Below are positions 1 through 64,000 of a stretch of 64,000 nucleotides of DNA, piece by piece. Position 1 is the first letter of the stretch, and every line of letters begins with the position of its first letter. The notes under the pieces are model-generated. The model was not told the DNA's origin and ran no database searches. It saw nothing but the letters and a program-made list of their open reading frames with translations. The stretch lies in NCBI GenBank assembly GCA_965218295.1, contig CBDCKN010000012.1, positions 64,001 through 128,000 of the forward strand, read 5' to 3'. The translations under genes and the position numbers were made by a program. Origin of the DNA: Longimicrobiales bacterium. GTDB lineage: Bacteria; Gemmatimonadota; Gemmatimonadetes; Longimicrobiales; Gaopeijiaceae.

Positions 1-150
1 CGCAGGAGCTGCCGCGCTTCGCTTACCGTCCCAGGTTGGTGGGGCTATTCCATTCTCTTTCATTCTCTCTCGGTGTCTCAGCATCCTCGGTTTCTCTGCC
101 TTCGCCCTACTCTAATTCCTTAGCTGCTCCGTGTCTCACGTAAGTTGGCA
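1..150 (-). mobile_element. Left end of an IS3-family element, truncated by the window edge; same element as 1651-3203
   Basis: Bases 1-150 match 3054-3203 and end in the IRL (minus strand TGCCAACTTACGTGAGACAC). Confidence 0.9.
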
Positions 151-157
151 GAGAGGG

Positions 158-325
158 GAACGCGAAGTAATAGAACCGCATGAATCCCCAGAGGGCGACG
201 CCCAGAAGCAGCGCCACGCGGAGACTCGGGTTTTCCCAGACGAGTATGGCGGAGGCGGACAGCCCGATGAGGAGCATGAGAATGCCTTTGAGAATAATCA
301 GGCGGAAGCTGGTGAGATCTTTCAT
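158..325 (-). pseudogene. Small membrane protein, 3' end truncated by the IS
   Basis: Hydrophobic ORF MKDLTSFRLIILKGILMLLIG...FMRFYYFAF runs directly into IS-end-derived PSLPTYVRHG. Confidence 0.55.
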
Positions 326-863
326 AGCGTTCATGGCGCGGGCGGGATTCGTCGAGGTTGCCTGAATGTCGCATTGAATGTCCGGGTTCACCAGTCGATT
401 TGGACTCAGTGGGGCGACGGATAGGAAAGTGAACCGCCCTCTGGGGCCAGGAAGCAAAGAAGCGAAAAACAAAGGCCATTTGACACCCGATTACGCCTAT
501 GCTCCTGTCCAGCGGTACCTATGTGGTACCTACAGCGCGAAAACGGCAAGCTCCTCATCCCCCTCCTCAAATCCCGCCCATGCCCCCCATTGGGTCCCAT
601 TACGCACCCTTTAGATATGAACGCAGCTTGAGCGGCTCATGATCGAGGTGGAGGGCTCGTGTGTGCGCGTTATTGAGCGGCGGAAGCTGGTTGTGCTGTT
701 GCGTGGATTGAGCGGTTGAGGTGGCACGGTTGGCGCTTCCTATGCACGATGCCCCACTACGTAGTCCTAGTCCGCCTGCTACGTAATCTGCCGTACGGAT
801 GCGACTCCTCTGAAACGGCATTGTTGTCTTGCACGAAGACAACGACTCGATTTGGAGGGAGAG

Positions 864-1240
864 ATGATTAGAGCCGCGCGGATTCTCGGACTTATTGCGG
901 CGGTCACGATTCTGGGTGGCTGCGATCTGATCACGAACTCGGATGAATCCAGCGTGACGCTGTCGGGCACGGTGACTCGCGGGGGTGAGCCAATTTCGTT
1001 CGTCCGGGTCACGCTCTGGCCGCCCGCAAGAGGGTATTGTGGTCTCCTCTGTGGAGCCAGAGTGCTTTACGAGGGACGGTCACTAATCAGGACGGTTTTT
1101 AGGCTATCAACGCGGTCATCCCCCCTGACGAGTGTCGAGACGCCTTCGTTAGCATTTCTGGCCTTGATACGCCCACCGTGAGCGTGCCCCTTCGCGGATG
1201 CGGAGTGCGCACCATCGACTACGATTTCCCACCGGGCTAG
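864..1240 (+). pseudogene. Degraded lipoprotein gene
   Basis: RBS GGAGG and lipobox ILGGC. The likely continuation (VTNQDGF*AINAVIPPDEC...DYDFPPG*) lies in another frame and has an internal stop. Confidence 0.45.
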
Positions 1241-1253
1241 CGTGGGAGGCACC

Positions 1254-1650
1254 ATGTCAGCGACGAGTAACAGGCTACCCAAGGTGAGGTTATTCAGAAG
1301 GACGCGTGGTCTGACGATCGTCGGGCTGTGGGCGTTCGCACCGCCGGTCTTCCTCCAATCAGATGGGAGGGGCGGGCTGGAGGTTTCGATAGGCGCGAGC
1401 GCCGGGCAGTATGAGGTAGTCACACGCAGTTGCACCGGTGCCGTCCTCTCCTCACGCCCGGTGCCAGTGCGCACGGGTGGAGTCCTCCTCGAGTTCGAGC
1501 CGGCGGAGTCCCCCTTCCGAATAGCGGGATTTGGCGGGACAACCTCGGTGTCTGGGGAGCCCTCCGAACAGGGAGGACTGTACGCGGGGGCTCTGGTAGC
1601 CTACGAGGGTGGCTGGATCGGCCTCGGTGCAGGCCCGGTTCGACGGAACC
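1254..1650 (+). pseudogene. Exported/outer-membrane protein fragment, truncated by the IS at 1651
   Basis: RBS GGAGG, signal-like N-terminus, Gly-rich beta-strand-like segments; the ORF reads into the IS end. Confidence 0.45.
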
Positions 1651-1683
1651 TGTCAACGCCAGTGAGACACTCTTGGAAATCAA

Positions 1684-2691
1684 TTAGAGAGCAATCTCCT
1701 GTGTAGTGAGGGATGGGGTGGGAGGATTGATCCAGACGGCCTCCGGGAGTGGTTTAGGCTTCGGCTCACCGGAGACGAAGCGCTCGGGATGAGCGGCCCA
1801 TGCCTCACGGAGCACGGCCTTCCTGCAGGCGATGATCCGATCGGCGTGACCGAAGTGGACCTGTTCGGGGGTCAGCATCGAGATGCCGCCATGGCGGTGC
1901 TCGGCATTATACCAACGGAAGAACGAGCGACAGAAGGTCTTGGCTTGCCCCTGATCCCCGAACCGGCCGGGAAACGAGGGATGGTACTTCAAGGTCTTGA
2001 ACTGAGCCTCGGAGAACGGATTGTCATCCGAGACCTGGGGTCGGCCCAACGAGCGGGTCACGCCGAGATCGGCGAGTAGTTGAGCCGTGCATTGGCTCGT
2101 CATCGGAGCCCCTCGATCGGAATGCAGGGTCAGGAGGTGGGGCTGGACGCCATGCTTCAAGCAACTCTGCTGGATCAGCCGGCTGGCCAGGGCAGAGTTC
2201 TCCCGATCCGCCACCATCCATCCCACGACGTAGCGGCTGAAGATGTCCAGGATCACGTAGAGGTAGAAGTAACTCCACTTCTTCGGCCCCAGCAGCCGGG
2301 TGATATCCCAGGACCAGACCTGGTTCGGGCCCCTCGCCATCAACTCGGGCTTCTGGTATTTGGGATGACTCCGCTGCGCTCGACGCTCCTGAACCGGCAC
2401 CTGGGAAGCCAGAACGCGATACATCGTACGCTCGCTGCACAGGTAGACGTCCTCGTCGAGCAGCGTCGCCACCACCTCGGCTGGGGACCGGTCCACGAAC
2501 CGCTCCGAACACAGGGTGTCGAAAATCTTGTCCCGCTCCCTCTCGCTTAAGGCCCGGGCGGGGGTCGGGCGGGGCTGCTGATGCCCGGTCGATGCACTCC
2601 GACGACGGTAGAACGTGGCTCGCGGCACCCTGAGCGCATCGCACGCGGGCTTCACCCCTACGTGCTTGGCTAGCTCCTGGGTCGCCTTCAT
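1684..2691 (-). CDS. IS3-family transposase OrfB (DDE/rve)
   Basis: Motifs WSWDIT, LHSDRG, DNPFSEAQFKTLK; overlaps orfA by ATGA. Confidence 0.92.
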   Translation of the reverse strand: MKATQELAKHVGVKPACDALRVPRATFYRRRSASTGHQQPRPTPARALSERERDKIFDTLCSERFVDRSPAEVVATLLDEDVYLCSERTMYRVLASQVPVQERRAQRSHPKYQKPELMARGPNQVWSWDITRLLGPKKWSYFYLYVILDIFSRYVVGWMVADRENSALASRLIQQSCLKHGVQPHLLTLHSDRGAPMTSQCTAQLLADLGVTRSLGRPQVSDDNPFSEAQFKTLKYHPSFPGRFGDQGQAKTFCRSFFRWYNAEHRHGGISMLTPEQVHFGHADRIIACRKAVLREAWAAHPERFVSGEPKPKPLPEAVWINPPTPSLTTQEIAL

Positions 2692-3137
2692 GAGTTCGTC
2701 CCGTCCTCGAGGCTCAATCCCAGCAGCCCTGCAACTTTTCCCTGGACGTCGATGATCAAGTGCGCCTTCTGGAGCTCCTTTTCGAGGCGAGTGTTCTCGC
2801 GCTCCAGCTTGCGCACCTTCTCCTCCAGCGGATTGCGCTCGCGCTTACGGCCTCGTTTCTTCGACAGCGCTTTCAGGGACCCGCTATGCGCCGCCTTGCG
2901 CCATGTCGTCAGGTGCGACGAGTACAAGCCCTCCCGCCGTAGGAGTCGGCCAACCTCTCCGGGCTCCGTGCACCGGTCCGCTTCTTCGACGATCCGCAGC
3001 TTGTACGACGGAGCGAACCGCCGGCGCAGCGGCCTATCTACCACCTCCGAGTCCGCAGGAGCTGCCGCGCTTCGCTTACCGTCCCAGGTTGGTGGGGCTA
3101 TTCCATTCTCTTTCATTCTCTCTCGGTGTCTCAGCAT
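2688..3137 (-). CDS. IS3-family OrfA (HTH)
   Basis: RRRFAPSYKLRIVEEAD...LLRREGLYSSHLTTWR followed by a coiled coil. Confidence 0.88.
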   Translation of the reverse strand: MLRHRERMKENGIAPPTWDGKRSAAAPADSEVVDRPLRRRFAPSYKLRIVEEADRCTEPGEVGRLLRREGLYSSHLTTWRKAAHSGSLKALSKKRGRKRERNPLEEKVRKLERENTRLEKELQKAHLIIDVQGKVAGLLGLSLEDGTNS

Positions 3138-3416
3138 CCTCGGTTTCTCTGCCTTCGCCCTACTCTAATTCCTTAGCTGCTCCGTGTCTCACGTAAGTTG
3201 GCAGAGAGGGCGAGTACCCGGGAATCAGACGGTGCCCTGTCGGAGCCGGAGCGAGCCGATAACGGCCCCCCAAGCCACGAGAACGCTCCAGCCGAACCCG
3301 GAATTCCGAAAGCCCTCAGAACGTCTCTAAGGGCAACTCTCCGGCCTTCTGCTTGCGCCACCCGGCCCGCCCTCGGATGTTGCTCAGGTCTATCTGCCGT
3401 AGCCGAGGACATTCAG

Positions 3417-3516
3417 ATGTCCGATCCAGTTGTCCGCCTGAACGCGGCCCTAGAAGGCCGCTACACCATCGAGCGCGAGCTCGGTGAAGGCGGGGACGGC
3501 GACCGTGTATCTGGTG
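3417..3516 (+). pseudogene. N-terminal fragment of a Ser/Thr protein kinase
   Basis: MSDPVVRLNAALEGRYTIERELGEGG, then frameshifted ATVYL (Hanks kinase subdomain I). RBS GAGG upstream. Confidence 0.75.
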
Positions 3517-3568
3517 GAGTGGAATCGCAAGGATAGGTTTTGGTGACACGAATTGAAGGGAGTACGCT

Positions 3569-4243
3569 ATGAGGATTTGGGTCGACAGCGCGGACATTGA
3601 TTTCGTTAAGAAGGCGGCAGCCACGGGAGTCGTTGCTGGAATAACGACCTATCCTCCTGCCTGGGTGGAAGAGTGCGGTGGAGACTTCACACAGAGGCTC
3701 AAGGAACTGGTAGAGGCGGTGCCCGGGTCAGTGTGCGGTCATGTGGTCAGTACTGAGGTCGACGTGATCGTCGAAGAAGGTCGGGCGATGGCGAAGCTCG
3801 GCGACCGGGTGTACGTGAAGGTTCCAGCGGATGCCGTGGGCGTGACGGCGATGACTCGGTTGTGCAAGGAAGGTATCAATGTGGCAGCAACTGCGGTAAA
3901 CAGTATCGACAAGGCCCTTTGTGCGATGGCTACCGGAGCGCGTTACCTGATGCCCTATACGGCGTACCTCGATGGCATAGGCGTTGACGGGGCAGGATTT
4001 GTTGCCGAGTTAAGGCGCATCATCGACCTCAGTGGCAGTTCGGTGGAAATTGTCTCTTGCGTCGATACGGCCGAGCAATTTGCCGCCTCCGCCCGTGCCG
4101 GCGCACATGCCGCCACGATCGTTCCCACCGGTTTCTGGGGGATATTTCAGCATGAACCCACGGACAACCTGGTGGCAACATTCTACAAAGTTTGGCACGA
4201 TCATTACGGCAAGCAGAACTGGGCAACCGGGTACCAAAAGTAA
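3569..4243 (+). CDS. Transaldolase/fructose-6-phosphate aldolase (TalC/FSA) fold protein with a divergent active site
   Basis: IWVDSAD, GITTYP, VYVKVP (Schiff-base Lys), GAHAATI; 224 aa is typical for TalC/FSA. Confidence 0.85.
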   Translation: MRIWVDSADIDFVKKAAATGVVAGITTYPPAWVEECGGDFTQRLKELVEAVPGSVCGHVVSTEVDVIVEEGRAMAKLGDRVYVKVPADAVGVTAMTRLCKEGINVAATAVNSIDKALCAMATGARYLMPYTAYLDGIGVDGAGFVAELRRIIDLSGSSVEIVSCVDTAEQFAASARAGAHAATIVPTGFWGIFQHEPTDNLVATFYKVWHDHYGKQNWATGYQK

Positions 4244-4309
4244 AGTCAATCGGCGTCCTGCGGACGCCCCAACCATTCCAAGAGATTCTTGGTGATGAAA
4301 GGAACAATC

Positions 4310-4444
4310 ATGCTGCAAAGTGATATGCCTCCTGGGCTGCTTGAAGCGGCCCAGCAGGGCGTTGACTGGGTCTTGGCGCAGCAGCGCCCCGACGGATCGT
4401 TCAGTGATGCCGCGGACGGTACCCAAGCCTATTACAAAGCTTGA
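4310..4444 (+). pseudogene. N-terminal fragment of a QW-repeat (prenyltransferase/squalene cyclase-like) protein
   Basis: RBS GAAAGGA; MLQSDMPPGLLEAAQQGVDWVLAQQRPDGSFSDAADGTQAYYKA*; contains the W-x-x-x-Q-Q-x-x-D-G-S-F motif. Not in the ORF track. Confidence 0.55.
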
Positions 4445-4543
4445 CTTCAACTTTGAAGTGCAACGCGGACTGGGTCTCTCAAGGCCGATCGGGCCGCCAG
4501 GGACAACCAACCGTGCGCGAGAGTAGCTATCCGGTCGTCTGAG

Positions 4544-4622
4544 TCCCCTCCCATCCGCTGAGTTCCCGCCAGGCAACCCGAGTTTTTGGGGTCCCACTTG
4601 GGGTCCCATAGGCCCCTTTTCG
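4544..4622. repeat. tRNA-linked att-like element, copy A (partial)
   Basis: GAGTTCCCGCCAGGCAACCCGAGTTTTTGGGGTCCCACTTGGGGTCCCATAGGCCCCTTTTCG aligns with 17061-17223 and 19581-19719. Confidence 0.8.
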
Positions 4623-4835
4623 AGTGACCCTGACCCCCTGAACCCCATTAAACACATCTTATACGCTAAACCACGGGAGATCCCCGGTTTCATTCGGGTT
4701 TCGGAGGAAATTTCCTGGAGTCGGAATCGCCGTTTCCAGGCATCCAGGGGGGTTACGGATTGGAGAAGGTATTGGAGGAGCGGTCATTCAACTGATGGTG
4801 AAAGTTTGGTGCACGAGGCGGCAAAGTTGAGGACG

Positions 4836-4895
4836 TTGACACACGGGATGGCCAGCTTTAGGTTTGCCTAAATCCTATTTTTAGTCGCGCCTAAC
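4836..4895 (+). promoter_or_regulatory. Sigma70-type promoter overlapped by tandem DtxR/MntR-family operator boxes
   Basis: -35 TTGACA (4836-4841), 17-bp spacer, -10 TAGGTT (4859-4864). Palindromes TTTAGGTTTGCCTAAA (4857-4872) and TTTAGTCGCGCCTAAC (4880-4895) both fit TTAG-N6-CTAA. Confidence 0.7.
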
Positions 4896-4911
4896 TTTAA
4901 GGCGGAATTAT

Positions 4912-6168
4912 GTGAGTGAATTGAGGATCGCTCTCGTGCTGCTTGGTGGCCTGGCGATGGCCGGGTGTGATGCCCTCACGCCCAGCGCCCCGGCCGAGGA
5001 AGAGGTACTGGACGGGACCATCGAAGGGATGACCGGATCGCAGGTCGGGCAGCACCTGGCAGGCGACAAAGAGTTCGGTCGTGTCTTCGCCGAAGAGGAC
5101 GGCCTGGGCCCAATCTTCGTTGCATCGTCGTGCGAGCAGTGCCACGCCGGTGACGGGAAGGGCCACCCGGTCTTCAACCTCGTCCGTTTCGGGCGTCCCG
5201 GCCCGTCGGGCTTCGATCCGATGATCGAGTTCGGTGGTCCGCAGCTCCAGCATCGCTCGATCTCGGGCTATCCGGCGGAGGTCGTGCCCGTGGAGGCCGT
5301 GGGCGTATCGACGTTCAACCCACCTGCCGTCACCGGTCTCGGTTTCCTCGATGCGGTAGAGGACGCCACGTTGATCGCACTCGCCGATCCGGCGGACGCC
5401 GACAACGACGGGATCTCGGGTCGACTCCAGCTCCACGACCCGAGCGAGCTCATCGAAGAGGCGCTCGAGCTCGAGCGCCGTGGCTCGCCCGATCCGGACG
5501 CGCGTGGGACACTGGTCAACGGCCAGTACATCGGCCGCTTCGGGAAGAAGGCCCTCACCGTGAACCTGCTTCACCAGACGGTCGGGGCGTACCAGCAGGA
5601 CATGGGGGTGACCAGCGACCTGCTCCTCGAGGATCTCTTCAACCCCGCCGCCGGCAGCCGTGCATCCGACGAAGCACCCGACCCGGAAGTCTCCAGCGCC
5701 ACCGTCTCGAACGTCGTCTTCTACCTGAAGACGCTCCGCGCACCGTCACGGCGCGACGAAGGACATTCCGAGGTCTTCGCCGGCGAACAGCTCTTCTCCG
5801 CCATCGGCTGCGCGGCGTGCCACGTGCCTACGCTCCAAACGGGAGCCTCGGAGATCGAGGTTCTCGATCGGGCGCAGTTCCATCCGTACACCGATCTGCT
5901 GCTCCACGACATGGGCCCGGAGCTCGACGACGGGTACACGGAGGGCATCGCGCTCACGTCGGAGTGGCGGACGCCGCCGCTCTGGGGCATCGGCATCCAG
6001 GACGCGTTCCAGGGTGGCGAGACCTTCTTCCTGCACGACGGCCGGGCGCAGACGCTGGCGGAAGCGATTGGGCTGCACGGCGGTGAGGGAGCGGCGGCGC
6101 GGACCGGGTTCCAGGCCCTGTCGGCCGACGATCAGGCACGCTTGATCCGTTTCCTCGAATCGTTGTAG
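4912..6168 (+). CDS. Di-haem oxidoreductase family (DHOR) lipoprotein
   Basis: Lipobox LAMAGC; two CxxCH motifs (CEQCH, CAACH); DGISGR, GRFGKKA, PYTDLLLHDMG, EWRTPPLWG, FLHDGRA. Confidence 0.88.
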   Translation: MSELRIALVLLGGLAMAGCDALTPSAPAEEEVLDGTIEGMTGSQVGQHLAGDKEFGRVFAEEDGLGPIFVASSCEQCHAGDGKGHPVFNLVRFGRPGPSGFDPMIEFGGPQLQHRSISGYPAEVVPVEAVGVSTFNPPAVTGLGFLDAVEDATLIALADPADADNDGISGRLQLHDPSELIEEALELERRGSPDPDARGTLVNGQYIGRFGKKALTVNLLHQTVGAYQQDMGVTSDLLLEDLFNPAAGSRASDEAPDPEVSSATVSNVVFYLKTLRAPSRRDEGHSEVFAGEQLFSAIGCAACHVPTLQTGASEIEVLDRAQFHPYTDLLLHDMGPELDDGYTEGIALTSEWRTPPLWGIGIQDAFQGGETFFLHDGRAQTLAEAIGLHGGEGAAARTGFQALSADDQARLIRFLESL

Positions 6169-6179
6169 GGGGCGCGACG

Positions 6180-6614
6180 ATGAAGCGACGAGGTTTCGTC
6201 CAGCGACTGCCCGTTCTCACGGTCGGGCTGGCCGCGGGCGCCTCCGCCGCGATGATCGGCGGATGTGCCTCGGTGCCCTACCTGGTGCCCCAACTGACCC
6301 CGCGTGGTCTGTCGCTGCCGGCGTCCGAGCTGGGTCCGGAAGGAGAGGCCTTCGTGCAGGCTCCGGACATGGAACGACCCGTCTACGTCCGGCGACACGC
6401 GTCGGGTTCGTTGACCGCGGTGCTCGCCGCATGCACGCACCGCGGATGCCAGCCTGAACCGGTGGGCGATCGACTCGAATGTCCGTGCCACGGAAGCCAA
6501 TTCAGCTTCGAGGGCGAGGTGCTCGCCGGGCCGGCGGACCGACCCCTGACCCGCTACGAAATCGTAGAAACGGATGGGGAGATCGTGGTGCGACTCCCGG
6601 GAGGCGCACGATGA
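6180..6614 (+). CDS. Tat-exported Rieske [2Fe-2S] (lipo)protein
   Basis: Twin-arginine MKRRGF, possible lipobox IGGC, Rieske boxes CTHRGC and CPCHGSQF. Confidence 0.9.
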   Translation: MKRRGFVQRLPVLTVGLAAGASAAMIGGCASVPYLVPQLTPRGLSLPASELGPEGEAFVQAPDMERPVYVRRHASGSLTAVLAACTHRGCQPEPVGDRLECPCHGSQFSFEGEVLAGPADRPLTRYEIVETDGEIVVRLPGGAR

Positions 6615-7813
6615 CAGCCACGACGATCACCCGCATCCTGACCACGCTCGTGGCGATGACGGCGATCTCGGCAGGGGTCGAGCCGGTGTCAGCTCAGGTG
6701 GACTCGACGCTGGCGCAGGACGGCATTTACAACCGTCCGTTCATCGGCTCGATCTCTTCGACATCGATCGGAGGCTACGTCGAGGGCAACACGAACTACT
6801 TCGTCGAGGACGGGGTCTCGGAAGGCTTCTCGATGGAGCTCCGGCGATTCAACATCTTTCTCTTCTCGCAGGTATCGCAGCGGATCCGCTTCCTGTCAGA
6901 GCTGGAGTTCGAGCACGGCACGGAGGAGATCGCGCTCGAGACCGCGCTCGTCGACTTCCAGCTCGGACCGGGACTCGTGCTGCGCGGCGGCGTCATCCTC
7001 GCACCACTCGGCTACCTGAACCAGAACCACGACAGCCCGCAGTGGGACTTCGTCGAACGCCCGCTGGTCACGACCGACATCATCCCGTCGACGCTCTCCG
7101 AGGTCGGCTTCGGAGCGTACGGCAAGTTCGCAAGCGGTGAGCTCGTCTTCTCGTACGATGCGTACCTGACGAACGGCCTCGGCGCCGCGATTCTGACCAA
7201 CGAGACCGGCCGCACGGACATCCCATCCGGCAAGGACGAGGAGCTCTTCGGCGAGGACAACAACGGCTCCCCCGCCCTCTCGGGACGACTCGCTCTTCGG
7301 CATACGGGGCTCGGCGAGGTCGGCGTCTCGTACTACGGCGGCTACTACAACGACTTCCAGGTCGAGGGCGAGCAGGTCGACGAGAAGCGCTGGATGGGCA
7401 TCGCCGCGCTCGACTTCCGCGGCGACATCGGCCCCACCTCGATACGAGGAGAGGTCGTGTACGCATCCGTCGACGTGCCCGAGAGCCTCTCCGAAGTCCA
7501 CGGCGACACTCAGTGGGGTGCGTACCTGGACGTCCTGATGCCCGTATGGCGACCACGCTTCCTCGGCTACACGGATGCGGTCGTCACCGCCGGACTTCGA
7601 CTCGAGACGGTCGACTACAACGTCGGCACTTTCTCTTCCACGGGCTCGAAGATCGGCGACCAGGTGACGGGGATCGTTCCGTCGATCACCTTCCGGCCGA
7701 CCTCCGTTACGGTGTTCCGGGCGAACTACCGGTATCACTGGGCCACGGACTTCCAGGGCAACGACCCGGCGCGCATCGCAGGCTTCCAGCTCGGGTTCGC
7801 GACGTACTTCTGA
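6611..7813 (+). CDS. Outer-membrane beta-barrel (porin-like) protein
   Basis: Signal peptide ending VSA-Q, ELEFEHG motif, alternating beta strands, C-terminal FQLGFATYF; ATGA overlap with the Rieske gene. Confidence 0.75.
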   Translation: MTATTITRILTTLVAMTAISAGVEPVSAQVDSTLAQDGIYNRPFIGSISSTSIGGYVEGNTNYFVEDGVSEGFSMELRRFNIFLFSQVSQRIRFLSELEFEHGTEEIALETALVDFQLGPGLVLRGGVILAPLGYLNQNHDSPQWDFVERPLVTTDIIPSTLSEVGFGAYGKFASGELVFSYDAYLTNGLGAAILTNETGRTDIPSGKDEELFGEDNNGSPALSGRLALRHTGLGEVGVSYYGGYYNDFQVEGEQVDEKRWMGIAALDFRGDIGPTSIRGEVVYASVDVPESLSEVHGDTQWGAYLDVLMPVWRPRFLGYTDAVVTAGLRLETVDYNVGTFSSTGSKIGDQVTGIVPSITFRPTSVTVFRANYRYHWATDFQGNDPARIAGFQLGFATYF

Positions 7814-7869
7814 GGAACGCGGTCTCGGGGGGCTTCGGCAAGAGGTAGCCGGAGCGCCCCGGGGGAGAC

Positions 7870-8240
7870 TGACCTGACCCCCTGAAACGAGACCAGGTGC
7901 AATGTTAGGATCGACCTGGTCTGAAGCTTTTCAGCGAGGAGGTCAGGATGGGAAGGAAGCGACACACTCCGGAGCAGATCATCACTGCACTGCGGGAGGC
8001 AGAGGTGGGTCTGGCCCGCGGCAAATCCGTGAAGCTGATCAGCCGGGAGCTGGGCATCACCGAGCAGACGTACTACCGGTGGAGGCGGGAGTACGGCGGG
8101 ATGAAGGTGAGCCAGGCACGGCGCCTGAAGGAGCTCGAGCGCGAGAACGGGCGCCTGAAGCGAGCAGTGGCGGACTTGACACTGGACAAGCTGATCCTGG
8201 AGGAAGCGGCCGAGGGAAACTTCTGAGCCCCGAGCGCCGC
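7870..8240 (+). mobile_element. Truncated IS3-family (IS407-group) element: IRL plus orfA
   Basis: End TGACCTGACCCCCTGAAACGAGACCAGG resembles 11037; orfA at 7948-8226; GGGAAAC slippery site at 8214-8220; orfB missing. Confidence 0.85.
7948..8226 (+). CDS. IS407-group OrfA
   Basis: KRHTPEQIITALREAE...EQTYYRWRREYGGM...LKRAVADLTLDK. Confidence 0.9.
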   Translation: MGRKRHTPEQIITALREAEVGLARGKSVKLISRELGITEQTYYRWRREYGGMKVSQARRLKELERENGRLKRAVADLTLDKLILEEAAEGNF

Positions 8241-8242
8241 GC

Positions 8243-9126
8243 ACCTGACGTTCGAGTTCAGAGCGGTGAAGGGAACCGAGGATGTGTTCGTGCCTCCCGA
8301 ATCATCTCAAGGGCCTTTTCCAGGCCTCGATGGGATGCGCTTTGACGAGTCCCAATGCGACACCGTGCCGGGCGATCATACGTCCATGGTCAAGCCCCTG
8401 AACGAGGGGGATGACTGCGTTGCATTCGTGATCGCACGGATACAGGGGGAGGCGGCTCTAACCGGGATCTGGTCGGCTTCCTGGGAGGCCATTGGGACAG
8501 GAGAGGCCCAAGCCACAGTCCAGAAGTACGGTGCGAATCCGGCCGATCTCGATAAGAAGACCCGTGTAGCCCTCGCGCTCGCCTACGATGTTCTGGGCGA
8601 TCGGGACAAGGCGATCGAAGTTATCAAGACGAGCGCGGAGGGCGACGCGGACGCGATGGGAACGCTCGCGGGTCGATACAAGCGCTCATGGCGGGACACC
8701 CGAAGTGAAACACAGGCCAAGCAGGCGCTGGACCTCTATCAGGCCGCATATGAAGTCGCCACGGAGGACGCCGCCGCGAAGATGGCCTACTACAACGGCG
8801 TCAACGTCGCCTACATGAAGCTCGCGGCTCTTGACGATGCCGGGGGCGCACGGGACATGGCGAACGACGTGCTGCACTGGCTCGCGGAGTCCCATGAGGA
8901 GGATCCTCCGTGGAAGGAGGCGACGGAAGGCGAGGCGTTGTTGTACGTTGGGAAGAAAGACGAGGCGATCCAGCGGTACCGTGCAGCTATCGAGTCGCGC
9001 CCTGCGGGTGAGCCACCTAAGCCCTGGATGCTCGCATCAATGTACCAGCAAGCGATCAGCATCGGCCGGTCCCTCAACGACCAGGACCTCATCGAAGCGA
9101 TCGAATAACTCTTCCGCGGAGAATAA
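8243..9126 (+). pseudogene. 5'-truncated alpha/beta-hydrolase fused to a TPR sensor (TPR-S / TRAF-binding DUF4071-like) domain
   Basis: Hydrolase tail AVKGTEDVFVPPESS...VPGDHTSMVKP, then helical DAMGTLAGRYKRSW, YYNGVNVAYM, WKEATEGEA. TAA at 9106-9108 is followed in frame by LFRGE*. Confidence 0.65.
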
Positions 9127-9159
9127 CGTGCAGCGTGAGGGGGGCGGGGACATACGATC

Positions 9160-9408
9160 ATGAGCAATCTACGAGAGTACCGGCGACGGGATGGTACGCC
9201 GGTGACCGCTACCCAGCTAAATCTCGACACAGACGGCTTCACGTACCGGAAGTGGGGCGGCGTTCAAACCGCGTCGCCTGGGGACTGGCTTGTGAACCGA
9301 GAAGACGAGGCGTATACGGTGGAACGCGAGGTCTTCGAACGCACCTACCGGATGATCAGTCCCGGCTTGTATGAAAAAGCGACCCCGGTATGGGCGCGCG
9401 TCGCGGAG
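9160..9408 (+). pseudogene. PGDYG-like protein, truncated by an IS end
   Basis: FTYRKWGGVQTASPGDWLV...YTVEREVFERTY...EKATPVWARVAE, then IS-derived PSLPTYVRHG. Confidence 0.6.
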
Positions 9409-9415
9409 CCCTCTC

Positions 9416-9478
9416 TGCCAACTTACGTGAGACACGGAGCAGCTAAGGAATTAGAGTAGGGCGAAGGCAGAGAAACCG
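9416..9478 (+). mobile_element. Isolated 63-bp left end of the IS3-family element
   Basis: Reverse complement of 3141-3203 (TGCCAACTTACGTGAGACACGGAGC...AGAAACCG). Confidence 0.9.
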
Positions 9479-9479
9479 G

Positions 9480-9653
9480 GTAGACTGGGAGATCAGAGAA
9501 TCGCGGCGGCTGAACAAAGGGGTTGTGGCCATGCACAAGGGCGATACCCCTCCAGCGACGCTCCCGAAGGCTGTGAGGGACGAGAACGTGAAGGTGGTTC
9601 CATGGTCCCAACTCGCTGACGCGATCGAACAAGCCTCGAAGAATCGGTCATAG
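9480..9653 (+). pseudogene. C-terminal fragment of a ThsB/MTH538-like TIR-domain protein
   Basis: Manual translation VDWEIRESRRLNKGVVAMHKGDTPPATLPKAVRDENVKVVPWSQLADAIEQASKNRS* retains the WEI catalytic-Glu motif. Not in the ORF track. Confidence 0.65.
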
Positions 9654-9802
9654 TAAAGCCAGGCCATTCGGTACGGTGCCTGTCAGATAACCCTGACCCG
9701 AGCTTCGGGCCCATGTCGCTTCCGCGAGTAGTGCTGCGATGCTCAATGCGGGTGGAGGACTCGTACTCGAAGAGCATCTCAGGTGGGGGGTCGAGCGGAG
9801 CC

Positions 9803-11036
9803 TGTCAACGCCAGTGAGACACTCTTGGGAATTAATTAGAGAGCAATCTCCTGTGTCGTGAGGGAGGGGGTTGGAGGATTGATCCAGACGGCCTCCGGGA
9901 GCGGTTTGGGCTTCGGCTCACCGGAGACGAAGCGGTCGGGATGAGCGGCCCAGGCCTCGCGTAGCACGGCCTCCCTGCCGGCGATGACCTGATCGGCGTG
10001 ACCGAAGTGGACCTGTTCGGGGGTCAGCATCGAGATGCCGCCATGGCGGTGCTCGGCATTGTACCAGCGGAAGAACGAGCGACAGAACATTTTGGCCTGG
10101 CCCTGATCCTCGAACCGTCCAGGAAACGAGGGATGGTACTTCAAGGTCTTGAACTGGGCCTCGGAGAACGGATTGTCATCCGACACCTGAGGTCGGCTCA
10201 GCGAGCGGGTCACCCCGAGATCGGCGAGGAGCTGAGCCGTGCATTGGCTCGTCATCGGAGCTCCTCGATCCGAGTGCAAGGTCAGGACCTGGGGCTGGAC
10301 GCCATGCTTCAGGCAACTCTGCTGGATCAGGCGCCCGGCCAAGGCCGAGCTCTCCCGATCCGCCACCATCCATCCCACGATGTAGCGGCTGAAGATGTCC
10401 ATGATGACGTAGAGGTAGAAGTAGCTCCACTTCCTCGGCCCCAGCAGCCGTGTGATATCCCAGGACCAGACCTGGCCCGGGCCCGTCGCCATCAACTCGG
10501 GTTTCTGGTATTCGGGATGACTCCGCTGCGCTCGGCGCTCTCGAACTGGCACTTGGGAGGCCAGAACGCGATACATCGTACGTTCGCTGCACAGGTAGAC
10601 GTCTTCGTCGAGCAGGGTCGCCACAACCTCGGCCGGGGACCGGTCCACGAATCGCTCCGAACACAGCGTGTCGAAGACCTTGTCTCGTTCCTTCTCGCTC
10701 AAGGCCCGGGCTGGGGTCGGGCGGGGCTGCTGATGCCCGGTCGATGGCCTCCGACGACGATAGAACGTGGCTCGGGCGACCCTGAGCGCATCGCACGTGG
10801 GCTTTACCCCTACGTACGTGGCCAGCGCCTCGGCCGCCTTCACGAGTTCGTCCCGTCCTCGAGGCTCAATCCCAGCAGCCCTGCAACTTTTCCCTGGACG
10901 TCGATGATCAGGCGCGCCTTCTCGAGTTCCTTCTCCAGGCGAGTGTTCTCGCGCTCCAGCTTGCGCACTTTCCCCTCCAGCGGATTCCGTTCGCTCGGCT
11001 TTCGACCTCGTCTCTTCGACAGCACTCTCAGCGACC
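9803..11036 (-). mobile_element. Second, diverged IS3-family copy; left part lost
   Basis: IRR TGTCAACGCCAGTGAGACAC at 9803; intact orfB 9836-10843; only the 3' part of orfA remains. Confidence 0.88.
9836..10843 (-). CDS. IS3-family transposase OrfB
   Basis: Close paralogue of 1684-2691 with the same DDE motifs. Confidence 0.9.
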   Translation of the reverse strand: MKAAEALATYVGVKPTCDALRVARATFYRRRRPSTGHQQPRPTPARALSEKERDKVFDTLCSERFVDRSPAEVVATLLDEDVYLCSERTMYRVLASQVPVRERRAQRSHPEYQKPELMATGPGQVWSWDITRLLGPRKWSYFYLYVIMDIFSRYIVGWMVADRESSALAGRLIQQSCLKHGVQPQVLTLHSDRGAPMTSQCTAQLLADLGVTRSLSRPQVSDDNPFSEAQFKTLKYHPSFPGRFEDQGQAKMFCRSFFRWYNAEHRHGGISMLTPEQVHFGHADQVIAGREAVLREAWAAHPDRFVSGEPKPKPLPEAVWINPPTPSLTTQEIAL

Positions 11037-11543
11037 TGACCTAGCCCCCTGAAACGAGACCAGGTCCAGTGTTAGAATCTGGGCGGGTCGAGACCGGGAG
11101 GAGGTCGAGATGGCAGCACGGAAGAACTACACGGCAGCGCAGATCATCAACGGGCTACGGCGGGCGGAAGTGGGGCTCGCCAACGGGAAGTCGCTGAAAG
11201 AGGTGATCCGGGATCTAGGGGTGAGCGAGCAGACGTACTACCGGTGGCGGAGGGAGTACGGGGGGATGAAGACGAGTCAGGCGAAGCGTCTGAAGGAGCT
11301 CGAGAAGGAGAACCATCGACTGAAGCGGGCGGTGGCCGATCTGACGGTGGACAAGATGATCCTGAAGGAAGCGTCAAAGGGAAACTTCTAAGCCCCGAGC
11401 GGCGGAGGCGCTGTGTGGTGCGGGTCCAGCAGCGGCTCGGGGTGAGCGAGAGGCGAGCGTGCGAGGTGTTGGGCCAGGCTCGATCGACACAACGGAGGAG
11501 TCGGAAGAGAGGGGCTGATGAAGCGGCGCTACGAGCGGACGTG

Positions 11544-13000
11544 GATGGTGTCCCGCTGACAGTTGAAGGTGGTGGCTCCGGAGAGTCTCCTTGTTAGCCT
11601 GCCTTTCTCATTTCGGCAACCGGTTCATGGTCGTCGAGGTGGGCCCTGAGCATCCAGAGCTGGTCGTAGCCGATGATCCTCCGGTAGCTCTTCTCGGTCT
11701 CCACGAACGAGGCCGCAGCCCAGCGCAAGGCCATCGCTCCGTTCTTCCAGTTGGTCACCCTGCGGGTCTTCTGTCTTACGCCCGAGTGGGTGCTGTCGAT
11801 CAGGTTGGTCGAGCCCAGGCACTTCCTCAGCCGCGGCGGGAGGCCGAGCCGGTTGATCGTGAACATCTCGCTGAGGCCTTCGCGTAGGCTGGCCGAGGCC
11901 GAGGGGTGGTCGCGCTCGAGCCATCGGGCGAGCTGCTCGAGCTTCTGCTCGCCCTGCTTCGCGTCCAGCTTCATCGCCGCCCGGAACGCCGCCTTCACCT
12001 GAGGATGCTGATCCTTCGGCAGATGACCCAGCACGTTGCGGAGCTTGTGGTTGCGGCAGCGCTGGATGGGGTGACGTTGGCCGAACACCTTCTCGATCGC
12101 CTTCCTGAGCGCTTTCGAGCCATCGATCACGAACAGCCGCCGCCTGCCCGGGTCCAGGCCGCGCTCGACCAGATCCTCTAGGAGCGCCCCGGTCACCTCG
12201 GCGTTCTCACTCGCTCCTTCCCTCACGCCCAGCACGTGCTTCTTTCCGTCTGAGTCCACGCCTACCGCAGCAAGCACGTGGTGCGAGCCCATCTGGATCC
12301 CGTCCAGGTAGATCACCAGGAGGTCCCACGCATCCAGCCGGCGCTCCATCAGCTCCTTCAGCACGCGCTCCGAGGCCTCGACCGTCTCACGGCTCACCGC
12401 CGACTTGCTCACCCCGACCGTGTCGGCCATCTCACCGATCACACGGCCGTACTTCCGCGTGCTCACCCCCGCCATCAGGACCTCGAGCATCCGATCCGCC
12501 ACGGCGCCCGGTCTCCGCATCGCTGCGTACGCCGGCACCTCGACCTCGCCACCCTCCCCGGCGCCCCGGCGCCTGAGCCGTGGCCGCTCCACACGCACCT
12601 TCCGGTCCGACAGGTAAACCACACCACCCTGCCGGCCATACCACACCGTGTCGTCTTCCGCTCGTGACCGACCTGCCTGCTTCACGCCTGCCACACCCTC
12701 GGCGCTCATCTCCAGCACCGCTTCGATCGTCGCTCGTCCCATCACCTGGATGACTTCGTCGATCGCGACCTCCGTCTGCTCCACGAGCTCAAGCATCGGA
12801 AGCAGAAACTGCCCCTCCCGCTTCAGGAACTCCCTGATCGCGCGCTTGTCCGCCCGATCCCTTACCTCGTACGTTCTCTTCATCGTGGTGGCTCCGTGTT
12901 GGGGTTTTTGCCTACCCGAGCCTATCGGCCCGGGACCCCCGGAGCCACCACTTTTCTTTCTCCCCTATCAGGAACCTTCAACTACGGTTGGGACAGCTTC
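11544..13000 (-). mobile_element. IS256-family element, copy 1 (1457 bp)
   Basis: IRs GATGGTGTCCCGCTGACAGTTGAAGGT / GAAGCTGTCCCAACCGTAGTTGAAGGT; 8-bp target duplication CGGACGTG at 11536-11543 and 13001-13008. Confidence 0.93.
11594..12883 (-). CDS. IS256-family transposase
   Basis: GVSTRK, YLDG, FVIDGSKAL, QRCRNHKLRN, STNLIDS motifs. Confidence 0.92.
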   Translation of the reverse strand: MKRTYEVRDRADKRAIREFLKREGQFLLPMLELVEQTEVAIDEVIQVMGRATIEAVLEMSAEGVAGVKQAGRSRAEDDTVWYGRQGGVVYLSDRKVRVERPRLRRRGAGEGGEVEVPAYAAMRRPGAVADRMLEVLMAGVSTRKYGRVIGEMADTVGVSKSAVSRETVEASERVLKELMERRLDAWDLLVIYLDGIQMGSHHVLAAVGVDSDGKKHVLGVREGASENAEVTGALLEDLVERGLDPGRRRLFVIDGSKALRKAIEKVFGQRHPIQRCRNHKLRNVLGHLPKDQHPQVKAAFRAAMKLDAKQGEQKLEQLARWLERDHPSASASLREGLSEMFTINRLGLPPRLRKCLGSTNLIDSTHSGVRQKTRRVTNWKNGAMALRWAAASFVETEKSYRRIIGYDQLWMLRAHLDDHEPVAEMRKAG

Positions 13001-13955
13001 CGGACGTGGTCAAGGTGGCGGGTCGGTTCGGTCGCTACGGGTACCGGATGGTTACAGGGATGTTGAGGGCGGAGGGCTGGGTGGTGAACCACAAGCGGGT
13101 GGAGCGGATCTGGAGAGAGGAGGGCCTGAAAGTGCCCAAGAAACAGCCCAAACGGGGCCGGCTCTGGTTTACGGACGGCTCATGCATCCGGCTTCGACCC
13201 TTGTACCGCCATCACGTCTGGGCGTATGACTTCGTGGCGGATCGGACGCACGACGGTCGGCCGCTGAAGATGCTGACGGTGTTGGATGAATACAGCCGGG
13301 AGTGTCTGGCGATCGTAGTGGCCCGAAGGCTCAGGGCGGACGATGTGTTGCAGACGCTCAGTGAGCTCTTTGTCGAGCATGGTCCACCGGCCAATCTCCG
13401 GTCCGACAACGGTCCGGAGTTCACGGCCAAGGTGGTTCGTGAGTGGCTCGAGCGGGTCGAGGTGAAGACGCTGTATATCGAGCCGGGTAGCCCGTGGGAG
13501 AATGGCTACAACGAAAGCTTCAACGGGACGCTGGGCGAAGAAGTCCTGAAGCGGGAGATCTTCTACTCGTTGGAGGAGGCGAAAGTGCTCATCGAACAGT
13601 GGCGGCGGGAGTACAACACCATCCGACCCCACAGCTCGCTCCGCTACCGACCACCGGCCCCCGAAGCGCTACGGCCCGATCCCTTCTTCTTGAATCTGCC
13701 CAAGCTTAACGGCCCTCACCCCAGGCTGCAGGAGGCCGTTGGACTAACACAGTAGGTGGTACCACTATTGGGGGCCGGTCAGTGACGAGCCTCTAGTTCG
13801 TCGTTTTCTCCTTTGCTTTAGCCGTCCTTCTCCGGAGGGTCGAGGAGCTCGGCTCCGCAGGAGGCGAGTGGAGCGCTTTGGAGAGCTCCGTATGGTGACG
13901 CATGCGGTAGCTGTTGCCGCGGATGTTGACGATGTGGCAGTGGTGCAGGAGCCGG

Positions 13956-15412
13956 GATGGTGTCCCGCTGACAGTTGAAGGTGGTGGCTCCGGAGAGTCT
14001 CCTTGTTAGCCTGCCTTTCTCATTTCGGCAACCGGTTCATGGTCGTCGAGGTGGGCCCTGAGCATCCAGAGCTGGTCGTAGCCGATGATCCTCCGGTAGC
14101 TCTTCTCGGTCTCCACGAACGAGGCCGCAGCCCAGCGCAAGGCCATCGCTCCGTTCTTCCAGTTGGTCACCCTGCGGGTCTTCTGTCTTACGCCCGAGTG
14201 GGTGCTGTCGATCAGGTTGGTCGAGCCCAGGCACTTCCTCAGCCGCGGCGGGAGGCCGAGCCGGTTGATCGTGAACATCTCGCTGAGGCCTTCGCGTAGG
14301 CTGGCCGAGGCCGAGGGGTGGTCGCGCTCGAGCCATCGGGCGAGCTGCTCGAGCTTCTGCTCGCCCTGCTTCGCGTCCAGCTTCATCGCCGCCCGGAACG
14401 CCGCCTTCACCTGAGGATGCTGATCCTTCGGCAGATGACCCAGCACGTTGCGGAGCTTGTGGTTGCGGCAGCGCTGGATGGGGTGACGTTGGCCGAACAC
14501 CTTCTCGATCGCCTTCCTGAGCGCTTTCGAGCCATCGATCACGAACAGCCGCCGCCTGCCCGGGTCCAGGCCGCGCTCGACCAGATCCTCTAGGAGCGCC
14601 CCGGTCACCTCGGCGTTCTCACTCGCTCCTTCCCTCACGCCCAGCACGTGCTTCTTTCCGTCTGAGTCCACGCCTACCGCAGCAAGCACGTGGTGCGAGC
14701 CCATCTGGATCCCGTCCAGGTAGATCACCAGGAGGTCCCACGCATCCAGCCGGCGCTCCATCAGCTCCTTCAGCACGCGCTCCGAGGCCTCGACCGTCTC
14801 ACGGCTCACCGCCGACTTGCTCACCCCGACCGTGTCGGCCATCTCACCGATCACACGGCCGTACTTCCGCGTGCTCACCCCCGCCATCAGGACCTCGAGC
14901 ATCCGATCCGCCACGGCGCCCGGTCTCCGCATCGCTGCGTACGCCGGCACCTCGACCTCGCCACCCTCCCCGGCGCCCCGGCGCCTGAGCCGTGGCCGCT
15001 CCACACGCACCTTCCGGTCCGACAGGTAAACCACACCACCCTGCCGGCCATACCACACCGTGTCGTCTTCCGCTCGTGACCGACCTGCCTGCTTCACGCC
15101 TGCCACACCCTCGGCGCTCATCTCCAGCACCGCTTCGATCGTCGCTCGTCCCATCACCTGGATGACTTCGTCGATCGCGACCTCCGTCTGCTCCACGAGC
15201 TCAAGCATCGGAAGCAGAAACTGCCCCTCCCGCTTCAGGAACTCCCTGATCGCGCGCTTGTCCGCCCGATCCCTTACCTCGTACGTTCTCTTCATCGTGG
15301 TGGCTCCGTGTTGGGGTTTTTGCCTACCCGAGCCTATCGGCCCGGGACCCCCGGAGCCACCACTTTTCTTTCTCCCCTATCAGGAACCTTCAACTACGGT
15401 TGGGACAGCTTC
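13956..15412 (-). mobile_element. IS256-family element, copy 2 (1457 bp)
   Basis: Same IRs and the same protein as copy 1; target duplication GGAGCCGG / GAAGCCGG (one mismatch). Confidence 0.93.
14006..15295 (-). CDS. IS256-family transposase
   Basis: Translation identical to 11594-12883. Confidence 0.92.
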   Translation of the reverse strand: MKRTYEVRDRADKRAIREFLKREGQFLLPMLELVEQTEVAIDEVIQVMGRATIEAVLEMSAEGVAGVKQAGRSRAEDDTVWYGRQGGVVYLSDRKVRVERPRLRRRGAGEGGEVEVPAYAAMRRPGAVADRMLEVLMAGVSTRKYGRVIGEMADTVGVSKSAVSRETVEASERVLKELMERRLDAWDLLVIYLDGIQMGSHHVLAAVGVDSDGKKHVLGVREGASENAEVTGALLEDLVERGLDPGRRRLFVIDGSKALRKAIEKVFGQRHPIQRCRNHKLRNVLGHLPKDQHPQVKAAFRAAMKLDAKQGEQKLEQLARWLERDHPSASASLREGLSEMFTINRLGLPPRLRKCLGSTNLIDSTHSGVRQKTRRVTNWKNGAMALRWAAASFVETEKSYRRIIGYDQLWMLRAHLDDHEPVAEMRKAG

Positions 15413-16096
15413 GAAGCCGGTCGATGAGCGCCGCAGCCATGACCTCGTCGCCCAGGATCTGGCCCCACTCCTCGAAGCCCTTATTGGACGTGAGCACAGT
15501 GGATGCGTGCTCGTAGCGCCGGTTGATCAGCTGGAAGAAGAACATCGCGCCGGTCTGGCTGACCGGTAGGTAGCCGATCTCGTCGACGACCAGGAGCGAA
15601 GGGTAGGTCAGGATCTTGAGGCGGTGTCCCAGCCGGCCCGCGGCTTTGGCTTCTTCCAGCGAGGTGATGAGGTCGGCCAGGGCGCCGTAGTAGACCCTGC
15701 GGCCACTCTGGGCTGCGGCGATGGCCAGGCTGATCGCCAGATGCGTTTTGCCGACGCCCGGAGGGCCGAGGAAGATCACGTTCTCCTTCCGCTCCAGGAA
15801 GCCGAGCTCGTGGAGACTGTCGATCTGCTCGCGCTTGATCGAGGGCTGGAAGGTGAAGTCGAAGTCCTCGAGCAACTTGATGGCCGGCAGCCGGCTGGAG
15901 CGCATGGCGACTTGGAGGCGCCGGTTGTTGCGCAGCGTGATCTGGGCACCGAGGAGTTGCTCGATCGCCTCTGAGGCCGTGACCCCTCCGCCATCGACTC
16001 CGGTGAGGACCTCGTCCAGTGCCTCCAGCGCACCGGGCATCTTGAGATCGGCGAGCTGGGCCCGGATCCGGTCGCGGCGTGAGCGAGCGCCGGCCT

Positions 16097-16625
16097 TCAT
16101 CGTCCACCTCCCGTCACCTGGGCGTAGGCCTCCAGCGACCGACGCTCTACGGCGATGCGGGGAAGGACAGCCTTGGCCCGCCTCTTCGCCTCGGGCGGCA
16201 AGACGAAGGACCGGTACGGGCGCGAGGCCAGGGGCCCCAACACGTCTTGCTCACGCTCGAGGCGATCGACGGGTCGCTCCTTCAGCGTGCCATGGACGCG
16301 GACGTTGGCCACGTGATCGAGCCAGTGGCGGGCCTGACGGTTGAGATCCTCGTCCGACGTGAAGGTCCGACCGTAGAAGAAGCTCGAACGGACGTAACTC
16401 ACCGGTCGCTCGACCTTGCCTTTGGTCCGGGCCCGGTAGGGCCTGCATGCCCGGATCCGGAAGCCATGATGGTTCGCGAAGCGCAGGAACTCGGTGTTCT
16501 CAGTGAGGCGACCTCCGTCGTCTCGCTCACCCCTGATGATGACGGCCTTCATCTGGTCGAACAGCAACTCTCGGGGCACGCCGCCGAAGAAGGCGAACGC
16601 CCCCTCCAGACCCTCGAAGACCTCC
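16097..16625 (-). pseudogene. istA: IS21-family transposase IstA, C-terminal half
   Basis: AFAFFGGVPRELLFDQMK, ACRPYRARTKGKVERPV, ANVRVHGT. Confidence 0.88.
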
Positions 16626-16973
16626 CCACCCGTAGCGCTGACGCAGATCCACGACGTGTTCCACGACACCTTCCGCTACGGCATGCGGGCAGTGGTGGGG
16701 CCGGTGAGAGCGGTCGTGGAGTCCCTCGAATCCCTCCGCGAGGAACCGTGTCCACCACTTGTATCCGGCGGCCCTGCTGATGCTGTAGCGCCTACAGGAC
16801 TCGGCGAAACCGAAGGTGCGTTGCTGAACTTCGAGGATGAAACGTACTCTTTGCTCGTACATGGTCGACTGGTTCCAGTCCATCGGGCTCTCCTTGTTGC
16901 AGAACCCTGGTTGATAGGAACCTGTCAACCATCAGTGTAGGCCATTGTGTAAACCATCAGGGGTAGGCTGTAC
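16626..16973 (-). mobile_element. IS481-family fragment (left end plus transposase N-terminus) fused to istA by deletion
   Basis: EQRVRFI...CRRYSISRAAGYKWWTRF...GLHDRSHRPH; repeated TGT(C/A)AACCATCAG subterminal motifs at 16923-16960. Confidence 0.75.
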
Positions 16974-17060
16974 CACCGCTCCGTCTAACCCCCGATTGCT
17001 ACTAGCGCGATACCGGGCGGGTCACGCTTCGATCTGTTCGTGCGTCCGGAGACTCGGAAT

Positions 17061-17223
17061 TCCCCTCCAATCCGCCGAGTTCCCGCCAGGCAACCCGAGT
17101 TTTTGGGGCCCCGCTTGGGGTCCCGTAGGGCCCTTTTCGGCCCCAGCTCACCGACACAAAAAAAGGCAGGAAGCCCAGGCAGTACTGGGCTTCCGCCCAA
17201 TGAGCCGGGTGGGTCTCGAGCCC
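17061..17223. repeat. tRNA-linked att-like element, copy B, with terminator and a tRNA 3'-end-like fragment
   Basis: Aligns with 19581-19743. Contains hairpin GGAAGCCCAG/CTGGGCTTCC next to an A-run, then TGAGCCGGGTGGGTCTCGAGCCC in the position of the tRNA acceptor/T arm. Confidence 0.8.
17158..17194 (-). terminator. Rho-independent terminator
   Basis: Perfect 10-bp stem GGAAGCCCAG...CTGGGCTTCC followed on the minus strand, after a few bases, by a T-run. Confidence 0.6.
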
Positions 17224-17337
17224 TATTCGACATGCGTGGCGGACATGAGGGAAACTTCCCTACGCTTATCCTCGCACTATCTCTGACCCCGCCGAGAGGC
17301 GGCAACCGCATTGTTATGTGCCGTTCGTGGCCACTGC

Positions 17338-17862
17338 TCATCTCGCCGCTTCCGCCGACCCTCGGACACTGTCGAGCCCTCGCCATACAGTGATTACGAT
17401 CCAGGGGACCCGGTCCGTAATGCGGTTTCGCACGACGATCTCCCTCCACGGACCCAGGGACGGCTCACCGCCCTTTTCGGTCAGGTCCACGACGAGCGCG
17501 TGATCTTCGTCCGCTGGCAAGTCGCTCTCCGGTATCTCGAATACTTGGTCGAATTCCTCAGCTACGCATGGAACTGGAGATGAAGCCTGTGCCGGCGGAA
17601 GAGCCAACGCGAAGATGGTCTCGACTCCGCGGAACGAAGCATCTGGTCGTTGAAGTTGAGCGGCAAAGTGCTTCCAGCCATAACTGCGTAGATGCCTCTC
17701 CCCACTCTCGTGATAACTCGCATGAACGTCCCGAGTCGTCTCCGCCGTCTGAATCAGGAAGTAGACGTCACCGCTCCGAGATCTACGAACACGGGCAAGA
17801 AGCCATAAGCCGATGTCGTTCCGCACCGCGATGCCATACATCTCACCGTCGGTTCCCTTCAT
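17338..17862 (-). CDS. Hypothetical protein, possible integron gene cassette
   Basis: 174-aa ORF with RBS GGAG. On the minus strand, GTTATGTGCC lies upstream (17890-17899) and its inverse GGCACATAAC downstream (17313-17322). Confidence 0.6.
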   Translation of the reverse strand: MKGTDGEMYGIAVRNDIGLWLLARVRRSRSGDVYFLIQTAETTRDVHASYHESGERHLRSYGWKHFAAQLQRPDASFRGVETIFALALPPAQASSPVPCVAEEFDQVFEIPESDLPADEDHALVVDLTEKGGEPSLGPWREIVVRNRITDRVPWIVITVWRGLDSVRGSAEAAR

Positions 17863-18149
17863 GGCTCAACTCCAGTCAGCCAGGCGAATGGCACATAACG
17901 GGCCCGGGCTTCCGAACCGGCAACCGAATGCTCCTGGGTCAGCTCTCTTCGATGATTGCTCCACCGTTCGTCACCACCCGACCGCTCGAGCCGGTTTCTC
18001 CGGAGCGGCCGAAGGCCGCGCAGGCGGAACCCGTTTCGTTATCTGACGGCGCCACCATGACCCGTCTTTAAGTCACCTTTCACCGGTGGCTGTGGCGGGT
18101 ACGGACGCCTCTCCCCTTTGGGCCCTTGCCTCTCCAAGCCGACGGATCG

Positions 18150-19177
18150 CTACAAGAAAGCGACGATCTCTATGGGCGCTCCTACACCTCGCAGAGCGAC
18201 CGCGCCCATGGGTTCCGGAGTCAGCTCAGCGGGGAGATCGAGGCCGTCGAGCAGGGAGCGGGACGCCAGAAATCGTCGACCAAGACGACTACATTCCCCT
18301 TGAATCCGCGCGGTCACGTTCAACACCTCACCGTTGAACGCGATCTCCTTCTTCAGATCCACCATTTGTGCCGCGATCACCTCACCGGAGTGCAAAGCTG
18401 CCTTGAAATCGGGGACGGCCCCGTACCGCTTCAGGTACCGGTCGGCGTTCGCGCGGACCGCTTCATCGATCTGGAAGAACGCCCGGACGCAGTTGGCGTC
18501 TTCTACTCCCCGGTCGAGTTTCCACGTGATTACGACTTGGTCTCCCACGTATTCGTAGATCTCTCGCCGCGCGTATCCAACACGGGCCCTGACACGTCGT
18601 GGAAGAAGTCGTTGACTAGCCCGTAATAAGCCTCAAGCGAGAGACGCTCGGAGAGTTCGGTAGAACTCGTGATGTCGACGAACATGAAGACCCGCTGCTC
18701 TCGCCGCGGACGGTGGTACCGACCGATGACATAGCGCAGCAACACGCCGGGTCCGAGAAGGCGGTCCAGCTGCCGTAGAAAGATGATCACCATGTATAAC
18801 AGGAACGCCGTAGCCATCGTGGCGAGATTCCGGGGCAAGAACTCGACAAACTGGTCGAACGTGCGGCCTTCGAGCATGCCGAAGATCATTCCTAGGCCCA
18901 GGACGATTGCGGCCAGTGCGGCGACGTAGGTCACGGTCTTGAGAAGGACCGCGGCCCCGAACGGGAGGCGACGGAAACGCTCTGACAGGGCCGAAGACTC
19001 GAGGACGATCAGCGGTAGGGCCAGGAGCACCCCGAAGAACGTGACGGTCAGGGGCTCACGCGGCGCGATCTCGGGTGCTAGGTACCACCTGACGTTGTCC
19101 CACGTGAGCGCCACAATCACAAAGAAGACGATGACAGGGACAGCGTCCCGCAGGTGACGTGCCAATCTTGGACTCAT
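18150..19177 (-). pseudogene. Membrane-bound class III adenylate/guanylate cyclase, frameshifted near 18562
   Basis: Four TM segments; FMFVDITSST; GEIYEYVGDQVVITW split by an extra AG; AALHSGEV; IAFNGEVLNVTARIQ. Confidence 0.85.
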
Positions 19178-19580
19178 GGTCGGTATCCCTCCAGCTTCAC
19201 CCAAGCGGCAAGAAGACAGAACGAGTCTTGGGTTCAATAGTTGTTGGAGTAGACCGTGAATTAGGTCCCAACCAACTCCAAAGACGACGCCCTTGACTAG
19301 CACTGCCGAAGTCCGGCGTCAATCAGACGTACTCCAGGCGCTCCGCGCCCAGGACGAACCCGCGCGCGTTCGCGCTGTCGGATAACTCGTTGTTTGCGTA
19401 GCCTCATGTCGCCTTCCGCTCCCACCATAAGGGGTTTCGCGACGGAGGTGTCTGTTCAGCGTCGTCCCCGTGGGAAGGCCCGCGTGTGCTCCCGCCCGCG
19501 ACCTCAGACATGGCAGGACGTCCCCAGGGCGTCTTGTGCCGAGACTGGTCGCCCCTTTCCCGCCGCCAGAAACGCGCAGT

Positions 19581-19719
19581 TCCTCTCACATCGCGTGAGT
19601 TCCCGTCAGCCAATCCGAGTTTTTGGGGTCCCGCTTTGGGTCCCATAGGCCCGTTTTCGCCCCTAGCTCACCGACATAAGAAAGCCGGAAGCCCAGATAA
19701 CTCCTAGACTCCCGGCCAG
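19581..19719. repeat. tRNA-linked att-like element, copy C, abutting the tRNA-Lys 3' end
   Basis: Aligns with copies A and B; contains tandem TTGGG(G)TCCC repeats. Confidence 0.8.
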
Positions 19720-19793
19720 TACCCCGCCAGGGACTCGAACCCCGAACCTACTGATTAAGAGTCAGTTGCTCTAGCCAGTTGAGCTAGCGGGGC
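19720..19793 (-). tRNA. tRNA-Lys(CTT)
   Basis: GCCCCGCTAGCTCAACTGGCTAGAGCAACTGACTCTTAATCAGTAGGTTCGGGGTTCGAGTCCCTGGCGGGGTA folds as a cloverleaf with anticodon CTT; CCA is not encoded. Confidence 0.96.
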
Positions 19794-19905
19794 GGGCACA
19801 CTCCGTTAAACGGACGAGCATTCAAAGCTATTTGGCTGCCACACGCGGTCAAGGTGGGGCAACCGCCGGTTCCCCGTGGGTGCGGCCACCGCTGAAGCCC
19901 GGCTA

Positions 19906-21090
19906 CTAAAAGGCCGAAAGGCCAGTCACGGCCTGACCCAGGATCAGCCCGTGGATGTCGTGGGTCCCTTCGTAGGTATACACGGACTCGAGATTCGCCA
20001 TGTGCCGCATGGAGTGGTACTCCACCAGAATCCCGTTGGCGCCCAGAAGCCGGCGGGCCTCCCGCGCGATGTCGCACGCCATGTCGCAATTCGCCCGCTT
20101 CGCCAGCGATACCTGTTGCGGGGTCACCGTTCCGGCGTCCTTCAGCCGTCCGAGCTGAAGGCACAGCAGCTGGCCCTGCGTGATCTTGGTCAGCATGTCG
20201 GCGAGCCGGACCTGCTGGATCTGCTTGCCCCCGATGGGCCCTCCGAACATCACCCGCTCGGTAGCGTAGCTCCGGGCTTCGTCGAAGCAGGCCATGGCGG
20301 CCCCCACGGCTCCGAAGGCGATGCTGTAGCGGGCCTGGGTGAGGCACTTGAGGGGGTTCTTGAGCCCCGTGGTCTCGGGCAGGAGTGCGCTGTCCGGAAG
20401 ATGGACTTCCTCCATGTGTAGCTCGCTGGTGTCGGACGCCAGGAGCGAGAGCTTGCCCTTCTGGTCGCGGGCCGAGAAGCCGGGCGTGTCCGTGGGGACG
20501 ACGAACCCTCGAATTCCATCGAGATCGCCGATCTCGCCGATCTGGGCCCAGACGATGGCCACGTCGGCCATGGAGCCGTTGGTGATCCACATCTTGGTGC
20601 CGTTCAGGAGCCACCCGTCGTCGGTCCTCTTGGCCGTGGTGATCATTCCACCCGGGTTCGACCCGTAGTCGGGCTCGGTGAGGCCGAAGCACCCGATCTT
20701 CTCCGCCGACGCCAGCTTGGGAAGCCACTCCCGCTTCTGCTCCTCGCTTCCGAACGCGTAGATCGGGTACATGACCAGGGCGCCCTGCACGGACGCGAAG
20801 GAGCGGATGCCCGAGTCGCCCCGCTCGAGCTCCTGATTGATGAGCCCGTAGGCCACGTTGTTGAGTCCGGCACAGCCGTACTCCTCCGGAAGGTTGGCGC
20901 CGAGAATCCCCAGCTCGGCGAGCTCGGGGATGATCTCCTTCGGGAAGCGGCGCTCGATGTACGCTTCACCGATGAGGGGGATGACCCGGTCTTCCACCCA
21001 CTCCCGCACGGTGTCCCGGATCATGCGCTCCTCCTCACTGAGGAGGCTGTCGACGTCGTAGAAATCTATCCCCTGGTACTTGCCTGCCAT
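19906..21090 (-). CDS. gcdH: Glutaryl-CoA dehydrogenase (acyl-CoA dehydrogenase family)
   Basis: ELERGDSGIRS, GCFGLTEPDYGS, NGTKMWITNG, NLESVYTYEGTHDIH. Confidence 0.85.
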   Translation of the reverse strand: MAGKYQGIDFYDVDSLLSEEERMIRDTVREWVEDRVIPLIGEAYIERRFPKEIIPELAELGILGANLPEEYGCAGLNNVAYGLINQELERGDSGIRSFASVQGALVMYPIYAFGSEEQKREWLPKLASAEKIGCFGLTEPDYGSNPGGMITTAKRTDDGWLLNGTKMWITNGSMADVAIVWAQIGEIGDLDGIRGFVVPTDTPGFSARDQKGKLSLLASDTSELHMEEVHLPDSALLPETTGLKNPLKCLTQARYSIAFGAVGAAMACFDEARSYATERVMFGGPIGGKQIQQVRLADMLTKITQGQLLCLQLGRLKDAGTVTPQQVSLAKRANCDMACDIAREARRLLGANGILVEYHSMRHMANLESVYTYEGTHDIHGLILGQAVTGLSAF

Positions 21091-21140
21091 GGGTTTGCCT
21101 CGCAGCTGCGTTTGGTCGGTGCGGGACCGCAGGCTGAAAC

Positions 21141-21305
21141 TAGTGTGGTGTCCCAGCAGTTCGCGAGCCACCGAGAGTGCCGAGGCGCCGGATCCTGCAA
21201 GGCGCGACGACGAGGAATAGCAACGCTATTTCGAGGAGGAGGAACGCCGCAGGGCCGGATGCATCGGTGCTCGAATGGCCGAGACACTGCTGGGACACCA
21301 CACTA
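21141..21305. repeat. MITE-like palindromic element, copy 1
   Basis: Perfect 20-bp terminal IR TAGTGTGGTGTCCCAGCAGT; the right end overlaps the TAG stop of the upstream gene. Confidence 0.8.
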
Positions 21306-21653
21306 TTGTGGATCCTGCCCTGGTGGAACGGCCTCAACAGCATGGCGGGTGCCAATGCGCGCCGTGGCGTAGAGAACCTCCCGCGCCACCCGTGCGCCGA
21401 CGTAGAAGGCGGCCAAGACCGTCCCGACCCATCCGCCGATCACTAGGTCGGACGGCTGGATGTAAAGCCAGATCCAGAGGGAGAGGATGACGGCGATGAC
21501 CAACCCCACGACCCAGCTCTGTGAGGTGGCCTGGGCCTGGGCGGCTTCGCGGCAAGCCTCGCACCACAGCATTCGGTCGAGATCCGGCCGTCGCTTCATC
21601 TCGAGGCAGCGGACACAGGCCACCTCGTCCGGGTCACTCGTTCCCCAGGTCAC
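21303..21653 (-). CDS. Hypothetical membrane protein with CxxC...CxxC motifs
   Basis: CVRC and CEAC plus two TM helices; overlaps the icd-like stop codon. Confidence 0.7.
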   Translation of the reverse strand: MTWGTSDPDEVACVRCLEMKRRPDLDRMLWCEACREAAQAQATSQSWVVGLVIAVILSLWIWLYIQPSDLVIGGWVGTVLAAFYVGARVAREVLYATARIGTRHAVEAVPPGQDPQ

Positions 21654-22663
21654 GCCAGAGCCCGCACTACGGCGTCGGTGAACTCAGCGGTGGAGGACTC
21701 CCCGCCCATGTCGCGGGTCCGGGCCTCGCCCGAGCGCACCACGCCGTCGAGGGCGGCTCGGATACGTTCGGACACCTCCGTCTGCCCCACGTGGTCCAGG
21801 AGCAGGCACGCCGACAGGAGCAGCCCGGTCGGGTTCGCGACGCCCTGCCCGGCGATGTCCGGAGCGGAGCCGTGCACCGCCTCGAACATGGCGGCGTCCT
21901 CGCCGATGTTGCCGGCGGGAGCGAATCCGAGGCCACCCACGAGCCCCGCCATCAGATCGCTCAGGATGTCGCCGAACATGTTCTCCATGACCAGGACGTC
22001 GAAGCGGTACGGATCCAGCACCAGCGCCATGGCCGTGGCGTCGATGATGCGGTCCTCCCACTCGATCTCGGGATGGTCGGCGGCCATCTCGCGCCCGACG
22101 TCGAGGAAGAGCCCCTGGGTGTACTTCAGGATGTTGGCCTTGTGGGCAAGGGTCACCTTCTTGCGACCGTGCTTCCGAGCGTATTCGAAGGCGTAGCGGA
22201 GGATGCGCTCTGCACCGAAGCGCGTCACGATCATCACGGACTCGGCTGCCGCTTTGGGATCTCCCTCCATACCGATGTAGTGCTCGACACCTACGTAGAG
22301 GCCTTCCGTGTTCTCACGGATGAGGACGAGGTCGATGTCCTCGTAACGGCCGCCCGGCACGATGGTGAGGGCCGGGCGCACGTTGGCGTAGAGGTCGAAC
22401 TCCTTGCGGAGCGCCACGTTGATGGAGCGGAAGCCCGAGCCCGAAGGAGTCGTGAGCGGGCCCTTGAGCGCCAACCCGCTCTGGCGCATGGAGTCCAGGG
22501 TGGCCTCCGGGAGAGGGGTGTGCGCGACGTCGAGAGCGGCGATCCCCGCCAGCTGCATGTCGTACTCGAGGTCCGCGTCGGCGGCTCGCAGGATATCGAG
22601 GGTGGCGTCGGTGACCTCCGGCCCGATCCCATCTCCGGGGATGACGGTGACGGCCTTGGTCAT
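21650..22663 (-). CDS. icd: Isocitrate/isopropylmalate dehydrogenase family protein (NAD-dependent IDH-like)
   Basis: IPGDGIGPEV, RENTEG, NMFGDILSDL, FEAVHGSAPDIAG. Confidence 0.8.
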   Translation of the reverse strand: MTKAVTVIPGDGIGPEVTDATLDILRAADADLEYDMQLAGIAALDVAHTPLPEATLDSMRQSGLALKGPLTTPSGSGFRSINVALRKEFDLYANVRPALTIVPGGRYEDIDLVLIRENTEGLYVGVEHYIGMEGDPKAAAESVMIVTRFGAERILRYAFEYARKHGRKKVTLAHKANILKYTQGLFLDVGREMAADHPEIEWEDRIIDATAMALVLDPYRFDVLVMENMFGDILSDLMAGLVGGLGFAPAGNIGEDAAMFEAVHGSAPDIAGQGVANPTGLLLSACLLLDHVGQTEVSERIRAALDGVVRSGEARTRDMGGESSTAEFTDAVVRALA

Positions 22664-22740
22664 GCGACGGATCGTCCTTCAAGCAGAGGCATGCCGCAAT
22701 GTAATGTGAAGTCGCAGGGCGGGCGCGCTACTCCGGGCGA

Positions 22741-23262
22741 TCAGGGTCCCACGAACTCGCTGCTGTATTCGAACTCGGTGTGACCCTCACCCCACTCGAC
22801 GAGATCCTCGAGGAACGACGGGCGCTTGGTGCCGTCTAGTCGAGCCTTGCCCGAGATGTTCTTGGCCCGCCGCCAGGTCAACTGGTTGAGCTGGTTCCGG
22901 CGCAGTAAGGCGCGTGCGACCTCGGTGTCCCGGCGGCTGGTCTGGGTGATGACACGCACGCCCGCGAGACCGGGATAGGCCCGCAGCAGGGACTCGGTCT
23001 CTTGGGTGAAGAGGTAGATGTAGGGCCCGACCTTGGCCCAAAGGGTGCCTCCGCGACGAACCTGCTGGAGCGGCTGGTTCACGGTGATCTCCAACACGTT
23101 GCCGCTCACGCGGAAGCTCAACGCCGACGACGATTCGTAATGGGCTCGTGCCTCGGCCTCGGAGGGCACCGGGAGGTCCGAGACCTCGCAGGCTGCACCA
23201 CCGAGGAGCCCGATGGAGGTCAAGGCCAGGCCGACTTTCGAGAGTCTATTCACAAGCATCAC
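22741..23262 (-). CDS. Hypothetical lipoprotein
   Basis: Signal peptide with GAAC lipobox; operon context. Confidence 0.65.
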   Translation of the reverse strand: MMLVNRLSKVGLALTSIGLLGGAACEVSDLPVPSEAEARAHYESSSALSFRVSGNVLEITVNQPLQQVRRGGTLWAKVGPYIYLFTQETESLLRAYPGLAGVRVITQTSRRDTEVARALLRRNQLNQLTWRRAKNISGKARLDGTKRPSFLEDLVEWGEGHTEFEYSSEFVGP

Positions 23263-23272
23263 TGTCGTTTCA

Positions 23273-23917
23273 CTATCGCATGTACCAAAACAGCGTCTCC
23301 GCCAGACTCTCTACGGCTGACGCCACGGACCCGAAGTCCGCGACGGGCCCGGGCTGCCCGGCGACGACGCCGAACCAGATCACCCGTCCGGTCCTCACGT
23401 CCATTAGCGTGGAGACGATCTCCACCACCGAAACCCCTCCCGTCCCTTCCGCTCCACGGCGCACTGCCACTGGGATGAACGCCACATCGGCGTTGGCCAG
23501 CTCCGCCAGACGGCGAATCTGCCCGTAGAGCGGATCACCCACCCGGTCCACCTCGGCACCGAGGAACACGGTCACTGCCAGTCGATCCACCGTGCTCCGG
23601 ATGGCAGGGGCACGCTCGAGCGTCGCTCGGAGCTCTTCCGGAAAAACCCAATCGACCTCCCTACCCTGAGCCCGGAAGGCGAAGGCGATCTCCGGATCCA
23701 CTGCTCCCGGTACACCCTGCCGGATCTGTATCGGGTACACCATGACGCGTCTGCCCCGAAGATCCGGCACGAAGCCGCGGCTGCTTCCAGCCTCGGGAGG
23801 CGCCCCTGTGCCCCGTCCTCCGCACCCCTGTACGAGCAGAGCTGCAAGCACCGTGCCCACCACAGCTACGACGAGAGGGAAGCGAGCGATGTGCCCGAAG
23901 GTCTTTTGCGAATCCAT
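23273..23917 (-). CDS. Hypothetical lipoprotein
   Basis: Hydrophobic segment followed by VQGC lipobox; start codon uncertain. Confidence 0.6.
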   Translation of the reverse strand: MDSQKTFGHIARFPLVVAVVGTVLAALLVQGCGGRGTGAPPEAGSSRGFVPDLRGRRVMVYPIQIRQGVPGAVDPEIAFAFRAQGREVDWVFPEELRATLERAPAIRSTVDRLAVTVFLGAEVDRVGDPLYGQIRRLAELANADVAFIPVAVRRGAEGTGGVSVVEIVSTLMDVRTGRVIWFGVVAGQPGPVADFGSVASAVESLAETLFWYMR

Positions 23918-24037
23918 CGGCCTCCCTGTCACGGTCACGAGGGGCGTGAGCACCTCGCTGGCTGAACCGTGAAAAATATCCAAAGCGCGGAAGGCGGTAC
24001 ACCCCGCCCGCCTGAGGAGAATACGGGAGGGGTGCCG

Positions 24038-24484
24038 TCAGGATTTCGGCTCGGTTGCAGGATTACCGGGCTCCCCGGACTCCCCATCCTCTTCAGGCTC
24101 CAGAATCAGGGCAGCGGAGTTGATGCAGTAGCGGAGGCCCGTGGGCTCCGGGCCATCGGGGAATACGTGACCGAGGTGACCGTCACACGAGGCGCACAAG
24201 ACCTCTGTGCGACGCGTGAAGAGGCTCCGGTCCTCCTCTGTGCCCACGGACTCGCCCTCCACGACGTCGTAGAAGCTCGGCCAGCCGGTGCCCGAGTCGA
24301 ACTTGGTGTCGGAGTGGAAGAGGGGGGTGCCGCAGCCGGCACACACGTACGTTCCAGATTCCTTGCTGTCCCAGTACTCACCGGTGAAGGCCCGTTCGGT
24401 CCCCTTCTTTCTCAGAATCTGGAACTGTTCGGGAGTGAGGGCCTCCCGCCACTCGGTTTCGGTCTTCTCCGGCTTGTCTGACAC
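24038..24484 (-). CDS. msrB: Peptide-methionine (R)-S-oxide reductase
   Basis: [35 protein letters not shown]. Confidence 0.95.
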
Positions 24485-24548
24485 GATCGTCTCCTGGACG
24501 ACGGGGGTCGTGACGCGCTCCGTAAACTAGTGTCGTGCCCGGCCTCGG

Positions 24549-25712
24549 CTATTTCCCGCGCCAAATCTCGGTGTCGGGGCGGAACACGCCCCACGCGAAC
24601 CAGAAGTGGTTACCGTGAACGATCTCGGCGAGCTGCGTGCCCTCCAGCTCACCCTTGACGGCCCGGCCCGAGAGATTCCACTCCGATCCGGTCTCCCGGT
24701 CCCGGAATCGACCGTTGCCGCTGGGTTCGAAGGTCAGCACGCGCCCGTCGACCCGCGGGGAGAACGACGTGGACGACCCCACGTCGCGCCCTCTCGCGAT
24801 GGTGGAGTTGTCGACGGCGCTCGCGGTGCCGGAGGCCCAGAAGACCACCACGTCCAGGCTCCCGACTCTCACCTGGGCCACCCGCTGGTCCTTCAGGACG
24901 GAGAACGGCAGGGCCAGATACTCCCCGTCGCTCTCAAGGGCGACCACGCGCTCCATGGCCGGGAGTCGATCGTCTTTGCGCCCATGCCGGAAGAACCGAT
25001 CCCAGGGCCCGCCTCCCCGGTCATACCCCTGATACGGATTGTTCCCGTACCGCTTCCTCAAGTCGGCCGGGAAGCCCGTGTCCCTGGAAAGAACCAGGGC
25101 ATCCTCCAACTGCTCCTTCACGCTCCGCCAATTCATGACCGTGGCGGGGATGAGGGTCAGCCGGTCTCCCGCGTACTGCCCTACCAGCCCCTCACCCGTC
25201 GCCTGCTGCCACCACGTCTCCGACTGCCGGTCGTACATGACCAGGTCCGAGTGCCGAAGCCGACCCGTGGTTCCGAACTCGAGCACCTGGCCGTCGAAGT
25301 TGCGGTCGAAGGCGATGGTGGTGTTGCAGAGAGGGCAGTAGGTGACGGTCACCGGCTCGCCCCCGATCTCGTCATTCACGATCTCGTGCCAGATGAGGAT
25401 CGAGAGCGGGTACGCCTTGGTCACCCCGTTCACCCTCACTACGGCGATGGGCTCGCGGTCCTTCAGCCAGTCGTCGGCCTCCCGCACCGTCACGAAGCTC
25501 GGGCGATCGATGGAGCGAATCCCATCCTTGGGCGGTCCGCCCGACGTGAACTCCTCCAGGGGGACCGTGTGCTTGCTGAAGTCCGTGGACCAGTCGTCCC
25601 GCCCGGCGATGGCCGGCCACTGCTGGCCGGATGCCTCAAGTGGCGGCGACGTGAATGCCGCGAGCATGCTCAGCAACAGGATCTGGAGGGGATGGGCGCG
25701 GGCGCGGATCAT
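24549..25712 (-). CDS. DUF3179-family exported protein
   Basis: GGPPKDGI, AYPLSILIWHEIVND, TYCPLC, LVMYDRQSET, FWFAW. Confidence 0.85.
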   Translation of the reverse strand: MIRARAHPLQILLLSMLAAFTSPPLEASGQQWPAIAGRDDWSTDFSKHTVPLEEFTSGGPPKDGIRSIDRPSFVTVREADDWLKDREPIAVVRVNGVTKAYPLSILIWHEIVNDEIGGEPVTVTYCPLCNTTIAFDRNFDGQVLEFGTTGRLRHSDLVMYDRQSETWWQQATGEGLVGQYAGDRLTLIPATVMNWRSVKEQLEDALVLSRDTGFPADLRKRYGNNPYQGYDRGGGPWDRFFRHGRKDDRLPAMERVVALESDGEYLALPFSVLKDQRVAQVRVGSLDVVVFWASGTASAVDNSTIARGRDVGSSTSFSPRVDGRVLTFEPSGNGRFRDRETGSEWNLSGRAVKGELEGTQLAEIVHGNHFWFAWGVFRPDTEIWRGK

Positions 25713-25872
25713 GGGTCTTCCTTGGATCTGGGGAGGCCTCTCTGGTACTCAACCCACCGGGACGGACGGACGTTCCCACCGGCGACCAACCGCCATCTTG
25801 CTCGCCTGGGGTCCGCATGGTCTCTTGCAGCGTCCTGCAAGTCACACCGCACCCGAGATCGAGCCCAGACCG

Positions 25873-26244
25873 ATGAACGATGCCTCCGTTCGACATATCC
25901 CTTGGGACAGCATTCCCGAGGAGGAGCTGAATCCCCTCCTGCGCCGGCGCCTCATCACCGGCGAGAAGGGCATGCTGGCCCACGTATACCTCGACAAGGG
26001 CGCCGTCGTCCCACTCCACTCACACCATAACGAGCAGTTCACGTACGTCCTCGAGGGAGCGTTGCACTTCTGGATCGGGGACGACGAGTCGGAAGAGATC
26101 GTCGTGCACGCCGGCGAGGTGCTCCACATCCCGGCCCATGTGCCACACAAAGCCGAGGCACTGGAGGACACGCTGGACCTGGACATCTTCGTTCCGCCCC
26201 GGGAGAACTGGCTGTCGGGGACCGACGACTATCTCCGTGGGTAG
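25873..26244 (+). CDS. Cupin-domain protein
   Basis: VPLHSHHNEQFTYVLEG, IPAHVPHKAEALED, DIFVPPREN. Confidence 0.85.
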   Translation: MNDASVRHIPWDSIPEEELNPLLRRRLITGEKGMLAHVYLDKGAVVPLHSHHNEQFTYVLEGALHFWIGDDESEEIVVHAGEVLHIPAHVPHKAEALEDTLDLDIFVPPRENWLSGTDDYLRG

Positions 26245-26249
26245 CGGGG

Positions 26250-26806
26250 ATGGATCTGGGATTGAGGGGGAAGACCGCCCTGGTGGCGGCATCGAGCAAG
26301 GGCCTCGGACGAGCCGTCGCCGACGAGCTGGCGAGGGAAGGCGCCAACCTGATCATCTGCGGCCGCAGCGTCCAGCCCCTGGAACTGGCCCGGCAGGCGA
26401 TCTTCGACGAGACAGGGGCCGCGGTGGTGGCAGTCCCGGCGGACCTGAGCGAGCCCGGCGACATCGACCGCCTCATGGCGGCGGCGACGGCCGAGTTCGG
26501 CCGCGTCGACATCCTGGTCACGAACACGGGCGGGCCACCCCCCCTTTCGGCATCACCGTAAACAATGCCATGCCGGGGTATACGAAGACGGAGCGGCTGG
26601 AGCAGCTGGCGGCCGACGCGGCGGATCGCTCCGGGCTGATGTTGGAGGAGGCGTACGCGCGCTGGGAGAGCCAGATCCCCATGGGGCGTATAGGCTCGCC
26701 GGACGAGTTCGCCGCACTCGTGGCGTTCCTGGCCTCCGAGCGAGCCAGCTACATCACGGGAGTCTCCATTCCCATCGACGGAGGCGCCATCCGCTCCCTT
26801 CTGTAG
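26250..26806 (+). pseudogene. SDR oxidoreductase with an internal deletion and frameshift
   Basis: N-terminal ALVAASSKGLG...TNTGGPP joins out of frame at C7 (26538-26544) to FGITVNNAMPGY...IDGG; the central catalytic region is missing. Confidence 0.8.
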
Positions 26807-26910
26807 CGGGGCCGATGGCACACCGGGAAGTGGGCAATGGTATCAGCGGAGCGCTCGGCCGCAATCGATAGGGCGCTCGGCACGATCGAAAAAGACAACT
26901 GGAGATCAGC

Positions 26911-27849
26911 ATGTCGGCGAAGCTGTTACAATCCGAATTCATATGGCGAGATGGGGAGTTCATCCGTTGGGAGGACGCCACGGTCCATCTCCTGAGCACG
27001 GCGGTCCAATTCGGGACCTCCATGTTCGAGGGCATTCGGTGCTATGACACGCCCAAGGGGCCCTGCGTCTTCAGGTTGGACGCACACATCCTGAGACTCG
27101 TCCACTCGTGTAGGATCTACCGGATGGAGCCGTCGTACTCCGAGCAGGAGCTCATCGATGCGTGCCGAGCCACGGTAGAGCGCAACGGGCTCAAGGACTG
27201 CTATATCCGGCCCATGGTCCTGCGGGGATACGGCTCGGCCGGCCTGGATCCCTCCGGCAGCCCGATCGAGACCTACGTTGCCACGTGGCCGTGGGGCGCC
27301 TACCTGGGTGAAGGAGCTCTGGAGAACGGCGTCGACGTCGGCGTCTCATCGTGGAACCGGCCGGCGCCCAACACCTTTCCGGTCCAGGCCAAGGCTGCCG
27401 GGCACTACAACAACGCCCAGCTCATCAAGATGGAGGCCGTCGCCAACGGCTATGCGGAAGGGCTGGTGTTGTCGCCCGACGGTCGTCTGAGCGAAGGCGG
27501 CGGACAGAACGTGTTCCTGGTGCGGGGTGGAATCCTGGTGACGCCCCAGCTCGACGGGACGCTTCTGCGGGGAGTCACCCGGGACGCGGTCATGATCGTG
27601 GCCGCCGACCTCGGCTTGGAGGTGCAGGAACGACCCGTCCCCCGCGAGGATATCTACACGTCCGACGAGCTGTTCTTCACGGGCACCGCCACCGAGGTCA
27701 CACCCATCCGGAGCGTGGACCGCATCACCATCGGTGATGGGCAGGCGGGTCCGCTCACCCTGGCTGTCCAGAGGCGCTTTCTGGCGGTCGCCAAGGGCGA
27801 GGAGGAGGACCTACACGGGTGGCTCACACCCGTGTGCCAGGACGGCTGA
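26911..27849 (+). CDS. ilvE: Branched-chain amino acid aminotransferase
   Basis: FEGIRCY, AKAAGHY, SEGGGQNVF, LRGVTR, FTGTATEVTP. Confidence 0.9.
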   Translation: MSAKLLQSEFIWRDGEFIRWEDATVHLLSTAVQFGTSMFEGIRCYDTPKGPCVFRLDAHILRLVHSCRIYRMEPSYSEQELIDACRATVERNGLKDCYIRPMVLRGYGSAGLDPSGSPIETYVATWPWGAYLGEGALENGVDVGVSSWNRPAPNTFPVQAKAAGHYNNAQLIKMEAVANGYAEGLVLSPDGRLSEGGGQNVFLVRGGILVTPQLDGTLLRGVTRDAVMIVAADLGLEVQERPVPREDIYTSDELFFTGTATEVTPIRSVDRITIGDGQAGPLTLAVQRRFLAVAKGEEEDLHGWLTPVCQDG

Positions 27850-27882
27850 CCGCCCCTTTCCGGCGCGGCTGACCCTGCGCCG

Positions 27883-29628
27883 TCAGTTCCCCACCGCCCC
27901 CGCGTCGACGTTCCTGGGATCGGCGGCCCCCATGCGGTCACCGCTCCCGGGATCGATCATGATGGAGTGAGCGAGTCCCTGCCCTTCTCGGACCGACAGC
28001 GTGTAGCCCCGCCGCTCGAGCTCGGCGACGGTGGCTGGGGACAGCCCATCCCGCTCGATGCGGACGTTGTCGGGGAGCCACTGGTGGTGTAGCCGAGGCG
28101 CGTTCACGGCCTCCTGGATGTTCATCTCGAACTCGACGAAGTTCAGGATCACCTGCATGACGGTGTTGATGATCGTCCGGCCTCCCGGGCTCCCCACCAC
28201 CGCAACCAGCTCTCCGTCCTTGGTCACGATGCTCGGCGTCATGCTGGAGAGCATGCGCTGCTCCGGACGCGCGAGATTCGGCCGGGTACCGATGAGCCCA
28301 CCGTCGTCGGTGAGGCCGGGCCCCGCGTTGAAGTCGCCCATCTCGTTATTGAGCAGAAAGCCCGCCCTGGGAACGGTGATCGCAGAGCCGTAGCCGGATT
28401 CGAGGGTATAGGTGACGGAGACCGCCATGCCGTTCCGGTCCACCACGGAGTAGTGCGTGGTCTCGGGACTCTCGTAGGGCTCCGTGACGTCCGACGGCGC
28501 CGACACGCTGGCGTTCAGCGGGTCGATGTCCGCACGGAGGTGTTCGGCATATGCCTTGCTGGTCAGCCGGTGGACAGGCACGTCCACGAAGTCGATGTCG
28601 GCGACGAAACGGGCCCGGTCACGGTAGGCTCTCCGCATGGCCTCCGTCAGGTGGTGTATATAGTCCGCCGAGTTGTGACCCATGGAGGCGAGGTCGTAGC
28701 CCTCGAGGATGTTGAGCATCTGGACCATGGCGACGCCCCCGCTGGACGGAGGCGGCATGGAGATGATGTCGTAACCTCTGTACGTGCCCTTGATGGGGGT
28801 ACGCTCCTTGGCCTGGTAGCGGGCGAGATCCTCCAGGGTGATGATGCCGCCGCCGCGCTCCATCTCCGCCGCCAGCAGGCGGGCGGTCTCTCCCTTATAG
28901 AACCCGTCGCGCCCGCCGTTGGCGATGCGCTCCAGGGTCTGCGCCAGGTCGGTTTGCACGAGCCGGTAGCCGGGCTCGAAGGGACGGCCGTCCATGGAGA
29001 ACGACGCCACGGTGCCCACGTAGGCGGCCCCCCGGCCTTCCACGAGACGCTGCAGCCCCCGGGCCAGCCGCTCGCTGATCTCGAAGCCGTCGCGGGCCAG
29101 GCCCACTGCCGGGCTCACCAGCCGCCGCCACTCCTGACCGCCGTACAGCCGGTGCGCCTTCCAGAATCCGGCTATGGTGCCGGGCACGCCCACGGCCATG
29201 TGGCTGTCGTGATGCTTGGTGCGCGAATACTCGCCGGACTCGTCGAGCCACATCTCGGGATGGGACGCCAGCGGCGCCTTCTCCCGGAAGTCGAGGGCCG
29301 TGGTGGCCCCGTCGGGGAAGCGGATCACCATGAAGCCGCCGCCGCCGATGTTGCCGGCCGACGGATGCGTCACGGCCAGCGCGAGGCCCGTTGCGATGGC
29401 AGCGTCCACGGCGTTGCCACCGGCAGCCAGCACGTCGGCGCCCGCCTTGCTGGCGTGGACGCTCTCGGACACCACCATGCCATGGGGGGCCCGAACCGGC
29501 TGAACCGTGTCGGCCTGGACGCTCGCCGGAGCGAGCGGGGCGAGGGGCTGGGGGGCGGTAAGTCCCGTCGTACCCAGCCACAGTACGGCCAAGGCCGAGA
29601 ACGTGAAGAAATGACGGCGGTCGATCAT
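27883..29628 (-). CDS. ggt: Gamma-glutamyltransferase
   Basis: GNAVDAA, DFREKAP, ETTHYS (autocleavage Thr), LNNEMGDF, SSMTP, GSPGG. Confidence 0.93.
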   Translation of the reverse strand: MIDRRHFFTFSALAVLWLGTTGLTAPQPLAPLAPASVQADTVQPVRAPHGMVVSESVHASKAGADVLAAGGNAVDAAIATGLALAVTHPSAGNIGGGGFMVIRFPDGATTALDFREKAPLASHPEMWLDESGEYSRTKHHDSHMAVGVPGTIAGFWKAHRLYGGQEWRRLVSPAVGLARDGFEISERLARGLQRLVEGRGAAYVGTVASFSMDGRPFEPGYRLVQTDLAQTLERIANGGRDGFYKGETARLLAAEMERGGGIITLEDLARYQAKERTPIKGTYRGYDIISMPPPSSGGVAMVQMLNILEGYDLASMGHNSADYIHHLTEAMRRAYRDRARFVADIDFVDVPVHRLTSKAYAEHLRADIDPLNASVSAPSDVTEPYESPETTHYSVVDRNGMAVSVTYTLESGYGSAITVPRAGFLLNNEMGDFNAGPGLTDDGGLIGTRPNLARPEQRMLSSMTPSIVTKDGELVAVVGSPGGRTIINTVMQVILNFVEFEMNIQEAVNAPRLHHQWLPDNVRIERDGLSPATVAELERRGYTLSVREGQGLAHSIMIDPGSGDRMGAADPRNVDAGAVGN

Positions 29629-29695
29629 GTAGCTCTTCCCACCTATTGGCTCGTGCCTCGGAGCTGGGCGCGCCGTTCACCGGTGACACACATCG

Positions 29696-30400
29696 TCAGC
29701 TCGATTCCACTTCCTTCACAAAGAGATCGGCCAGGACGGGACCCGCGCCCTCATCCTCGTGCTTGAAGAACACGAAGACATCGTCCCAGCCCTGATCCTT
29801 GAAGGTCCCGGCCCAGCGGGTCAGCTCTCCGGGCTCGTACGCCTCCTTGCGGAGACGAGCATATCCGTAGGAAGCCGTCGCCACCACCGGGGGATCGTCG
29901 TCCTTCCCCGTATCGGCCGTCACCAGGGCTGCACCGGCATCAACTAGAACCTGGTAGACCGCGTCGTCGAACCACGAGGAGTTACGGAACTCGAAGGCGG
30001 CTCGGAAGCCCTGGGGAAAGAGGGCCACGAAGTCCCGCAAACGCTCCACGTCCTTCTTCAGATACGGTGGAAGCTGAAAGAGGATGGGTCCCCGCCGCCC
30101 GCCGAGCTCCTCCGAGACGTCGAGGAGGTAGCCGAGCTCGTCCTCGGCCTCCTTGAGCCTCTTATGGTGCGTGATCTTGCGGGAGGCCTTGAGCACGAAC
30201 GAGAAGGCGTCTGGCACCTTCCCGGACCAGTCGGTCAACACCTTCCGCGACGGCATGCGATAGAAGGTGTTGTTGATCTCCACGGCGTTGAGCCGCTCGC
30301 CGTAGTACGAGAGCATCTGATCGTTGGGCAGATCCTCCGGATAGAAGCTTCCCTTCCACTCCTTGTACGAGAATCCGCTGGTGCCGACCCAAAACGTCAT
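29696..30400 (-). CDS. DUF72 (YecE-like) protein
   Basis: VGTSGFSYKEWKGSFYP, VEINNTFY, LFQLPP, EFRNSSW. Confidence 0.9.
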   Translation of the reverse strand: MTFWVGTSGFSYKEWKGSFYPEDLPNDQMLSYYGERLNAVEINNTFYRMPSRKVLTDWSGKVPDAFSFVLKASRKITHHKRLKEAEDELGYLLDVSEELGGRRGPILFQLPPYLKKDVERLRDFVALFPQGFRAAFEFRNSSWFDDAVYQVLVDAGAALVTADTGKDDDPPVVATASYGYARLRKEAYEPGELTRWAGTFKDQGWDDVFVFFKHEDEGAGPVLADLFVKEVESS

Positions 30401-30456
30401 CGTCTCACCCTCCCCGGCAGGGGTCTGAACCTCCATGAACATTGGCCCGAGAGGGC

Positions 30457-31377
30457 CTACAGTAGATAGCCGCCGTCGATGGGAATCACGGTCCCCGTGA
30501 TATGCCTCGCCGCCTCAGAGCAGAGGAAGAGGACCACGCTGGCCACGTCCTGTGGATCTCCCAGCCTGCCTAGCACGCTGCGCTCACGAGCCATGTCCAG
30601 AATCTCGGCAGGCACCCCCGCCGTGAGCCGCGTGGTTCGGATGTAGCCGGGGGCGACGGCGTTTACGTTGATGTTCTTGGGGCCGAGCTCCACGGCGGCG
30701 CTTCGCGTGAAACCGATGATCCCCGCCTTGGATGCAGCGTAGTTGGCGATCCCGAACTCGCTTCGAAGCCCGTGGACGGACGTAATGTTGACAATCTTGC
30801 CCCACTCCTGCGCTCGGAGATACGGAGCCACCGCCCGGGTGAAGTAAAAAGCGCCCGTAAGATTCGTGTTCAGGACCGTGGACCACTGCTCGTCGTCCAT
30901 CCGCCAGAGCGCCCGATCGCGTCCCACCCCTGCGTTGCTCACCAGGATATGGACTCCCCCGAGACGCTCCACGGTCTTCTCGACGAATGCGTTGACCTGT
31001 TCAGCCTCCCGAACGTCGCATGCCTCGCAAAAAACCCTGACCTCCAACTCCCGGATGACGCTCGCCACCTCCTGGGCCTCGGCCCTGGACTCCTCGCCGG
31101 TGTCCAGGAAGCAGAACGCCACATCGGCGCCTGCCCGGGCGAAGTCCATGGCGATGGCCCGGCCGATTCCGCTCGATCCGCCACTGACGACGGCCACCTT
31201 GCTCCTGAGGCCCTCGAGGTTGAGGAGCGGTCGGGGCTGGGTCTGGATCCCCACCTCGTCGAGAAGCTGCTCCACAACGTCCTCCACAGCCGTGGGCTCC
31301 GCCGTGCCGATCCGCTCCGGCTCGGACGGCTCGTCACCCAGGGATGACACGGTCTTCTCGGGTCGTTGGTCGGACAT
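30457..31377 (-). CDS. SDR oxidoreductase (FabG-like)
   Basis: SGGSSGIG, SNAG, YAASK, NAVAPG. Confidence 0.88.
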   Translation of the reverse strand: MSDQRPEKTVSSLGDEPSEPERIGTAEPTAVEDVVEQLLDEVGIQTQPRPLLNLEGLRSKVAVVSGGSSGIGRAIAMDFARAGADVAFCFLDTGEESRAEAQEVASVIRELEVRVFCEACDVREAEQVNAFVEKTVERLGGVHILVSNAGVGRDRALWRMDDEQWSTVLNTNLTGAFYFTRAVAPYLRAQEWGKIVNITSVHGLRSEFGIANYAASKAGIIGFTRSAAVELGPKNINVNAVAPGYIRTTRLTAGVPAEILDMARERSVLGRLGDPQDVASVVLFLCSEAARHITGTVIPIDGGYLL

Positions 31378-31494
31378 GCGTCGAGGGGAATGCTACACGG
31401 CCACGCCATCCGGGATCGGAAGGTCTCGACGTGGCAGGTAAACGCCCGTTTGCGCCATGTTACCGATCGAACCGTGTGTTTCGCAACGGAAGGC

Positions 31495-32730
31495 TCAGGA
31501 TCCGTTGAGGAGTCCCACGATCTCCCCCTCGGTCAGTGTATGGTCCGTGGCCTTGGCGGCGTCGAAGAGGATACGGCAGGCCTTCTCATCGTCGGGATCG
31601 TACCCGTGGGCGGCGAGCCAGGCTTTGACGTTCGAGAGCCCGGACATGGGGCCTATCTCGAACTCCTGGACCCTCCCCACCATGGAGGCGGGCACGCCCG
31701 AGTAGATGCGGTCGGCGAGCCAGGCGTCCCCTTTGGCCGCGGCCTTCACGATGGCGGCGGCATGCACCCCCGTACCGGTGCGGAACGCGTCGCGACCCAC
31801 CACGGGGTAGCTGCTGGCGAGGGGCACCTGACAGGCCTCGGCCGCCGCGCTGCAGTACTCGGGCAATCGCGTGAGATCGGCTTCATGGAGCCCGAGTAGC
31901 TTGAAGTTCACCAGAAGGAGATCTATCTCAACGTTGCCCACGCGCTCGCCGATGCCGAGGGCCGTGCCGTGAATGCGGGTGGCGCCGGCCTCAATGGCCG
32001 CGAGGGCGTTGGCCAGGCCGAGACCGCGGTCGCGGTGGCCGTGCCAATCCACGCCCACGTCCTCCCCCGAAGGCTCGACGATCTCTTCGATTACGAAGCG
32101 GACGAGGGCCCGCACGCCGTCAGGTATGGCATGCCCCACGGTGTCGGCAATGCAGAGCCGGCGGGCGCCCCATCCGATGGCGTGTCCGTAAAGGGCCTTG
32201 AGCGTCTCGGGCCTGGCCCGCACGGTGTCCTCCGTCACGAACATCACCGGCAGACCCTCCGCGACGGCGAAGCTCACCGCCTCTTCGGACACCGTGAGCA
32301 TCTTGTCCAGGGTCCAGTCCTCGGCGTACTGCCGAATCGGCGAGCTACCGATGAACGTGCAGGCCTCGATGGCAATTCCCATCGCCTGGGAGATCTCCGC
32401 GATGGGGCGCACGTCGGCCACGACCGTGCGGGCGGCACAGTTGGCCTCGATGGACAGGTCCGCCTCCACGATCTCGGTGGCCAGCGCTCGAACGGCCTCG
32501 ACGGCTCGAGGGCCCGCGCCGGGGAGGCCGATGTCGGCCGTATGGATGCCCAACTCATCCATGAGATGGAGGAGTCGGATCTTCGCTTCGATGGGGGGAT
32601 CCACCACGGACGGATTCTGAAGCCCGTCTCGTAGAGTCTCGTCATCGAGCTGGATGCCAGACACCGAGCCCCAGTCGAACGCGTCGCTATCGGCCGAGTT
32701 CCAGTCGTGAATGAGGTCCTGCTCGTCCAT
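31495..32730 (-). CDS. LeuA-like DRE-TIM synthase without a C-terminal regulatory domain
   Basis: DETLRDGLQ, HGHRDRG, GIGERVGN, GVHA. Confidence 0.8.
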   Translation of the reverse strand: MDEQDLIHDWNSADSDAFDWGSVSGIQLDDETLRDGLQNPSVVDPPIEAKIRLLHLMDELGIHTADIGLPGAGPRAVEAVRALATEIVEADLSIEANCAARTVVADVRPIAEISQAMGIAIEACTFIGSSPIRQYAEDWTLDKMLTVSEEAVSFAVAEGLPVMFVTEDTVRARPETLKALYGHAIGWGARRLCIADTVGHAIPDGVRALVRFVIEEIVEPSGEDVGVDWHGHRDRGLGLANALAAIEAGATRIHGTALGIGERVGNVEIDLLLVNFKLLGLHEADLTRLPEYCSAAAEACQVPLASSYPVVGRDAFRTGTGVHAAAIVKAAAKGDAWLADRIYSGVPASMVGRVQEFEIGPMSGLSNVKAWLAAHGYDPDDEKACRILFDAAKATDHTLTEGEIVGLLNGS

Positions 32731-32899
32731 GGCCGTTGGGTTGAGTCGCCGCTGAAGTGAGACCCCGGCCCAGCCGGTGCTCGCACGCAAGATAGCCCGG
32801 GGCATGCGAATCCTACAGGCGGCGACGGGTCTCGAGCGTCTCGCAGAAGTCGGGTGGGCATCGTTTGACGCGCCAGCCGTGGGCGCCGAGCTTGGACCC

Positions 32900-34111
32900 A
32901 TGTCTCATCCCGCGCTGCCCGCCGTGACTGAGCTCCTGGACCATCCGGGGGTCCGAGCCGCCCGAGACCACATCATGGCCACCGACGAGCGCACGCTCGA
33001 AGATCAGGTGGAGCTCACGGAGATTCCCTCCCCGCCGTTCGGCGAGGAGGCCCGTGGTCGGCGGATGGCGGAGCTCCTCGAGGAGGCCGGGCTGATCGAT
33101 CTCCGCACGGACAGCACCGGCAATGTCGTGGGGATGCGGCACGGCCTGGAAGCCGGGAGTCCGGTCGTTGTGTCGGCTCACCTGGACACCGTATTCCCCG
33201 CCGAAACGGACGTTACGGTGCGGAGCGATGACGGTGTCCTCCGGGCCCCGGGTATCTCCGATGATGGGCGGGGCCTGGCTGCGCTGCTCGCGGTGGTGAG
33301 AGCTCTCTCCGAAGCCGATGTGCCGACCCTGAGGCCCGTTCTCTTCGTGGCCACCGTGGGCGAGGAGGGGAGCGGAGACCTGAGGGGCGTAAAGCACCTC
33401 TTTCGTGACGGGGGACCCGCCCACGACGCGTCCGCGTTCATCTCACTCGATGGCGCAGGCGCCCGGACGGTGGTGAACCGGGGACTCGGCGCTCGGCGTT
33501 TCCGGGTCACGCTCCGCGGCCGAGGAGGGCATTCATGGGTGGACTGGGGCATCCCCAACCCGATTCATGCCCTCGGGCGGGCCGTGGGAGCCCTCGCGGC
33601 CTGGCCCACGCCGACTCGCCCGTCTCTGAGCCTCACCATCTCGCGTTTCGGGGGTGGCACAAGCGTGAACACGATCCCCGTCGAGGCCTGGGCGGAGCTC
33701 GACGTGCGGAGCGAGTCGGAGCAGCACCTGGCGGTGGCCGAGAAGCGGGTCCGGGCCATTCTGAGACGCTCCGTGGAGGAGGAGAATTCGGGCACAGCCG
33801 AAGAGTCGTACCGGCTCGATCTGCAGATCACGCTCATCGGCGATCGGCCTGCGGGGGCCACGGCCACCGACTCCCCGCTCGTGGAGGCGGCGCTGGCCGC
33901 GACGCGAGCCCTCGATATCGAGCCTGAGCTGGTGGCCTCTTCCACGGACGCCAACCTCCCCATGTCACTGGGGATCCCGGCCATCACCCTTGGAGCCGGA
34001 GGCGAGGCGGGTGAGGCCCACACACTGGAAGAGTGGTATCGAAACACGGGGGGACCGGAGGGAGTGTGCCGCGCGCTCAACACGGTGCTCCTGATGGCGG
34101 GAGTGACGTGA
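32900..34111 (+). CDS. M20/M25/M40 family metallopeptidase
   Basis: SAHLDTVF, GISDD, VGEEG, GGHSW, STDAN, AHTLEE. Confidence 0.88.
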   Translation: MSHPALPAVTELLDHPGVRAARDHIMATDERTLEDQVELTEIPSPPFGEEARGRRMAELLEEAGLIDLRTDSTGNVVGMRHGLEAGSPVVVSAHLDTVFPAETDVTVRSDDGVLRAPGISDDGRGLAALLAVVRALSEADVPTLRPVLFVATVGEEGSGDLRGVKHLFRDGGPAHDASAFISLDGAGARTVVNRGLGARRFRVTLRGRGGHSWVDWGIPNPIHALGRAVGALAAWPTPTRPSLSLTISRFGGGTSVNTIPVEAWAELDVRSESEQHLAVAEKRVRAILRRSVEEENSGTAEESYRLDLQITLIGDRPAGATATDSPLVEAALAATRALDIEPELVASSTDANLPMSLGIPAITLGAGGEAGEAHTLEEWYRNTGGPEGVCRALNTVLLMAGVT

Positions 34112-34138
34112 CCGGACACGCCGCGCGCAGCCCCTCCT

Positions 34139-35140
34139 CTATTGACCGCCGATGATCTCCGAGTGGTCGACGACGCTGAGCTGGCCCCGGAACGCCCGCA
34201 CCCGGGAGTGAGACCCCACCAGCGAGCCCCGCAGGTCGGACCACTCGATGACGGCATCGCTTCCGACCATGGTATCGACCAGAGTGGAGCCCTCTATCCG
34301 GGCGCCGGACTCGACCGTGACGTTGGGCCCTAGCGTGCAACCCATAATCAACGCACCGTCCTCTACACGAACCGGCTCGATGAGGTTGGAGCCCTCGACC
34401 GTGGCGGAGTCGTCGACGCCTGCCCGGCCTCCTTCCAACAGGTACCGATTGGTGTCGAGCAGCGTCTCCGGCTTACCGCAGTCGTACCAGCCATCCACGG
34501 GAGCCACGTGGATCTTGGCTCCCTGGTCCACCATGTACTGGAAAGCGTCTGTGAGGTAGAACTCGGCGGCCGGCCCCGGCTCTGAGGCCAGCGTATGGGC
34601 GATCCCCTCGAACAGAAGCCGCCAGTCTCTGATGTAGTAGAGCCCGATGTTGGCGAGCTTGGAGATGGGCTCGGAGGGCTTCTCTACGATGCGGACCATG
34701 TGGCCGTCTTCGTCGGTGAGGATGACCCCGTAGCGCTGGTAGTCCTCCACTTCCTTGGCCCAGATGACGCCCCCCGCGCTCTCCTCGACACGGTGCACGA
34801 GAGTGAGATCGGCGTCGAAGAGGGTGTCGACGAAGAGGATCAGCACGTCGTCGTCCACGAAGGGCTCGGCCAGCGCCACGGCTCCGGCCGTTCCGTCCTG
34901 GACCTCCTGAACAACGTAGTGGGCGGTGATCTGCGGATAGGTCTCGGCGATATACGCCTCGATAACCCCCCGGAGATAGCCCACAATGAACACGATTTCC
35001 TGCACCCCGAGGTCGGCGAGATCGTCCAGGATGTAGCTCATCACCGGTCGACCGGCCACGCGTATCAGGGGCTTGGGCGTGACGTGAGCGTGGGGACGAA
35101 GGCGAGTACCCTTTCCGGCCAGTGGAATTATAGCTTTCAT
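34139..35140 (-). CDS. Sugar-phosphate nucleotidyltransferase with a hexapeptide-repeat tail
   Basis: IIPLAGKGTRLRP, PKPL, EKP, WYDCGK. Confidence 0.88.
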   Translation of the reverse strand: MKAIIPLAGKGTRLRPHAHVTPKPLIRVAGRPVMSYILDDLADLGVQEIVFIVGYLRGVIEAYIAETYPQITAHYVVQEVQDGTAGAVALAEPFVDDDVLILFVDTLFDADLTLVHRVEESAGGVIWAKEVEDYQRYGVILTDEDGHMVRIVEKPSEPISKLANIGLYYIRDWRLLFEGIAHTLASEPGPAAEFYLTDAFQYMVDQGAKIHVAPVDGWYDCGKPETLLDTNRYLLEGGRAGVDDSATVEGSNLIEPVRVEDGALIMGCTLGPNVTVESGARIEGSTLVDTMVGSDAVIEWSDLRGSLVGSHSRVRAFRGQLSVVDHSEIIGGQ

Positions 35141-35259
35141 GTGGGCGGACATTATGGGGCGCAGGTATCCGGGGCAATCGACGAAAGGGGAACACTGGTG
35201 CGGAGTGCGGGTCAAGACATCCGCTGCCGAACGACTCCTTCCATGAATCGAGAGGGAAT

Positions 35260-36042
35260 GTGATTCGCTGCCTCCTCGCCGCCTGGGCGATCGCGGGATG
35301 CGCCTCGGCTCCCGCTCCGGAAGGACCCAACCTCGACAATCCCGGTGACCCGAGCCGAATGTACCTGTACCAGGTAGATCCTCAGGCCGTGGCGGGCATA
35401 GCCGTCGATACGGTTGGTACAGTGGAGGTCACGGGGTACGGGGAGGTCACGGTCGACCCCGACCGGGTAGAGATCAGCTTCGCCGTAGAGACCGAAGCCG
35501 AGTCTGCCCACGCGGCCACCACCGAGAACGCGGAGCGCATGGAGGCCGTGATCGTGGCCCTCCGGGACACCGAGCTCGAGGGTCTGCGAATCGAGACGCA
35601 CGGCTACAACCTCCAGCCGAGGTACCGCAGAGCCAACCGGAACGAGCCCCAGGCAAACCGGATCGTGGGCTATCAGGCGCTGAATAACGTTCGCGTGAGC
35701 GTGGCCGACATCTCGGCCGCGGGTCCTCTCATCGACGCGGCCATCGATGCCGGCGCCAACCGAGTCGCGAGCCTTGTGTTCCTGGCCACGGAGACAGAAC
35801 ATGCTCGTCTGGAAGCCTTACGCATGGCCGTGGAAAAGGCCCGCCGAGAGGCCGAGGTCATTGCCGAGGCCATGGGCGTGCCCCTCGGGCCACCCCTAGA
35901 GGTCAGGGGCACCCCCGCCACCGTCGCACCATTGCGGGCCCGGGCCAGTCTGGCCATAGCCGCCGAAGCGCTGACACCTGTGGAGCCCACTCGGCAAACG
36001 ATCCGAGCCACCGTCACCATTCGATATCGCCTTGGAGGCTAA
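35260..36042 (+). CDS. SIMPL/DUF541 lipoprotein
   Basis: Lipobox IAGC; VTGYGEV.VDPD, GANRV, AVEKARREAE. Confidence 0.85.
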   Translation: MIRCLLAAWAIAGCASAPAPEGPNLDNPGDPSRMYLYQVDPQAVAGIAVDTVGTVEVTGYGEVTVDPDRVEISFAVETEAESAHAATTENAERMEAVIVALRDTELEGLRIETHGYNLQPRYRRANRNEPQANRIVGYQALNNVRVSVADISAAGPLIDAAIDAGANRVASLVFLATETEHARLEALRMAVEKARREAEVIAEAMGVPLGPPLEVRGTPATVAPLRARASLAIAAEALTPVEPTRQTIRATVTIRYRLGG

Positions 36043-36484
36043 CCGGTTGCTGAGAGAACGCCTCGAACGAGCCCTCACCATCAATCGGGCCGAGACCGAC
36101 CCCCGGTCCGACGATCCCCGACTTCTGGGGCGAACCTACGCCATTACCTTCGATCAGGTCTGGACTGCGTGTCTTGTTCTGGTCGAGCGGCCTCGACACT
36201 GGACCCTGCTCCAGGCCAACGATCTGGACGGCTACCTAAGGGTCAAGTGCCAGACCCTGGTCTTCAATTTCATCGACGACTTCGAGATCCGGATCGGCCT
36301 GGACGAGCACGCCATGACGCGGGTCGACGTCAAATCCCGGTCCCGCAGGGGTAGAGCGGATCTGGGGACCAACGCCCGCCGCATCGGCCGCTTCTTGCGG
36401 CGTCTCGATCGGATCCTGGATGCCGAAGACGGGGCGATCCTGGATCCCACTCACCTGGAGACATGGAACGCGGAAGTTGGATGA
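36032..36484 (+). CDS. DUF1499-like protein
   Basis: VDVKSRSRRGRADLGTNARRI. Confidence 0.75.
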   Translation: MEANRLLRERLERALTINRAETDPRSDDPRLLGRTYAITFDQVWTACLVLVERPRHWTLLQANDLDGYLRVKCQTLVFNFIDDFEIRIGLDEHAMTRVDVKSRSRRGRADLGTNARRIGRFLRRLDRILDAEDGAILDPTHLETWNAEVG

Positions 36485-37428
36485 GGGGCGGAAGCTCCGT
36501 TCGATTCCGGGCCCTGCTCGCCGTGTGCTTCCTCCTGACCGGATGTGGTCAGGATGCTCCCCAACCTCGGGCGGCGGCTCAGGGACCCACACCCGACGCC
36601 GACCCCGACCGAAACCTCGACGACCGGGTTTACGAACGGAACGTCGTATTCATAACGGCTGGCGCGGACAGCACCATCATTGTCCCGTGGCTCTTCCGAT
36701 CCTCCGCCTCCGAGCGGGGCGTCGAGCGAATCGCAGAAGGGTGGCTCGCACGAGCCGGGCTCTGGGAGCCCTTCTTCACCGACCGATGGGACTCTCCATG
36801 GACGCGGTCCCCGTTTCGCATCCACCCGCGCGGCGCCATGGATCTGGTGGTGGGCCCGGAGGATGTCCTGGAGGAGATTCTCTACGCGGAGGGCCACAGG
36901 CAGCTGGAGGTCATCATTGACGAGGGGATGTCGGACTGGAGCGGAGGTCGGGGGGAGACCTTCCGCATTCATCAAGGCGCCGTTCACTTCGGGAATCTGC
37001 GGATCGAAGGCATGGTCCTCGATATGAGCCGGGTTCACCTTCGGGAGGGCCCGTTTCCCGGCGAGTGGATGTTCCTCACCGGGCCCGGGCGTCTGGCCCT
37101 CATGATCGAGGAGACAGGCGGATCCCCGAGCTACACGGCCTGGGGCAGACGAGGTGAGGAGGAGTATCGCTGGCCGGAGATGGAGGTGGAGTGGAGCTCG
37201 GTGCGATCGTTCGAGGAGGCGCGGCGAGACGTTCCGGTGGCTTGGGAGATCCGGTCCACCGACGGGAAGATGGAGCTCTCGCTCGTCAGCACCGGCATGG
37301 AGCTACGCTCCGTGGCGGGAGAAGGACCGCTCCTTCCTGTGGAGGGCCTCTATCAGGTCTCCGGCCCCCTCGTCATAGCAGGGGATTCCCTTGAGGTGCG
37401 GGGGCTCGTGCGCCACGTACAGCGCTAG
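36481..37428 (+). CDS. Hypothetical lipoprotein
   Basis: Lipobox LTGC; ATGA overlap with the previous gene. Confidence 0.7.
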   Translation: MRGGSSVRFRALLAVCFLLTGCGQDAPQPRAAAQGPTPDADPDRNLDDRVYERNVVFITAGADSTIIVPWLFRSSASERGVERIAEGWLARAGLWEPFFTDRWDSPWTRSPFRIHPRGAMDLVVGPEDVLEEILYAEGHRQLEVIIDEGMSDWSGGRGETFRIHQGAVHFGNLRIEGMVLDMSRVHLREGPFPGEWMFLTGPGRLALMIEETGGSPSYTAWGRRGEEEYRWPEMEVEWSSVRSFEEARRDVPVAWEIRSTDGKMELSLVSTGMELRSVAGEGPLLPVEGLYQVSGPLVIAGDSLEVRGLVRHVQR

Positions 37429-37452
37429 AGGCCTGTTGAAAGAGGTAGCTGC

Positions 37453-39021
37453 GTGCCCGACGAGCTGATCCGCGCGCTGATCACCATCGGCTTCGGAGCC
37501 CTCGCAGGAGGGCTCACCAACTCGGTGGCGATCTGGATGCTCTTCCATCCCTACGAGCCCCCGCGTGTCGGGAGCCGGAACCTCAAGATGCTCCAGGGGG
37601 CTATTCCCAAGAACCAGCCTCGCCTGGCGGCTGCCGTGGGACGTACCGTGGGCACGCGCCTCCTCACCGAAGAGGATCTGGGAGAGATCTTCAGCGATCA
37701 GGAGTTCCGGGCCGCCTTCGACGGCCACCTCTCCGGCTTCCTGGATGCCCTCCTCCACAGGGAGAGGGGCTCGGTGCTTGACCTCTTTCCCGAGGACATG
37801 CACGAGCAGGTTGAGGGGATCGTGGACGACGTGGCGACGTTCGGACTCGAGCGCCTGCACGAGTACCTGCAGTCGGACCGCTTCGCCGAGACGGTCTCGG
37901 CGCGAGCCGGGGACATCGTCCACTCCATCGCTGACGAGCCGGTGGCCGGCATCCTGACGCCCGCCCGCGAGGGGGCCATCTCGGAGGCCGTGGACGATTG
38001 GATTACGGGAGCGGTCGAAAGCGAGGACTTCAGCCGGGCCATCGACGAATACCTGGATCGCGCGGCCCGGAGGCTCCTCGAGCCCCGACGCACCTTCGAA
38101 GAGATCCTTCCGCTGGGTCTGGTAGGAGCCGTCGAGAAGGGCATCACCGCCTACCTCCCGCTCGCGATCCAGCGCCTGGGGTCACTGCTGGAGGACAAGG
38201 AGGCGCGCGCGAAGTTCGAGACCTTCATCCACGACCTCCTCCATCGCTTCCTGGGCGACCTCAAGTTCCATCAGAGGGTGGTCGCCAAGCTCATCATCAC
38301 CGAGTCCACTGTGGACACGGTCCTGGACACCATTGAGGCCGAAGGGGCGGAGCGCCTAGCTGAGATACTCCAGGAGGAGGCCATACAGGACGCCATGGCC
38401 CGGGGGATCAACGACGCCATCGTGGACTTCCTGAGGCGGCCCGTAACGTCGGTGCTCGGAGAGCCGGACGACCCCAGCGTGGTGGACGCTCGGACGACGG
38501 TGGTGGGATGGTTCGTCGGTCTGGCACAGGACCCCACGTCGCGCAGCTTCGTGGTCGAGAAGCTCGAGGTGGCACTGGAAAAGGTGGGGGCCCGGACGTG
38601 GGGCGAGGTGTTCGAAAAGCTGCCGCCCGACCGGGTGGCCGAGTGGCTGGTGGCCGGGGCACGGAGTGAGGCGGCGACCACCCTCTACCGGGAGGCCGCG
38701 AGCCGGCTCTCGAAGAACATCCTGGAGCGCCCCATCGGGACTCCCGCCAACTGGCTCCCCGAGGGAGCCTCCCGAACCGCCGAAGAGACCCTCGGCAACC
38801 CGGTCTGGGAGTGGCTTCAGACCCAGGTGCCCGACGTGATACAGCAGATCGACGTTGCCGGACGTGTGGAGGAGAAGGTCCTGGCCTTCCCGCCCGCCAA
38901 GATGGAAGAGTTCGTCAAAAAGGTCACGCACAAGGAGCTCAAGATCATCGTGCGGCTGGGTTATCTGTTGGGAGGCTTCATCGGGATCGCTCTGGTGATC
39001 CTGAACAGCCTCTGGGGCTGA
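37453..39021 (+). CDS. DUF445-family membrane protein
   Basis: GGLTNSVAIWMLFHP, GAIPK, ELKIIVRLGYLLGGFIG. Confidence 0.85.
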   Translation: MPDELIRALITIGFGALAGGLTNSVAIWMLFHPYEPPRVGSRNLKMLQGAIPKNQPRLAAAVGRTVGTRLLTEEDLGEIFSDQEFRAAFDGHLSGFLDALLHRERGSVLDLFPEDMHEQVEGIVDDVATFGLERLHEYLQSDRFAETVSARAGDIVHSIADEPVAGILTPAREGAISEAVDDWITGAVESEDFSRAIDEYLDRAARRLLEPRRTFEEILPLGLVGAVEKGITAYLPLAIQRLGSLLEDKEARAKFETFIHDLLHRFLGDLKFHQRVVAKLIITESTVDTVLDTIEAEGAERLAEILQEEAIQDAMARGINDAIVDFLRRPVTSVLGEPDDPSVVDARTTVVGWFVGLAQDPTSRSFVVEKLEVALEKVGARTWGEVFEKLPPDRVAEWLVAGARSEAATTLYREAASRLSKNILERPIGTPANWLPEGASRTAEETLGNPVWEWLQTQVPDVIQQIDVAGRVEEKVLAFPPAKMEEFVKKVTHKELKIIVRLGYLLGGFIGIALVILNSLWG

Positions 39022-39056
39022 TACTGCGCGGGCTTCAAGCCCTCGGCTTCAGGCCC

Positions 39057-39314
39057 CTAGTCTTCCGAGCGCTTCTGCGACCGGTCCCAGGTGACGGCCG
39101 TCTTGAAGTGTCGGCGCTCACGCCGTCGCTCGGAGGCCCGCTCTCCTACCTTGAGGTAGTTGAGCCACATGAAGTGGCGCTTGGCCTTCCGGGGCCGCCC
39201 TTTGCCCATGCGGGCGGAGACTTCTTCGGGTGATTGGGTGTAGCGAGCACCCCCCAGGTAGATCCCCAGGGCGAGCGCAGCCACACCCACCAGGATCTTG
39301 AGAAAGAGGACCAA
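39057..39314 (-). CDS. Small hypothetical membrane-anchored protein
   Basis: N-terminal TM helix and basic tail. Confidence 0.55.
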   Translation of the reverse strand: MVLFLKILVGVAALALGIYLGGARYTQSPEEVSARMGKGRPRKAKRHFMWLNYLKVGERASERRRERRHFKTAVTWDRSQKRSED

Positions 39315-39351
39315 CCTTGTCTCCGGTTGGGTCGGGTCGCTTCGACCGCCC

Positions 39352-39498
39352 TCAGGCCCGTCCGATGGACTCCAAGAGGAGGAGGGCCAGACCCGTTGCC
39401 AGAATGATGGACACGGCGGTGGTGCCTACCGTCACCAATCCCACGACCGTCCAGAACACGATGTGGATGAAGTTGTAGCCACCCGGAAGAAGATCCAT
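39352..39498 (-). CDS. Putative 48-aa hydrophobic small protein
   Basis: MDLLPGGYNFIHIVFWTVVGLVTVGTTAVSIILATGLALLLLESIGRA*; same strand as its neighbours; below the ORF-track cutoff. Confidence 0.45.
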   Translation of the reverse strand: MDLLPGGYNFIHIVFWTVVGLVTVGTTAVSIILATGLALLLLESIGRA

Positions 39499-39576
39499 CG
39501 CTCTGCGTGTTGAGGTTCTAGTCGCCTACGCCCCCGGAATATGCGGAAGGCGCGATCGGTCTTCAATGGGCCGTCG

Positions 39577-40077
39577 TCAGTCGGGCCTTTGCCCGTGCAG
39601 GTGGGCATCGTGACCGGCCGAATCTCTACGGACCTCCACCCTCTTCTTCACGTCCGCCAGGTAGCCCGGAGACAGGTCCAGAAGGTTACAGACCTTCCTC
39701 AGAAGAGACTCTTCGTGGCTCGACAGCTGGCCGTCAGCGTAGACGAGCCCCCACATGACCTCCATCAGGACCATCTTTTGCCCCAGGGAGTAGTTGGCCT
39801 TGATGAGCTTGGTGAACTGATAGAGGTCCACGGCCTCCCCCCGGGCCAGCTCGGCCAGCTCGATGAGCGCCTCGGCGTGATCCTCGTCGAGTCCGTACTG
39901 CCTCCGCACAGCCGAGGTCACGTGCCGCCTCTCATCCTCCGTGAACTCGTCGTCCGCGTAGGCGAGCTCGATGAGGAGGGCGCACGCGGCCAGGCGTATG
40001 TCCTCGTCACCCAACTCCTCCTCGCCGGCCGGAGGGGTCATGGAAGAGCCGAAAAATGATTTTATGGCATCAAGCAT
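39577..40077 (-). CDS. TerB-family protein
   Basis: LAACALLIELAYADDEF, DLYQFT, VYADGQLSSHEE. Confidence 0.85.
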   Translation of the reverse strand: MLDAIKSFFGSSMTPPAGEEELGDEDIRLAACALLIELAYADDEFTEDERRHVTSAVRRQYGLDEDHAEALIELAELARGEAVDLYQFTKLIKANYSLGQKMVLMEVMWGLVYADGQLSSHEESLLRKVCNLLDLSPGYLADVKKRVEVRRDSAGHDAHLHGQRPD

Positions 40078-40185
40078 CGATCGCTCCTTGCCTCGATCGC
40101 TGATGCGGTGGCCGCAGTGTCCGACTCAAACTCGGGGATGATGCTAACGCGGCGCCGGAGCCTGGGCCAGGTGGCCGGCCCCACA

Positions 40186-41887
40186 CTAGAGCTCCAGCGC
40201 TCGCACCTTCCGCACCCCGGCCCTGAGGGGAAGGGCAATGGAGATGGCTGTCAAAACGAGGGCGCCCGAGGCCCCCAGGACGAGCGGCAGGATCCCCGCC
40301 GACCCGCCCTGCGCCTGGAAGCGAACCAGCAGGAGGCGGTAAACGGGCCACGCAAGGAGGACCACGACACCGGTCAGGTAGCTGACGGCCGCCATCATGA
40401 ACATGAGACCCCCGAACGACGTGGGAATCTCGGCCATGTTGTCGGTGTCGTAGTTCGGATAGAGGGCCCCGAACCCGAGGGCCAGAGCCGTTATGGCCAG
40501 GGTGATGCCGATCATGGCCACGGTGGTGATCACCAGGATCAGCGTCGTCGCCTCGAGGATGATGTTCGTGATCACGATGAGGGGGAGAGCCACAAGAAGA
40601 AGGGGGATGGTTCCCACCCAGTACTTCGTCAGGAACAGGGTACGTACATCGAGGGGCGACGACCTCAACAGCCACGTCATCCTACCTTCCAGGGACATAC
40701 CCGGGAATACGAACCGGGCAGCGATGGCGGCAACCACGAATCCCGCGAGCCCCAGGTTCAGGAAGGAAACGGCGTTGATGAGGAAGAAGGAGACCTGCTC
40801 ACCGGTGTAGAGCGGGAGCAGCTTGATGTTGTAGACGTACACCACCACCAGGACGCCCAAAGAGGATGAGCTGCGACCACTGAGTAGCGTCCCGGAAGAA
40901 GACCCGGATCTCCTTGGCCACGAGCTGGCGGGTCGCAGGAGCGGTCCAGGCGAAGCACCTCTCCAGCTTGGTCGTCCGGACCCGATCCTCCTTGCGCTCG
41001 GCACCCTCCTGGGCCCGGGTGAATCCCGACCGAAAGAAGCGATCGTGGAGCCAGGCGCCCCCTACGAAGACGGCCGCGGCAGTGCTCCACAGGAGCCAGA
41101 ACGGGAACGGATCGAACACCCCGTTGAGGTGGGACATGAGCGTGCCCGCTACCCACTCGTTGGGGAGCCAGGGAGACGTCGGCGACCTCAGCACCGCCAT
41201 GAAGTCCACCAGGTCGCGGAACTCCTCAGGACTCACGAGGCGCTCCGGCCGGAGGAACCGGAAGAGGACCACCACGCTCGCCGCAGCGAAAAGCCCGATG
41301 AGAGCCAGGAGCTCTCTGGTGCGCCGGGCCGGGAACACGTTCACGAGGATCAGTGTGAAAGCCGTCCCGAGAACGGCTGGGATCACCAGGTACGGGATCA
41401 GCGGGACGACGGCGAGACCGTAGAAGGACCATCCGGCTCCGTACACCACTCCGTAGGCCGCCAGGAGTGGAATCGCCAGGAGGGCCACCATCCAAGAGGA
41501 GTCCACGATCGTCTCCACGAGCCGTGCCCCGTAGAGCTTCACGGAGTCCACGGGCGAAGCCACGAGGAGCTCCATGTCCCTCGAGAGGAAGTACGTGGAG
41601 AGCGCGGTGATGACGTTGGAGAGGAGTAGGATCATCAGGAAGGTCAGGAGCGCCAGCCCGAGCAGCTTCCCGGCCAGCAGGTCGCCGATGCCCTGGGTTC
41701 CCCGGAAGTACAGCAGCATCCGGAAGATGACCACGAAGATGAACGACCAGAAGAACAGCCCGACGAAGGCGAGCACGCCCCACTTGAAGAGGTGTCCCTC
41801 CTCGCTCTTGGTCCGGTGGAGCTTCGACCGGATCTTCGGCCGGAGCAGCCAGAGGATCCCGGGACCGCGGAAGGTGGTGTCGTTCAC
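40186..41887 (-). CDS. Putative ABC exporter permease, +1 frameshift near 40860
   Basis: Multi-TM; KEIRVFFRDATQWSQLIL continues as LGVLVVVYVYNI if one A of 40859-40861 is removed; SLEGRMTWLLRSSP; GTG start at 41887. Confidence 0.8.
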
Positions 41888-42071
41888 TAGCGTTCCGTTG
41901 CCGAAGTTCGCGAGCCACCAAGAGGGGCGGGGCGCCGTGGGATCAAGGCGGGACGACGCGGCGTAGCGCAAGCGGGCACCGCGCGAAGCGTGGTCGCAAG
42001 GAGTTCCACCGCCGAGCCCACGGATGCACCGTGCCCTCGACTGGCCGAGACACTTTGGAAACGGGACACTA
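41888..42071. repeat. MITE-like palindromic element, copy 2
   Basis: Shares AGTTCGCGAGCCACC and TGGCCGAGACACT with copy 1; 16/20 terminal IR; CTAG at both ends; abuts the TAG stop of the ABC ATPase. Confidence 0.8.
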
Positions 42072-42924
42072 GGTCTCCTGAAGGCTGGCCACCACGTCCG
42101 CCATGTCCTCGTCCCCGGTTACCTTGAGGAAGATCTCTTCGAGGTGGGCCTCGCCGGAGTCGACCTGCGCGCGAAGGTCGTCCATGGTGCCCTTCGCGAT
42201 GATGTCGCCGTCACGGATGATGGCGATGCGGTCGCACACGGCCTCCACGACCTCGAGGGTGTGGCTCGAGAGAAAGACCGTCCCTCCCCGCTTCGCGAAG
42301 GCTCGGAACAGATCCTTCAGAATTCTGGCAGACCTGGGATCGAGGCCCACCATTGGCTCATCCACCACGATGAGCTCGGGTTGATGGATCAGCGCCGAGG
42401 TGATGAGGAGCTTCTGGCGCATCCCGTGGGAGTTAGCTCTCGATGAGCTCGTCCTTCCACTCGAGGAGGCTGAAGACCTCGAGGAGTCCGTTCGCCCGCT
42501 CTTCCGACGCGTCCTCGTCCTTGCCCCAGAGGCCCGCCACGAAGCGCAGGAACTCACCTCCCGAGAGCTTTTCGTAGAGGTAGGGCCGGTCGGGGATGTA
42601 CCCGATGCGGGACTTGGCGTGGACGGGATGGACCTCCAGGTTGTTCCCTCCGATGAGGATCGTGCCCTCAGTCGGCTCGAGCACACCGGCCACCATCCGA
42701 ATCGTGGTCGTCTTTCCGGCACCGTTGGGACCGAGGAATCCGAAGATCTCGCCCCGGGGCACCGTGAGGTCGATGCCGTTGACGGCGGTGAAGCCCCCAT
42801 AACGTTTCACGACTCCCTCGAGCTGGAGCATTTCCGGGGTCGCGTCTTCCCCCGGCCCCACACCGTCCATGAGTTGGGCGAGGCGGGCCTCGAGGCCGGA
42901 GCTCGTTCGGGGGACTTCGGTCAT
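42069..42924 (-). CDS. ABC transporter ATP-binding protein, +1 frameshift near 42434
   Basis: GPNGAGKT; ELIES|YSHGMRQK split by one extra base; VVDEPMVGLDP; SSH. Confidence 0.85.
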
Positions 42925-43000
42925 TGAGAATCCGTTGCTCGGCCAGGTCCTTAGGGAGGCCCACCAGACTTGTGCAGAGGCTCGCTAGGGAACCACTGCA

Positions 43001-44528
43001 CTAGATGACCTCGATGTTGAGACGGCCGATGAGGCGGATGATCTCGACCTGCTGGGCGAGCCCTCCGATCACGAACCTGATATGTGCGGCATCGGCCGGG
43101 TACTGGCCGAAGGTCGGGTCGACCGCCACCCACTCTCCCAGCCACACCTCGGGCCAGGCATGGTAGAAGAACGAGTTGTTGAGGTAGACGAGACCGACGG
43201 CCGTCCGGGCGGGAAGGCCGAGGGCCCTGGCCATGGCCACATACAGGACCGTGTGTTCGTTGCAGTCTCCCTGCTTCGACTCGAGCACCTGTAGGGCGCT
43301 GGGCACGGAGAAGGTCACGCTCTTCTCGAGCATGCGATCTACACTGGTGGTGAGCCGCTGAGCCGCCGCCTTGGGGTCTCGGAGCCAGCGCCCCACCGCC
43401 TGGCGGGCCTCCCGCTGGATTCGCGGGTCGTCGCTCTGGATCAGCGGCTCCGCCTCAAGCTCCTCGCGCATATCCATGAGCTTGTAGGGGAGCGAGAAGT
43501 CGGGCTCGACGGCCGCCCAGTTCTCACGGCGCACGATGAGCGTGTCGCCCCGAAGCGTCTGGCGTCCCCCGTCGAGCTGGAAACCCGCCAGCTCCACTCC
43601 CGTGAGGCGGAAGCGGAGCACGTCGTACTCCTCCACCGACCCTAGGTCGGTGTTGCTCCGGATGGCCGTCGACAGGATCACGTCCTCGTCGATGGCCAAC
43701 GTGGCCACCCCTCGGGAGTCCTCCTGCGCCTGCCTCGCCAGCTCGTATTCGGTCTTCTCCATGGTGAAGCCGAGGGCGCTCGAGGCGCTGATGACCCGGC
43801 CGTCGTGATCCACCCAGCTCTCCACCTGCACGCCACCATGGACCTCGGCGATCTTCCACGCCGGAACGGAGTCGTAGCGGGCCGGCTCCCAGCGATTCGT
43901 GCTGGGATTCAGGTATGCGCTGTCGGGAACCACGAGCGTATCGTGCTCCAGCACGCGGACCTCCACCGCCCTCGTGGCCAGCGTGGACGGATCGAAGACC
44001 GGAAGTCGCAGGGTGTTTCCAAACCTCCAGCTCGCCAGCCATGGCGATCCGAATGGGGAGAGCGGCCGAAAAGATGGGTGGCTCGGCCAGCCGGTAGGAG
44101 ATCTCCTGCTTCGAGCCACCGGCATCTATGGTGACGTGGAGCGTGGAGTCGGCGCCAAGAGTCCCGTCGGCCCGGAACGTCCCGACCTCGGAGTCCAGGG
44201 AGAAGGAAAAGGACTCCATGATGAGAGCGGGGCTGAGGCGGACCAGCGTTCGGACCACGGCGGAGCCCGTCTGGCCCAGGGCCGGGAGGTCGAGGACCAT
44301 GACGTCCTCCAGCTCGAACCCCTCAGGGATCGTGTCCAGGCGCGATGTGGCCTGGCCCACGTTGCGCTCGCCCATGCGGAGCGTGTAGAAGCTCACCCCC
44401 GGAGCCAGCGCCAGCGCAGCCTCTGATAGTCGTGTGAGCTCGGGCTGGAAGTACTCCCGCCGGACCTGCCATCCCACCATAGCGATCCAGATCGCCACGA
44501 TCGTCACGGCCAACACCTTCCGGCTCAC
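43001..44528 (-). CDS. Transglutaminase-like domain protein, +1 frameshift near 44022
   Basis: N-terminal TM; GELEV|GNTLRL split by one extra base; GDCNEH, YHAWPEV, VDPT triad. Confidence 0.85.
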
Positions 44529-44531
44529 GTG

Positions 44532-45104
44532 CTACGCTCCATCGCCGCTCAACGCTCCATTGCCGTTCGACACTCCATCGCCGCTCGACTTCTCACGATC
44601 ATCGTCGAACTCCTTGAGACGGGTAGTGAACACCTGCAGCTCGTAGTCCGTCGTCACCATGACGATGACCTGCTTCGGGTATTCCTCGCGCTCCAGGTGC
44701 TCCCGCAGCACCTGTGCCATGACGTCCGCCGCCGCCTCGGCGTCCAGATTCCCCGCTCCCGTGCCGAGAGGAGGGAGTGCCAGGGTCTCGACTCCGAGTC
44801 GACAAGCATGCCGCAGGCCGTTCAGGAACGCCCTTCGAACACCAGATGCCGTCACGGGCTCGTCGTCGGACTGAACCACCACGTGCACCATAAACGCCGC
44901 CTGCAACGCCCCGCCCGGGGTGATCACCGCTCCACCCACGGGGAGCTCACCCATGCGCTCGATGCGCTCCTCGAGGTCGGGGCCGGCCGCGGCGCCCACT
45001 GCCCGTCCCAGACTCGTCACCGGCTCCATTCTCGAGCTGACGGCCCGAAGCACGCACTCGACCTCGGCAGTCACCAGGTCGTCGCGACGAACTTGGATCA
45101 TCAC
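44532..45104 (-). CDS. Macro-domain protein (divergent)
   Basis: DDLVT, GGAVITPGGAL, VHVV, LALPPLGTGAG. Confidence 0.8.
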   Translation of the reverse strand: MMIQVRRDDLVTAEVECVLRAVSSRMEPVTSLGRAVGAAAGPDLEERIERMGELPVGGAVITPGGALQAAFMVHVVVQSDDEPVTASGVRRAFLNGLRHACRLGVETLALPPLGTGAGNLDAEAAADVMAQVLREHLEREEYPKQVIVMVTTDYELQVFTTRLKEFDDDREKSSGDGVSNGNGALSGDGA

Positions 45105-45967
45105 ACGTTCAGCTCCCGGGCCCGCCGATACATCTCGGCCGCTCTCTCCCGTTCGTGCTTCTTGTCGTAGAGCATCCCCAGTGTGTGGTACGCGCGCCAG
45201 TTGTGTGGCTGGAGCTCGATCACCCGCTCCATCACCTGGAGGGCCTCATCCACGCGACCAAGCCTGTTGAGGGCCTCGCCCCGGTAGAAGTGAGCTGGGC
45301 CATGGTCGGGGTCGTGCTTGCACACCCCGCGGAAGTCCGCCTCGGCGTCGGCGTAAAGCCCCTTCCGAAACGCCAGGAGCCCTTCTTTGGCACGGACCTC
45401 CACGCTCTCCGGCTCGAGGCGGAGGGCTTGCTTCAACTCGGCGTCGGCATCCTCGAATCGGCCCACCGCTCCGTAGGCGGCCCCTAGGCTGGCCCGCACT
45501 TGGGCGTTCTCGGGATCCACCTCACTGGCTGCGAGGAACCGCTCGATGGCCAGCTCATGGCGGCCGAGGTCGTCGTACAGGGTTCCGAGACCGAACTGTG
45601 CCTGGGGGTGTGTGGGGCTCTCGTCGAGGATCTCCATGAAAAGCAGCGCGGCCTCCTGCAGGCGGCCTTCGCCGGCCATGCTGATGGCGGTGGTCAGCCG
45701 GTCCTCCTCGGAAGCGGCCGCATCCGGGACGTCGTCAGCGCTGGGGCCGGGAGCAGTCTCGGCGGTGGCGTCGGTCTTCCTTTCCGCCGCCTCGTCAGCG
45801 AGGTCGCTCAAAAAAACGACGGGGATGACCTCGACTTCCCCTCGGTCGATGTCGGCTCCTCCGTGGTCCACCTCCCTCAGCAGGTCTCCCTGGATCGGCG
45901 GGCCTTTCGGCTCCGCCTTGGCCTTCGCCCTTCGCCTTCGGGTCGACCTACGGTTCCTACTGGTCAT
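45101..45967 (-). CDS. Tetratricopeptide-repeat protein
   Basis: Several TPR motifs (AQFGLGTLY, AHFYRGEAL, AYHTLGMLY). Confidence 0.85.
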   Translation of the reverse strand: MTSRNRRSTRRRRAKAKAEPKGPPIQGDLLREVDHGGADIDRGEVEVIPVVFLSDLADEAAERKTDATAETAPGPSADDVPDAAASEEDRLTTAISMAGEGRLQEAALLFMEILDESPTHPQAQFGLGTLYDDLGRHELAIERFLAASEVDPENAQVRASLGAAYGAVGRFEDADAELKQALRLEPESVEVRAKEGLLAFRKGLYADAEADFRGVCKHDPDHGPAHFYRGEALNRLGRVDEALQVMERVIELQPHNWRAYHTLGMLYDKKHERERAAEMYRRARELNV

Positions 45968-46295
45968 GGGAAGACTCCGCCCGCGTGCATTCGCGCACCC
46001 ACTCGAGGTAGGGCTCGTGCCCTCCCTCGACCGCCAACGTCAGGATCTCGGGAACGTCATACGTATGCAGCTCCGCAACCCTCTCGACGAGTCGCGAAGC
46101 TCGGTCTGCACTCGTCTTCAAGATAAGCAGAACCTCCGCTTCCTCCTGCATGCTTCCGTCCCACTCGAAAACGGAGGTGACGTCTGGAACAAGGTTTCCA
46201 CAGGCGGCGAGCCCCTCCTCCACGACCTGGCGGGCCAGGGCGAGGCCCGTCTCCTTGTCTCCGGCGGTGACGAAGACGACTCGCACGTCTGACAT
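45957..46295 (-). CDS. cutA: Divalent-cation tolerance protein CutA
   Basis: LAACGN, SVFEWDG, EVLLILKT, HTYDVPEI, YLEW. Confidence 0.92.
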   Translation of the reverse strand: MSDVRVVFVTAGDKETGLALARQVVEEGLAACGNLVPDVTSVFEWDGSMQEEAEVLLILKTSADRASRLVERVAELHTYDVPEILTLAVEGGHEPYLEWVRECTRAESSHDQ

Positions 46296-46300
46296 CTCGG

Positions 46301-48157
46301 TCACGGCTCCGAGAAGACGGTCTGGTCCAGGTTGTCTTCTAGATAGAACGCCTCGATGAGCCCGCGGTATCGTGCCTCCACCGCCCTCCGCTTGATCTTC
46401 TGGGTGGGTGTGAGGGTGCCGTCCTCGATGGTGAACTGCGACTCGATCAACCCGATCTTCTTGGGCGTCTCGAAGCTCGCCAGCCCCTTCAGCGCTCCGA
46501 AAACCTGCTCCTCCATGAGCTCCTGGACTTCCGTGCGAGCCAGAAGCGTCTTCGCGTCCGAGGCCTGGATACCGGTCTTCCGTGCCCAGGCCTCCAGGTT
46601 CGGAAAGCTGGGAACGACCAGGATCACGCAGAAGCCCCGGCGATCGCCGATCATCACTGCCTGCTCCACGAACTCGTTGGTCTTCAGACGATTCTCGATG
46701 GGTTGGGGCGCCACGTTCTTCCCCCCCGCCGTGACGATGATGTCCTTGATGCGGTCCGTGATCCGGAGGAAGCCGTCCTCGTCGATCTCGCCCACGTCCC
46801 CCGTGTGGAACCACCCTTCGGGATCGATAGCCTCGGTGGTGGCCTCCGGCAAATTGTAGTAGCCCTTCATCACCTGCGGGCCCCGGATCAGGATCTCGCC
46901 TTCCTCTCCGATCCGGATCTCGGTCCCGGGGATGGCCTTGCCGACGGTCCCGATCCTGAAGCCTTCGAACGAGTTCACGTTGGTGACTGGGCTGGTCTCC
47001 GTGAGGCCGTAGCCCTCCATGATCCAGATTCCGGCTGAGAAGAAGAAGCGATTGATGTCCGTAGCGAGGGGCGCCCCACCGCTGATGAAGTAACGGATCC
47101 GCCCTCCCATGGCCGCCCGGATCTTCTTGAAGACGAGGGCATCCGCGAGACGGTATGCGACCTTGAGGGTGCCGCCGGGCTCACGGCCAGCCAGCTTCTC
47201 TTCGGCCCAGGCCTCACCCACTTCCCTGGCCCAGTGGACGAGCTTCTTCTTGAGGCCCTCTGCCTCCATCACGGCGTTGTAGACCTTCTCGTACAACCGT
47301 GGAACGGAGACCACGATGGAGGGCCGAACCACCTTCATGTCGTCGGCCACCGTGTGGATGGAGTGGGCGTAGGCCGCCGTGTCGCCCCGTGAGAAGTACA
47401 GATAGCTGACCATGCGCTGGAAGACGTGTGACAAGGGGAGGAAGACGAGCGCCGTGTCACCTTCCTTTCGGCGAAGCATTCGCCCCGCCGCCGTCACGTT
47501 ACTCCACAGGTTGTTGTGGGTGAGCATCACCCCCTTGGGGTTCCCCGTCGTGCCTGACGTATAGAGGAGAGTGGCCAGACCGTCGGGCTCAGCTTCCAGC
47601 GCCATGGCACGGAAGCTCTCGTCGTCCATCTCGGCGTCGACCTTGCGCCCCTTCTCCAGGAAGTCTTCCCACGCCAGAGCGCCCTCGGGGAGGGTGTCAG
47701 ACGCGTCGAAGACCACGATCTCGATGTCCCGTCCCATCTCCCGGCTCGCGGCCCCGACCTTCTCCGCCTGGTCGGGAGTCGACGCGAAGACCAGCGACGC
47801 ATCCGAGTTCTCCAGGATGTACGCCACCTGGGGGCCGGTCAGCGTGCTGTAGATGGGCACGTCCAGAACACCAGTGCAGATACAGGCGTAGTCGCAGACG
47901 GACCACTCCATACGGGTCTCAGAGAGGATCGCCGCCCGGTCTCCCCACTTCATGCCCAGGGCCTGGAGCCCCCCGGAAACGACCCGAACGAGCTCGTATA
48001 CCGCACCGTAGCTCATATTCTCCAGGTGGTCGCCGTTGCCCGGGAAGTACCGGAAGGCCAACTCCTCGCGGCGATCCTCCACGGCCGTGAGGAAGAGCTG
48101 ACTCAGCGTCCCGGGCGGGAGGTCCGCGGGATTGGACACGTAGTCGAGAGAGCCCAT
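46301..48157 (-). CDS. fadD: Long-chain fatty acid-CoA ligase
   Basis: YTSGTTGNPKG, EGYGLTET, FHTGD, RIKDII, LTPTQKIKR. Confidence 0.9.
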   Translation of the reverse strand: MGSLDYVSNPADLPPGTLSQLFLTAVEDRREELAFRYFPGNGDHLENMSYGAVYELVRVVSGGLQALGMKWGDRAAILSETRMEWSVCDYACICTGVLDVPIYSTLTGPQVAYILENSDASLVFASTPDQAEKVGAASREMGRDIEIVVFDASDTLPEGALAWEDFLEKGRKVDAEMDDESFRAMALEAEPDGLATLLYTSGTTGNPKGVMLTHNNLWSNVTAAGRMLRRKEGDTALVFLPLSHVFQRMVSYLYFSRGDTAAYAHSIHTVADDMKVVRPSIVVSVPRLYEKVYNAVMEAEGLKKKLVHWAREVGEAWAEEKLAGREPGGTLKVAYRLADALVFKKIRAAMGGRIRYFISGGAPLATDINRFFFSAGIWIMEGYGLTETSPVTNVNSFEGFRIGTVGKAIPGTEIRIGEEGEILIRGPQVMKGYYNLPEATTEAIDPEGWFHTGDVGEIDEDGFLRITDRIKDIIVTAGGKNVAPQPIENRLKTNEFVEQAVMIGDRRGFCVILVVPSFPNLEAWARKTGIQASDAKTLLARTEVQELMEEQVFGALKGLASFETPKKIGLIESQFTIEDGTLTPTQKIKRRAVEARYRGLIEAFYLEDNLDQTVFSEP

Positions 48158-48166
48158 CCGGTTCTC

Positions 48167-48580
48167 TCAGACGCCCTCGACCAGCGTCTCGAAGTCGAGG
48201 TCCTGGCGAAGCGAGTGGAGCACGCTGCAGTACTTGTCGCGGGAGAGCTGGATCGCACGATCCACCTTGGGCCGCGCCTCGGCAGCCACGCCTCCCAAGA
48301 CGAAGGTCAGGCGTATTCGTTTGAAGTAGCGGGGAGGGTCAGAGTTCCGGTCGGCATCGGCGTGAATCTCGAGGGAGCTCACGTCGACGCGGGACTTCTC
48401 GAGAATCATCAGCACGTCGATGCCCATGCAGCCCATGAGCACCAGAAGCAGAGAATCCATCGATGAGGCGCCGGCCTCGCCGGCCCCGTCGATGGTCACC
48501 TCGGGTCCTGACCCCGAGCGGCCCTTGAACACGTCGCGCTGCCCGGTCCAAAGCAGGATCGTCTGTTTAGAAGAGCTCAT
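48167..48580 (-). CDS. OsmC-family protein
   Basis: GCMGIDV...LSRDKYCSV. Confidence 0.88.
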   Translation of the reverse strand: MSSSKQTILLWTGQRDVFKGRSGSGPEVTIDGAGEAGASSMDSLLLVLMGCMGIDVLMILEKSRVDVSSLEIHADADRNSDPPRYFKRIRLTFVLGGVAAEARPKVDRAIQLSRDKYCSVLHSLRQDLDFETLVEGV

Positions 48581-49031
48581 CCTGAGTGGGTTGAGGACCC
48601 TCGGTAGCAGGGTTCGATCCACCCTCTCCGGTGAGCCTGGCGAGGGTTTCCCGGGCATGGGACACGTGCTCACCAGCTTCCTCGGTAGGTGCGTTCTCGA
48701 GAAAGGCACGGAGGTGCGGGATGGCGTCCGGCTCCTGGCCGGCCCTCACGAGGAGGAACGCAAGACCGTAGTGGGCACCGGCGGCATCGGGGTTCTTCTG
48801 GAGCACGTGCCGATACGTCTTCGCGGCCTCCTCGGTCATCCCGATGCGGGTGTACGAGATGGCGATCTGCTGCAGCACCACGGAGTCCCCGGGTGACTCC
48901 TTGAGGGCCAGGCGAAACGAGGTGAGGGCTTCGTGGAACTTGCCCTCCGCCATCAAGGCGATGCCCTCGTCATAGTAGGCGACGCGCCCGGTGTCCCCGG
49001 ATCCGCCGAAAACCTTGTTCCACCACGCCAT
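48567..49031 (-). CDS. TPR protein
   Basis: TPR helices (YYDEG, AAGAHYGLAFLL). Confidence 0.8.
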   Translation of the reverse strand: MAWWNKVFGGSGDTGRVAYYDEGIALMAEGKFHEALTSFRLALKESPGDSVVLQQIAISYTRIGMTEEAAKTYRHVLQKNPDAAGAHYGLAFLLVRAGQEPDAIPHLRAFLENAPTEEAGEHVSHARETLARLTGEGGSNPATEGPQPTQDELF

Positions 49032-49149
49032 GGAGAGAAAGCTCAGCCGCGAGAAATGGTACGGCGCGACGGGCGAGCGGTCAGCCGCGAAACGCCGGAG
49101 TGGGTGGGGACGAAAGTAGAGAAGGCCGAAATGCGACGCAACAACAGGG

Positions 49150-49773
49150 TTATTGTCGTGCCGCCACCACCGCCGCCGTCTCCGAAACCAGAACCTTCAT
49201 TCCCGCGGTCTCGAGGGCGGAATCCCAACCGTCGACGCCACCCCAGACGACCACACGACCCAATCGCGCCACGACGCGTGCAAGCTCGTGGGCGTCGAGC
49301 GGCCCCTCGTCTCCGAAGAGGGCCGCGCCACGGAGGCTCTGAGCCCGAAACGGAAGTCGGGAGCCCGCAATCAGCCGGCTGACACCCTCGGCTTCGTCCC
49401 AGCTCCGTAGCCCCGAAGCGATCCCCACGACCTCCACGACCTCCAACTTCTCGGCAAGGGCATCGGCGTGGCCCGCCATGCGTCCCAAGAGGGCCACATG
49501 ACCGACCCCCTCCGTGATGCCCAGCAGACCAGCCACCTCCATGAGCGTTGGAGAGTCGGGCGCCGCGAGCGTCTCCTCGTCGTGGAGGCCGATCCGGGGT
49601 GGAGGCCGCAGGTCCCCGAATCCCTCCCGGATAGGGTAGCGATCCCGGCAGTTCGGACAGCCCAGTGCTCCCTCCAGGACGCGCCGGTCCTCCAGCCAGT
49701 CAGCAAGGAGGATCAGCCCGAACTCGGGCCCACAGCGGGGGCAGGTGAGGCGGTCGGTGAGGAGCAGATGCAT
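49150..49773 (-). CDS. Trm112-like zinc-ribbon protein with a degenerate methyltransferase-like C-terminus
   Basis: LTCPRC...LGCPNCRDRYPIREG. Confidence 0.7.
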   Translation of the reverse strand: MHLLLTDRLTCPRCGPEFGLILLADWLEDRRVLEGALGCPNCRDRYPIREGFGDLRPPPRIGLHDEETLAAPDSPTLMEVAGLLGITEGVGHVALLGRMAGHADALAEKLEVVEVVGIASGLRSWDEAEGVSRLIAGSRLPFRAQSLRGAALFGDEGPLDAHELARVVARLGRVVVWGGVDGWDSALETAGMKVLVSETAAVVAARQ

Positions 49774-49821
49774 GGGCCCTGGGCCGGGTCTTCGCTCACT
49801 GGGAGAGCGGGCTGCAGTCGG

Positions 49822-50412
49822 TCACTGGGAGAGCGGGCTGTGTTCGGTCATGCAGAGGCGAAGGAACTCGTCCCGGGTCATCTGATCCTCGAGGAACGAA
49901 CCACGGACGGCCGAGGTGATCGTCTTCGAATTCTGCTTCTGGACCCCCCGCATCATCATGCACAAGTGATAGGCCTCTACGACCACCCCGGCGCCTTCGG
50001 GTTCTACCAGCTCCCAGAGCGCCTCAGCGATCTGCTCTGTCAAGCGCTCCTGCACCTGAAGGCGACGGGCGAAGACCTCGACCAAGCGAGCCATCTTGGA
50101 CAACCCGATGATCTTTCCGTTCGGGATATACGCGACGTGCACCTTCCCGAAAAAGGGCAGGAGATGATGCTCGCAGAGCGAGTACATCTCGATATCCTTC
50201 ACCATCACCATGTTCCGGTGACAGTCCTCGAAGATGGCGCCGTTGATCACGTCCTCCGGTGCCATCCGGTACCCGCGGGTCAGGAAGGCCATGGACTTCG
50301 AGACCCTCTCGGGGGTTTGCTTCAGCCCCTGACGGTCGGGGTCATCGCCGAGCCGACGGATCATCTCGGTTACCAGGTCCTCGAACGAGGCTCCCGAAAG
50401 CTCACTACCCAC
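49822..50412 (-). CDS. folE: GTP cyclohydrolase I
   Basis: [33 protein letters not shown]. Confidence 0.95.
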
Positions 50413-50821
50413 CGGTGTACTCCACGTAGCTTCGGGGGGTCTCCCAAAGCGTCAGCTTGCTGAGCTTCACTTCGTTGGGCAGGCCGTCAGCGAGGCGGCT
50501 CCAGATCGCGATGACCATGTTCTCGGCGGAGGGGATGAGCCCCGCCATCCAGGGTACATCGAGGTTCACGTTCTGGTGATCGAGGTCCTGGATCACGCGT
50601 GACTCCACGAGCGACTTCAGATCCCTGAAGTCCATGACGAACCCGGTCTCCGGATCCAATTCCCCCTCGACCGTCACGTGGAGCTCATAGTTGTGGCCGT
50701 GCCAGTTGGGGTTCGCGCACCCCCCGAACACCTCGTGGTTGCGCTCGTCGGTCCACTCTGGATTGAACACCCGATGCGCGGCGCTGAACTCGAGCTCCGT
50801 CGTGACTGTCACCCGGGGCAT
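50405..50821 (-). CDS. queD: 6-carboxytetrahydropterin / 6-pyruvoyltetrahydropterin synthase
   Basis: [28 protein letters not shown]. Confidence 0.88.
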
Positions 50822-51057
50822 GGACTCCTCGTTGGCAATTCAAGTCGTACTCGGTGGACTCGGCAGACTCGGCGGGCAACCTAGCGGATGAGCTACCCTC
50901 GTCCCAGGCTTTGGTTCGAGCAGGAGTCCGGGTGCGACCGTGCGTGCCGATGTTGCGTGCCAGAGCGGTGGAAGGCGAAGCTAAGGAACCGGCCGCAACG
51001 GCGGAGGACCAAGGCAGCGAAGTGCGTGTGACCACACGTCAGCAGAGTGGGGCGACT

Positions 51058-51810
51058 ATGGGGAACGCAGATTCGAAGGTGGCGCTGGTGACAGGCGGTG
51101 CCCAACGCATCGGCGCCCAGCTGTGCCGAGCCCTCCACGAAGCCGGCTATGACGTTGCGTTGCACTACCGGAGCTCCGTCGACGCCGCCGGGGCCCTCGC
51201 CGCCGAGCTCAACGGTCTGAGGGATGGATCAGTGACCTGTTTCCACGCGACGCTGGGGGATCGTAGCGCCGCGGAAGAGTTGGCGGGCGAGGTCATCGAC
51301 CAATTCGGCGGCGTGAACCTGCTGGTCAACAATGCTTCGAGCTTTTACCCCACGCCCATCGGCAGCGTACGCGAGGAGGACTGGAACTCGCTCGTCGGTA
51401 GCAACCTCAAGGGGCCGTTCTTTCTCAGCCAGGCGCTGGCGGATAGCCTCGGGCAAAATCGGGGAAGCATCGTCAATCTGATCGACGTCTACGCCGAGAG
51501 GCCGCTGGCCAATCATTCCGTGTACAGCATGACCAAGGCCGGGCTAGCCATGTTGACCAAGTCCTTGGCCCGAGATCTGGCGCCGGCGGTTCGGGTGAAC
51601 GGCATTTCCCCCGGGGTGATCCTGTGGCCCCAGAGCGGCGCAGCGGAGGATGGTGAGGAGGAGCGGCGACGGCGCTTGCTGAAGCGGGTACCGCTCGGGT
51701 CCCAGGGAGATCCTCGGGATATCGCGGAGGCGCTCCTGTTTCTAGCCGAGCGAGCCCCGTATATCACCGGTCAGATCATCGCGGTCGACGGCGGTCGTAG
51801 CCTGACCTGA
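51058..51810 (+). CDS. folM: Pteridine (dihydromonapterin) reductase
   Basis: TGGAQRIG, HY, VNNASSFYPT, YSMTK, RVNGISPG. Confidence 0.85.
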   Translation: MGNADSKVALVTGGAQRIGAQLCRALHEAGYDVALHYRSSVDAAGALAAELNGLRDGSVTCFHATLGDRSAAEELAGEVIDQFGGVNLLVNNASSFYPTPIGSVREEDWNSLVGSNLKGPFFLSQALADSLGQNRGSIVNLIDVYAERPLANHSVYSMTKAGLAMLTKSLARDLAPAVRVNGISPGVILWPQSGAAEDGEEERRRRLLKRVPLGSQGDPRDIAEALLFLAERAPYITGQIIAVDGGRSLT

Positions 51811-51856
51811 CCGTACCCGTTCGTGCCGTCCGGCAAGGGGGCAGATGGGGACTCAT

Positions 51857-52375
51857 TCAGGTCCCCGTTCTGGAGATCCACACCCCGTCCCAGATGAAAT
51901 CCACCCGCCCCAGCTTCTGCTCACCCTTATCGAAGTCCCGCCACAAGTCGGCGTAGCTCCGCTGGGCAACCGGGTGGACCTCCGCCCCCGCAACCTCCGC
52001 CAGAGGCCACAAGATAAAGGCGCTTTCGGTGATCTCCTTCCGAGGGAGCGAGACGCCATCGACCAAGCCCGTCGCGTCGGCATAGGTCAGCAGGTCCAGG
52101 TCCAGCGTGCGAGGGCTGAACCGCGGAGTGTCGCGGCTTCGCCCCCGGTCGTCCTCGATCTTCCGCAAGGTTTCAGCCAACTCACCGACCGTCTGCCCGG
52201 TATCCACCCCCACCACCAGGTTGTAGAAGGGGTCGCCCTCGAATCCTACCGATTCGCCCTCGAAGACAGAGGACAAACGGAGCTCTCCGTAGGCGGCGGA
52301 CAGGGCGTCCAAGGAGGCCGTCACGTTGCGCTCGCGATCGATATTGCTGCCTACGCTGATATACGCACGAGCCAC
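51857..52375 (-). CDS. folK: 6-hydroxymethyl-7,8-dihydropterin pyrophosphokinase
   Basis: ISVGSNI, FYNLVV, PRTLDLDLL. Confidence 0.93.
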   Translation of the reverse strand: MARAYISVGSNIDRERNVTASLDALSAAYGELRLSSVFEGESVGFEGDPFYNLVVGVDTGQTVGELAETLRKIEDDRGRSRDTPRFSPRTLDLDLLTYADATGLVDGVSLPRKEITESAFILWPLAEVAGAEVHPVAQRSYADLWRDFDKGEQKLGRVDFIWDGVWISRTGT

Positions 52376-52732
52376 CTAGGTGCGCTCTCCCCGCTCGATG
52401 ACGACGCCCACGTCGGTCGCTCCCGTGACCGCACCGGGCTTACTCACTCGCAGGCGCAGCCAGGTCACCCCGAACTCCTCGCGTATGATGTCCGAGACTC
52501 TCTCAGCCATCGTCTCCACCAGCAGAAACTCGGTCCCTTCGACGAAGGCGATGAGCCGCTTGGCCACCCCCTTATAGTCTATCGTCTCCGCAATATCGTC
52601 GCTGTCGGCTGCCCTACGGATATCGGTGGCCATCTCGAGATCGAGACTCACGGTCTGCCGCACCTCGCGCTCCCAGTCGTTGATCCCGATGATGGTGTCG
52701 ATCGTCAGGTCACGGATGTACACAATGTCCAT
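52376..52732 (-). CDS. folB: Dihydroneopterin aldolase
   Basis: IIGINDWEREVRQ, IDY, LVETMAE, KPGAV; RBS GGAGG. Confidence 0.95.
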   Translation of the reverse strand: MDIVYIRDLTIDTIIGINDWEREVRQTVSLDLEMATDIRRAADSDDIAETIDYKGVAKRLIAFVEGTEFLLVETMAERVSDIIREEFGVTWLRLRVSKPGAVTGATDVGVVIERGERT

Positions 52733-52746
52733 ATCGCCTCCTGGGC

Positions 52747-52830
52747 TAGTATGGTGTCCCAGAAGTGTCTCGGCCATTCGAGGCGCCCGGACCCTCTTGG
52801 TGGCTCGCGAATTTCCGCAACGGAACATTA
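52747..52830. repeat. MITE-like element, copy 3 (short, inverted, chimeric ends)
   Basis: Reverse complement carries TTCGCGAGCCACCAAGAGGG and TCGAATGGCCGAGACACT; abuts the TAA stop of the merC-like gene. Confidence 0.8.
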
Positions 52831-53265
52831 GTCGCCGTGGGCCGGGCATGCGCACGGCCCGCAGGCGGTCTGGTGCCTGAGCCGGCCGTTCCAGAATAGT
52901 GCGCCGGCCACGAGCAGGCCACCCAGGGGCGACATGGCCGCCTCGGGCAACGGCTCCAGCCACCCGGCCACAGACGTGCTCCACACGGCGAAGCCGGCCG
53001 CGGCCATCAACCACACCGCTCCGTTACCATGGAGCCGCCAGGAAGTGGCCAGGCTCGCCAGGGCCAGGACCGCGGAAGCGGCAAGAAGCCACCCTTCGAG
53101 GGCGTGGGTGGCGGCGAAGAACGGGAGGGTGGACACGAGCACCGGAGCCACGACGCAGTGGATGGTGCAGATCGTCGGCAACGCGCCGATCCACGCGGCT
53201 TTAGGGTCTGCGCCCGCGCGCTCACCCCCGCCTGTCACGTCCTTCCAGGTCGATCCCGAGTTCAT
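52828..53265 (-). CDS. MerC-family membrane protein
   Basis: ICTIHCVVAPVL, RLH, four TM helices, C-terminal CGPCACPAH. Confidence 0.8.
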   Translation of the reverse strand: MNSGSTWKDVTGGGERAGADPKAAWIGALPTICTIHCVVAPVLVSTLPFFAATHALEGWLLAASAVLALASLATSWRLHGNGAVWLMAAAGFAVWSTSVAGWLEPLPEAAMSPLGGLLVAGALFWNGRLRHQTACGPCACPAHGD

Positions 53266-53335
53266 CCCTTCCTGGCCCCCCGCGGAGTATCCATCGCCGC
53301 CGGTGTGAACCGGCAGGGCTTGAACCTGACTAAAC

Positions 53336-53349
53336 GATAATCGATTATC
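53336..53349. promoter_or_regulatory. Fur/Zur-family operator-like palindrome
   Basis: Perfect palindrome GATAATCGATTATC between the divergent merC-like and Fur-family genes. Confidence 0.65.
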
Positions 53350-53425
53350 AAGAGGGGGCGTTCCCTCCGGGCGCCGGAAGCCCGAAGCGTCGGAGGACCG
53401 ACGGTCACTTCAGTCTGTGGAGCAC

Positions 53426-53794
53426 ATGGAACGGGATACGAAGCAACGCCGCGCCATTCGCGAGGTCTTCGCCCGGGAGCGACGGCCCCTCAGCACCGAC
53501 GAAGTGCTGGCGGCCGGCCAGGCTCTGGTTCCCTCGCTGGGGATCGCGACCGTCTACCGCAACATCAAAGCTCTACTGAGCGAAGGGTGGCTACACCCCG
53601 TGGAGCTCCCTGGCGAGCCACCTCGCTACGAGCGGGGCGGCCGCCCCCACCACCATCACTTCATCTGTCGGGAGTGCGGCCAGGCGTACGACGTGGAGGC
53701 ATGCCCCAAGGACGTGGAGCGACTGGCGCCCGCCGGTTTCCGGGTGGAGGCCCACGAGCTGGTGCTCTATGGGCGTTGCCCCGGATGCTGTTGA
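53426..53794 (+). CDS. Fur-family transcriptional regulator (possibly Zur)
   Basis: TKQRRAI, LGIATVYRN, HHHHFICRECG, LYGRCPGC. Confidence 0.9.
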   Translation: MERDTKQRRAIREVFARERRPLSTDEVLAAGQALVPSLGIATVYRNIKALLSEGWLHPVELPGEPPRYERGGRPHHHHFICRECGQAYDVEACPKDVERLAPAGFRVEAHELVLYGRCPGCC

Positions 53795-53829
53795 CCCATC
53801 GACGAAGCCCCGTGCGTGCGTGCGAGCGC

Positions 53830-54061
53830 CCCCAGTGCTGTAGAGCAGGTCCAAAGGTTACGTTGGATCGTACTTTCTCTCCATGCCCGCAGGACGTTTC
53901 CGCCCGCAAGCTTCGCCAAATCTTCCTCGCTCCATCCCCGGCGCGAAAGCTCGGCGAACAAGGCCGGGAAGGTCGACCCCTGCGACGTCACGGATGTGCT
54001 CGATGTGGTCCGCCACGTCGCCCAACATCGCCCTCGGAGCGTCTTCCGGCCCTTCGTACAC
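53830..54061 (-). pseudogene. Membrane dipeptidase (M19) remnant
   Basis: PRAMLGDVADHIEHIRDVAGVD is joined to FPALFAELSRRGWSEEDLAKLAGGNVLR in another frame; the intervening GSDFDG segment is absent. Confidence 0.7.
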
Positions 54062-54213
54062 CTCATTCTTCCAAGGGGAGACAACCGTTACGCCCCTCGG
54101 GAGGGCTTAGCAAGGGAGCGGGCCGGAACGACAACATGACCCATCGGGATCCACAGGATCTCATACTGCAGGTGGTCGTGCGGATCGCCTCCGGCTGGCC
54201 GGAATCGCAGGCG

Positions 54214-55437
54214 TCAATCAGACCCGAACACGCCTATGCTGTCGGGAGCCAGAGCGCGGAGGTATCGCTTGAGCGTGATGTGTTCGCCACTGGCTATGTC
54301 CACGATGGAGATCGCCAGCTCGTACGTGTCCTGCCCGTGCTGGTCGGCGCGGATGACCCGCCCAAGCGCGCTCACTTTCTGGTCGTTGTCGGGAAGTATC
54401 AGCGTAAACTCGACGAGGCTGTTCACAGGTACGGGGCGATCTACGTTGACGCGGAGGCTCCGCTCGCTGATGTCCAGCGTAGAAAACGGCCGGCTTTCTA
54501 CGTCGAAGACCCGGTATTCACCCTCAACAACGGTATCGATCCGCCGGTGCGCCCGCCGATTGGCGCCATAGAGTTGGACCTGGTTCTTGCCACGGGCCTT
54601 GGCGATATACATGGCCCGGTCTGCGCACCGAATAAGGTCATCGGTAGTCACGGCGTCGAGGGGATAGTTCGCGACTCCAAAGCTCATCGTGACGCGGTGC
54701 ATGGGGTCGTCGGCCGACAACTCGAGGTCGCCGATGGCTTCACATATCCGATCGGCAACCACTGCGGCATCGTCCTTGGATGTTTCGGGCATGACGAGCA
54801 CGAACTCCTCACCTCCGTAACGCGCCGTAACGTCTTCTTCCCTGCCGGCCTCTACCAGCGTGCGCGCAACGACTCGGAGCGTCGAGTTTCCTTGGGTGTG
54901 GCCGAACCGGTCGTTGTAGTCCTTGAAGTTGTCGATGTCGCCCATCGCGATCGAGAAGGACGCGCCGTGTCTTTCGCAGCGGTGCACCTCCCAACCCAGA
55001 TATTCCTGGAAGAAGCGAAAGTTATGAAGACCGGTGAGCTCGTCTCTGTACGCCGAGGCCTGGGTCTCCTCGAAGACCTTGAGCTCGATCAGCTTCGGAT
55101 TCTGGAGCTGACGGTTCACCTGCACGAAGTAGCTTACGAGCGCTACGGATACATCGACCTCGGACTCGAGTGCCTCCTCCATGGCTTCCCGATGGCCGAT
55201 CACCGCGCGCCAGTGCCGTTCCGCCTCCCCCTCCTCGAAACGTATGTGTGAGAGCAGGTAGAGCAGCTCGGAGTACACCATCGCTCCCTCGCTCTGAGCG
55301 AGATCCTCGAGCTCGGCTACCAGACGGTCGAGTCCGAGATCGTCCCGGTAGAGAAGGGCGTAGATGGCTTCTGTGACTTCCGGACGCCAGGGAACCACGT
55401 CGGCGTCCGGAGGTGGGTCGGCTGGGTCGATTGACAT
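54214..55437 (-). CDS. Diguanylate cyclase with a C-terminal PilZ domain
   Basis: DELTGLHN, DIDNFKDYNDRFGH, I-site REED, RYGGEEF; PilZ RRAHRR...DISERS. Confidence 0.88.
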   Translation of the reverse strand: MSIDPADPPPDADVVPWRPEVTEAIYALLYRDDLGLDRLVAELEDLAQSEGAMVYSELLYLLSHIRFEEGEAERHWRAVIGHREAMEEALESEVDVSVALVSYFVQVNRQLQNPKLIELKVFEETQASAYRDELTGLHNFRFFQEYLGWEVHRCERHGASFSIAMGDIDNFKDYNDRFGHTQGNSTLRVVARTLVEAGREEDVTARYGGEEFVLVMPETSKDDAAVVADRICEAIGDLELSADDPMHRVTMSFGVANYPLDAVTTDDLIRCADRAMYIAKARGKNQVQLYGANRRAHRRIDTVVEGEYRVFDVESRPFSTLDISERSLRVNVDRPVPVNSLVEFTLILPDNDQKVSALGRVIRADQHGQDTYELAISIVDIASGEHITLKRYLRALAPDSIGVFGSD

Positions 55438-55520
55438 TCACGCTCCGAGAAAGGGTGGGTCCAGCAAGATGAACTACCAGAGGTCTCTTGGCAAAGGCTA
55501 CTCATACCGGCACTCGGGCT

Positions 55521-55988
55521 TCAGCTCCGTCGCACCAGCTCGTACAAGTAGCCGACGGCCCGGACGCCTTCGTCGTCGTGAAATGGCACCAGAACTCGCC
55601 GGTACTCATCCCCCTCGAAGGCATCGAGGCGGTCCCAGTAAGCAGGTAGATCGTCCGATGTGAAGAGGTATGCCGGCACCCGTGAGCCCGCCGGGTCCCA
55701 CTGGAGCGCCGGGTAGCCGATGTGCGCTCCCCAGCCCTGCTCGTGCAGAATCCCCGTGACCCAGCCCTCCCGCCACTCTCCGGCCAGCTCTTCCATCTGA
55801 TCGTGGTTCGAGCCCCCGGGGCCAAGGCTCCCGTACACGATCAGATGCCTGTGCGCCCCGAAGAGCGCCTCCACGGCGGAGTTGATCGCCATCCGCATCT
55901 CGGAAGAGATGGCGGTGTCTCCGAGTATGGAGTTCAGTCCGGTCAGCCCCGATGCGAGCGAATGCAATCCGATGGGGAGGTCCGTCAC
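55521..55988 (-). CDS. Gamma-glutamylcyclotransferase (AIG2-like) family protein
   Basis: VYGSLGPG, GYPAL, LDAFEGDEYRR. Confidence 0.8.
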   Translation of the reverse strand: MTDLPIGLHSLASGLTGLNSILGDTAISSEMRMAINSAVEALFGAHRHLIVYGSLGPGGSNHDQMEELAGEWREGWVTGILHEQGWGAHIGYPALQWDPAGSRVPAYLFTSDDLPAYWDRLDAFEGDEYRRVLVPFHDDEGVRAVGYLYELVRRS

Positions 55989-56132
55989 GGTCCCCGCTCC
56001 GGCCTGAGCCCGTCTCGGCCACGGTAGTAGCCCATCAACGACCGGCCTCCTTCCGCGCATCGATCGGAGCCGGCCATGGACGGGCCGACTCCGGTCCGGG
56101 CGAGGCCGACGCGAGCGGCCACCGACGGGTCG

Positions 56133-57740
56133 TCAGTTCGCCCCGCCGGCCTCGTCGGATATGGGACGGCTCGGCGGATAGTCGACGCCCAGCTGCTCGA
56201 GATACGTATCGTACTTGGTCGGGTCGTAGCGGAGCTTCTCGAGCATGGGGCGGAAGCGCTCCATCTTCTCCGCGTTGAGGAACGTGGGAGGCGCCGTCCC
56301 CTCGGGGATCAAGGACTCCCACTGGTAGTCCTTGGTAGTCACCTCTCGGTGGTAGGTCCAAGCCTCCTCCACCAGATCCGGATCGTTGGCGAGCTCCACG
56401 GCGGTCATGGCGATGACCCGGGCGCCGTAGTTCGCCCCTTGATGTGCGATGGGAGTTGCCATTGCGATGCCACTGGACCAGTGGTGCCCTGTCATGCCCG
56501 GGATGTTACCGGGGTAGCGGAGGCGGATGGTCGGTAGATTCCAGGAGAGCTCTGCAATGTCATCGCTCCCTCCGCCCATACCCTGGTCCGACTCCTCGAG
56601 CTCATCTTTCACCTCGGTGGGGAGGCCGTCCCTCTCGTCCGCCTCCATCGTCCGCTGAGCCGCCTTAGCCAGGGCCTGGTCCGCGTCGCTCCACTCCGGC
56701 ATCCCCACCGCCACCAAGTTCGCGTGCATCCGCTCGGCCAGAGGCTTGCTCATGTTTGACGGCCAGGCGGCGCCCAGGACCCGCTCGGTCACCTCGGTGT
56801 TGGTCATGAGCGCGGCACCCGCTGCCATCTTCTGACCGATCTCATGAAGATCCTTGATGCGGGAGTAGTCGAGCTCCCGGAAGTAGTACCAGACGGAGGC
56901 CTCGGACGGGACTACGTTGGGCTGATTGCCACCGTTTGAGATGATGTAGTGTGAGCGCTGTTGAAGCCTCAGGTGCTCTCTCCGGAAGTTCCAGCCCACG
57001 TTCATGAGCTCTACGGCGTCGAGGGCGCTGCGGCCGGCCCACGGCGAGCCCGCTCCGTGGGCTGACTGGCCGTGGAAGGTGAACATGGTCGAGACCAGGC
57101 CCGAGCCCGAGATGCCCCAGGCGGTGGTGAAGTTCCGGCTGATGTGTGACGAGAGCATTACGTCCATGTCCTCGAACAGACCGCTGTTCACCATGTAGGT
57201 TCGGCTCGACACCAGCTCTTCGGCCACCCCCGGAATCACCTTGAGGGTGCCGGTGAGCCCGTGCTTCTCCATCACCCGCTTGGCGGCGATGACGCCCACG
57301 ACGTCCACGGCCGCCGCGCTGTTGTGGCCCTCACCATGGCCCGGTCCGCCCTCGATGAGGGGGTCGTGGTTCGGAACACCCGGCCTCTGGGAGGTCTCGG
57401 GAAGGCCGTCGATGTCACCCATGAAGCCGATGACCGGGTGACCGCTTCCCCACGACGCCACATAGCACGTGGGTATGTCGGAGCAGCCCGTCTCGATGGT
57501 GAAACCCTCCGCCTCCAGGATTCCGGTGATGTACTCCATGGTCCAGAATTCCTGGAATCCGAGCTCCGAGAAGGAGAAGATCATGTCCACCATCTCCTGG
57601 GAGAGCTTCTCCATGGAGATGACCTCCTTGAGCGCCTCGTCCTTCAGGTCGTCGGTGGACTGGCCGGCCGACGGAGCGGGGGGAAGGGTGAGGCCGAGGC
57701 AGATGGAGAGAGCGGGGAGGGGATCGCCTAGGCGTGCCAT
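56133..57740 (-). CDS. M20 amidohydrolase, AbgB-like
   Basis: ELGFQE, GHGEGHN, AEE, GRSALDAVELM, REHL, GSDD. Confidence 0.85.
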   Translation of the reverse strand: MARLGDPLPALSICLGLTLPPAPSAGQSTDDLKDEALKEVISMEKLSQEMVDMIFSFSELGFQEFWTMEYITGILEAEGFTIETGCSDIPTCYVASWGSGHPVIGFMGDIDGLPETSQRPGVPNHDPLIEGGPGHGEGHNSAAAVDVVGVIAAKRVMEKHGLTGTLKVIPGVAEELVSSRTYMVNSGLFEDMDVMLSSHISRNFTTAWGISGSGLVSTMFTFHGQSAHGAGSPWAGRSALDAVELMNVGWNFRREHLRLQQRSHYIISNGGNQPNVVPSEASVWYYFRELDYSRIKDLHEIGQKMAAGAALMTNTEVTERVLGAAWPSNMSKPLAERMHANLVAVGMPEWSDADQALAKAAQRTMEADERDGLPTEVKDELEESDQGMGGGSDDIAELSWNLPTIRLRYPGNIPGMTGHHWSSGIAMATPIAHQGANYGARVIAMTAVELANDPDLVEEAWTYHREVTTKDYQWESLIPEGTAPPTFLNAEKMERFRPMLEKLRYDPTKYDTYLEQLGVDYPPSRPISDEAGGAN

Positions 57741-57867
57741 TGGATTACTCCTTGAGCGTCTTATCATGGAAGAACGGCCAATATCGAGGGCAACACGGTG
57801 CGACGGTGCGCCACCCACCTGGGGGGCCCCGTGATGTGCCACTGGGCCGACCGGTCGTCGCTCTGGC

Positions 57868-58410
57868 CTAGACCTCGGTGGTGGGAGCACCCCTGAGGAG
57901 AACCATGCCCAGCCCTCCGGCGAGACCGATCATGAGGCCGATCACGCCCCAACCGGCGCCGCTCGTGGAGCGCTCGATGATCATCTCGTCGGCCCGGGCC
58001 ACAGACGCCTCCGCCTCATCGTGTCCGGTGGCCTCTTCACGGCTGTGCTCGGTCACCGCCGGCGCCGAGGCAGCCAGAACCGTGATGTCGAGGGCGGTTG
58101 CCCGCTCGCCACTTGGCTCATACGCGACCATCTGGTACGCGCCGGGCCGGGCGTCAGCGGGAATCTCGAGGTCGATGGTGAAGCCACCCTCGTCGTTGGC
58201 CGTCGCCTCGCCGAGCGGATGCTCGTCGAACACGCCCACGAGGACCAACGACACGGTCATGCCATCCGGAAAGTCCGCACCCACGAGCGGAAGGACCTGA
58301 CCGGCCCCCACCGACTCCAGCGCACTCTTCAGAACGGCTCCGTGAACCGCAGCCATCAGGACTGCGACCAAGGCCAGCGACACTACGCTACCGACGATGC
58401 GAGCAGACAT
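57868..58410 (-). CDS. Exported protein with a C-terminal membrane anchor
   Basis: Signal peptide, beta-rich core (PADARPGAY), His/acidic linker, C-terminal TM; RBS GGAGGG. Confidence 0.65.
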   Translation of the reverse strand: MSARIVGSVVSLALVAVLMAAVHGAVLKSALESVGAGQVLPLVGADFPDGMTVSLVLVGVFDEHPLGEATANDEGGFTIDLEIPADARPGAYQMVAYEPSGERATALDITVLAASAPAVTEHSREEATGHDEAEASVARADEMIIERSTSGAGWGVIGLMIGLAGGLGMVLLRGAPTTEV

Positions 58411-58428
58411 GTCCTACTCCCTCCTCCA

Positions 58429-59433
58429 TCACATGATGTGCTCTTGAACCTCTCCGAACACACCGTACAGCCAGAGACCCAGTATAATGACACCCAACGC
58501 GATTCCCATCCACCCCACCCACCCGTGCCGGCCCGGCGTGTCGTCCTCGCGTCGATCGAGCAGCGGTACCGCCATCAGGAAGAGGAAGACGGCCGTGGGG
58601 CCGAGGACAATCCCCCATGCTCCCAGCAGGTTCTCCAGGCCGTACACCCAGAGCACGGGCCAGAAGGGCTTCGTAATCTCCACGCCCGGCACCGCCGGGT
58701 AGCCGATCCCCTCCGGAGCCAGAACGGCCAGGACACCCAACCCCGCGAAGAGCAGGAGGCTGTATCCGGTCAAACGCGTGGCATGACCTCGGAATAGTCC
58801 TGTCTGCGATGAGTCGGCGTGAATCCCCAGATGGCGGATGAGCCAGAAGTGCAGCGCGATGAGCGCCACGAGCAGTAGGGGCAGGAGGCTCGTGTGGAGA
58901 CTGAAGATCCGCGACAGGAGCGAGGTGCTCGGCGTGAAGTCGTCGGTGAAGAACGCACCGAAGGCTCCCGTCATGTTGCCACCGGCGACGAAGTGGAGCA
59001 GTGCCTCGAACCCCTCCTGATCGTATCGCAGAGTGGTCCCTGTCACCACCAGCAGAAAGATGAGGGCGGCCATGAGCACACCGGCCCACCACGTGATCTC
59101 CCGGGGCCGTTTGTACGACCGTCTCCAGAAGACGTAGGCCAGATGAGCGGTCACAGTCACCACCAGGGCACCGGACGCCAGGGAGTGCAGGCTGCGAATC
59201 CAGTCACCGAGAGGAGCACGACTTATGATGTAGAGGACGCTGTCGTGGGCGCCTTGGGTCGTGGGATTGTAGAACTGGGCCATGTACAAGCCGGTGACGA
59301 TGATCACCAGGATGAGGAAGGCGGTCATTCCCCCGAGCATGTACTTCCAGTGGTCCGTGGACTTCGGTACCTCGTAGTCGAGGGCACCGATGGCAAGACG
59401 TTCCTCGAGTGCTCCGCGCAGCTTTCCGCTCAC
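58429..59433 (-). CDS. Cytochrome b (b/b6-type, PetB-like)
   Basis: TGLYMAQFY, IRSLH...AHL, RPREITWWAG, FSLH...LHF (four haem His); KPFW where PEWY is usual. Confidence 0.85.
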   Translation of the reverse strand: MSGKLRGALEERLAIGALDYEVPKSTDHWKYMLGGMTAFLILVIIVTGLYMAQFYNPTTQGAHDSVLYIISRAPLGDWIRSLHSLASGALVVTVTAHLAYVFWRRSYKRPREITWWAGVLMAALIFLLVVTGTTLRYDQEGFEALLHFVAGGNMTGAFGAFFTDDFTPSTSLLSRIFSLHTSLLPLLLVALIALHFWLIRHLGIHADSSQTGLFRGHATRLTGYSLLLFAGLGVLAVLAPEGIGYPAVPGVEITKPFWPVLWVYGLENLLGAWGIVLGPTAVFLFLMAVPLLDRREDDTPGRHGWVGWMGIALGVIILGLWLYGVFGEVQEHIM

Positions 59434-59583
59434 GCGCTCTGGTCTCACTTGAAGGGATGGGTCGGGGTCTCGTCGCACGGCAATGGAGCCTAGGCTACGA
59501 AAGCGAACGTCGTTTGGGCAAGTCCGACTGTGGCGCATCGACGGTGGGGCGGCATCGCACAGAGCTCAACCCCCCCAAACGCG

Positions 59584-59618
59584 AGAGAGGCCGAAACCAC
59601 ACGGGTCTCGGCCCCTCG
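59584..59618 (-). terminator. Strong hairpin downstream of the putative 6S RNA
   Basis: Stem-loop GAGGGGCCGAGACC...GGTTTCGGCCTCTC. Confidence 0.5.
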
Positions 59619-59621
59619 AAG

Positions 59622-59768
59622 CGTACCAGAGGGGAATTATTGAAGCCCAGGGACACTTTTGGTGACTTCCCGCCGGGTTCCGCCTTCCCCTCTCGGGGCA
59701 TGACGTCGACCAGCAGAGTCAGTCCCGGCTTCACGGGTGTTGGCTCAATAAACGAGCCCCCCAGCACG
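59622..59768 (-). ncRNA. ssrS: Probable 6S RNA
   Basis: Rod-like fold by eye: CGTGCTGGGGGG/CCCTCTGGTACG outer stem, TTATTGAGCC/GGCTTCAATAA stem, central bubble starting AACACC, TCTGCTGG/CCGGCGGG and CCCC-GAGA-GGGG terminal stems. Upstream promoter-like TAGACA-N18-TATATT. Confidence 0.6.
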
Positions 59769-60090
59769 CCGGTATCGAATATAGGGTGGCTTCGGCCTCT
59801 CTGTCTAGCTAGAGAATCGGCCCCGCTCGACGCGGGCCAGGCGTCGTCGAAGTCCTCGACGCCCGCGCTCTTCTGCGCACTTCTTGCCGATTTTGATCAA
59901 AAACTTCCTGCCGCCCTGCGCCGAATACACCCCTGGATTATCGGGGTCCTCTGGTCGTAAAAATCTATTTCGTAGGAAGTTAGGCCTGTTTTCCACAGAC
60001 GTGCCGCCTACTGCCGATCAAGTCGGCACGGCTCTTCCATTGGTGACCCCCCGAACGGGCACTAAGGGTCGCTCTGATAAGGCATAGGAC

Positions 60091-60553
60091 ATGAGAACGC
60101 GCATACATGCAGATGGATTCCTGGACATATCGGACCGGCGCCGAGTGAGGATGCCCGGGAATCACGAAGTCGCCGTGGACCCGGCACCTGTAGCCGAAGC
60201 TCTGGCGTTTCTCCTCTCGCACAGCTTTCCAGGGTACCGCAGGGTGATCCGGTCGATGAACGAGGCAGACCGAAAGCTGATCCAACTCGCGATGTGGGCC
60301 GACTCGGTCAACGAGCGCATGGGACTCGTCGATCGGGTTTGGCGTCGAATCACCGAGGCAGCAACCCCCCCCCCCCAACGACCAGGAGCGGCCGGAGCTG
60401 ATCCAGGTGGTGCAGTACGGGAGCGCATGGGCGTACCCCATCTACCTAGACGGCTCGGTCACTCGAGTCCTGCCTCACGGTGGAGTATCCGTGCCGGTGA
60501 AGAACAAGGAATTCCGGCGCCGGGAGATCCAACTCAAGCTGGACAGCGCGTAA
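60091..60553 (+). CDS. Hypothetical protein, frameshifted at a C12 tract
   Basis: With C11 at 60365-60376 the frame continues NDQERPELIQVVQYGSAWAYPIYLDG...KLDSA* to 60553. Confidence 0.6.
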
Positions 60554-60672
60554 TCAGCTACCCGGCTGAGCCCGGCGTGTCGACTTCGTTATTGTGCCGC
60601 TGACTCCCTCGAGGCAAGGGCGAATATTGTGGCCGGTGCGGAGCACGGTGCGTCGGGCGACCAGGCCCGGGC

Positions 60673-62070
60673 CTACCCTTCAGGGAGCCCGGGCTCTGTC
60701 ATTTTTCGGACGTTGAGCGCCTCGTCCACCTTCTCGGGCGCCATCAGCTCCCGCTTCTCGACCACCTCGCGGACCGAAAGCCCGTCACGAGCGGCCTCCT
60801 TCGCCACCTCAGCGGCCTTGTCGTATCCGATGTAGGGATTGAGCGCCGTGGCGATGGACGGGTTCTTCTCGAGGAGCTCCCTGGTCCTCTCCTCGTTTGC
60901 TTCGATTCCCGCCACGCATCGGTCCGCGAAGGTCGTGGCCATGTTCGCCAGAAGTGTCACCGACTCCAGCAGCGCATGGGCCATGACCGGCATCATCACG
61001 TTCAGCTCGAAGTTCCCCCGCTGGCCGGCGATGGTCACGGTCGTGTGGTTCCCCATGACCCGGGCCGCCACCATCATCATGGCTTCGGACATGACGGGGT
61101 TCACCTTCCCGGGCATGATGGAGCTCCCCGGCTGAATGGCGGGGATATGGATCTCGGAGATGCCCGAGGTCGGCCCGCTGGCCAGCCACCGTAGATCGTC
61201 AGCGATCTTGAAGAAGCTGGTGGCAATCGTGTTCAGCGTGCCGGCTGCATTGACCACGGCATCTTTGGCAGCCTGGGCCTCGAAGTGGTTCTCAGCCTCA
61301 TGAAAATCCAGCCCCAGGTCCTCGGATACCCGAGCGATGGTCTTCGTTGCGAAGTCGGGGTGGGTGTTGATCCCCGTGCCCACGGCAGTCCCACCCAGGG
61401 CCAACTCGGCGAGCTCGGCCGAGGCAGCGCGCACCCGCTCGATACCCTTGGTAAGCTGGTGGGCGTAGCCGCTGAACTGCTGTCCGAGCCGGACGGGTGT
61501 GGCATCCATCAGGTGGGTGCGACCCGACTTGAGCACGTGATCGAAGGCCTCGGCCTTGGCCGCCAGAGCGTCCCTCAAGTGCGTGAGGGCGGGGATGAGC
61601 TCCCGCTCCATGGCCACCCGGGCCGAAATGTGGATCGCCGAGGGGATGGTGTCGTTCGAAGACTGGCCGAAGTTCACGTGGTCGTTGGGATGCACCCGAC
61701 CCACCTCCCCGCCGAGGATCTGATCGGCACGGTGCGCCACCACCTCATTGGTGTTCATGTTCGTAGAGGTGCCCGATCCCGTCTGATAGATGTCGAGCAC
61801 GAACTCGTCATCCCACTGCCCGGCCGCCACCTCGTCGGCCGCCGCCGCGATCGCCTCGGCGGTCTCGGTGTCCAGGGTCCCCAGCTCCAGATTGGTCAGG
61901 GCCGCACCCTTCTTGATGAGCCCCATGGCCTGGATGAAGCCCCGGCCGAAGCGCTGCCCGCTAATCGGAAAGTTCTCGAACGCCCTCTGCGTCTGGGCCC
62001 CGTACAGCGCATCGCTGGGAACGCGTACCTCCCCCAGGGAATCTCGTTCTATACGATAACCGTCGGACAT
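60673..62070 (-). CDS. fumC: Class II fumarate hydratase
   Basis: YGAQTQRA, QTGSGTSTNMN, HPNDHVN, GRTHLMDA, PGSSIMPGKVNP. Confidence 0.95.
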   Translation of the reverse strand: MSDGYRIERDSLGEVRVPSDALYGAQTQRAFENFPISGQRFGRGFIQAMGLIKKGAALTNLELGTLDTETAEAIAAAADEVAAGQWDDEFVLDIYQTGSGTSTNMNTNEVVAHRADQILGGEVGRVHPNDHVNFGQSSNDTIPSAIHISARVAMERELIPALTHLRDALAAKAEAFDHVLKSGRTHLMDATPVRLGQQFSGYAHQLTKGIERVRAASAELAELALGGTAVGTGINTHPDFATKTIARVSEDLGLDFHEAENHFEAQAAKDAVVNAAGTLNTIATSFFKIADDLRWLASGPTSGISEIHIPAIQPGSSIMPGKVNPVMSEAMMMVAARVMGNHTTVTIAGQRGNFELNVMMPVMAHALLESVTLLANMATTFADRCVAGIEANEERTRELLEKNPSIATALNPYIGYDKAAEVAKEAARDGLSVREVVEKRELMAPEKVDEALNVRKMTEPGLPEG

Positions 62071-62154
62071 GGCCGCCTCATGGTTGTGTGCGTGAAGATA
62101 CCTCGAAGCCCCCGCATAGCACCCCGCACCCAAACACCGGCCTGGCCTGGCTCA

Positions 62155-62871
62155 TCAGCGCTTGGGCGGACGGCTGGGCCGCATCTCCACCCGGCTGACC
62201 AGAGAGCTGTCGGGATATGAGAGAAGATGCAGGGTCGCGGCAGCCACGTCGTCCGCGCCCAGGGCCCACTCCCTGCCAGGACCGCCCTCGTGATCCGCGA
62301 ACGTCGTGTTCACACTACCGGGCATGATGATGCTTACCCGGATTCCCGAGTGGCGCAGATCCAGCATCATGGCCTCCGTCATGCCCAGCAGACCGAACTT
62401 GCTGGCGTTGTAGCCGGTGCCACCAGCGAAGGAATTCCGGGAGGCGAGGGAGCCGATGTTGACGATCCACCCCTCCGTCGCCTTCAGATGCGGAACCGCC
62501 GCCTGCGAACAGCAGAATACCCCCCGAAGGTTGGTGTCGATCTGGGTCTGCCAGTCGTCGATGGAGAGCTCCTCGATGGAGCCGAAGATCCCGACGCCCG
62601 CGTTGTTGACCAGCACGTCCAGACGGTCCAGCTCCTGAACGGCGGCTCCGATGAGGCGGCCGCACTCGTCCGATCGGCTCACGTCCGCCGGGACTCCCAC
62701 CACTCGCCCCGAGCCCGAGCCATCCAGCTCAGCGGCAACCCGCTCCACGTCTCCGGCCGTGCGAGCGCTCACCACCACGTCGGCGCCGGCGGTCGCGAGA
62801 GCCTCGGCAATGGCCCGGCCGATACCCTTGGTGGCCCCGGTAACGATGCACGCTCTGCCTGCGAGATCCAT
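62155..62871 (-). CDS. SDR oxidoreductase
   Basis: TGATKGIG, VNNAG, YNASK. Confidence 0.88.
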   Translation of the reverse strand: MDLAGRACIVTGATKGIGRAIAEALATAGADVVVSARTAGDVERVAAELDGSGSGRVVGVPADVSRSDECGRLIGAAVQELDRLDVLVNNAGVGIFGSIEELSIDDWQTQIDTNLRGVFCCSQAAVPHLKATEGWIVNIGSLASRNSFAGGTGYNASKFGLLGMTEAMMLDLRHSGIRVSIIMPGSVNTTFADHEGGPGREWALGADDVAAATLHLLSYPDSSLVSRVEMRPSRPPKR

Positions 62872-62878
62872 TGTCAAT

Positions 62879-63880
62879 TCAGCCCTCCGCGCCGACGGCG
62901 GCCGTGACGCTCTCCGCTCCCCCGTGGGCCAGCCAGCGCTCCGCCTCGAGAGCGGCCATGCAGCCGGTCCCTGCCGCCGTTACGGCCTGCTTGTAGAAGT
63001 CGTCCATGGCGTCACCGGCAGCGAACACGCCGGGCACCGATGTCCCGGTGCGCCACGGCACGGGTGTCTCGATCCATCCGTTGGCCTTGAGCTCCACCTG
63101 CTCACCCAGGAACTCCGTGTTGGGTGTGTGACCGATGGCCACGAACAGCCCGCCCACGTCGAGGCGGCGCTCCTCACCCGTCTGGGTGTCCCGGAGCATC
63201 ACCCCGGTAATCACGTCGTCGCCCAGGACCTCGGTCACCACGTGGTTCCACTCGAAGCGGATCTTCTCTTCGGCGAAGGCTCGATTCTGCATGATTTTCG
63301 ACGCCCGGAGCTCGTTCCGCCGGTGCACCACCACAACCTCTTTGGCGAACTTCGTCATGTATAGGGCGTCCTCCATGGCGCTGTCGCCACCTCCCACGAT
63401 AGCAATGACCTGGTCGCGGAAGTGGGGGAGCGCGCCGTCGCACACGGCGCAGGCCGACACCCCTCCGCCGCTCTGGGCCAGACGCTCCTCGTTTGGGAGC
63501 CCGATCCAGCGGGCGTTCGCGCCCGTGGCAATGATCACCGTGTCGCTCTCGATCTCGACACCACCGCTCGTCTTCAGGAGTAGGGGGCGCACCGAGAAAT
63601 CGACCTCAACGACGTCCTCCGTGATGACCCGAGTGTCGAAGCGGAGCGCCTGGGCCTTGAAGTCCGCCATCATCTCGAACCCCGTGATGCCCTCCGGAAA
63701 GCCGGGATAGTTCTCCACCTCCGTGGTATACATCAGCTGTCCGCCGGGGATCATGGTCCTGCTCCCAGCGCCCTCGATAACGAAGGGGTTCAGGCTGGCC
63801 CGAGCCGCATAGATCGCGGCGGTCCAGGCAGCCGGACCCGAGCCGATGATGACGACTTGTTCGTGGTGGCGTTCAGACAT
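62879..63880 (-). CDS. trxB: Thioredoxin reductase
   Basis: IGSGPA, ENYPGF, CAVCDG, GGGDSA, FAAGD. Confidence 0.95.
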
Positions 63881-63899
63881 GGTTCCATTCCCCGGGTGG

Positions 63900-63941
63900 G
63901 GTGTGCCTCGTGCTGATCGAGGTGTGCCTCGTGCTGATCGA
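63900..63941. repeat. Perfect 21-bp tandem duplication upstream of trxB
   Basis: GGTGTGCCTCGTGCTGATCGA x2. Confidence 0.85.
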
Positions 63942-64000
63942 TAGGTAGAACACCTGGAGGTTCCCGGCCCCCCTCATCTGCGTGTCCTCCCCTCCACTCT

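Follow-up and report, generated by a model that had tools for sequence, protein, structure and literature searches.

Three gene fragments lying head to tail among insertion sequences of a Longimicrobiales genome are, in what we consider the rather likely reading, the non-functional remnant of a Thoeris-type anti-phage locus in which a TIR signal would have activated an alpha/beta-hydrolase-TPR-S lipase effector, with a PGDYG-like protein as accessory, and which IS3 insertions and deletions have since broken up. The window (the whole stretch of 64,000 nucleotides that was analysed) comes from contig C12; the assembly has 3.57 Mb, 65% GC and many insertion sequences. All three genes are truncated, so that this genome lacks the intact defence genes that characterize Thoeris. 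The locus itself is inactive; its value is as a pointer to a large family of effectors with intact loci elsewhere, of which 479 representatives (50% clustering) were found at E ≤ 0.001 among 1.84 billion representatives searched.

The features of the scar are collected in Table 1. The initial annotation had placed the fragments between ends of insertion sequences, which is correct for the break at 9408 and incorrect for the left break, located inside orfB of an IS3-family remnant; the other genomic copies of this element run on into orfB. The genome holds the 70-bp left end that follows the PGDYG-like fragment 54 times; in 52 cases it continues into the transposase start, and the TIR tail follows the window copy alone. 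Further to the right, 7 kb of the window (9788-16960) consist solely of nested IS3, IS256 and IS21 copies, and about 10.9 kb of the window are also present elsewhere in the genome. The left neighbour of the scar (4912-7813) comprises an intact di-haem oxidoreductase (DHOR) gene, a Rieske protein gene and an unnamed outer-membrane-like gene, with a higher GC3 (0.83-0.87) than that of the fragments (0.71-0.74).

Table 1. Gene fragments and insertion-sequence parts of the scar (positions in the window).
Feature	Position	Strand	Basis
Remnant of an IS3-family element with its left end, complete orfA (7948-8226) and 13 further bases	7870..8239	+	Pfam HTH_Tnp_1, NCBIfam IS3
alpha/beta-hydrolase-TPR-S gene, 3' 60%	8240..9108	+	Pfam TPR-S, homologue alignment
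Tandem-repeat PGDYG-like gene, first 83 of ~128 codons, broken early in the second repeat	9160..9408	+	
Second IS3-family element, 70-bp left end without transposase	9409..9478	+	Genome copy comparison
ThsB TIR gene, 3' third, without start	9479..9653	+	164-aa glycine-tailed homologue
Second IS3-family element, another copy, its 5' portion removed by another IS3	9796..11036	-	

The first fragment encodes the tail of a hydrolase followed by a helical domain. As the initial annotation had supposed, the latter is a TPR-type sensor domain, matched by Pfam TPR-S above the cut-off (E 1.3e-14), and its motifs GRxKRxW, YxGIN (YxGxN) and WxxATxxEA have aligned counterparts in TRAF-binding-type TPR-S proteins and are common to proteins that we call 'ThsI-like' (hhalign 95.6%, E 1e-8). 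The fragment corresponds to residues 182-464 of an intact 469-aa homologue, P0012 (53% identity). An alignment of 60 intact homologues revealed a Ser-Asp-His triad with a GxSxG-type elbow, the Ser (AHSMGG) and the Asp being present in 60/60 and the His in 59/60 sequences. The Asp (GTEDVFVP) and His (PGDH) already pointed out as candidates in the window fall into these conserved columns; the catalytic Ser and the start of the gene are deleted. The TAA at 9106-9108 ends the window gene about six codons too early: beyond it, the frame reads LFRGE up to a natural stop at 9124-9126, and P0012 terminates in LFRG. Position 9106 is a C in the relatives present in runs X6 and X10, and the premature stop is common to runs X1-X3.

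The predicted model of P0012 (pLDDT 91.6) consists of an alpha/beta-hydrolase domain and then a helical domain. The first domain resembles lipases and phospholipases (6wpx: Z 20.5, rmsd 2.8 Å, 205 aligned residues), and no EDS1-family chain appeared among the structural matches listed, an absence that carries no weight. Members of the family are about 460 aa long, with 91 of the 150 matches listed between 440 and 510 aa. TPR-S is also fused to varied known effector types (patatin, trypsin-like, CHAT, caspase and cyclase). A caspase-hydrolase-TPR-S fusion also exists (P0005; an Atlas cluster of 131 members) and is commonest in Bacteroidota. Full-length hydrolase-TPR-S proteins were found neither in 40 relatives nor in 400 genomes of the phylum (four candidates scored per genome), so that no kin locus could be used for comparison. 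None occurred in the phage records or viral contigs searched, an initial genome scan using the hydrolase fragment alone gave no match, and PADLOC contains no model for either this family or the PGDYG-like protein.

The product of the second fragment aligns with residues 3-84 of the 151-aa protein P0007 at 80% identity. The initial annotation, which had read it from its PGDW motif as a PGDYG-like protein cut by an insertion sequence, holds in both respects: the break directly abuts the 70-bp left end, and in a contig of run X7 the frame continues beyond it. The fragment matches Pfam PGDYG (PF14083) weakly (E 0.015, 16 bits), and intact P0007 scores just above the cut-off of 27 (27.1 bits). Intact members are about 128 aa long, with two repeats and a confidently predicted fold (pLDDT 94.6). 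Neither Foldseek nor sequence searches returned a PDB match; the best VIA match, a tandem Tudor domain, is weak (Z 4.2, rmsd 3.1, 55 aligned residues). Tad1, Tad2, Acb2, Acb4, Sequestin and Lockin were absent from the PDB matches listed, Sequestin belonging to a Pfam family (PF21825) other than PGDYG. The Atlas neighbours are 34-54% PGDYG, and other matches include PHROG 419; viral as well as Atlas matches are either PGDYG proteins or without a name.

Searches of the literature returned no paper on the PGDYG domain and no described function. Neighbouring genes were counted within 3 kb in 80 of 156 PGDYG loci, several of which are related genomes. A defence-type neighbour is present in 43/80 and absent from 37/80; patatin genes occur in 21 (18 of them adjacent), TPR-S-type genes in 25 and TIR genes in 19, hydrolase-TPR-S in 2 and a Cap9 module in 1. 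The domain is moreover fused to patatin in P0009 and P0011. Judging by these neighbours and fusions, the PGDYG-like protein accompanies such effectors as an accessory and probably binds the signal. At two loci (L006, 6458-8387; L022, 6451-8393) the PGDYG-like gene overlaps the end of a nicotinate phosphoribosyltransferase gene, making a link to NAD possible.

The third fragment, a TIR domain that the initial annotation had recognized outside the list of open reading frames, was confirmed through its homologues. It corresponds to the last 57 codons of a ThsB gene and is 96% identical to residues 108-164 of the intact 164-aa protein P0162, which matches Pfam ThsB_TIR (PF08937) at E 5e-21; the same domain was found in all 32 homologues returned for the fragment. 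Taken alone, the fragment gave a weak PADLOC ThsB1 match (E 0.0022) and no Pfam match. The WVDWEI motif, holding the predicted catalytic Glu, is kept in the window. P0162 starts with MGGGGS, one residue off the M(G/S)G(G/S)GG motif; a Gly/Ser-rich start is found in 27 of the 32 homologues and the exact motif in 19. The region corresponding to this putative glycine-rich acceptor is deleted from the window gene.

In the glycine-tailed ThsB clade, Cap9 (QueC) is located directly upstream of the TIR gene in 12 of 13 distinct loci, mostly preceded by OGG and TGT genes, and the thirteenth locus begins at a contig edge. The glycine-tailed gene behind Cap9 in these loci is a TIR gene rather than a CD-NTase gene. 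In the TIR tree, the window tail and P0162 fall into an open fork with respect to the Cap9-adjacent TIRs. Since the window TIR belongs to this Cap9/Cap10/Cap11-associated clade, the deleted middle, where the initial annotation had suspected further genes without mentioning a Cap9 context, probably held Cap9, Cap10 and Cap11. The clade is rare, being present in 6 of about 1,480 other genomes searched, and one of these six (G1370) has a different ThsB without Cap9; plasmid TIR matches were examined for 3 of 54. The seven loci found through the TIR contain SLATT in six cases and a ThsI-like gene in three, and neither hydrolase-TPR-S nor PGDYG in any. Several modules show variants: in L003, L096, L100 and L181-L183 a TIR domain is added at the N-terminus of Cap10 (TGT), some modules include a PfkB kinase, and L187, L192 and L193 combine a Cap10 without TIR with a SLATT gene. 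A record from a viral collection (L191, 8082-9506) has a tandem array of ThsB, SLATT and another TIR.

The association of these parts was analysed in 79 loci from a metagenome scan, namely 48 with full-length hydrolase-TPR-S, 11 with partial or split forms and 20 with other hydrolases as controls; L027 and L058 were excluded from the hydrolase counts because they had been found through PGDYG. Counts rely on local profiles with a reach of 6 kb, the loci are phylogenetically non-independent and many contigs are short. As the initial annotation had expected, intact hydrolase homologues do co-occur with TIR genes: a TIR is present in 25/48 loci (fused in 6), and no marker of any kind was found in the 20 controls. 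Within the same reach, nine of the 48 loci have a match to the ThsB profile (one doubtful), four have Cap9 and five have a PGDYG-like gene. Among named neighbours, the commonest (18/48) is a second, TRAF-binding-type TPR-S protein, usually encoded directly downstream of the hydrolase and often with no ThsB in view. No TIR was detected in 23/48 loci and no marker in 13/48, including L085 and L095 with more than 7 kb on each side; of the 15 loci whose contigs extend 2.5 kb to either side, five have ThsB and two have nothing. Members of the glycine-tailed clade stand beside hydrolase-TPR-S in L094, L096, L100, L132 and the partial locus L133. A 190-aa gene without Pfam match, which we take to be SLOG-like, lies between ThsB and hydrolase-TPR-S in L094, L096, L097, L101, L132 and L133 and near the hydrolase in 11/48 loci. 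Both 'ThsI-like' and 'SLOG-like' are labels assigned in this analysis, and Pfam did not confirm either domain.

All five PGDYG genes located behind a hydrolase follow the TIR-fused form, and the window gene has no fused TIR. The hydrolase-TPR-S-TIR fusion directly followed by a PGDYG-like gene makes a compact two-gene unit in L110, L111, L120, L124, L136 and L058. The TIR-PGDYG link appears at one locus, L003, where the glycine-tailed clade occurs with patatin and PGDYG. The trio of hydrolase, PGDYG and stand-alone ThsB was found in none of the 48 hydrolase loci and none of the 80 PGDYG loci. A fixed three-gene arrangement of the operon originally proposed (TIR, hydrolase with sensor, PGDYG accessory) is not supported. 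Hydrolase genes are repeatedly linked to TIR genes and to PGDYG genes, and the parts behave as exchangeable modules of TIR islands.

For the ancestor of the window locus, we infer the original contiguity of the genes, the signal, its mode of activation and its target as follows. Cap9/Cap10 would have tagged the Gly-rich N-terminus of ThsB and kept hold of the enzyme, as suggested by the TIR clade; such tagging has been demonstrated for CD-NTases (10.1101/2025.04.06.647259) and is predicted for TIRs in the text of a recent preprint (10.64898/2025.12.03.692087). Upon infection, the TIR would produce a cyclic form of ADP-ribose from NAD+ as the signal. Canonical cADPR is the best guess because the usual partners of the clade (SLATT and TPR-bearing enzymes) are cADPR-responsive effector types. 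Binding of the signal to TPR-S in the upstream protein would turn on the Ser-Asp-His lipase/esterase domain of the same protein, which is predicted to damage membrane lipids and so to abort the infection. The PGDYG-like protein would act as an accessory, probably a signal-binding module, which is the weakest step of the scheme. A broader proposal, which we put forward tentatively and regard as possible rather than likely, is that hydrolase-TPR-S proteins are widespread cADPR-gated lipase effectors of TIR immunity, of EDS1-like design, within deazaguanylation-primed Thoeris, and that the adjacent PGDYG protein is a host signal-binding module also carried by phages.

The junctions themselves could in principle be assembly chimeras at a high-copy repeat, the genes being intact in the cell. 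Two observations favour this explanation, the 54 genomic copies of the IS end and the length of IS sequence on the short side of the joint-spanning contigs (24-30 letters, below our bridge threshold of 31), and yet it is largely refuted and in our estimate very improbable. The missing gene parts were not found anywhere in the 90.7%-complete genome by tblastn and family searches, and the locus is therefore dead, as had been claimed from the start. Nor did that genome yield Cap9/10/11, PfkB, SLATT, patatin, ThsI-like, ThsB or second TPR-S genes, the sole weak match to the QueC profile lying elsewhere, in a 517-aa frame. In addition, the junctions recur in independently assembled contigs: those at 8239 and 9478 in two studies (X1; X2/X3) and that at 9408 in two samples (X1, X4), contigs of run X1 being letter-identical to the window across the joints; the premature stop shared by X1-X3 points the same way. 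Seven of 22 runs were compared, at shares of at least 0.2, and there was no RNA run among those listed as carrying the locus. Runs X2 and X3, from one sample of the other study, lack the IS at 9796 and continue beyond 9408 with 914 and 1,308 letters of other DNA. In X6, a loose end before 8244 extends the frame of the hydrolase and suggests that the joint with IS3 includes an overlap of four bases. The adjacency of hydrolase and PGDYG is bridged in X6 and X10, from two studies, and according to these public contigs is native. In the runs compared, the PGDYG side and the TIR side never share a contig; in one contig of X10 the TIR tail is preceded by 2,664 letters of other DNA, and X6 and X7 have next to no cover of the tail, a gap that decides nothing. 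The differences in joints and insertions among runs indicate that decay was stepwise, the deletions at 8239 and 9478 presumably coming first and the cut at 9408 later. The strain series thus records the stepwise destruction of a defence island by IS activity.

With the junctions taken as real, the fragments may still derive from two separate defence-island modules merged by IS deletions, the hydrolase-PGDYG pair having served another, lost TIR and the ThsB a lost SLATT or ThsI-like effector. We regard this as a possible though rather doubtful origin. It would fit the loci found through the TIR (hydrolase in 0/7, SLATT in 6/7), the other DNA of at least 1.3 kb beyond 9408 in run X3, and loci L097, L101 and L132, where a different ThsB is located upstream of the hydrolase, on the side where the window has lost everything. 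However, four of the 48 hydrolase loci hold the glycine-tailed clade together with Cap9 despite the rarity of that clade, L003 connects the clade to patatin and PGDYG, and the three fragments are co-oriented, all of which speaks against two modules. A further explanation, unlikely in our view, accepts the TIR linkage and denies the killing role: the hydrolase-TPR-S protein would be a co-factor or regulator of a ThsI-like neighbour, or its TPR-S domain would bind a protein instead of a nucleotide. The frequency of the second TPR-S protein and its position, mostly directly downstream, agree with this, as does BcTpr, which is reported to form a complex with BcTir and to make the signal itself (10.1101/2023.05.26.542521). 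Against it, TPR-S is fused to interchangeable effector types, the triad is nearly invariant, and L094, L096, L097 and L101 combine ThsB and hydrolase without a ThsI-like gene, although L094 has just 337 bases of sequence downstream. The hydrolase-TPR-S family bears on three questions: whether TPR-S can serve as a portable cADPR sensor, whether a TIR is controlled by deazaguanylation, and which ligand the PGDYG domain binds.

The initial annotation recognized no named defence system here. This has to be amended, since Thoeris with Cap9/10/11, a TPR-bearing type VIII and a hydrolase type XI are all described in the text of the preprint of Yirmiya et al. (bioRxiv 10.64898/2025.12.03.692087), which lists 29 putative Thoeris types, phospholipases and hydrolases included; for the hydrolase-TPR-S family itself we found no test. 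According to that text, ThsB produces an ADPR-derived signal upon infection, as is established for Thoeris; SLATT and TPR-bearing effectors are activated by cADPR; type VIII (ThsB with ThsI, a 'CMP hydrolase' with TPR, responding to canonical cADPR) and type XI (ThsL, 'a hydrolase effector' whose signal is not known) were verified; and operons with Cap9/10/11 are a prediction (Fig. 6G, S10B). Further related literature includes PMC13329287, 10.1101/2025.07.12.664507, PMC13243611 and PMC9503650. ThsI and ThsL turned up in the preprint of Yirmiya et al. alone, and at title and abstract level for Thoeris with lipase, TPR or cADPR, we found no paper on a hydrolase-TPR-S fusion.

The window locus comes close to several of these systems. 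It shares with generic Thoeris a ThsB-type TIR (PF08937) with the predicted catalytic Glu, present as a fragment. The fragments of TIR and presumed effector are co-oriented with an IS scar between them, and at family level a match to ThsB lies near the effector in 9/48 loci. The TIR clade, with its glycine-rich start behind QueC, OGG and TGT homologues, resembles the predicted Thoeris operons with Cap9/10/11; on the other hand, neither an alpha/beta-hydrolase-TPR-S effector nor a PGDYG gene is mentioned for them in the preprint text, and the window lacks the Cap genes and the TIR N-terminus. A TIR-linked enzyme fused to TPR (PF20308 in the window) recalls type VIII, and ThsI itself would carry PF20308 to judge from the wording of the preprint. 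Nevertheless, the window enzyme is a Ser-Asp-His alpha/beta hydrolase and not a nucleotide hydrolase; having no CMP-hydrolase domain, it was rejected as a type VIII effector. Type XI likewise pairs a TIR with a hydrolase, the fold of which is not given in the preprint text, and ThsL may belong to the hydrolase-TPR-S family. In type IV CBASS, the N-terminal M(G/S)G(G/S)GG of the CD-NTase is the acceptor for conjugation of 7-deazaguanine by Cap9 (Wassarman et al., 10.1101/2025.04.06.647259), and 19 of the 32 homologues of the window TIR have exactly this motif. The signalling enzyme is, however, a TIR and not a CD-NTase, and type IV CBASS was rejected since the glycine-tailed gene encodes a TIR.

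At the level of domains, the helical part of the effector is PF20308 TPR-S and the small protein approaches PF14083 PGDYG. TPR-S (Pfam PF20308) was reportedly treated by Burroughs and Aravind in 2020, and the hydrolase fusion may already be listed there or in figures and tables of the Thoeris preprint. The TIR is part of a module for which a published prediction exists, and the effector is apparently a variant for which no test was found. The plant EDS1 family consists of lipase-like receptors of TIR signals. By analogy, the bacterial proteins would share with it a lipase-like alpha/beta-hydrolase joined to a helical domain and a position downstream of TIR enzymes; they differ in keeping a full catalytic triad and in using TPR-S, the homology shown being that of the common fold.
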